NCBI GenBank assembly: GCA_016938815.1
Contig: JAFGTX010000137.1
Coordinates: 1 to 11,968 of the forward strand
DNA from: Clostridia bacterium
GTDB taxonomy: Bacteria; Bacillota; Clostridia; Peptostreptococcales; Acidaminobacteraceae
Direction of reading: 5' to 3'
DNA length: 11,968 nucleotides
Shown here: positions 1 to 11,968 of the stretch, piece after piece
Numbering within the stretch: the stretch's first letter is position 1
Layout: every line of letters begins with the position of its first letter
Notes under the pieces: generated by a model
What the model was told of the DNA's origin: nothing
Databases searched by the model: none
The model's input: the letters and a program-made list of their open reading frames with translations, nothing else
Made by a program: the position numbers and the translations under genes

Positions 1-245
1 GCCAACATGACAGACCCAGTCCCCACGATAGAAAACATCAAGAGTCGCACGTTGCTCAAGGTATAAAGCGCCGGCTGATAGATGCTGCAAAAAAGCAGTA
101 TCGGCAATAAAATCCAGTAAACAAATTTATTGATGCCCGCCACTTCGTCCTTGCCCAAAATCCCAGTTGCCTTTGCGCCATAGCCGATGGACATGGTGAA
201 GAGTAGCGGAAAAGTCGTTTTTAATGCAACTATGAGTATTTCCAT
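1..245 (-). CDS. AEC-family (auxin efflux carrier / malate-permease-like) transporter, N-terminal part only; the gene continues past the left window edge
   Basis: Minus-strand ATG at 245..243 preceded by GAGG (7-nt spacer). The frame is open to position 1. Translation MEILIVALKTTFPLLFTMSIGYGAKATGILGKDEVAGINKFVYWILLPILLFCSIYQPALYTLSNVRLLMFSIVGTGSVML has the hydrophobic N-terminal TM1 and the 'GIL...F..LLP.LLF' pattern typical of AEC transporters. It is not in the ORF track because it is truncated by the edge. It starts 14 nt downstream of the nudC stop. Confidence 0.7.
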   Translation of the reverse strand, partial: MEILIVALKTTFPLLFTMSIGYGAKATGILGKDEVAGINKFVYWILLPILLFCSIYQPALYTLSNVRLLMFSIVGTGSVML

Positions 246-259
246 GTTTATGCCTCACG

Positions 260-1096
260 CTACTTCTTATACCACGCATACATCATCGTACGCGTCAACG
301 ATTTTTCATAGGGATGAACCTCAGGCATTTCAGCACGGGTTAACCATGAGCCTTCTTTCAGTTCCGATGTATCTAGGGTGATGGTCTCATCACCATCCAG
401 TTCTGCAAAAAATCCAGTGAGCAAGCCACCGGTAATGCCCCACGGCTGACTGTCGTAGTAGCGAATGTTCTTCACTCTGATGCCCACTTCTTCAAAAACT
501 TCCCTACGCACAGCATCTTCAAGGGTTTCTCCAATTTCAACAAAACCGGCAATCAATGCATAGCGGTCGTAATTGCGGTCAGCATATTTCGTAAACAGCA
601 TTTTGTCGCCATTTTCTACCGCGACAATGACCACAGGACTGATTTGAGGATACTTCATCAAGCCACAGCTCGGGCAGGCCATCACCCGTTCATGATCTTT
701 CATGGCCATGGGTTGCCCACATTTGCCGCAGTACCGATTGCTTTGATACCAATCGTAAAGATGCCCCGCCGTATAGGCGATATGTCCGATGACATTATCC
801 GCCATATCAAAAAGTGTACGTCGATCCCTTCTGTCAAAGCCTTCTGTCAGCAAATGACTCTTTGTCCCTAAGTATAGATAATAAGGCGTTTCATCTATGG
901 CAAATAAGTACATAAACTCATCCGCATCACTTCCGATGATTGTCTCTACATCGGAAAGACTGGGATATAAGTCGTTTTCTTCATTTTCGTCAATCACAAA
1001 CTGCATGTCATCAACCACAATCACCTTGCTGTCTCGATCGATCGGGGACTTTCTATAGGTGATGTCCATCTGTTTTGGTGCTATATCTTGTATCAT
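260..1096 (-). CDS. nudC: NAD(+) diphosphatase NudC (Nudix hydrolase with C4 zinc ribbon)
   Basis: The ORF 260..1270 contains a Nudix box GFVEIGETLEDAVRREVFEEVGI (GX5EX7REUXEEXGU) and a CGKCG...CPSCG zinc-ribbon motif upstream of it, which is the NudC architecture. The start is placed at ATG 1096..1094 (MIQDIAPKQMDITYRK...) because it has a GGAG RBS 8 nt upstream. The longer ORF extension (1097..1270) would overlap the 3' end of the upstream yihY-like gene. Stop is TAG at 260..262. Confidence 0.85.
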   Translation of the reverse strand: MIQDIAPKQMDITYRKSPIDRDSKVIVVDDMQFVIDENEENDLYPSLSDVETIIGSDADEFMYLFAIDETPYYLYLGTKSHLLTEGFDRRDRRTLFDMADNVIGHIAYTAGHLYDWYQSNRYCGKCGQPMAMKDHERVMACPSCGLMKYPQISPVVIVAVENGDKMLFTKYADRNYDRYALIAGFVEIGETLEDAVRREVFEEVGIRVKNIRYYDSQPWGITGGLLTGFFAELDGDETITLDTSELKEGSWLTRAEMPEVHPYEKSLTRTMMYAWYKK

Positions 1097-1130
1097 TTTA
1101 TCATCTCCAATTGGTCTGCCATGACTGTAA

Positions 1131-2054
1131 TTATTTGCGCTTTTTATTGCTTCCCTTTTTATTATTACTACGTTTTTCCATACCACACAATACTTTCTTG
1201 ATAATATCACTGTCACGATGTTGACTTTGATGAACGAACCCATCCAACAAAATCGAATTAAGCTCTGCACCTATCATCAGTACGATACCAGTAAAATAAA
1301 GCCAAACCATTAAAATTACCACCGCCGCCAAGGAACCGTAGATAATGGAATATCGTCCAAAGTTGGAGACAAAATAAGAAAAGCCATAAGACATCAACAT
1401 CCAGAAGACGATGGCAAAGGTCGCTCCCTTCCATACATCTTTGAACCTTAGTTTCTTAGTAGGCAAGATCAAGTACATCAACAAAATATCCAGTACCATG
1501 ACGCCGACAATAAAGAACCACCGGACGTAGGAAAAGATGCTAATGAATTCCGCGGACATTGGAATAAAATAACTGACCAAGGACAAAAATTCCTTACCCA
1601 TAATGGATAGAATCGCCAAGACGACGGTCATCACCATGAAGGCAAAGGTATAGAGTATGCCAATCAGCTTCGCTTTAAAAAAACCACGGTAGCATTCCAC
1701 ACGATAAGCGACGTTCAGTGCACGTATCAGTGCTTCGACGCCTCTTGACGCCGTATACAGTGTCACAATCGCCGCCACAGGAATATAACCCGTCTCATCA
1801 AATAGAACGATATCCTTTATGTACTCCGAAATGACCACCGCTGAATCCAAGGGCAAAATACCATTGAGTACTTGAAGCACCATATCCGGGTCCAGAGAAA
1901 AACGTCCAAATATCGACAACAGGAAAATCAGAAAAGGAAAAAGTGACAACAACAAAAAAAATGCCAATTGAGCACTCAATGCCGTAATCTGATGTTCTCT
2001 GTATCTATAACGCAATTCCCAAAGTAAATTACTACAAAAGGATAAATTAAACAT
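1131..2054 (-). CDS. yihY: YihY/BrkB-family integral membrane protein (historically mis-called ribonuclease BN)
   Basis: 307-aa polytopic membrane protein with the family-typical N-terminal 'ITALSAQLAFFLLLSLFPFL' segment followed by multiple TM helices and a short basic C-terminal tail. ATG at 2054..2052 with GGGGGA 5 nt upstream. 34-nt gap to nudC suggests co-transcription. Confidence 0.85.
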   Translation of the reverse strand: MFNLSFCSNLLWELRYRYREHQITALSAQLAFFLLLSLFPFLIFLLSIFGRFSLDPDMVLQVLNGILPLDSAVVISEYIKDIVLFDETGYIPVAAIVTLYTASRGVEALIRALNVAYRVECYRGFFKAKLIGILYTFAFMVMTVVLAILSIMGKEFLSLVSYFIPMSAEFISIFSYVRWFFIVGVMVLDILLMYLILPTKKLRFKDVWKGATFAIVFWMLMSYGFSYFVSNFGRYSIIYGSLAAVVILMVWLYFTGIVLMIGAELNSILLDGFVHQSQHRDSDIIKKVLCGMEKRSNNKKGSNKKRK

Positions 2055-2074
2055 AGTATTCCCCCAGTGTTTTT

Positions 2075-2083
2075 ATTATACCA
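2075..2083 (-). promoter_or_regulatory. Extended -10 element (TGgTATAAT) of a putative promoter for the yihY-nudC-AEC operon
   Basis: Minus-strand sequence ...caagTGGTATAATaaaaacactgggggaatactATG. This is a perfect TATAAT with an upstream TG. The -35 is poor (TTAATA), as is common with extended -10 promoters. The predicted leader is only ~15 nt and contains the GGGGGA RBS. Confidence 0.45.
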
Positions 2084-2130
2084 CTTGAAAGGCCATTTAT
2101 TAAAAGTGTATTAAAAGAACTGTCTTAGAT

Positions 2131-2159
2131 TTGTATTGCACGCTTTTAAGGGGTATCAT
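2131..2159 (+). promoter_or_regulatory. Putative sigma-A-type promoter for the hflK-hflC-like pair (TTGTAT-17-TATCAT)
   Basis: -35-like TTGTAT at 2131-2136, 17-nt spacer, -10 TATCAT at 2154-2159. It lies ~37 nt upstream of the AAGGAGG RBS at 2184-2190. Motif quality is only moderate. Confidence 0.35.
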
Positions 2160-2196
2160 ATCAATATGAGCAACAATTATCTAAGGAGGAATGAAC

Positions 2197-3147
2197 ATGG
2201 CAGGAAAATTATCGAAATCCATGCTGCTGATTATTGTTCTTGCACTATTGGCGCTTGCCGGCATGAACAGTTTCTTTTTCCTCGAAAACTCTGAACAAGC
2301 GGTTATTCAGCGTTTTGGAGAAAAAGTCGCAGTCATTGACAAATCGGGTATGAATTTCAAACTACCATTTGTTGATAAAGTTTATATCATCAACACAAAG
2401 GAAATTCGAAGTGTACAATACGGCTACCGTCCGGACAATACACCGACACCAACTAGCGTACCAACTTATGTGGATTATCAAGATGAACAAATCGTATTAA
2501 CAAAAGGCTCTTACCTCGTGAACATCGGCGCAATCATTCAATACCGTATTACGGATGCTGCTGATTATATCTACAATGTTGACGATCAAAGTGGTACCCT
2601 ACGCCTTGCTTTTGAAAGTGTTCTAAGAAGAAACATGCAAAATAAGGATTTGGAAGATGCCTTGATCAACAAGGATTCCATTGCGGTTGAAATCCTACCT
2701 GAGTTAACTCAGAAGGTAAACAGCTATGGCCTCGGTATCACCATTGTAGAAGTTAAATTTACGGATGTATTGCTCCCTGAAAAAGTTCAATTTGCTTATG
2801 ACGACGTCAATATCGCAGAAAACGAGAAAGACGAATTTGTAAGTAAGGCAGCAAAATACACCAATGAAAAATTGCCAGCTGCAAGAGCGGAAGCTTACCA
2901 ACGCATCCAATCCGCAGAAGCTTATAAAGCGGAAAAAATCGCTCAGGCCCGTGGTGACGTAGAAAACTTCTTACAGGTTTACGAAAAGTATAAAGTATCA
3001 CAAGATGTTACAAAAACAAGATTGTATATTGAAACTATGGAACAAATTCTCCAAAATTCAACGCAAAAGTACATTCTTGATATGGATGGCAGCGGTACGG
3101 TTAAATACTTGCCTCTGAATCCAGAAGTCATGAAAGGGGGACAATAA
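2197..3147 (+). CDS. hflK: HflK-like SPFH/band-7 family membrane protein
   Basis: Single N-terminal TM helix (LLIIVLALLALAG), then an SPFH domain with HflK-type motifs (QAVIQRFGEK, IQYRITDAADYIYNV, FESVLRRNMQN, ITIVEVKFTDVLLPEKVQFAYDDVNIAE, AEAYKAEKIAQARGDVENFL, TKTRLYIETMEQIL, KYLPL). The start is placed at ATG 2197 (6 nt after AAGGAGG 2184-2190). The ORF-track start ATG 2191 abuts the RBS with no spacer. Confidence 0.85.
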   Translation: MAGKLSKSMLLIIVLALLALAGMNSFFFLENSEQAVIQRFGEKVAVIDKSGMNFKLPFVDKVYIINTKEIRSVQYGYRPDNTPTPTSVPTYVDYQDEQIVLTKGSYLVNIGAIIQYRITDAADYIYNVDDQSGTLRLAFESVLRRNMQNKDLEDALINKDSIAVEILPELTQKVNSYGLGITIVEVKFTDVLLPEKVQFAYDDVNIAENEKDEFVSKAAKYTNEKLPAARAEAYQRIQSAEAYKAEKIAQARGDVENFLQVYEKYKVSQDVTKTRLYIETMEQILQNSTQKYILDMDGSGTVKYLPLNPEVMKGGQ

Positions 3148-3148
3148 G

Positions 3149-4177
3149 ATGCAATTCAATAATCAAAACCCCAATGGTCAAAATTTCAACGATTTTCAAG
3201 AAAAGACAAGGCAACGTGCCGAAGACATTGCAAAAAACGCAAAAAAAGCCGCTAAACGTGGCATAGCCGCACTAATTATACTCTTTGTACTAATCGGTGC
3301 CAGCAGTTTCTTCTACATCGTTGCAGAAGACGAAGTCGCTACTGTCAAACAACTGGGCGAAACCAAAAAAGTCATCGTCGATGTGGACAATGACACAGCG
3401 GCTAGTCAAAGTCAACTTGATCCTAAATTCGCTAATATCGAAATCGTACGCGATAAGGGTCTCTTCTTCAAGATTCCTTTCATCACAACGGTTGAAAAAG
3501 ATACCAGCAAGTTGATTACCTATATCTCAAACTCTGCGCAAATCAATACAAAAGACAAGATCAAATACCAAATCTCGATGTTTGCACAATGGGAAATTTC
3601 TCATCCAGGTCTTTACAGATCATCACTTGGCAACGTTCAAAGAGCCAATGCCAATATCGATGAAGTAGCCTATGCCGTTGTTATCGAGAAAATCAATGGA
3701 TTGACAAGCAGAGAATTCTTAACAGACAAAGAAGCCCTTTATACAGCACTTGACGGCGCCCTTGTAGAGCTTAATGAAAAAATGGCCCCTAAAGGGATCG
3801 TCTTAAAGGACATCGAAGTTTACAGAACTATTTTACCAGATTCAAACATCGAATCGACTTATAAGAAAATGGTGGCAGAACGTGGTGCCATCGCTCAGAA
3901 AAAACGTTCTGAAGGTCAAGAGCTCTATCAAAATACGGTAGCTGACACTGACAGAAAAGTGGCTGAAACTATTGCTGAATCGATTGAGACTTCTGAAAAA
4001 ATCATCGGTGAAGCGGATGCATCTGCTCTTGAAATCTATGCAGAAGCCTTCAGTAAGGACCCTGAATTCTACGAATACTGGAGAACGCTCAAGTCTTATG
4101 AGAAGACCATCAATTCAGATACGGTCATCTACATGGATAAGAACAACGATTACTTGAAATATTTTAGAGGTAATTAG
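3149..4177 (+). CDS. hflC: HflC-like SPFH/band-7 family membrane protein
   Basis: ATG is 1 nt after the hflK-like TAA, with GGGGGA 7 nt upstream, indicating translational coupling. Features: TM helix IAALIILFVLIGASSFFYIV, an SPFH core, and a C-terminal HflC-type segment (AERGAIAQKKRSEGQELYQN...IIGEADASALEIYAEAFSKDPEFYEYWRTLKSYEKTI). It has an unusually Q/N-rich cytoplasmic N-terminus (MQFNNQNPNGQNFNDFQEK...). Confidence 0.8.
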   Translation: MQFNNQNPNGQNFNDFQEKTRQRAEDIAKNAKKAAKRGIAALIILFVLIGASSFFYIVAEDEVATVKQLGETKKVIVDVDNDTAASQSQLDPKFANIEIVRDKGLFFKIPFITTVEKDTSKLITYISNSAQINTKDKIKYQISMFAQWEISHPGLYRSSLGNVQRANANIDEVAYAVVIEKINGLTSREFLTDKEALYTALDGALVELNEKMAPKGIVLKDIEVYRTILPDSNIESTYKKMVAERGAIAQKKRSEGQELYQNTVADTDRKVAETIAESIETSEKIIGEADASALEIYAEAFSKDPEFYEYWRTLKSYEKTINSDTVIYMDKNNDYLKYFRGN

Positions 4178-4204
4178 TCCATCCAACTCATAATTTTGAT
4201 ATAG

Positions 4205-4238
4205 AAAATCCAACCGAATCATCCGGTTGGATTTTTTT
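4205..4238. terminator. Shared bidirectional rho-independent terminator between the convergent hflC-like gene and the giant ATPase gene
   Basis: Perfect 10-bp stem AATCCAACCG (4207-4216) / CGGTTGGATT (4224-4233) with a 7-nt loop. It is followed by T7 (4232-4238) on the plus strand and preceded by A4, so it gives a TTTTC run when read on the minus strand. It sits 28 nt after the hflC-like stop and 20 nt after the giant gene's stop. Confidence 0.8.
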
Positions 4239-4257
4239 AGGTCTGTCTTATGAACCC

Positions 4258-7200
4258 TTAGTTATTTGCCTTTAAAGTTTCATATACATTCTTTATTTTT
4301 TCTATATGTGCTGTCAATTCTTGAAGGCTAAGGACTGCTTGTCCAACTTTGTCATCACCTTTCACCAGTTTGTTCTTATTAAAGAGTCCTTTAATTTCTT
4401 CATAACGCTGGTGCTCGTCTTCTGTTAGACAGTCATTGATTTCCTTCCACTTCAGCATATTGGATTCTGCACCGTTTGTAAGGGTTTGACAATCATTTTC
4501 ATAACTGCCCACCACTTGTTTGAAGAGTTCTTCCTCATTCATCACGGAAACGACACGCTCGGCAATTTTGTTCATATTACGGTAGGATCCCTGTAATTTA
4601 AATGCAGGTTCCATACGATACTCTTCAGCTTGTGCCGCTGAAGCAATATAAGCCATATTGACCTTTAAAACGATATCTCTAACCTTACTTAGTTTATGAA
4701 GAACCTCAATGTATTCGTTGAGTTCATCTGAACTATAGTTTCCTTCCAGCTCTACCGATTCGCGATCCGCACCGGATGCCATTGCCACTAAGCCATAGAT
4801 ATCAGAAGGATTTCGATTGGTCAATTTTGATAGCACCGGATTCGAAGTTAAGCAGTTTTCAATATAACTCAGCTTAAAAGCCTCTTCATTCTCCCGCAAC
4901 ATATCCCCTAGGTTATAAACGTCAGCACGGTTGGCCAACATATCCGGAATTTTAAATTTCTCACCACTCTCCGTATATGGATTCCCTGCCATAACGACTG
5001 CAATTTTCTTGCCGCGAAGGTCAAAGGTTTGTCCAACACCATCATAGACCCCTTCAATTTTACGCTGTCCATCACATAAGGAAATGAATTTCTGTAAAAA
5101 TTCAGGATGACAATGTTGAATATCATCGACATAGAGCATGATGTTATTGCCCATTTTAAGCGCTATGTTCAACTTTCGAAGCTCTTCTTTGGCACTGGAA
5201 TGACCTGCTTTTTCAGGATCCAGAGAGGTTATCTCATTGCCTAATGATGGACCGTTCACCTTTACCATAATAAAGCCCAGTCTATTGGCCACATACTCCA
5301 TTAAGGTTGTTTTACCATAGCCCGGCGGAGATACAAGGAGCAATAACCCCATAAGGTCTGTTCTCTTGTCATTTCCAACTACGCCCATTTGTTTGGCTAG
5401 GTTATCACCAATCAATGGCAGGTAGACTTTATCAATCAGCTTATTTCTTACAAAAGAAGTAAGGACGGTTGGTCTAAAGTCATCTAGGCGCAATGCCTCT
5501 TTGAAAGATTTAATGAGATCTGATTTAAGCGCCTGATAAGCCATATAGTCTGGTACAGTATTTTCAGTGAAGTGCTTCATCTTTTGCATGAATGCCGTAT
5601 AGTGAAGGGTATAATTCCCGTTATCCACTTGCCCATGGTTTCCAACAAGCCCCTCGATAGTGAGCTTGGTACCCGACTGGATGACGTTATCCAACTTGGC
5701 ATCTTTCTCGATTAACAAAACGATGACTTCATCCAAAACCCCGGCAATATCTGACGCCTCTAAAATGATTGGGCTATTTTCTTCTTGCTGTGCTTGCCAG
5801 TAGGCAAAAACCCATTCTTTCGCCAAGTAAAACTGACCTTCCAAATCCTTTTCACTCGCTTTCAATGAGTTTTCAAAGGTTTCCAGTGCTTTCACATCTC
5901 GAAGATAAGCCATAAAACCGTCATAGACTTGCTTGGCCAGCATGCTGATTACAAAAGTATCACCTGTCATCAACTCTTTACACAAATAGTCTGCAGCTTC
6001 AGGGATGCTGTCTGCCGAATAAAAAGGCAATTCATCATAGGCCGTTTCAAATTGCTCGATGATTAAAGGCAAATAGTTTTCGATGCGTGGTGGCGTCGCA
6101 AAAAAACCGCTGATTTTTGCCAACTCTGAGAGTCGGGCTGCCATTTGCTCTTTCGTCGTCTTATCCACTAAACGATTCCAAAACAGACGTGCCATAGCAC
6201 GTACTTCACTTCTATAAATCAGCAAATCGACTGTATGGAAGAGTTCTAGTAAGCCTCGCAAAATTTTTGAACCGTCTTCGTCGTGAACACCTTTGGTATA
6301 GCCCTCTTGGTAACGCTTTTCCATATAGGCTCTAACGGTTTCCTTAAGTTGACTTTCCGACATATCATAAAGGGCTCCTCGATCATAACCCTTCCCATCT
6401 GCCATCTCAAAAATAGAATAGGCCAGATATTCACCACGATAAACCTTACTATTTTCCGAAATGATGCTTTGATCAAATACATGACGATACTGCTCGATTT
6501 TAGGTTCCTGCACGCGATCCCAAAAATCCGTACCTGTTATGTGATAGTATAAGTGTTGATCCTTCTGAACAATGGACAAATCAATGGTCTTTCTATTCAC
6601 AGAGAAATGGTGTTGTCCGAATTTAATGACATCCTTACCCTGTAAATAGAGTTCCTGACGATCTTTCAACTGACGAATGGTATTCTCTTTTAAGGCTTTT
6701 AACTTTGAACTTAATTCATCGGCTTTGACCGTATCGCCCAAAGCCCGCAACTCCGAGGTAATATCACGCACTTTTTCTGCCATGATGTCGGTTGCCAGAT
6801 AGCCATTGATCTTTTCGACAGAATCAAATCCTGCCACGCGATTTTCAATACCGCTGATAATCCTTGTTGCAGAGTCAAACAATGTCACTAATTTCTTATT
6901 CAACTTATCCAAGAGAGTCTGTTTGCGTGTCTCAAAGGTACTGTAAATTTCCTCACGCTTTTCGCCTAGCTGCGTCAAGTACTCATCAAACTCAGAAAAT
7001 TTGCCCTCGAGCTCTTGAATCTGTACCATCACCTTATTTAGGTAGCTATCGCACTTTTCTTCGGTATCCGCAACTTCTAGATAATTTACAACCGCTTGTC
7101 CCAGTAGGCGCATTTGTGCACTAAACTGAATCGCCATCTCGCTTTTATTGAAGCTTTCAATTTTCGTTTTCAGCTTTGCCTTGGCATTGTTAATTTGAGA

Positions 7201-9138
7201 AAACAGTGCTGAAATCTTTTCGATGATTTCGGTCGAAACCGTTGGATCATCTATCTTAAAGTTGCTGACAATGTCCATCAAAAGCTCTAAATCCAATGAT
7301 GTCTTGTTCATTTTTTCTGCCAGTTCTTGACCTTCTTGGGATTTTGAAACGTCATCAATCCCCTCCTGTAAGGTCTCTACCGCTTCTTCATAGGGTTTTA
7401 AGCCATCAGGACCAATTAAAAACTGAATGCATTGATTTGAAAAGATATCATTTTGTTCTTTAACGCTTGTGTCAAGGGATTCAACCAGTTCTAAGTCCAC
7501 ATACATGAGGTCTCTTAAGGACGCTATTTTTCCACGCAGACTACGGATGTCGCCGAGCACCTCAACGTATTCATAAACATTCTCAAAGCTGCCATATGCC
7601 AGTTTCTTTAGCAGCACCTCTGTCTCTTCTTCTGTTTCAGTGACTTGCTTAATGGTCGCATTTTTTATTCTCGTCACCTTTTCGAATTCGCCAATGGCAA
7701 AAGTTGCCGTTTCTTTTACTTCTTTTAGCACATCCGATAGGCCAAATGCCTCCTCTTTACCAATCCAAAAGTAAGCATCCAATATACCTTGGGTCTCTTT
7801 TACGATATCCATGTAGACGCTGGCATAACTTTCACCCTTTTGAATCATCTTGCTTACACCACGACAAGCGGCAATACAAGTCACCACATCTTTGTTGCCG
7901 ATTTTATAAAGCGCGGAATCATTATTGCCCTCTAACTGATAGTCTTTGCCGACATAAGGCGTTTGCCAAACTTGCAGGGCGTGATTTTTCCGTGGTTCGT
8001 CTTCATGACGAAAAACAACCATTTCTCCATTATTGAAATGAGAATACCCGCTACATACAATAGGCGTATCAATGGTTTGTTCGATTACATTGTAAGAATA
8101 AATCAGGTAGGTACCGCTATCCATGTTATAGAAAATGTACTGATAATCTTCACCATTGGAAGATGCGATCAATTCATCGAATACCGGCTGTTCTACAGGC
8201 ACTTCGAAAATTTTATACTCGCCATTTTGAAGATAGTAGCCTTGAGGGAAAATCAATCCGTGTCCACCTGGCAGCAACTTGCAAGTATGGGCTATAGAAT
8301 CAATCCTTAAAACGTTTTTCAGTTTATTGTTGAAGACAAAGTAACGGTAGTCCTTTTCCTTGTAAGGCAATATTTTAAGAATGATTAACTGACCTAAATC
8401 CACATATGAAATTTCGGCATCATCCAAGTTTTGATCAGGGTCTTCAACGTCCTCTGAATAAATTCCTTTGCCTGTTTCCGTATTGTCTTCCACCTTAATA
8501 GTCAGGTCCCCGCCAATTGTTTCAACAAAAACCTTATCCAAAATGGAGACATGAGGGTGAAGTCCCGTCCGCTGGTTATCGCGGGTCGCTTTGACAAAAT
8601 CAAGTTCATTGCCTAGATTAAACTTCACTTCATGGTCACTTCTATTGTCGACGTATTTTAGATGATTTTCTTCAATCTGCCATTTGAAGACTTTGATGTC
8701 CATGACATTGTCACTGGTTTGAAAAATCATATAGAAATACGGCCCTAAGATGCTAAATTTTGCAAAGAAGGTGTTTTTGTAGTATCGGTATAGATCATCA
8801 AAGTCTTTTAGGAATTGTTGATCCTCGATAAATCCTAAAGATTCTTCTGTAAAACTACCTTCTACATAACGGTATACCGCAAAAACATCTTTCAAGGCCA
8901 CTTTTTGTTTCAAACCTATATGAACGTTGTATCCAAATAGGAAAAAGTCCCCTACCGGTGCCATATCTCGTGGAATACAATTGTTCTCCGTCAGAATCCG
9001 TTCACTGGATAGAAGTTTGCTTTCTATGGCGCCGAAAACTTCTTTTCTAACCGCATTCAGTTGTTCCGCTCTGGCAATCAAGTCGTCTCCCTGCTTTTGA
9101 AGACGACTTTTTATTACTTCATAGGTTCCATTATTCAT
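4258..9138 (-). CDS. Giant (1626 aa) uncharacterized multidomain protein with a MoxR/AAA_5-type AAA+ ATPase module near the C-terminus; third gene of the NfeD-flotillin operon
   Basis: Uninterrupted 4.9-kb ORF. ATG at 9138..9136 has a GGAG RBS 6 nt upstream, and this RBS lies inside the last flotillin codons (flotillin stop TAA at 9140-9142, i.e. a 1-nt gap). The ORF track started it at an in-frame TTG at 9150. P-loop LLLVSPPGYGKTTL at aa ~1272-1285 (nt ~5320). Walker B IMLYVDDIQH. Then ...KIAVVMAGNPYTESGEKFKIPDMLANRADVY, which matches the MoxR/AAA_5 '...vlATqNP.E..G...LP.AlLDRF' pattern. The ~1240 aa before the ATPase are a beta-rich, Y/N/G-rich N-terminal region (aa ~150-450) and a long helical/coiled-coil middle; no family is recognisable by eye. 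Confidence 0.85.
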   Translation of the reverse strand: MNNGTYEVIKSRLQKQGDDLIARAEQLNAVRKEVFGAIESKLLSSERILTENNCIPRDMAPVGDFFLFGYNVHIGLKQKVALKDVFAVYRYVEGSFTEESLGFIEDQQFLKDFDDLYRYYKNTFFAKFSILGPYFYMIFQTSDNVMDIKVFKWQIEENHLKYVDNRSDHEVKFNLGNELDFVKATRDNQRTGLHPHVSILDKVFVETIGGDLTIKVEDNTETGKGIYSEDVEDPDQNLDDAEISYVDLGQLIILKILPYKEKDYRYFVFNNKLKNVLRIDSIAHTCKLLPGGHGLIFPQGYYLQNGEYKIFEVPVEQPVFDELIASSNGEDYQYIFYNMDSGTYLIYSYNVIEQTIDTPIVCSGYSHFNNGEMVVFRHEDEPRKNHALQVWQTPYVGKDYQLEGNNDSALYKIGNKDVVTCIAACRGVSKMIQKGESYASVYMDIVKETQGILDAYFWIGKEEAFGLSDVLKEVKETATFAIGEFEKVTRIKNATIKQVTETEEETEVLLKKLAYGSFENVYEYVEVLGDIRSLRGKIASLRDLMYVDLELVESLDTSVKEQNDIFSNQCIQFLIGPDGLKPYEEAVETLQEGIDDVSKSQEGQELAEKMNKTSLDLELLMDIVSNFKIDDPTVSTEIIEKISALFSQINNAKAKLKTKIESFNKSEMAIQFSAQMRLLGQAVVNYLEVADTEEKCDSYLNKVMVQIQELEGKFSEFDEYLTQLGEKREEIYSTFETRKQTLLDKLNKKLVTLFDSATRIISGIENRVAGFDSVEKINGYLATDIMAEKVRDITSELRALGDTVKADELSSKLKALKENTIRQLKDRQELYLQGKDVIKFGQHHFSVNRKTIDLSIVQKDQHLYYHITGTDFWDRVQEPKIEQYRHVFDQSIISENSKVYRGEYLAYSIFEMADGKGYDRGALYDMSESQLKETVRAYMEKRYQEGYTKGVHDEDGSKILRGLLELFHTVDLLIYRSEVRAMARLFWNRLVDKTTKEQMAARLSELAKISGFFATPPRIENYLPLIIEQFETAYDELPFYSADSIPEAADYLCKELMTGDTFVISMLAKQVYDGFMAYLRDVKALETFENSLKASEKDLEGQFYLAKEWVFAYWQAQQEENSPIILEASDIAGVLDEVIVLLIEKDAKLDNVIQSGTKLTIEGLVGNHGQVDNGNYTLHYTAFMQKMKHFTENTVPDYMAYQALKSDLIKSFKEALRLDDFRPTVLTSFVRNKLIDKVYLPLIGDNLAKQMGVVGNDKRTDLMGLLLLVSPPGYGKTTLMEYVANRLGFIMVKVNGPSLGNEITSLDPEKAGHSSAKEELRKLNIALKMGNNIMLYVDDIQHCHPEFLQKFISLCDGQRKIEGVYDGVGQTFDLRGKKIAVVMAGNPYTESGEKFKIPDMLANRADVYNLGDMLRENEEAFKLSYIENCLTSNPVLSKLTNRNPSDIYGLVAMASGADRESVELEGNYSSDELNEYIEVLHKLSKVRDIVLKVNMAYIASAAQAEEYRMEPAFKLQGSYRNMNKIAERVVSVMNEEELFKQVVGSYENDCQTLTNGAESNMLKWKEINDCLTEDEHQRYEEIKGLFNKNKLVKGDDKVGQAVLSLQELTAHIEKIKNVYETLKANN
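4891..5403 (-). other. AAA+ (MoxR/AAA_5-like) ATPase domain within the giant protein, approximately aa 1250-1420
   Basis: Walker A SPPGYGKTT (Lys codon within 5302-5322). Walker B YVDDIQ at 5116-5133 (an Asp-Asp variant of the usual Asp-Glu). NP...G and NRADVY motifs downstream. Domain boundaries are approximate. Confidence 0.6.
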
Positions 9139-9139
9139 G

Positions 9140-11164
9140 TTATTCTCCAAACGTTGAACCCACTAATTTTGCTGGTAAATCCGCCACGCCTGCTTTATTC
9201 ACTGTATCTAATAATTTCCCTAACATGGTACGGTCACCGCCACTTGCAGAGGACATCATCTTCGTAATGGCGCCTGAAATCGTTAAGTGCATTAGGTCTT
9301 CTGACGATAAGTTGAATCTACCTACTAGTGTTTGCAATTGCTTTTGGAAATAGTCCGCATCACCTGTAATCAACGTTTCCTTAATATCCGTCATGACATC
9401 ACTGTTGCCGACAAATCTATCCACTGCCTTACCTTGCGTGATCGAACCAATGATCTTATCAAAGAACATCGTCTCACCACCGACGATATCAATTTTTGCT
9501 GTTTTAAGCGCTTCTTGGATAACAGCGGCTTGAGCGTCTGCAATATCTTTTTGAATGGCAATTTTAGCAAGTTCAATATCTTTTTCTTTTGCCAATTCCA
9601 ACTTGAACTCTTCATGGTCTCTGCCCACTTCGTCCAGTAACTTCATGCTATTCGCCTTTTCTTTGATACCTTCTGCTTCTGAAAGATACTTACGTTTAAG
9701 GATATCCGCTTCAACGATACCATCTTTTTCTTTTACTTCTACCTTCGCTGTTTGTCCTTTTGCTTCTGCCATTGCTTTTGATTCGATAACCTTTGCGTCG
9801 GCAATACCTTCAGCAGAACGATCAATTACTTTAGCATCTGCCAGTACCTTAATGGCTTCCGCCTCTTTTTGAGAAGCTTTAAGTTTTGCATCCGCGTCAA
9901 TGATTGTTTTTTCAGCTTCTTTTTCGGCCGCTAATTTTGCCGCCTCAGCCGCTTTTACTTCTCTTACTTTTCTTGTTTCCGCATCTTCTTCCGCTTTCTT
10001 AATCGCTACGTTTTTCACACGATCCGCTTCAGCAAATGCACGGGTATCTTTGATTTTTTCTTCTTCTGCTACTGTATCTTTTTCAACAGCGACTCTTTCG
10101 CGAATCACCACTTGGACATTTTTCTTTTCAACTTCAACTTGCTTTTCTTTATCGATGGTTGCTAAATCGACCAACTTGTCTTTTTCTGTTCTCTCTAACA
10201 AACGTTTACGTTCAACACGTTCTATCTCAACCGCTTCCGTACTTTCTTTTGATTTGGCTGCAATGATGATTTGACGTTGCTTGTTTTCTTCTGCTACGCC
10301 AATTTCCTCTTCTGTTTTTACACGAGCGATTTCTGCTTTATAGCGCTCTTCTTGAGCAACTTTTTCGGCTTCTGCATTTTCTCTGGAGTTGATTACTGAA
10401 ATTTCACGTCGTTGCTTGGCCTCTGCTTCTGCCTGTTGCTTTTCAAGTTCTAAAATCGCCTCTTTGGCAGCAACGTCCTGATTCTTGATTGTCTTTTCCT
10501 TTTCACGCTGAATTTCATTGGCTAAAATCATTTGCTTGGCGGTCAATTCAGTGATCTTCTTAATACCTTCCGCATCCAAGATATTGTCCGCATTCAACAC
10601 ATTAATATCTGTTTGTTCCAAATAATCGATTGCCGCATCGTCAAGAACATAACCGTTCAGGTCGGTTCCGATAATCTGAAGAATTTCGTGTTTAAAACTT
10701 TCTCTGTCTGTGTAAAGTTCCACAAAATCAAATTTTTTACCTACTGTTTTTAAGGCTTCCGAGAACTTCGCATCGAAAAATGCCATCAGCGTTTCTGGAT
10801 CAGAAGCTTTTTGACAACCTAAGGATTGAGCTACCTTTAGAACATCTTCTTGGGTTTGATTAACACGTACAAAGAAGGCAACACGTATGTCAGCCCTTAA
10901 ATTATCCTGACAAATCAGACCATCCTTGCCCTCTCTAGCAATTTCAACCCTCTTTACCGAAATATCCATGATTTCAAAACGGTGTAAAATCGGTATAACG
11001 AACATGCCACCAAAACTTACAATTTGTCCACCAACCCCATTACGGATGATAACTTTTGATTGCTCAACTTTTTTATAGAATCTCGCGAATAGAGCTAACG
11101 CCCCCATAATTGTAATTAAAACTACGCCTATTGTTACCAGTGTCATTTGTGATATAAATCCCAT
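9140..11164 (-). CDS. Flotillin-family SPFH protein (FloT/YqiK-like), 674 aa with an extended E/A/K-rich coiled coil
   Basis: ATG 11164..11162 with GGAGG 9 nt upstream. N-terminal TM (LVTIGVVLITIMGALALFA), then an SPFH domain (VIIRNGVGGQIVSFGGMFVIPILHRFEIMDISVKRVEI...). Then ~250 aa of EA-rich heptad-like low-complexity sequence (EAEAKQRRE..., AEEDAETRKVREVKAAEAAKLAAEKEAEK, ADAKVI repeats), followed by a C-terminal flotillin tail. This is the classic flotillin architecture. Confidence 0.9.
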   Translation of the reverse strand: MGFISQMTLVTIGVVLITIMGALALFARFYKKVEQSKVIIRNGVGGQIVSFGGMFVIPILHRFEIMDISVKRVEIAREGKDGLICQDNLRADIRVAFFVRVNQTQEDVLKVAQSLGCQKASDPETLMAFFDAKFSEALKTVGKKFDFVELYTDRESFKHEILQIIGTDLNGYVLDDAAIDYLEQTDINVLNADNILDAEGIKKITELTAKQMILANEIQREKEKTIKNQDVAAKEAILELEKQQAEAEAKQRREISVINSRENAEAEKVAQEERYKAEIARVKTEEEIGVAEENKQRQIIIAAKSKESTEAVEIERVERKRLLERTEKDKLVDLATIDKEKQVEVEKKNVQVVIRERVAVEKDTVAEEEKIKDTRAFAEADRVKNVAIKKAEEDAETRKVREVKAAEAAKLAAEKEAEKTIIDADAKLKASQKEAEAIKVLADAKVIDRSAEGIADAKVIESKAMAEAKGQTAKVEVKEKDGIVEADILKRKYLSEAEGIKEKANSMKLLDEVGRDHEEFKLELAKEKDIELAKIAIQKDIADAQAAVIQEALKTAKIDIVGGETMFFDKIIGSITQGKAVDRFVGNSDVMTDIKETLITGDADYFQKQLQTLVGRFNLSSEDLMHLTISGAITKMMSSASGGDRTMLGKLLDTVNKAGVADLPAKLVGSTFGE

Positions 11165-11191
11165 TAAATCCTGCCTCCATCAATAATTGTT

Positions 11192-11818
11192 TTATAATTT
11201 TCTTATGTAATACACTTCTTTTTCTTGATCTTTTTCCAAAACGAATGCCACTTCATTTTTCTCAAAAGAATCGTCTTCACATTTTGTTTTTACATTGATT
11301 ACGATTGACGTATCACCCGCTTCAATAATGGCTTGACCGATTTGGTCTCCTTCCAAATTACTTTTCAAGGTGCAGGTTTTGTTCAGCACCCTACACGCCA
11401 CATTATTTTTTGATTTCTGTTCAAAGACATGTGTTCTCAAGAATTTGATTTGGCCCTTTGCAGTTAGAAGACTCAGCGCAAATGCCGGTATAAGCAAAAC
11501 ACCTGCCATTTTTCCACCTGCTGCAATCGGCAAAAAATACATAAGCATCGTCAGTAGCCAAAAGGTCAAAGCCAACATGCTGAGCACCAAGGTCATCGGC
11601 ACTTGTCCAATGTTCATAAATACTGCCAGTGCATTCAGCAATCCACTGCTTTCAAGGCCCTCTGTTTCAACCTCAATATCTAAGTCAAAAAAGTCAAAGT
11701 CAAATAAGCCTAAACTTGCAAGCACCCAATAGCCTTGTGTCAAAATCAATAAACTTGTTGGAATAATATTTACGCCTTGAAATGCAAATTTTATGAGTTC
11801 CGTTTTGTTCCCCCCCAT
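11192..11818 (-). CDS. NfeD-like / YqiJ-like (DUF1449-type) membrane protein with C-terminal OB-fold; canonical flotillin partner
   Basis: 208 aa. A DFDFFDLDIEVE acidic segment is followed by a hydrophobic hairpin (ALAVFMNIGQVPMTLVLSMLALTFWLLTMLMYFLPIAA...LLIPAFALSLL) and a beta-strand-rich C-terminus (ACRVLNKTCTLKS...GDTSIVINVKTKCEDDSFEKNEVAFVLEKDQEKEVYYI), consistent with an NfeD short-form OB domain. It is immediately upstream of flotillin (27-nt gap), as in yqiJ-yqiK and yuaF-floT. The ATG is embedded in a G7 run and has an in-frame TGA directly upstream. Confidence 0.75.
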   Translation of the reverse strand: MGGNKTELIKFAFQGVNIIPTSLLILTQGYWVLASLGLFDFDFFDLDIEVETEGLESSGLLNALAVFMNIGQVPMTLVLSMLALTFWLLTMLMYFLPIAAGGKMAGVLLIPAFALSLLTAKGQIKFLRTHVFEQKSKNNVACRVLNKTCTLKSNLEGDQIGQAIIEAGDTSIVINVKTKCEDDSFEKNEVAFVLEKDQEKEVYYIRKL

Positions 11819-11869
11819 TCATTTGTATTGTTTTTTATCAAACAACCGTCTATCCGATAACTGCCTCCA

Positions 11870-11915
11870 ATTATAAAAAAATGTTGTTTTATCAGACAAT
11901 TACTATTATAACAAA
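11870..11915 (-). promoter_or_regulatory. Putative tandem promoters for the NfeD-flotillin-giant ATPase operon
   Basis: Read on the minus strand there are two candidate promoters. First: an extended -10 TGTTATAAT (plus 11905-11913) with a poor -35. Second, 30 nt further downstream: TTGTCT (plus 11894-11899), 18-nt spacer, TATAAT (plus 11870-11875). Both lie within the 150-nt AT-rich region upstream of the NfeD-like start and give a 5' leader of ~45-85 nt. Confidence 0.4.
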
Positions 11916-11968
11916 ATTAGGGAACGTAGATTATTAACAAACTCTTAAAACGCAGAAAAAATCACAAC

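What the first reader, a model, noticed from the sequence alone, without database searches (positions are those of the whole stretch)
2197..4177. A second, separate SPFH system (HflK/HflC-like pair) convergent on the flotillin operon, with no adjacent FtsH
HflK/HflC form the membrane cage for FtsH in Proteobacteria, and the pair is uncommon in Firmicutes (B. subtilis has none). Here the pair sits convergently next to the flotillin operon and shares its terminator, so two different SPFH scaffolds are clustered at one locus. The HflC-like protein also carries an unusual Q/N-rich low-complexity N-terminal cytoplasmic tail (MQFNNQNPNGQNFNDFQ), which is not typical of HflC. The clustering suggests a membrane-microdomain 'island', or that one of the SPFH modules was acquired.
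Basis: partly seen in the sequence, partly recalled or inferred. Interest (0 to 1): 0.5.

Follow-up and report, generated by a model that had tools for sequence, protein, structure and literature searches.

The report
Ordinary HflK/HflC pair beside flotillin operon
The two genes are a normal, vertically inherited HflK/HflC membrane-scaffold pair of a Clostridia bacterium, and their position next to a flotillin operon is an accident of this one lineage rather than a functional "membrane island".

Summary
Window 2197-3147 and 3149-4177 encode an HflK/HflC pair. Both pass NCBIfam's equivalog cut-offs, and E. coli HflC is the best structural match. The pair runs convergently into a DUF3686-ATPase/flotillin/NfeD-like operon across an 80-nt spacer with one strong hairpin, and no ftsH lies nearby.

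The interpretation mostly does not hold.
- HflK/HflC pairs are common in Clostridia. All 80 species-level genomes sampled carry HflC, and 74 show hflK directly upstream.
- 40 of those genomes keep the same divergent yihY/brkB neighbour as the window.
- None of the 80, and none of five closer relatives (HflC 76-89% identical), has the flotillin operon next to hflC. The usual downstream gene is a DAHP synthase.
- Relatives carry the flotillin module elsewhere. In one MAG it sits on a different contig from hflKC.
- None of 83 DUF3686-flotillin loci has hflKC within 10 kb.
- ftsH is not adjacent in any locus examined, nor in E. coli.
- The N/Q-rich HflC tail occurs in all 120 closest homologues and in distant clostridial HflCs. 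E. coli carries a comparable tail on HflK.
- Base composition is flat across the window.

Interest is low.

The parts
2055..2196 (.). Divergent intergenic region between yihY/brkB (-) and hflK (+). It holds the hflK ribosome-binding site AAGGAGG at 2183-2189.
   Evidence: Sequence. The promoter scan lists only minus-strand sites here. The hflK promoter is not identified.
2197..3147 (+). hflK, 316 aa. It has a very short N-terminus, one transmembrane helix (about residues 9-29), then an SPFH domain and coiled coil.
   Evidence: TIGR01933 scores 215.1 bits against a cut-off of 159.4, and Band_7 gives 4.6e-21. phmmer gives 3.9e-41 to E. coli HflK chain 7vhp_E. The transmembrane start comes from a hydropathy scan.
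3149..4177 (+). hflC, 342 aa, starting 1 nt after the hflK stop, which suggests translational coupling.
   Evidence: TIGR01932 scores 140.9 bits against a cut-off of 134.4. phmmer gives 3e-28 to E. coli HflC chain 7vhp_G. The best Foldseek matches of the AF2 model are E. coli HflC chains. The identical sequence is named 'protease modulator HflC' by NCBI.
3149..3262 (+). Cytoplasmic N/Q-rich N-terminal tail of HflC, residues 1-38.
   Evidence: Sequence. AF2 pLDDT is below 50 for residues 1-12. All 120 closest homologues have a tail, 28-74 aa long.
3263..3325 (+). Transmembrane helix of HflC, about residues 39-59.
   Evidence: Hydropathy scan. AF2 predicts a helix over residues 11-52. Lys/Arg residues just before it fit an N-terminus-inside orientation (inference).
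4205..4238 (.). Predicted bidirectional intrinsic terminator. The order is an AAAA run, a stem-loop at 4209-4231, then a TTTTTTT run.
   Evidence: RNA folds of both strands give -24.3 kcal/mol, with z = -4.7 and z = -3.6. Sequence. The U-tract is strong for hflC (U7) and weaker for the minus strand (U4).
1131..2054 (-). yihY/brkB-family membrane protein, 307 aa. It is the conserved divergent neighbour of hflK.
   Evidence: Virul_fac_BrkB gives 3.4e-58 and TIGR00765 gives 1.5e-40. It lies divergent within 600 nt of hflK in 40 of 71 genome loci with enough upstream DNA.
4258..9138 (-). Neighbour, not part of the HflKC system. A 1626-aa DUF3686 + DUF7902 + AAA ATPase, last gene of the flotillin operon.
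   Evidence: Pfam, gene call. NCBI names it 'DNA repair ATPase'.
9140..11164 (-). Neighbour. A 674-aa flotillin-like SPFH protein.
   Evidence: Band_7 scores 30.1 bits. A homologue lies directly upstream of the DUF3686 gene in 58 of 58 loci with enough DNA.
11192..11818 (-). Neighbour. A 208-aa membrane protein in the NfeD/YqiJ position of the flotillin operon.
   Evidence: The only hit is a sub-threshold YqiJ_N match (E = 0.045). Homologues sit in the same position in L088-L090.

Best explanation
Window 2197-4177 is the resident hflK-hflC operon of an uncultured Clostridia bacterium related to Fusibacter and Acidaminobacter.

By homology, the two proteins insert by one N-terminal helix each and alternate to build a large SPFH cage on the outer face of the cytoplasmic membrane. 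That cage would enclose hexamers of the FtsH protease, encoded elsewhere in the genome, and control which membrane proteins reach it.

The pair belongs to a conserved unit, yihY/brkB <-> hflK-hflC. The DNA downstream of hflC is a variable region. In this lineage it holds the NfeD-like/flotillin/DUF3686-ATPase module followed by contractile-injection-system genes. The two SPFH systems are therefore neighbours by rearrangement, not by function.

Shown here: family membership, gene order, synteny, and the distribution of the tail.
Inferred: cage assembly, the FtsH partnership, membrane topology, and terminator function.
For: Family:
- Both proteins pass the NCBIfam equivalog cut-offs.
- The best PDB sequence matches are E. 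coli HflK and HflC from the FtsH-HflKC complex entries 7vhp, 7wi3, 9cz1 and 9cz2.
- The AF2 model has a confident SPFH core (pLDDT 80-94), and its top Foldseek hits are E. coli HflC chains, ahead of HflK, stomatin and prohibitin.

Vertical inheritance:
- hflK lies directly upstream of hflC on the same strand in 74 of 80 species-level genomes.
- yihY/brkB is divergent within 600 nt in 40 of 71 loci with enough upstream DNA, and in 38 of 46 loci with HflC at least 55% identical.
- The gene beyond brkB varies: 12 families across 39 loci.

Variable downstream region:
- The commonest downstream gene is a convergent DAHP synthase, in 24 of 46 loci.
- Relatives with 84-89% identical HflC have DAHP synthase-PolIV-DUF2179-NusG_II there.
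- Another 89% relative has a response-regulator cluster instead.
- A 76% relative has a ParE/YafQ toxin-antitoxin pair.
- Only the window has DUF3686 in that position.

Flotillin module elsewhere:
- MAG GCA_002919055.1 has hflKC on contig PPCM01000009 and the three-gene module on contig PPCM01000015.
- Two further genomes show two further contexts.
- None of 83 module loci has HflK, HflC or BrkB within 10 kb.

Other points:
- ftsH is not adjacent in any locus examined or in E. coli.
- GC is 0.38-0.40 across the HflK, HflC and flotillin-operon genes, with no codon-usage break.
- Identity to GCA_002919055.1 is HflK 90%, HflC 83%, BrkB 71%, against Flot 89%, DUF3686 78%, NfeD-like 55%.
Against: - No experiment or structure exists for a clostridial HflK/C complex, so the FtsH partnership rests on homology alone.
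- HflC clears its equivalog cut-off only narrowly (140.9 against 134.4 bits).
- ftsH of this organism was not located, because only 21.8 kb of the contig could be read.
- The far end of the inserted region was not reached, so 'insertion between hflC and the DAHP synthase gene' is inferred from relatives.
- The C-terminal coiled coil of the AF2 monomer has low confidence (pLDDT about 40-50). This is expected for a helix that packs only in the oligomer, but it means the cage-forming part is not independently supported.
Confidence: 0.85

Rival explanations
1. The two SPFH systems form a functional 'membrane-microdomain island'. They would be kept together because they cooperate or are co-regulated through the shared terminator region.
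For: They are 80 nt apart, convergent, with one hairpin between them. The same arrangement is seen on contigs from two sequencing runs, SRR13394436 and SRR13394437.
Against: - Adjacency is absent from 80 species-level genomes and from five closer relatives.
- It is absent from 83 module-bearing loci.
- In the same-genus MAG the two systems lie on different contigs.
- Convergent genes are not co-transcribed.
- The two runs have adjacent accession numbers and 100% identical proteins, so they count as one lineage.
Confidence: 0.03
2. The HflK/HflC pair was acquired horizontally into a Firmicute that would not normally have it.
For: B. subtilis lacks HflK/C (general knowledge). Hinderhofer et al. 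2009 infer lateral transfer in SPFH families generally (PMC2636767).
Against: - The pair and its yihY neighbour are conserved at the same position across Fusibacter, Acidaminobacter, Paramaledivibacter and many other genomes. Identity falls off smoothly from 89% to about 46%.
- More distant pairs (34-40% identity) occur in other Clostridia orders.
- There is no GC, GC3 or codon-usage anomaly.
Confidence: 0.03
3. In this clade HflK/C is a variant system. Its primary partner or client would be the conserved neighbour YihY/BrkB rather than, or in addition to, FtsH. The cytoplasmic tail, moved from HflK to HflC, would provide a clade-specific regulatory input.
For: - yihY stays next to hflK while the next gene out varies.
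- The tail is on HflC in all 120 close homologues and in distant clostridial ones. HflK has almost no tail, the reverse of E. coli.
- The first eight residues are semi-conserved, for example MNINQGEP and MNFNNQNP.
Against: - Conserved divergent neighbours are weak evidence of interaction.
- yihY linkage is lost in most lineages with HflC below 55% identity (3 of 34).
- The SPFH and coiled-coil regions align well with E. coli HflK/C.
- The tails share composition only. BLASTP finds no alignment between them.
Confidence: 0.1

Closest known systems
E. coli HflK/HflC (SPFH3a/b of Hinderhofer et al. 2009), the cage around the FtsH protease (PDB 7vhp, 7wi3, 9cz1, 9cz2)
   Same: - Two adjacent co-oriented paralogous genes in the order K then C.
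- One N-terminal transmembrane helix followed by an SPFH domain and a long coiled coil.
- TIGR01933 and TIGR01932 cut-offs passed.
- Best sequence and fold matches are to these proteins.
- ftsH is unlinked in both organisms.
- One subunit carries a polar, low-complexity cytoplasmic tail.
   Different: - The tail is on HflC (38 aa) rather than HflK (79 aa in E. coli), and the HflK N-terminus is only about 8 aa.
- HflK lacks the long C-terminal extension of the E. coli protein (316 against 419 aa).
- The genomic context is yihY <-> hflKC, not hfq-hflX-hflKC.
- The host is presumably a monoderm, so the cage would face the cell wall rather than a periplasm (inference).
HflK/HflC of Clostridium (Acetivibrio) thermocellum, Cthe_0665 and Cthe_0666
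   Same: An adjacent HflK/HflC pair in a member of the Clostridia, with FtsH genes at unlinked loci (Cthe_2253, Cthe_2276) (PMC3848806, PMC3039559).
   Different: It belongs to a different order. Acetivibrionales-type HflCs in the survey are only about 37% identical to the window's (L066). Its yihY linkage was not checked.
Bacterial flotillin-NfeD operons (SPFH2; B. subtilis FloT/YuaF, E. coli YqiK/YqiJ)
   Same: This is the neighbouring operon, not the finding itself. An SPFH protein follows a small membrane protein in the NfeD/YqiJ position.
   Different: HflK/C have no NfeD partner (PMC2636767). The neighbouring module also carries a 1626-aa DUF3686 AAA ATPase, linked to the flotillin gene in 58 of 58 loci. 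The canonical FloT and YqiK operons have no such gene.

Membership tests
HflK (TIGR01933, FtsH protease activity modulator) | Sequence scores above the curated equivalog cut-off, and higher on the HflK model than on the HflC model | tested here: met
   215.1 bits against a cut-off of 159.4. The hflC model gives only 28.3 bits. E. coli HflK is the best PDB sequence hit at 3.9e-41.
HflC (TIGR01932, protease modulator) | Sequence scores above the curated equivalog cut-off, and higher on the HflC model than on the HflK model | tested here: met
   140.9 bits against a cut-off of 134.4, a narrow pass. The hflK model gives 32.8 bits. E. coli HflC is the best PDB sequence hit at 3e-28 and the best fold hit, 7vhq_G at 1.9e-18.
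HflK/HflC system | Two paralogous genes adjacent, on the same strand, in the order K then C | tested here: met
   The genes are 1 nt apart in the window. The same order holds in 74 of 80 related genomes and in E. coli.
HflK/HflC system | Single N-terminal transmembrane anchor with the SPFH and coiled-coil body on the far side of the membrane | tested here: inconclusive
   One hydrophobic helix lies near each N-terminus. AF2 predicts a helix, an SPFH core and a long helix. Orientation is inferred only from positive charges before the transmembrane helix.
HflK/HflC system | Assembly into an alternating hetero-oligomeric cage | not testable with these tools
   Only a monomer model could be made. 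Its coiled-coil region has low pLDDT.
HflK/HflC system | Binds and modulates FtsH, and ftsH is present in the genome | not testable with these tools
   ftsH is not in the 21.8 kb of contig that could be read. FtsH is near-universal in bacteria (general knowledge).
Flotillin/NfeD operon (SPFH2), considered for the pair and rejected | A single SPFH gene with an NfeD-type partner | tested here: not met
   The pair consists of two SPFH paralogues with no NfeD gene. The FloT model gives only 20.3 bits for HflK and nothing for HflC.

The most novel reading that the evidence does not exclude
Clostridial HflK/C may be a distinct architectural variant. The cytoplasmic low-complexity tail sits on HflC instead of HflK and begins with a semi-conserved motif such as MNINQGEP or MNFNNQNP. 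The pair also travels with a divergently transcribed YihY/BrkB membrane protein. If so, the conserved three-gene unit could be a membrane quality-control module in which YihY is a dedicated client or partner.
Probability: 0.12. Interest if true: 0.35.

Novelty: already known. Interest (0 to 1): 0.1.

Why it matters
It matters little. The result removes a false lead: two SPFH systems side by side here do not mark a membrane-organisation island.

Three smaller points may be useful:
- HflK/C is widespread in Clostridia, so B. subtilis is a poor proxy for 'Firmicutes' on this question.
- In Clostridia the cytoplasmic tail of the complex is carried by HflC rather than HflK. Anyone extending the E. 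coli cage model to Gram-positive bacteria should take this into account.
- The region downstream of hflC is a variable slot in this genus, and this lineage has parked accessory modules there.

Tried and rejected
- PADLOC scan of the pair and the flotillin operon gave only noise: ZorB at 17.8 bits and mad8 at 14.3 bits. There is no support for a defence system.
- Rfam found no family at gathering score anywhere in the window.
- GC, GC3 and codon usage are flat, so they say nothing about transfer either way.
- I aligned the hflC 3' intergenic DNA with that of two close relatives to find an insertion breakpoint. Similarity stops at the stop codon, and each genome has its own spacer, so no breakpoint or repeat was defined.
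- A literature search for 'DUF3686' returned no papers. Searching flotillin, NfeD and 'DNA repair ATPase' found no paper that mentions the ATPase term.
- BLASTP of the window's HflC tail against the E. coli HflK tail found no alignment, so the resemblance is compositional only.
- The consensus terminator scan missed the 4209-4231 hairpin, probably because the A/T runs extend the stem. I used folding instead.
- I could not walk further along the 61.5-kb source contig, because look-ups are limited to proteins of the window or of earlier searches. The far boundary of the inserted region and the organism's ftsH therefore remain unlocated.
Full report
**What is in the window**

The window holds seven genes:
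- nudC-like NAD+ diphosphatase, 260-1096, minus strand.
- yihY/brkB-family membrane protein, 1131-2054, minus strand.
- hflK, 2197-3147, plus strand.
- hflC, 3149-4177, plus strand.
- A 1626-aa DUF3686 + DUF7902 + AAA ATPase, 4258-9138, minus strand.
- A 674-aa flotillin-like Band_7 protein, 9140-11164, minus strand.
- A 208-aa membrane protein, 11192-11818, minus strand.

The window is the first 12 kb of a 61.5-kb metagenome contig, SRR13394436_791. An identical arrangement occurs on a 14.7-kb contig from the neighbouring run SRR13394437.

**Checking the observation**

- The ORF tool starts gene 1 at 2191.
- hflC starts 1 nt after the hflK stop, behind a GGGGGA ribosome-binding site.
- HflK scores 215.1 bits on TIGR01933 (cut-off 159.4). 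HflC scores 140.9 bits on TIGR01932 (cut-off 134.4). Each scores far lower on the other's model.
- The best PDB sequence matches are E. coli HflK (3.9e-41) and HflC (3e-28) from the FtsH-HflKC cryo-EM entries 7vhp, 7wi3, 9cz1 and 9cz2.
- An AlphaFold model of HflC has a confident SPFH core (pLDDT 80-94), a disordered N-terminus (residues 1-12), a helix over residues 11-52 that includes the membrane anchor, and a long low-confidence C-terminal helix.
- The best Foldseek matches of that model in the PDB are E. coli HflC chains, ahead of HflK, stomatin, prohibitin and flotillin.
- The 80-nt spacer between the convergent stop codons folds into one hairpin at -24.3 kcal/mol. The z-score is -4.7 on the plus strand and -3.6 on the minus strand. 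AAAA precedes it and TTTTTTT follows it. A shared bidirectional terminator is therefore plausible, stronger for hflC than for the minus-strand operon.
- No window gene is FtsH.

**Is the pair unusual for its host?**

The HflC sequence is already in NCBI as 'protease modulator HflC [Clostridia bacterium]'. Named relatives at 59-65% identity are Fusibacter, Acidaminobacter and Paramaledivibacter.

I scanned one genome per species using two peptide patterns specific to this clade. That found 151 genomes with a relative, and the 80 kept are all Bacillota. In those 80:
- hflK lies directly upstream of hflC on the same strand in 74.
- yihY/brkB is divergent within 600 nt of hflK in 40 of 71 loci with enough upstream DNA.
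- That figure is 38 of 46 where HflC is at least 55% identical.
- The gene beyond brkB varies, with 12 families across 39 loci.

yihY <-> hflK-hflC is therefore the conserved resident unit. The literature agrees that HflK/C occurs in Clostridia with ftsH unlinked. C. thermocellum has Cthe_0665 and Cthe_0666 as HflK and HflC, and Cthe_2253 and Cthe_2276 as FtsH (PMC3848806, PMC3039559). HflK/C is the second-largest bacterial SPFH subfamily (PMC2636767).

**Is the adjacency to the flotillin operon meaningful?**

Starting from hflC:
- None of the 80 genomes has a DUF3686, flotillin or NfeD-like hit within 10 kb. 75 of them have at least 1 kb of downstream DNA, and the DUF3686 gene would begin 80 nt after hflC.
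- The commonest downstream gene is a convergent DAHP synthase, in 24 of 46 loci.
- Closer relatives found in metagenome and MAG assemblies give the same answer. Three relatives with HflC 84-89% identical have DAHP synthase-PolIV-DUF2179-NusG_II-ABC downstream.
- A fourth, at 89%, has a response-regulator/histidine-kinase cluster.
- A fifth, at 76%, has a ParE/YafQ toxin-antitoxin pair and unrelated genes.

The DNA after hflC is thus a variable slot in this genus.

Starting from the ATPase:
- The three-gene module (about 200 aa, 674 aa, about 1627 aa) is intact but elsewhere in relatives.
- In MAG GCA_002919055.1 hflKC is on contig PPCM01000009 and the module is on contig PPCM01000015.
- In 83 loci carrying an ATPase homologue (36-86% identity), flotillin lies directly upstream in 58 of 58 with enough DNA. 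HflK, HflC and BrkB are found in none.

The juxtaposition is specific to this one lineage.

**Which module moved?**

- Composition does not discriminate. GC is 0.38-0.40 across the HflK, HflC and flotillin-operon genes, with no codon-usage break.
- Identity to GCA_002919055.1 is HflK 90%, HflC 83%, BrkB 71%, against Flot 89%, DUF3686 78%, NfeD-like 55%.
- Both modules therefore look about equally old in the genus.
- The simplest reading is that hflKC stayed in place and the flotillin module was relocated into the variable slot. It arrived together with, or next to, contractile-injection-system genes found just beyond the window (Pvc16_N, DUF4280, a WHD + double-AAA ATPase).

**FtsH**

I used E. 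coli FtsH residues 188-596 as a probe. It scores 895 bits against 7vhp_A and e-150-class E-values against Thermotoga and Thermus FtsH. It finds no FtsH in any of the 94 loci held, including every hflKC locus. The single hit is the AAA domain of the injection-system ATPase. In E. coli K-12 the context is hfq-hflX-hflK-hflC-yjeT-purA, with no ftsH nearby. 'No adjacent FtsH' is the normal state and says nothing about function.

**The N/Q-rich tail**

- All 120 closest HflC homologues have 28-74 residues before the membrane helix (median 39; the window has 38). Their median N+Q content is 22%.
- Many begin with a similar motif, such as MNINQGEP, MNFNNQNP or MDNNNNRG.
- HflCs from other Clostridia orders, only 34-40% identical, also begin with N/Q-rich tails, for example MDNINNFQQQYKNQ....
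- Their HflK partners have almost no tail.
- E. coli is the mirror image. HflK begins MAWNQPGNNGQDRDPW..., with 79 N/Q/G-rich residues, and the HflC membrane helix starts at about residue 5.
- The two tails share composition only. BLASTP finds no alignment.

The tail is atypical for HflC only if E. coli is taken as the standard. It is the rule in Clostridia, and the complex as a whole keeps one polar cytoplasmic tail.

**Mechanism**

By homology (inference), HflK and HflC insert by their N-terminal helices, alternate into a large SPFH cage on the outer face of the membrane, and enclose FtsH hexamers to control access of membrane-protein substrates. None of this can be tested here. The organism's ftsH was not located, because only 21.8 kb of the contig could be read.

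The most novel reading still open is that clostridial HflK/C is a tail-swapped variant working with its conserved neighbour YihY/BrkB. I give that about 0.12.

**Verdict**

That is what the surveys show. The genes are already annotated as HflK/HflC-type, and interest is low.

Noticed in passing
L087 1-9815 (source contig SRR13394436_791, positions 12004-21818, just beyond the window's right end): Genes co-oriented with the flotillin operon look like the end of an extracellular contractile injection system (PVC/Afp-like). They comprise a Pvc16_N protein (4e-28), a DUF4280/PAAR-like protein (1e-37), a 700-aa WHD + double-AAA ATPase, a 936-aa Cu_amine_oxidN1 protein, and several proteins with no Pfam hit, including one of 1032 aa.
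   Followed up: partly
window 4258-11818; L088-L090 and L096-L175: The flotillin gene and the roughly 1626-aa DUF3686/DUF7902/AAA 'DNA repair ATPase' gene are strictly linked. Flotillin lies directly upstream in 58 of 58 loci with enough DNA, at ATPase identities of 36-86%. A small membrane protein precedes it in at least 45 loci. The ATPase has more than 4200 homologues, and the held library has no paper mentioning DUF3686. This module may deserve its own study.
   Followed up: partly
window 1131-2054 and 2197-4177; L004-L055: yihY/brkB is divergently paired with hflK in 40 of 71 genomes, while the next gene out varies (12 families across 39 loci). This suggests a conserved three-gene unit with no known rationale.
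   Followed up: partly
window 3149-3172; alignment A1 columns 1-11: The first eight residues of clostridial HflC are semi-conserved (MNINQGEP in 28 homologues, MNFNNQNP in 12, MDNNNNRG in 12, MDIHQGEP in 9), while the rest of the tail varies in length and sequence. This could be a short functional N-terminal motif.
   Followed up: partly
Its only hit is a weak YqiJ_N match (E = 0.045, 14.4 bits against a cut-off of 23). Its NfeD/YqiJ identity rests on position and topology alone.
   Followed up: partly
L012 2919-7805 (-), with similar ORFs in 18 other loci: A different giant protein (1628 aa) with a cytidylyltransferase-like domain lies upstream of brkB-hflKC in 19 related genomes. It is unrelated to the DUF3686 ATPase despite its similar length.
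   Followed up: no
L091-L093 and L084, downstream of hflC: The slot after hflC holds different accessory content in different close relatives: a response-regulator/PAS-EAL signalling cluster in one, and a ParE/YafQ toxin-antitoxin pair with YhcG in another. This suggests a recombination hot-spot.
   Followed up: partly

Follow-up and report, generated by a model that had tools for sequence, protein, structure and literature searches.

The window examined here is a stretch of 11,968 nucleotides from an uncultured Clostridia bacterium (contig JAFGTX010000137.1). It carries three open reading frames that run in the same direction on the minus strand and encode, in order, a membrane protein, a flotillin and a giant ATPase. 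The first is a short NfeD gene of the yqiJ/yuaF-like type (positions 11192 to 11818; 208 amino acids), identified by its reading frame and by profile comparison. The second is a YqiK-type flotillin gene (9140 to 11164; 674 amino acids), assigned from a Band_7 match and from its identity to YqiK. The third encodes a member of the DUF3686 family (4258 to 9138; 1626 amino acids), as indicated by Pfam matches and by identity to the deposited protein P0001. The presence of these co-directional frames confirms the three-gene NfeD-flotillin-ATPase arrangement that had been proposed in an earlier note on this DNA.

Read directly, the flotillin/ATPase junction is ...TTT GGA GAA TAA C ATG.... The flotillin stop codon TAA occupies positions 9142-9140, a single spacer base follows (C9139), and the ATPase ATG lies at 9138-9136, which agrees with the earlier statement that the ATPase gene starts 1 nucleotide past the flotillin stop. 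Its ribosome-binding site, GGAGA (9148-9144, minus strand), is separated from the ATG by 5 nucleotides and is formed by the last flotillin codons, and thus does lie inside the flotillin coding sequence as claimed. In its longest reading the ATPase frame opens at a TTG at position 9150 and would yield 1630 amino acids. We prefer the ATG at 9138 because it has a ribosome-binding site and because the resulting 1626-amino-acid product agrees with P0001 at 100% identity.

A motif scan located a promoter-like site (TTGTCT-18 nt-TATAAT; 11899 to 11870, minus strand) upstream of the first gene. The site is correctly placed and is the top-listed among six 10/12 matches in the region, but the total number of sites is no higher than expected from shuffled sequences, and it is therefore regarded as suggestive. 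Beyond the last gene, an inverted repeat (4205 to 4235, assigned to neither strand) has 15-nucleotide arms that are 93% complementary, a 1-nucleotide loop and flanking A and T runs, and is likely a bidirectional terminator between the ATPase gene and a convergent hflC. Together, the promoter-like site and the terminator-like repeat bracket all three genes. No Rfam families are present in the window. A genuine hflK-hflC pair adjoins the module in the window. These two genes were considered as members of the system and excluded because they are not adjacent to it in other Clostridia loci.

Structurally, the NfeD-like protein has hydrophobic segments at residues ~64-122 followed by a C-terminal, beta-rich soluble domain. 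Pfam yields a weak YqiJ_N match for the protein itself (E=0.045) and matches to NfeD (E=0.0024) and YqiJ_OB (E=0.19) for its orthologues; NCBI assigns the Hymenobacter orthologue to the DUF1449 family. When 17 orthologous small proteins are combined into a profile (A5), hhalign matches it to E. coli YqiJ over 132 columns (probability 85.5%, E=5.7e-6). Because the single-sequence Pfam matches all fall under cutoff, the YqiJ/NfeD-type identity is considered moderately supported.

The flotillin consists of a membrane segment (residues 1-31), an SPFH/Band_7 domain, an Ala/Glu/Lys-rich coiled-coil (~200-520) and a C-terminal region, with these three amino acids making up 49% of residues 201-520. 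Band_7 is matched at 30.1 bits (cutoff 23.6), and the protein is 31% identical to E. coli YqiK over 445 amino acids (E=2e-51). In database sources it is labelled 'flotillin family protein' or YqiK, and a sequence search of the PDB returned no match. With only 17 bits against the 700 that the NCBIfam FloT equivalog model requires, the protein is a member of the flotillin family yet not a FloT equivalog.

The earlier note had described a P-loop ATPase as the only recognizable part of the 1626-residue protein. This description is incorrect, since Pfam DUF3686 (PF12458) matches residues 19-457 over the complete profile (1-448 of 448; E=6e-177; 589 bits versus a cutoff of 25), and DUF7902 matches as well (E=1.7e-24; 86 bits), in addition to Pfam AAA (E=1e-7; 32.8 bits). 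All elements of the DUF3686, DUF7902 and C-terminal AAA architecture are present, along with the PPGYGKT, hhhDDIQH and GNPY motifs (residues 1271, 1335 and 1385), an arrangement shared with ~70 full-length representatives of the family. The view that no well-characterized family accounts for this ATPase without flotillin has held up, as none was found.

An AF2 model of residues 1-400 (7939 to 9138, minus strand; mean pLDDT 86.8) comprises an N-terminal helix (5-35) and a domain of ~25 strands (41-392) that is predicted to be beta-propeller-like. The Foldseek matches of this domain in the PDB are mostly beta-propeller proteins (Elp1, IFT-A, WDR91, Vps18, the clathrin N-domain, prolyl oligopeptidase and Kelch), with E values of 1e-6 to 1e-3, probabilities up to 1.0 and TM scores of only 0.1-0.3. 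Residues 401-830 (6649 to 7938, minus strand) form long helical bundles or coiled coil and include DUF7902 (579-661). They are followed by a conserved middle domain (831-1000; 6139 to 6648, minus strand), which is resolved by alignments and AF2 (pLDDT 85-95) as a small beta-sheet with helices. A 76-sequence conservation profile shows near-invariant residues in this domain (G841, F845, G869-T870, S894-E895, R901 and G950-x-H952-D953-x-D955), and no Pfam domain is found in the middle region spanning residues 700-1250.

The AAA+ module (residues 1226-1580; 4399 to 5463, minus strand) is the most conserved part of the protein and consists of an alpha/beta domain with a helical C-terminal part. Its Walker A sequence, PPGYGKTT (residues 1271-1278; 5305 to 5328, minus strand), was located by alignment; PPGYGKT is found in 70 of the 71 full-length family representatives and is invariant in alignment A1. 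Walker B, LYVDDIQH (residues 1335-1342; 5113 to 5136, minus strand; also from the alignment), has Asp-Asp (D1338-D1339) where Asp-Glu is usual. Nearly all family members share this substitution, which may indicate slow hydrolysis or a switch instead of a motor. Downstream lie sensor-1 N1386 and a candidate arginine finger, R1404. The majority frequency of D1338, D1339, N1386 and R1404 is at least 95% each, and Walker A, Walker B, sensor 1 and R1404 are kept in members with as little as ~27% identity, a pattern that shows strong purifying selection on the ATPase motifs.

In the structural model, the fold of the AAA+ module is nearest to the MoxR proteins CbbQ and NorQ. The model also predicts a hairpin (strands 581-586 and 589-594) in the stretch from Walker B to sensor 1, and none in helix 2. 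The AAA_5 profile (PF07728) scores 18.4 bits with the whole protein and 21.6 bits with the isolated domain, just short of its cutoff of 22, and precomputed PF07728 matches are carried by many of the homologues. A sequence search of the PDB matched only ~40-75 residues around the P-loop. No VWA/MIDAS partner gene occurs within the conserved module. One divergent, unrelated VWA gene was noted near the Myxococcus locus only. The protein has no convincing transmembrane segment, and domain searches detected no nuclease, protease, TIR, Sir2, pore-forming or DNA-binding domain.

In Pfam, DUF3686 is described as an 'ATPase involved in DNA repair', a label that NCBI passes on as 'DNA repair ATPase' and that would make the adjacency to flotillin incidental. 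Besides this label, the P-loop shows weak similarities to RuvB, but these span ~45 residues at Walker A and score 20 bits versus a cutoff of 282. The lack of a DNA-binding or nuclease domain among the search results, the absence of DNA-repair genes from the conserved neighbourhood and the fact that the invariant partners are membrane proteins all speak against this function. Likewise, a literature search found no paper that mentions DUF3686 or ties 'DNA repair ATPase' to flotillin. We consider a DNA-repair role extremely improbable. Thousands of proteins carry the name, yet nothing visible supports it and it is probably misleading.

A homologous flotillin gene is located directly upstream of the ATPase gene, on the same strand, in all 21 independent genome or plasmid loci, which span eight lineages (Bacillota, Bacteroidota, Gammaproteobacteria, Alphaproteobacteria, Actinomycetota, Deinococcota, Myxococcota and Acidobacteriota) and have unrelated flanking genes. 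The same is true for 69 of 72 evaluable ATPase loci from metagenomes, again with unrelated flanking genes. Taken together, 90 of 93 evaluable homologous loci (~97%) have flotillin as the immediate upstream neighbour; the three homologues without an adjacent flotillin are L042, L043 and L098. The arrangement is far beyond chance. A sporadic adjacency, which the earlier note would have read as chance juxtaposition, is incompatible with this frequency, and its proposal of a conserved module stands for at least eight lineages. A scan of genome contigs with the single protein gave four loci, all from close Clostridia; the diversity of loci comes from a plasmid tblastn search, a profile search, look-ups of encoding contigs and one metagenome scan.

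The reverse check gave a compatible picture, in that close flotillin homologues are found mostly on contigs equal in length to those bearing ATPase homologues. Pairwise distances between flotillins are also correlated with those between ATPases (r=0.75, 76 pairs), and none of 999 permutations exceeded 0.21. Across phyla, all three genes are inherited as a set.

The tight gene junction does not extend this far. It is confined to close Clostridia relatives, and the obligatory or stoichiometric coupling that the earlier note derived from it is an over-reading. Among the 69 metagenome loci, the spacing between flotillin and ATPase genes ranges from a small overlap up to 2263 nucleotides. The near-abutting junction is therefore lineage-specific, and translational coupling as a family-wide property is ruled out by these widely varying distances. 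The long gaps in metagenome loci contain inserted selfish genes. As judged by reading the sequences, the gap open reading frames resemble small mobile or selfish genes of GIY-YIG-like, IS200/RayT-like, DUF559-like and PDDEXK-like types. A conserved fourth gene in the gaps of 600-2260 nucleotides was also considered, but this idea was dropped because the gap frames are unrelated to each other except for two pairs.

Such insertions of small selfish genes at some loci, combined with a patchy spread across phyla and carriage on megaplasmids that suggests horizontal transfer, are features that might be expected of a conflict or anti-phage defence system. In that case, the propeller would act as a sensor of infection or of damage to the membrane, with the ATPase and flotillin carrying out a membrane-directed abortive infection. 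Defence systems often contain large NTPases with sensor-like domains, and an AAA protein with IetA-like PADLOC matches is encoded upstream in the source contig. However, PADLOC matches neither the flotillin nor the NfeD-like protein, and its one match to the ATPase is a P-loop below threshold (E=0.0055), PHROGs yields nothing past a P-loop match, and there are zero homologues among 50,697 phage records or IMG/VR contigs. The flanking genes across loci are mostly involved in housekeeping, transport or signalling and do not form defence islands, and none of the effector domains sought (nuclease, protease, TIR, Sir2 or pore-forming) was detected. Our searches found no evidence for either a defence or a DNA-repair role of the module, and we regard the defence reading as improbable.

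The operon class itself has been described. Ravi et al. 2024 (mSystems 9:e00847-23; PMC11237479), following an earlier bioRxiv version, report YqiJ/YuaF, flotillin and a "beta-propeller + coiled-coil + AAA+" protein in one operon that occurs with or without PspA, the abbreviated forms without PspA being 'more widely distributed'. Their account is a single paragraph with no experiments and with Dokdonia donghaensis ANH61663.1 as the example neighbourhood, and it already includes both the architecture and the functional inference that we favour below (PMC11237479). The ATPase is therefore not the undescribed third component that the earlier note took it to be (PMC11237479), and the window module is a new member of a catalogued, uncharacterized system. 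Because this class was catalogued in 2024, what the present analysis contributes is confirmation, quantification, and detail on structure and motifs. Literature searches on SPFH and anti-phage systems and on YqiK, YqiJ and AAA proteins found no experimental work on the giant ATPase, and both a survey of SPFH proteins in P. aeruginosa (PMC13086221) and Hinderhofer et al. 2009 (PMC2636767) are silent on it.

The genomic context of some representatives hints at envelope stress. PspA and a Tir-like chaperone accompany the module in Hymenobacter, a PspA/yjf cluster lies near it on the Pseudomonas plasmid pQBR103, LytTR/LiaF-like genes are nearby in Clostridium intestinale, and TerD is nearby in Streptomyces. 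Of the 21 genome and plasmid loci, just 2 have PspA within 7 kb, and the case for envelope stress therefore draws on a minority of contexts. The CesT/Tir-PspA pair is absent from the window and from the longer source contig (L005).

SPFH proteins build cages attached to the membrane, and the C-domains of NfeD proteins bind their SPFH partner. On balance, we lean toward the view that the giant ATPase is an ATP-driven cytoplasmic remodeller that works on or with a flotillin/NfeD assembly in envelope-stress or membrane maintenance. Like other SPFH proteins, the flotillin and its NfeD partner would form an oligomeric assembly at the cytoplasmic membrane face, on which the giant ATPase might dock through its propeller or its helical part. 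ATP would then power the assembly, disassembly or reshaping of the flotillin scaffold, or work on clients held by it, within a response that counters envelope stress or maintains the membrane. In some lineages, the module carries the CesT/Tir-PspA pair as an extension.

The relationship could also be inverted, as the earlier note suggested by analogy with HflK/C and FtsH, with the flotillin/NfeD scaffold recruiting or caging the ATPase to regulate it while the substrate lies elsewhere, for example in PspA/ESCRT-III-like polymers, giving a Vps4-like role, or in damaged membrane proteins. The enclosure of FtsH by SPFH cages is an established precedent for such control, and PspA with a CesT/Tir-like chaperone is joined to the module in Hymenobacter, Pseudomonas pQBR103 and Dokdonia. 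This relationship is made less likely by the lack of a nearby PspA gene at 19 of 21 genome and plasmid loci and by an ATPase that has no protease domain, MIT-like domain or membrane anchor.

Remodelling of the scaffold by the ATPase, the reading we prefer, has a stronger and more tentative form. Speculatively, the DUF3686 protein could be an ATP-driven machine devoted to flotillin scaffolds, doing for SPFH cages in bacteria what Vps4 does for ESCRT-III or NSF for SNAREs. Its head of propeller and helices, which recalls membrane-coat proteins, would take hold of the flotillin dome, and opening, closing or recycling the dome would fall to a MoxR/dynein-like ring. If this were true, flotillin microdomains would be actively remodelled, energy-consuming structures and not passive scaffolds.

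The actual job of bacterial flotillins is a long-standing question, and we know of no enzymatic partner for the flotillins studied as models (E. coli YqiK, B. subtilis FloT/FloA and S. aureus FloA). In the module, a YqiK-type flotillin and its NfeD are joined by an AAA+ protein that is very large and strongly conserved. This pairing suggests that active remodelling of SPFH assemblies is possible, and it offers an experimental handle in the form of an ATPase whose mutants should alter flotillin behaviour.

Relative to the operons of Ravi et al. 2024, the window module corresponds to the abbreviated form and lacks both the CesT/Tir-PspA pair and the PLD hydrolase found in some Proteobacteria. 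The full form is seen at the Hymenobacter locus (L009), whose ATPase is 45% identical to that of the window, and the Dokdonia example probably belongs to the same family, judging from its architecture and the Bacteroidota homologue. The first two genes of the window are homologous to E. coli yqiJ-yqiK and B. subtilis yuaF-floT, with the same order and strand; these pairs belong to the SPFH2 subgroup of Hinderhofer et al. 2009 (PMC2636767). In E. coli K-12, there is no third gene and the sibD/ibsD locus lies after yqiK. Flotillins linked to the ATPase are also longer, at 630-815 amino acids compared to 553 for E. coli YqiK.

MoxR AAA+ proteins remodel specific target complexes and normally act with a VWA partner. 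Compared to CbbQ/NorQ and the related midasin/dynein AAA modules, the giant ATPase is about six times larger and carries an N-terminal extension of ~1250 residues. It shares just ~14-15% sequence identity with them and differs by its Asp-Asp in place of Asp-Glu in Walker B and by the lack of a VWA/MIDAS partner in the module. HflK/HflC-FtsH likewise pairs an SPFH scaffold with an AAA+ enzyme at the membrane, but the giant ATPase has neither an M41 protease domain nor a transmembrane anchor, and the resemblance, which the earlier note invoked, stays an analogy. Vps4/ESCRT-III and PspA/IM30 offer a parallel that is purely conceptual, that of an AAA+ enzyme recycling a membrane-bound polymer.

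Three co-directional genes on the minus strand of the window encode a small hydrophobic protein of 208 amino acids (11818..11192), an SPFH protein (flotillin) of 674 amino acids (11164..9140), and a giant ATPase of 1626 amino acids that begins with an ATG at position 9138 and ends at 4258. At the junction between the last two genes (TTT GGA GAA TAA C ATG), one spacer base separates the flotillin stop codon (9142-9140) from the ATPase start codon, and a GGAGA sequence lies 5 nt before this ATG within the final flotillin codons. The 1626 residues encoded from this ATG match a deposited protein of an uncultured Clostridia bacterium (P0001) at 100% identity. The three genes are enclosed by a promoter-like site (TTGTCT-18-TATAAT; 11899..11870, minus strand), recovered in a scan that overall was not enriched relative to shuffled sequences, and by a 15-nt inverted repeat (4205-4235; 93% complementary, 1-nt loop). 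With runs of A and T on its flanks, the repeat separates the ATPase gene from the convergent hflC and looks like a bidirectional intrinsic terminator, although it was absent from the output of a simple terminator scan. Taken together, the ORFs, the junction, the GGAGA sequence, the database match and the bracketing sites confirm the three-gene arrangement noticed earlier.

The flotillin scores above the Pfam cutoff for Band_7 and shares 31% identity with E. coli YqiK over 445 residues (E=2e-51). It carries a single N-terminal membrane segment and a central region rich in Ala, Glu and Lys. The small protein alone has no significant Pfam match; a profile built from 17 orthologues matches E. coli YqiJ (85.5% probability, E=5.7e-6), single orthologues give weak matches to YqiJ_N, YqiJ_OB and NfeD, and the Hymenobacter orthologue is named a DUF1449 protein by NCBI. 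Given the YqiK identity and the YqiJ profile match, the first two genes are, as judged from sequence comparison, an NfeD-flotillin pair of the yqiJ-yqiK type. Both of these proteins are membrane-anchored.

The DUF3686 family to which the ATPase belongs comprises 1303 clusters (50% identity) at E<=1e-3 and 406 at E<=1e-30. We examined 21 independent genome or plasmid loci from other Clostridia, Hymenobacter, Pseudomonas (pQBR103), Proteus, Vibrio, Photobacterium, Halomonas, Streptomyces, Nonomuraea, Deinococcus, Myxococcus, an acidobacterium, an alphaproteobacterium and a distant metagenomic member (26% identity). A flotillin with 30-89% identity to that of the window is located directly upstream of the ATPase on the same strand in all 21, and the genes around the module differ among them. 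A metagenome scan added 80 loci, 72 of which had enough upstream sequence to judge, and 69 of these 72 carry the flotillin. Overall, the linkage holds for about 97% of 93 loci in at least eight lineages. A YqiJ-like gene was found at 45 of the 69 metagenome loci with an upstream flotillin; the others are mostly on cut contigs or belong to a divergent clade with longer flotillins. Three loci have no adjacent flotillin in the available sequence (L042, L043 and L098); they represent either uncommon uncoupled members of the family or loci that were rearranged. The ATPase homologue is preceded by a 343-aa multi-pass membrane protein at L042, by no ORF at L043, and by a sensor histidine kinase at L098. 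Close flotillin homologues are mostly on contigs equal in size to those with ATPase homologues, and pairwise distances of the two proteins correlate (r=0.75, 76 pairs; permutation maximum 0.21), a value confounded by shared phylogeny. Both observations support inheritance of flotillin and ATPase as a unit. The module is thus a conserved, co-inherited three-gene unit, and the proposal in the earlier note that it forms a functional system is well supported.

The distance between flotillin and ATPase varies, from slightly overlapping genes to separations above 2 kb, with gaps of 600-2260 nt at nine loci (L038, L049, L051, L052, L077, L079, L095, L096 and L104). The one-base junction is therefore local to the window rather than family-wide, and the stoichiometric coupling that had been read from it was an over-interpretation. 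A conserved fourth gene in the long gaps was ruled out, since the gap ORFs are mutually unrelated save for two pairs. On sequence reading these ORFs are similar to small selfish or mobile genes (GIY-YIG-like, IS200/RayT-like, DUF559-like and PDDEXK/YhcG-like). The spacer admits insertions, and the gene pair stays unseparated.

The P-loop had been considered the only recognizable part of the giant protein. However, it also matches DUF3686 over the entire profile (E=6e-177) and DUF7902 (E=1.7e-24), in addition to Pfam AAA. Its database label is 'DNA repair ATPase', but nothing else speaks for a function in DNA repair, which we regard as very improbable. Two AlphaFold2 models built from 45-sequence alignments (mean pLDDT about 87) place, from the N to the C terminus, a helix, beta strands, a conserved middle domain, variable helices and an AAA+ module. 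Residues 41-392 form about 25 predicted beta strands, and Foldseek matches of this domain are mostly beta-propeller proteins (Elp1, IFT-A, WDR91, Vps18, clathrin, prolyl oligopeptidase and Kelch), with E values down to 1.6e-6 and low TM scores. The models thus show a predicted propeller-like head on long helices. For residues 1-700 of model mbc8e5e92eff1, Foldseek aligns IFT-A subunits, clathrin heavy chain, Vps18 and nucleoporins across the propeller and on into the helical region. This predicted order recalls membrane-coat architecture, a lead with TM scores of only 0.1-0.3. The middle domain (residues 831-1000; 6139-6648, minus strand) has no Pfam match and contains near-invariant G841, F845, G869-T870, S894-E895, R901 and G950-x-H952-D953-x-D955, the last of which may serve in metal binding or catalysis.

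No convincing transmembrane segment is present in the giant protein, which is soluble and has an intact, strongly constrained AAA+ site with a MoxR-like fold. The MoxR-like assignment made earlier therefore stands by fold. Against it, the AAA_5 score falls just short of the Pfam cutoff, the conserved module includes no VWA partner, and the Walker B motif (DDIQH; residues 1335-1342; 5113-5136, minus strand) has Asp-Asp in essentially all family members, down to 27% identity, whereas that of MoxR proteins has Asp-Glu. The Asp-Asp pair may point to slow hydrolysis or switch-like behaviour.

SPFH proteins assemble into large membrane-attached cages, NfeD C-domains bind the SPFH partner, and AAA+ proteins of the MoxR type act by remodelling particular target complexes. 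We somewhat favour a model in which the giant ATPase would dock onto the cytoplasmic flotillin/NfeD assembly and spend ATP to build, open, recycle or reshape it, or to act on clients within, in the service of membrane maintenance or envelope stress. The main alternative, which follows the logic of the earlier note, is that the scaffold recruits or restrains an ATPase whose substrate is elsewhere, such as PspA polymers; we consider this rather unlikely. Neighbours that would fit a role in stress occur at a minority of loci: PspA/CesT extensions, LytTR/LiaF-like genes, TerD and ion-transport genes. In Clostridium intestinale (L008, 3990-5157) and Hymenobacter (L009, 11891-13358), genes for LytTR-family regulators border the module, accompanied by one for a LiaF-like membrane protein or a histidine kinase; these regulators may control the operon in response to stress.

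A genuine hflK-hflC pair (2191-4177, plus strand; TIGR01933 215 bits, TIGR01932 141 bits) is oriented toward the ATPase gene, giving three SPFH genes in 9 kb. This adjacency is not kept in two other Clostridia loci (L007 and L008) and is probably coincidental. The window also holds genes for a BrkB/YihY-family membrane protein (1131-2054, minus strand) and a NudC-like NUDIX protein with a Zn-ribbon (260-1270, minus strand). As called mechanically, the NUDIX ORF (336 aa from a GTG start) runs into the BrkB gene, and the 278-aa call on the source contig places its true start near 1096. Just beyond the right end of the window, directly upstream of the operon and on the same strand, the longer source contig (L005, 337-7135) encodes a DUF4280 protein, a 700-aa WHD/nSTAND/AAA ATPase with IetA-like and TRIP13-like PADLOC matches (E=1e-40), and a further three proteins (226, 150 and 1032 aa) without Pfam or PADLOC family matches. 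These genes, which may form a separate conflict or injection-type locus, are not conserved beside the module elsewhere. That the module is itself a defence system is improbable, given that it has no PADLOC match, no phage-borne copy, no detected effector-type domain and ordinary flanking genes.

The system offers flotillin biology an attractive, testable lead, though the operon class itself is not new. Ravi et al. 2024 (mSystems; PMC11237479; also under a bioRxiv DOI) describe this flotillin/AAA+ operon system, and their supplementary table lists for Dokdonia CesT_Tir, YqiJ-YuaF, Band-7+coiled-coil+flotillin and then Betapropeller+Coiled-coil+AAA-ATPase. Hence, the third component is not undescribed, as had been claimed, and the module in this Clostridia MAG belongs to a class already catalogued by comparative genomics; our literature searches found no experimental study of the giant ATPase. 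The present analysis adds the extent of linkage, the AAA+ fold placement, the Asp-Asp Walker B, the middle-domain motif and the absence from phages, and shows that the DNA repair name is unsupported. The Hymenobacter locus represents the full form (Tir-like chaperone, PspA, DUF1449 protein, flotillin and ATPase), and on Pseudomonas pQBR103 the module is placed behind a PspA/yjf-type cluster. Unlike the three-gene module of the window, the yqiJ-yqiK pair of E. coli K-12 is without a third gene.

Follow-up and report, generated by a model that had tools for sequence, protein, structure and literature searches.

The window analysed here, a stretch of 11,968 nucleotides from a Clostridia bacterium contig (JAFGTX010000137.1), carries on its minus strand an operon of three genes encoding a YqiJ-like membrane protein, a flotillin-like protein and, as the final cistron, a giant ATPase. 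The operon and its flanking signals comprise the following features:

11870..11899, minus strand: promoter-like TTGTCT-18-TATAAT, about 50 nt 5′ of the yqiJ-like start (consensus scan, 10/12 matches)
11192..11818, minus strand: YqiJ/YuaF-like (NfeD2-type) membrane protein, 208 aa, first gene of the operon (weak YqiJ_N match, E 0.045)
9140..11164, minus strand: flotillin-like SPFH protein, 674 aa, upstream operon partner of the giant gene (Pfam Band_7, hydropathy)
9145..9148, minus strand: ribosome-binding site GGAG, 6 nt 5′ of the giant-gene ATG (sequence reading)
4258..9138, minus strand: complete coding sequence of the giant ATPase, 1626 aa plus stop (ORF list and translation)
4203..4238, minus strand: hairpin CCAACCG-7 nt-CGGTTGG, flanked by an A-tract and, on the opposite side, by a T-tract (sequence reading)

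The giant gene runs from an ATG at 9138-9136 to a stop codon at 4260-4258. Its GGAG box sits within the final codons of the flotillin gene, whose own stop codon (9142-9140) leaves a gap of a single nucleotide before the ATG. Both the gap and the position of the ribosome-binding site suggest that the giant ATPase is translationally coupled to flotillin. A TTG at 9150 was considered as an alternative start but is unlikely, since the spacing of the ribosome-binding site and an NCBI protein that is 100% identical and has the same start ('MAG: DNA repair ATPase [Clostridia bacterium]') both favor the ATG at 9138. The hairpin, which was absent from the pattern-scanner output, separates the giant gene from hflC, which converges on it, and it is likely to be a bidirectional terminator and to mark the end of the operon. 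At the other end, evidence for the promoter-like site is weak, because such sites are no more numerous in the region than in shuffled sequence. The YqiJ-like protein has multiple hydrophobic segments, and its homolog in locus L012 matches YqiJ_N above the cut-off (3.5e-8). In the flotillin-like protein, one N-terminal transmembrane segment is followed by a basic cluster (RFYKK), and the SPFH body is therefore predicted to face the cytoplasm.

The giant protein has more than 4000 collinear full-length homologs. A search of representatives gave 508 at E <= 1e-30, and at least 587 species genomes have a relative. Coverage is 99-100% at 58-100% identity and remains so at 41-50% identity. Because full-length homologs span nearly the entire frame, the ORF is, on homology grounds, real and not a chance frame. 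Clostridium, Vallitalea, Flavobacterium, Hymenobacter, Maribacter and Gimesia are among the culturable genera that carry the family, and no relative was found in viral contigs. A sequence-only reading of this DNA had treated most of the protein as unassignable, and this view did not hold: by sequence the protein is a member of the DUF3686/DUF7902 family of giant AAA+ proteins, which is known and uncharacterized, it has an identical NCBI entry, and its operon has been described. The family signatures SPPGYGKT and DDIQH are both present and are invariant in the alignment. Popp et al. (2024) already reported the operon with a 'novel AAA+ ATPase' described as 'Betapropeller+Coiled-coil+AAA-ATPase', and they also mention an 'abbreviated' three-gene form (PMC11237479). 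A full-text literature search with DUF3686, PF12458, DUF7902, and 'ATPase involved in DNA' combined with flotillin returned no paper, and no experimental work on any family member was found in the literature.

We derived the architecture of the giant protein from two AlphaFold2 models (mean pLDDT 87.7 and 83.3), with secondary structure assigned by DSSP. Upstream of the ATPase, it comprises:

9034..9132, minus strand: N-terminal helix, aa 3-35 (AlphaFold2 model, DSSP)
7768..9084, minus strand: Pfam DUF3686 (PF12458), aa 19-457, holding a beta-rich, propeller-like domain
6649..7914, minus strand: predicted helical rod, aa 409-830, about 10 long helices (the longest 49-58 aa) in spectrin-repeat-like bundles
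7156..7404, minus strand: Pfam DUF7902 (PF25472), aa 579-661, within the rod (E 1.7e-24, 86 bits against a cut-off of 26)
6514..6630, minus strand: small conserved beta domain, aa 837-875 (models and alignment invariants)
5704..6504, minus strand: helical domain, aa 879-1145 (model)
6271..6306, minus strand: conserved motif EGYTKGVHDEDG, aa 945-956, in the helical domain (alignment)

The models support the general layout proposed earlier, namely a beta-rich N-terminus, a long helical region and a C-terminal AAA+ module, and all sequence strings quoted for it occur in the translation (GHGLIFPQGYYLQNGEYKIFEVP at aa 292, WQTPYVGKDYQ at aa 391, the P-loop at aa 1270 and YVDDIQ at aa 1336). The claim that the region preceding the ATPase lacks an assignable motif stands only in part: two Pfam families match, both of no established function. 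The PF12458 match covers all 448 profile positions (1-448) with E 6.1e-177 and 589 bits against a cut-off of 25. Within it, about 27 beta strands (aa 41-392) are modeled as a domain that appears propeller-like, though divergent. The proposed long coiled coil, on the other hand, gives way in the models to antiparallel three-helix bundles resembling spectrin repeats. Next to the rod, the small beta domain has the invariant residues G841, F845, H866, G869 and T870, and no Pfam match. In the helical domain, Y947, G950, H952, D953 and D955 form a YxxGxHDxD motif that is invariant or nearly so. This motif could mark an unrecognized enzymatic domain, which would alter the best explanation of the protein. 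An HD phosphohydrolase domain, considered in view of conserved H...HD...D-like residues, was checked and found no support. When aa 831-1240, the rod and the C-terminal tail were scanned against Pfam at relaxed settings, DUF7902 was the only credible match.

As the earlier reading had also held, Pfam, NCBIfam, PADLOC and motif searches detected no protease, nuclease or GTPase domain in the giant protein, and HExxH, NKxD, HKD and DEAD motifs were absent from it in the motif search. Hydropathy analysis revealed no credible transmembrane segment either; the best 19-residue window (Kyte–Doolittle 1.8) contains five acidic residues. The giant ATPase is thus predicted to be soluble and cytoplasmic.

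The single P-loop of the protein belongs to its C-terminal AAA+ module:

4879..5373, minus strand: AAA+ alpha/beta subdomain, aa 1256-1420, nearest to the MoxR / AAA_5 group
5305..5331, minus strand: Walker A SPPGYGKTT, aa 1270-1278, with Ser instead of Gly as the first residue (alignment)
5113..5142, minus strand: Walker B strand and motif IMLYVDDIQH, aa 1333-1342, DD replacing DE (alignment)
5020..5061, minus strand: predicted pre-sensor-1 beta hairpin, aa 1360-1373, a pair of strands that follows helix alpha3 and precedes strand beta4 (model)
4927..4986, minus strand: GNPYTESGEKFKIPDMLANR, aa 1385-1404, with putative sensor 1 N1386 and candidate arginine finger R1404 (alignment, model position)
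4261..4878, minus strand: helical lid and C-terminal helices, aa 1421-1626 (model)

Within the protein, conservation is by far the highest in the ATPase block. Walker A was found in 120/120 close homologs and in 124 of the 129 representatives having the region, with S1270 to T1277 invariant. The unusual Walker B is equally persistent. D1338, D1339, Q1341 and H1342 do not vary across 43 full-length homologs (31-48% identity), DD is present in 120/120 close homologs, and the sole exception among 150 representatives, P0214, has 'NG'. None of the orthologs has DE, so that DD is a genuine, family-wide feature and not a strain-specific substitution or a sequencing error. The GNPYTESGEKFKIPDMLANR block ranks second in conservation within the protein; N1386, P1387 and R1404 are invariant, and their position in the model points to roles of sensor 1 for N1386 and arginine finger for R1404. 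Within LQGSYRNM (aa 1515-1522), L1515 to R1520 are invariant and R1520 is a candidate sensor 2. The stretch NGPxLGxxxTSLDP shows no conserved aromatic pore loop. At the place of the helix-2 insert of MoxR proteins, strand beta2 and helix alpha2 are joined in the model by an 18-residue loop (aa 1296-1313), where no hairpin is predicted.

Where does this module belong among AAA+ proteins? Structure comparison of the model identified CbbQ and NorQ as the nearest solved folds. The AAA_5 profile scored below its gathering threshold in the giant protein itself (18.4 bits against 22), and many homologs have a precomputed match to PF07728. PDB sequence searches, with either the single sequence or a 43-member profile, produced only P-loop-level matches (E >= 6.5e-4 and 7.7e-4, respectively) and no solved relative. 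Classical-clade AAA proteins have no pre-sensor-1 insert; the giant ATPase is predicted to have one, and it does not show the combination that marks this clade, which also comprises a full-length PF00004 match and the second region of homology. The earlier label 'MoxR-like' is apt for the fold, which is nearest to MoxR members, but not for two things common to characterized MoxR ATPases: the catalytic Glu is absent, and the recurrent neighbors include no VWA partner, although one may be encoded elsewhere.

We then examined gene order in 61 informative loci from Bacillota, Planctomycetota, Bacteroidota, Verrucomicrobiota, Desulfobacterota and Chitinispirillaceae. In 58 of them, the gene immediately upstream, on the same strand, is flotillin-like, and a YqiJ-like gene precedes flotillin in 53; the three loci with no flotillin gene nearby are L024, L030 and L052. 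Downstream of the giant ATPase there are no conserved genes across the loci. The operon is longer in 17-19 Bacteroidota loci, with added CesT_Tir_1 (5e-56) and PspA_IM30 (9e-41) genes and, alongside them, a divergent HTH regulator; this arrangement is exactly the operon of Popp et al. (PMC11237479). Recurrent neighbors are limited to flotillin, YqiJ, PspA, CesT and the HTH regulator; in the source lineage, neither a PspA nor a CesT gene occurs within 8-10 kb. The nearby hflK/hflC genes were rejected as a functional link, being convergent and recurring only in L014, about 5.6 kb downstream. The other loci do not conserve the genes for a DUF4280 protein and a STAND-like protein that lie upstream in the source contig, and these genes were likewise set aside as members of the system. 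Synteny of this extent shows, as far as gene order can, a functional link, and not physical contact or its direction. The flotillin connection suggested earlier is thereby upheld, while recruitment of the ATPase by flotillin is an interpretation.

What could such a protein do? The reading that we propose, and to which we give an even chance, is that the soluble giant ATPase is a slow, switch-like enzyme that remodels or scaffolds a cytoplasmic assembly of flotillin and YqiJ (and PspA). It would combine a propeller-like beta domain, a spectrin-repeat-like rod, two conserved unassigned domains and an AAA+ module of the MoxR clade. The AAA+ modules may form a ring, as in MoxR-type ATPases, from which the rods would point the beta domains outward. 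These could dock on the cytoplasmic flotillin/YqiJ cage and, in lineages with pspA in the operon, also on PspA polymers. ATP binding and slow hydrolysis might then drive assembly, remodeling or disassembly of the scaffold, or of clients held there. An Asp can support hydrolysis in some P-loop NTPases, so that hydrolysis by the giant ATPase need not be slow. For comparison, the E109Q substitution of the Walker B Glu in NorQ leaves about 2% of ATPase activity (PMC9976466). Because an invariant Asp replaces the catalytic Glu and a conserved aromatic pore loop is lacking, we favor a slow, partner-gated switch or remodeler over a processive unfoldase, and we infer, as did the sequence-only reading, a switch or scaffold role rather than that of a motor. 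An ATP-dependent partner for flotillin is plausible, since SPFH proteins cooperate with PspA (e.g. B. subtilis YdjI) and with AAA+ machines (e.g. HflK/C-FtsH), and S. aureus FloA-NfeD is an ATP-independent holdase. A bolder version of this idea, which we consider rather unlikely, makes the family the missing counterpart, in bacteria, of Vps4 or of uncoating ATPases. In it, a MoxR-derived ring with spectrin-like arms would grip flotillin cages and PspA (ESCRT-III) polymers by its propeller tips and, gated by ATP, would assemble, reshape or dismantle them. The DD Walker B would idle the ATPase until the scaffold engages, and the YxxGxHDxD domain could add catalysis.

The main competitor is a largely structural role, in which propeller and helical rod would build a spectrin-like or coat-like membrane skeleton that orders flotillin microdomains, and a degenerate ATPase would serve only as a nucleotide-dependent oligomerization hub. 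We regard this as doubtful. The ATPase is the most conserved part of the protein, and the invariance of Walker A, sensor 1, the candidate arginine finger and the candidate sensor 2 argues for a working catalytic cycle; moreover, given low Foldseek TM-scores (0.06-0.15), the resemblance to coats holds only at the level of domain types. A conflict role is less probable still: a sensor NTPase with a propeller as its sensor and a DD Walker B could act through flotillin or PspA to set off abortive infection at the membrane. DD in Walker B is typical of STAND switches, which the giant ATPase resembles in this respect, and a DUF4280 protein and a STAND-like NTPase are encoded just upstream in the source contig. 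MoxR-type ATPases and propeller-bearing NTPases are also recurrent in conflict systems, as Kaur et al. 2020 reportedly describe. However, those upstream genes are not conserved elsewhere, relatives are absent from viral contigs, and the protein has no toxic effector domain. PADLOC gave only insignificant P-loop matches to the giant protein (E 0.0055 and 0.015) and none to flotillin or the YqiJ-like protein, and the core of three genes keeps its order in six phyla, without variable, island-like gene content.

A classical MoxR-type maturation chaperone, inserting metal cofactors or activating enzymes like NorQ/NorD, CbbQ/CbbO and CoxD, would agree with CbbQ and NorQ as the nearest solved folds and with the label 'MoxR-like ATPase' that homologs sometimes have. 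We nonetheless judge it very unlikely: the conserved neighbors include neither a VWA/MIDAS partner nor a metalloenzyme, the catalytic Glu is missing, and nothing in the NorQ, CbbQ and CoxD systems corresponds to the 1250-aa N-terminal extension. Hardly credible, finally, is the DNA repair ATPase of the databases, in which the long helical region would work as in SMC, Rad50 or SbcC. That region does exist, the name is carried by the Pfam PF12458, NCBI and UniRef entries, and Popp et al. annotated the divergent HTH regulator of Bacteroidota as cHTH+protease, i.e. LexA/CI-like (PMC11237479). Our scan of the regulator gave HTH_3 only, however, and the literature search turned up no paper behind the name. 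Pfam, NCBIfam and PDB sequence searches found no ABC-type head, nuclease or DNA-binding domain; NCBIfam RuvB matches are sub-threshold and confined to about 45 residues around the P-loop (18-20 bits against cut-offs near 280-300). Furthermore, the ATPase is of MoxR type and not SMC-like, and the conserved neighbors are all membrane or membrane-stress proteins. The label 'DNA repair ATPase' is probably wrong for the giant protein, and correcting it matters because it spreads through thousands of genome annotations.

The preferred reading, a slow switch or remodeler of a flotillin scaffold, bears on how bacteria turn over their large flotillin cages and PspA polymers, and on whether an ATP-driven machine does so. 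According to a 2025 review, a Vps4-like ATPase is apparently absent in bacteria (PMC7619361). As the only ATPase consistently encoded with the flotillin/YqiJ pair across many phyla, the giant ATPase family is the obvious candidate to test. In addition, an invariant Asp-for-Glu exchange in Walker B of an otherwise intact AAA+ site makes the family a useful system in which to ask how an AAA+ protein becomes a switch.

Compared with known systems, the giant protein belongs to the same family as that of Popp et al. (2024). The gene order YqiJ, flotillin, ATPase is shared, the window holds the 'abbreviated' three-gene form, and there is no difference at the family level (PMC11237479). What is added here is the invariant DDxQH, the Ser-initial Walker A, the MoxR-type fold affinity, the spectrin-like rod and the two conserved unassigned domains. 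MoxR proteins (CbbQ, NorQ, RavA; AAA_5) and the modules of midasin and dynein have a related AAA+ fold, including the pre-sensor-1 beta hairpin that the model predicts for the giant ATPase. In contrast, MoxR proteins have DE in Walker B and a VWA/MIDAS partner, usually from an adjacent gene, whereas the giant ATPase has DD, no such neighbor, a 1250-aa N-terminal extension and a long helical tail, and its operon partners are membrane scaffolds instead of metalloenzymes. SMC, Rad50 and SbcC have an ABC-type head split by a coiled coil and a signature motif, neither of which the giant ATPase shows. The pairing of an SPFH protein with an NfeD-type partner is known from QmcA-YbbJ and FloA-NfeD, and HflK/C-FtsH provides a precedent for an SPFH scaffold coupled genetically and functionally to an AAA+ protein. 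FtsH, however, is a membrane-anchored classical-clade AAA protease within a periplasmic cage, while the giant ATPase, predicted to be soluble, has no protease domain, belongs to another AAA+ clade and, as far as the genes indicate, would meet a flotillin that faces the cytoplasm. For bacterial PspA, an ATPase devoted to disassembly is considered to be missing (PMC7619361). Like Vps4 with ESCRT-III (and PspF with PspA), the giant ATPase is linked in Bacteroidota, by its genes, to PspA, a polymer of the ESCRT-III superfamily.

The longest ORF of the window runs on the minus strand, spanning 4258–9150 if read from a TTG or 4258–9138 if read from the first ATG (ORF list and translation). The ATG at 9138 is the likely start codon, since GGAG lies 6 nt 5′ of it, only 1 nt separates it from the stop codon ending the upstream gene, and the identical 1626-aa protein deposited at NCBI for a Clostridia MAG begins there. 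Moreover, alignments with more than 4000 database proteins span 99–100% of the product, and thus the giant ORF is a real gene.

Features surrounding the giant gene
260–1270, minus strand: NUDIX hydrolase with an NADH-pyrophosphatase-type zinc ribbon
1131–2054, minus strand: BrkB/YihY-family membrane protein
2191–3147 and 3149–4177, plus strand: HflK/HflC pair, convergent to the giant gene (TIGR01933, 1e-63; TIGR01932, 4e-41)
4203–4238, between the giant gene and convergent hflC: GC-rich 7-bp hairpin, an A-tract on one flank and a T-tract on the other (sequence reading)
9140–11164, minus strand, directly upstream of the giant gene: SPFH/flotillin-like protein, 674 aa, with a single TM segment at the N-terminus and a basic cluster after it (Pfam, hydropathy)
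11192–11818, minus strand, upstream of the flotillin-like gene: polytopic protein, 208 aa, weakly similar to YqiJ_N (Pfam, hydropathy)

The hairpin, missed by a pattern scanner, is probably a bidirectional terminator. The NUDIX and BrkB/YihY ORFs as listed overlap by 140 nt because the former was read from a GTG further upstream; the gene as called on the source contig encodes 278 aa. Two different SPFH systems, HflK/HflC and the flotillin operon, adjoin in the window. HflK/HflC was ruled out as a conserved neighbor, as L014 alone among the other loci carries HflK/C, some 5.6 kb downstream.

Relatives of the giant protein were detected in at least 587 genomes when species representatives were scanned, the best 80 loci belonging to Clostridia, Planctomycetota, Bacteroidota, Verrucomicrobiota, Desulfobacterota and Chitinispirillaceae. 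Synteny was counted in the 61 loci with sufficient upstream sequence: 58 have a same-strand flotillin homolog as the immediate upstream neighbor, preceded by a YqiJ-like gene in 53. Three loci (L024, L030 and L052) have no nearby flotillin gene. No conserved downstream neighbor was found across the loci compared. In 17–19 loci from Bacteroidota, CesT_Tir_1 and PspA_IM30 genes (domains confirmed) and a divergent HTH regulator stand ahead of the operon; no PspA gene was found near the Clostridia loci, source contig included. In some Bacteroidota loci, extra genes separate the flotillin and ATPase genes; in L069 (5835–7735) they encode a 226-aa coiled-coil protein, which by eye starts like a signal peptide and has a hydrophobic stretch resembling a TM segment, along with a pair of paralogous membrane proteins, each about 180–190 aa long. 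Directly upstream of the yqiJ-like gene on the source contig (L001, 1–7135), the same strand encodes a DUF4280 protein, a 700-aa WHD/STAND-like/AAA NTPase, two small ORFs and a 1032-aa protein without a Pfam match, an arrangement absent from the other loci.

We modeled the giant protein with AlphaFold2 in two parts, using alignments of 93 sequences (residues 1–980: pLDDT 83.3, pTM 0.55; residues 831–1626: pLDDT 87.7, pTM 0.76).

Segments of the giant protein (AlphaFold2, except Walker A)
3–35: N-terminal helix
41–392: about 27 beta strands
409–830: about ten long helices
837–875: small beta domain
879 to about 1145: helical domain, then a long connecting helix
about 1256–1420: AAA+ alpha/beta subdomain with a two-stranded insert ahead of sensor 1
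1270–1278 (5305–5331, minus strand): Walker A SPPGYGKTT, starting with Ser where GPPGxGKT normally has Gly (alignment)
C-terminal: helical lid and tail

A sequence-only reading had described this protein accurately, and all the strings it quoted are in place. Its view that the N-terminal 1240 or so residues are unassignable holds for residues 831–1240, which match no family even at relaxed Pfam thresholds, but not for DUF3686 (PF12458; residues 19–457, E 6e-177) or DUF7902 (579–661, E 2e-24); being DUFs, these assign no established function. The P-loop region matches AAA (PF00004, 32.8 bits), while AAA_5 scores 18.4 bits, below cut-off. As that reading proposed, protease, GTPase and nuclease motifs are missing (HExxH, NKxD, HKD and DEAD all absent in a motif scan), and hydropathy gives no credible membrane segment. 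The helical domain at 879–1145, without a Pfam match, contains a strongly conserved motif, EGYTKGVHDEDG (residues 945–956; 6271–6306, minus strand), in which Y947, G950, H952, D953 and D955 vary little or not at all between phyla; it could be an unrecognised metal-binding or catalytic site. Homologs from Planctomycetota, Verrucomicrobiota and Desulfobacterota (1750–2036 aa) are 150–400 aa longer at the C-terminus, and the extension in L024 (7887–13484) looks TPR-like by eye.

The DD Walker B, whose conservation the same reading had left to ortholog alignment, proved a family trait. SPPGYGKTT and h-h-h-Y-h-DDI occur in 120/120 closest homologs. The Walker B region is present in 128 of 150 proteins representing 50%-identity clusters, and all but one of the 128 have DD, then I or V, then Q/E-H; the exception, P0214 (1312 aa), has NG (LLYLNGIEH) and may be an inactivated paralog. 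Across 43 aligned full-length members, 31–48% identical to the giant protein, every Walker A residue (the unusual Ser among them) is invariant, as are D1338, D1339, Q1341, H1342 and the residues at the sensor 1 (N1386), arginine-finger (R1404) and sensor 2 (R1520) positions, and canonical DE was not found. Judged by this near-universal conservation, which rules out a sequencing error, DD is an ancient character within an otherwise intact active site. The hhhhDD pattern also occurs in DnaA and STAND NTPases, both nucleotide switches. NorQ, a MoxR protein, retains about 2% of its ATPase activity when Gln replaces the equivalent Glu (PMC9976466). A slow or partner-gated ATPase cycle is a reasonable inference. 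Judging from sequence, no aromatic residue is conserved at the pore-loop position (NGPxLGxxxTSLDP), a feature that speaks against a threading unfoldase.

We put at about even chances that the giant protein remodels or scaffolds the flotillin/YqiJ assembly in an ATP-gated manner, and does the same for PspA in lineages with a linked pspA. This reading draws on a soluble protein, apparently coupled in translation to a flotillin with a predicted cytoplasmic body and syntenic with it across phyla, with an AAA+ site conserved apart from the Glu-to-Asp change. MoxR-type rings would form a hub, with the predicted rods and propeller-like domains as binding arms toward the scaffold; the protein would contact flotillin/YqiJ directly, and a putatively slow ATPase might gate scaffold remodelling.

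A mainly structural, spectrin-like or coat-like element is possible but unlikely, given that conservation within the protein peaks at the ATPase site. An anti-phage or conflict system is harder still to accept, as PADLOC gave no match, no effector was found and the loci lack island-like variability. With neither a VWA partner nor a client enzyme among the conserved neighbors, and with the catalytic Glu missing, a classical MoxR maturation chaperone is very doubtful. Least credible is a DNA-repair ATPase: the database name is its sole support, whereas no head, nuclease or DNA-binding domain was found and the conserved neighbors are all membrane proteins.

The protein belongs to a catalogued family (Pfam DUFs, DUF3686 being described as 'ATPase involved in DNA repair'; NCBI 'DNA repair ATPase', a name we flag as probably wrong) already noted by comparative genomics. 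Popp et al. (2024; PMC11237479) list 'Betapropeller+Coiled-coil+AAA-ATPase' in Dokdonia in a supplementary table and report a wide occurrence of abbreviated operons that lack PspA. Gene order in the Bacteroidota loci that we retrieved with the giant protein is that of their operon, and thus the two ATPases are one family. Our literature search found no experimental study of it, and the DUF3686/DUF7902 accessions and names do not occur in searchable papers. New here are the DDxQH motif and the Walker A beginning with Ser, both family-wide, along with the placement of the fold as MoxR-type, the spectrin-like character of the rod, a pair of conserved domains without family assignment and the quantified synteny.

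Among known systems, SPFH proteins recruit PspA (YdjI), cage the AAA+ protease FtsH and, with NfeD, act as ATP-independent holdases; a Vps4-like ATPase for PspA appears absent in bacteria, according to a 2025 review (PMC7619361). As a concrete and testable candidate, the family may provide ATP-driven control of flotillin and PspA scaffolds in bacteria. Its module is MoxR-like in fold, as the sequence-only reading proposed, and departs from the MoxR family proper in lacking the catalytic Glu and any VWA partner among the conserved neighbors.
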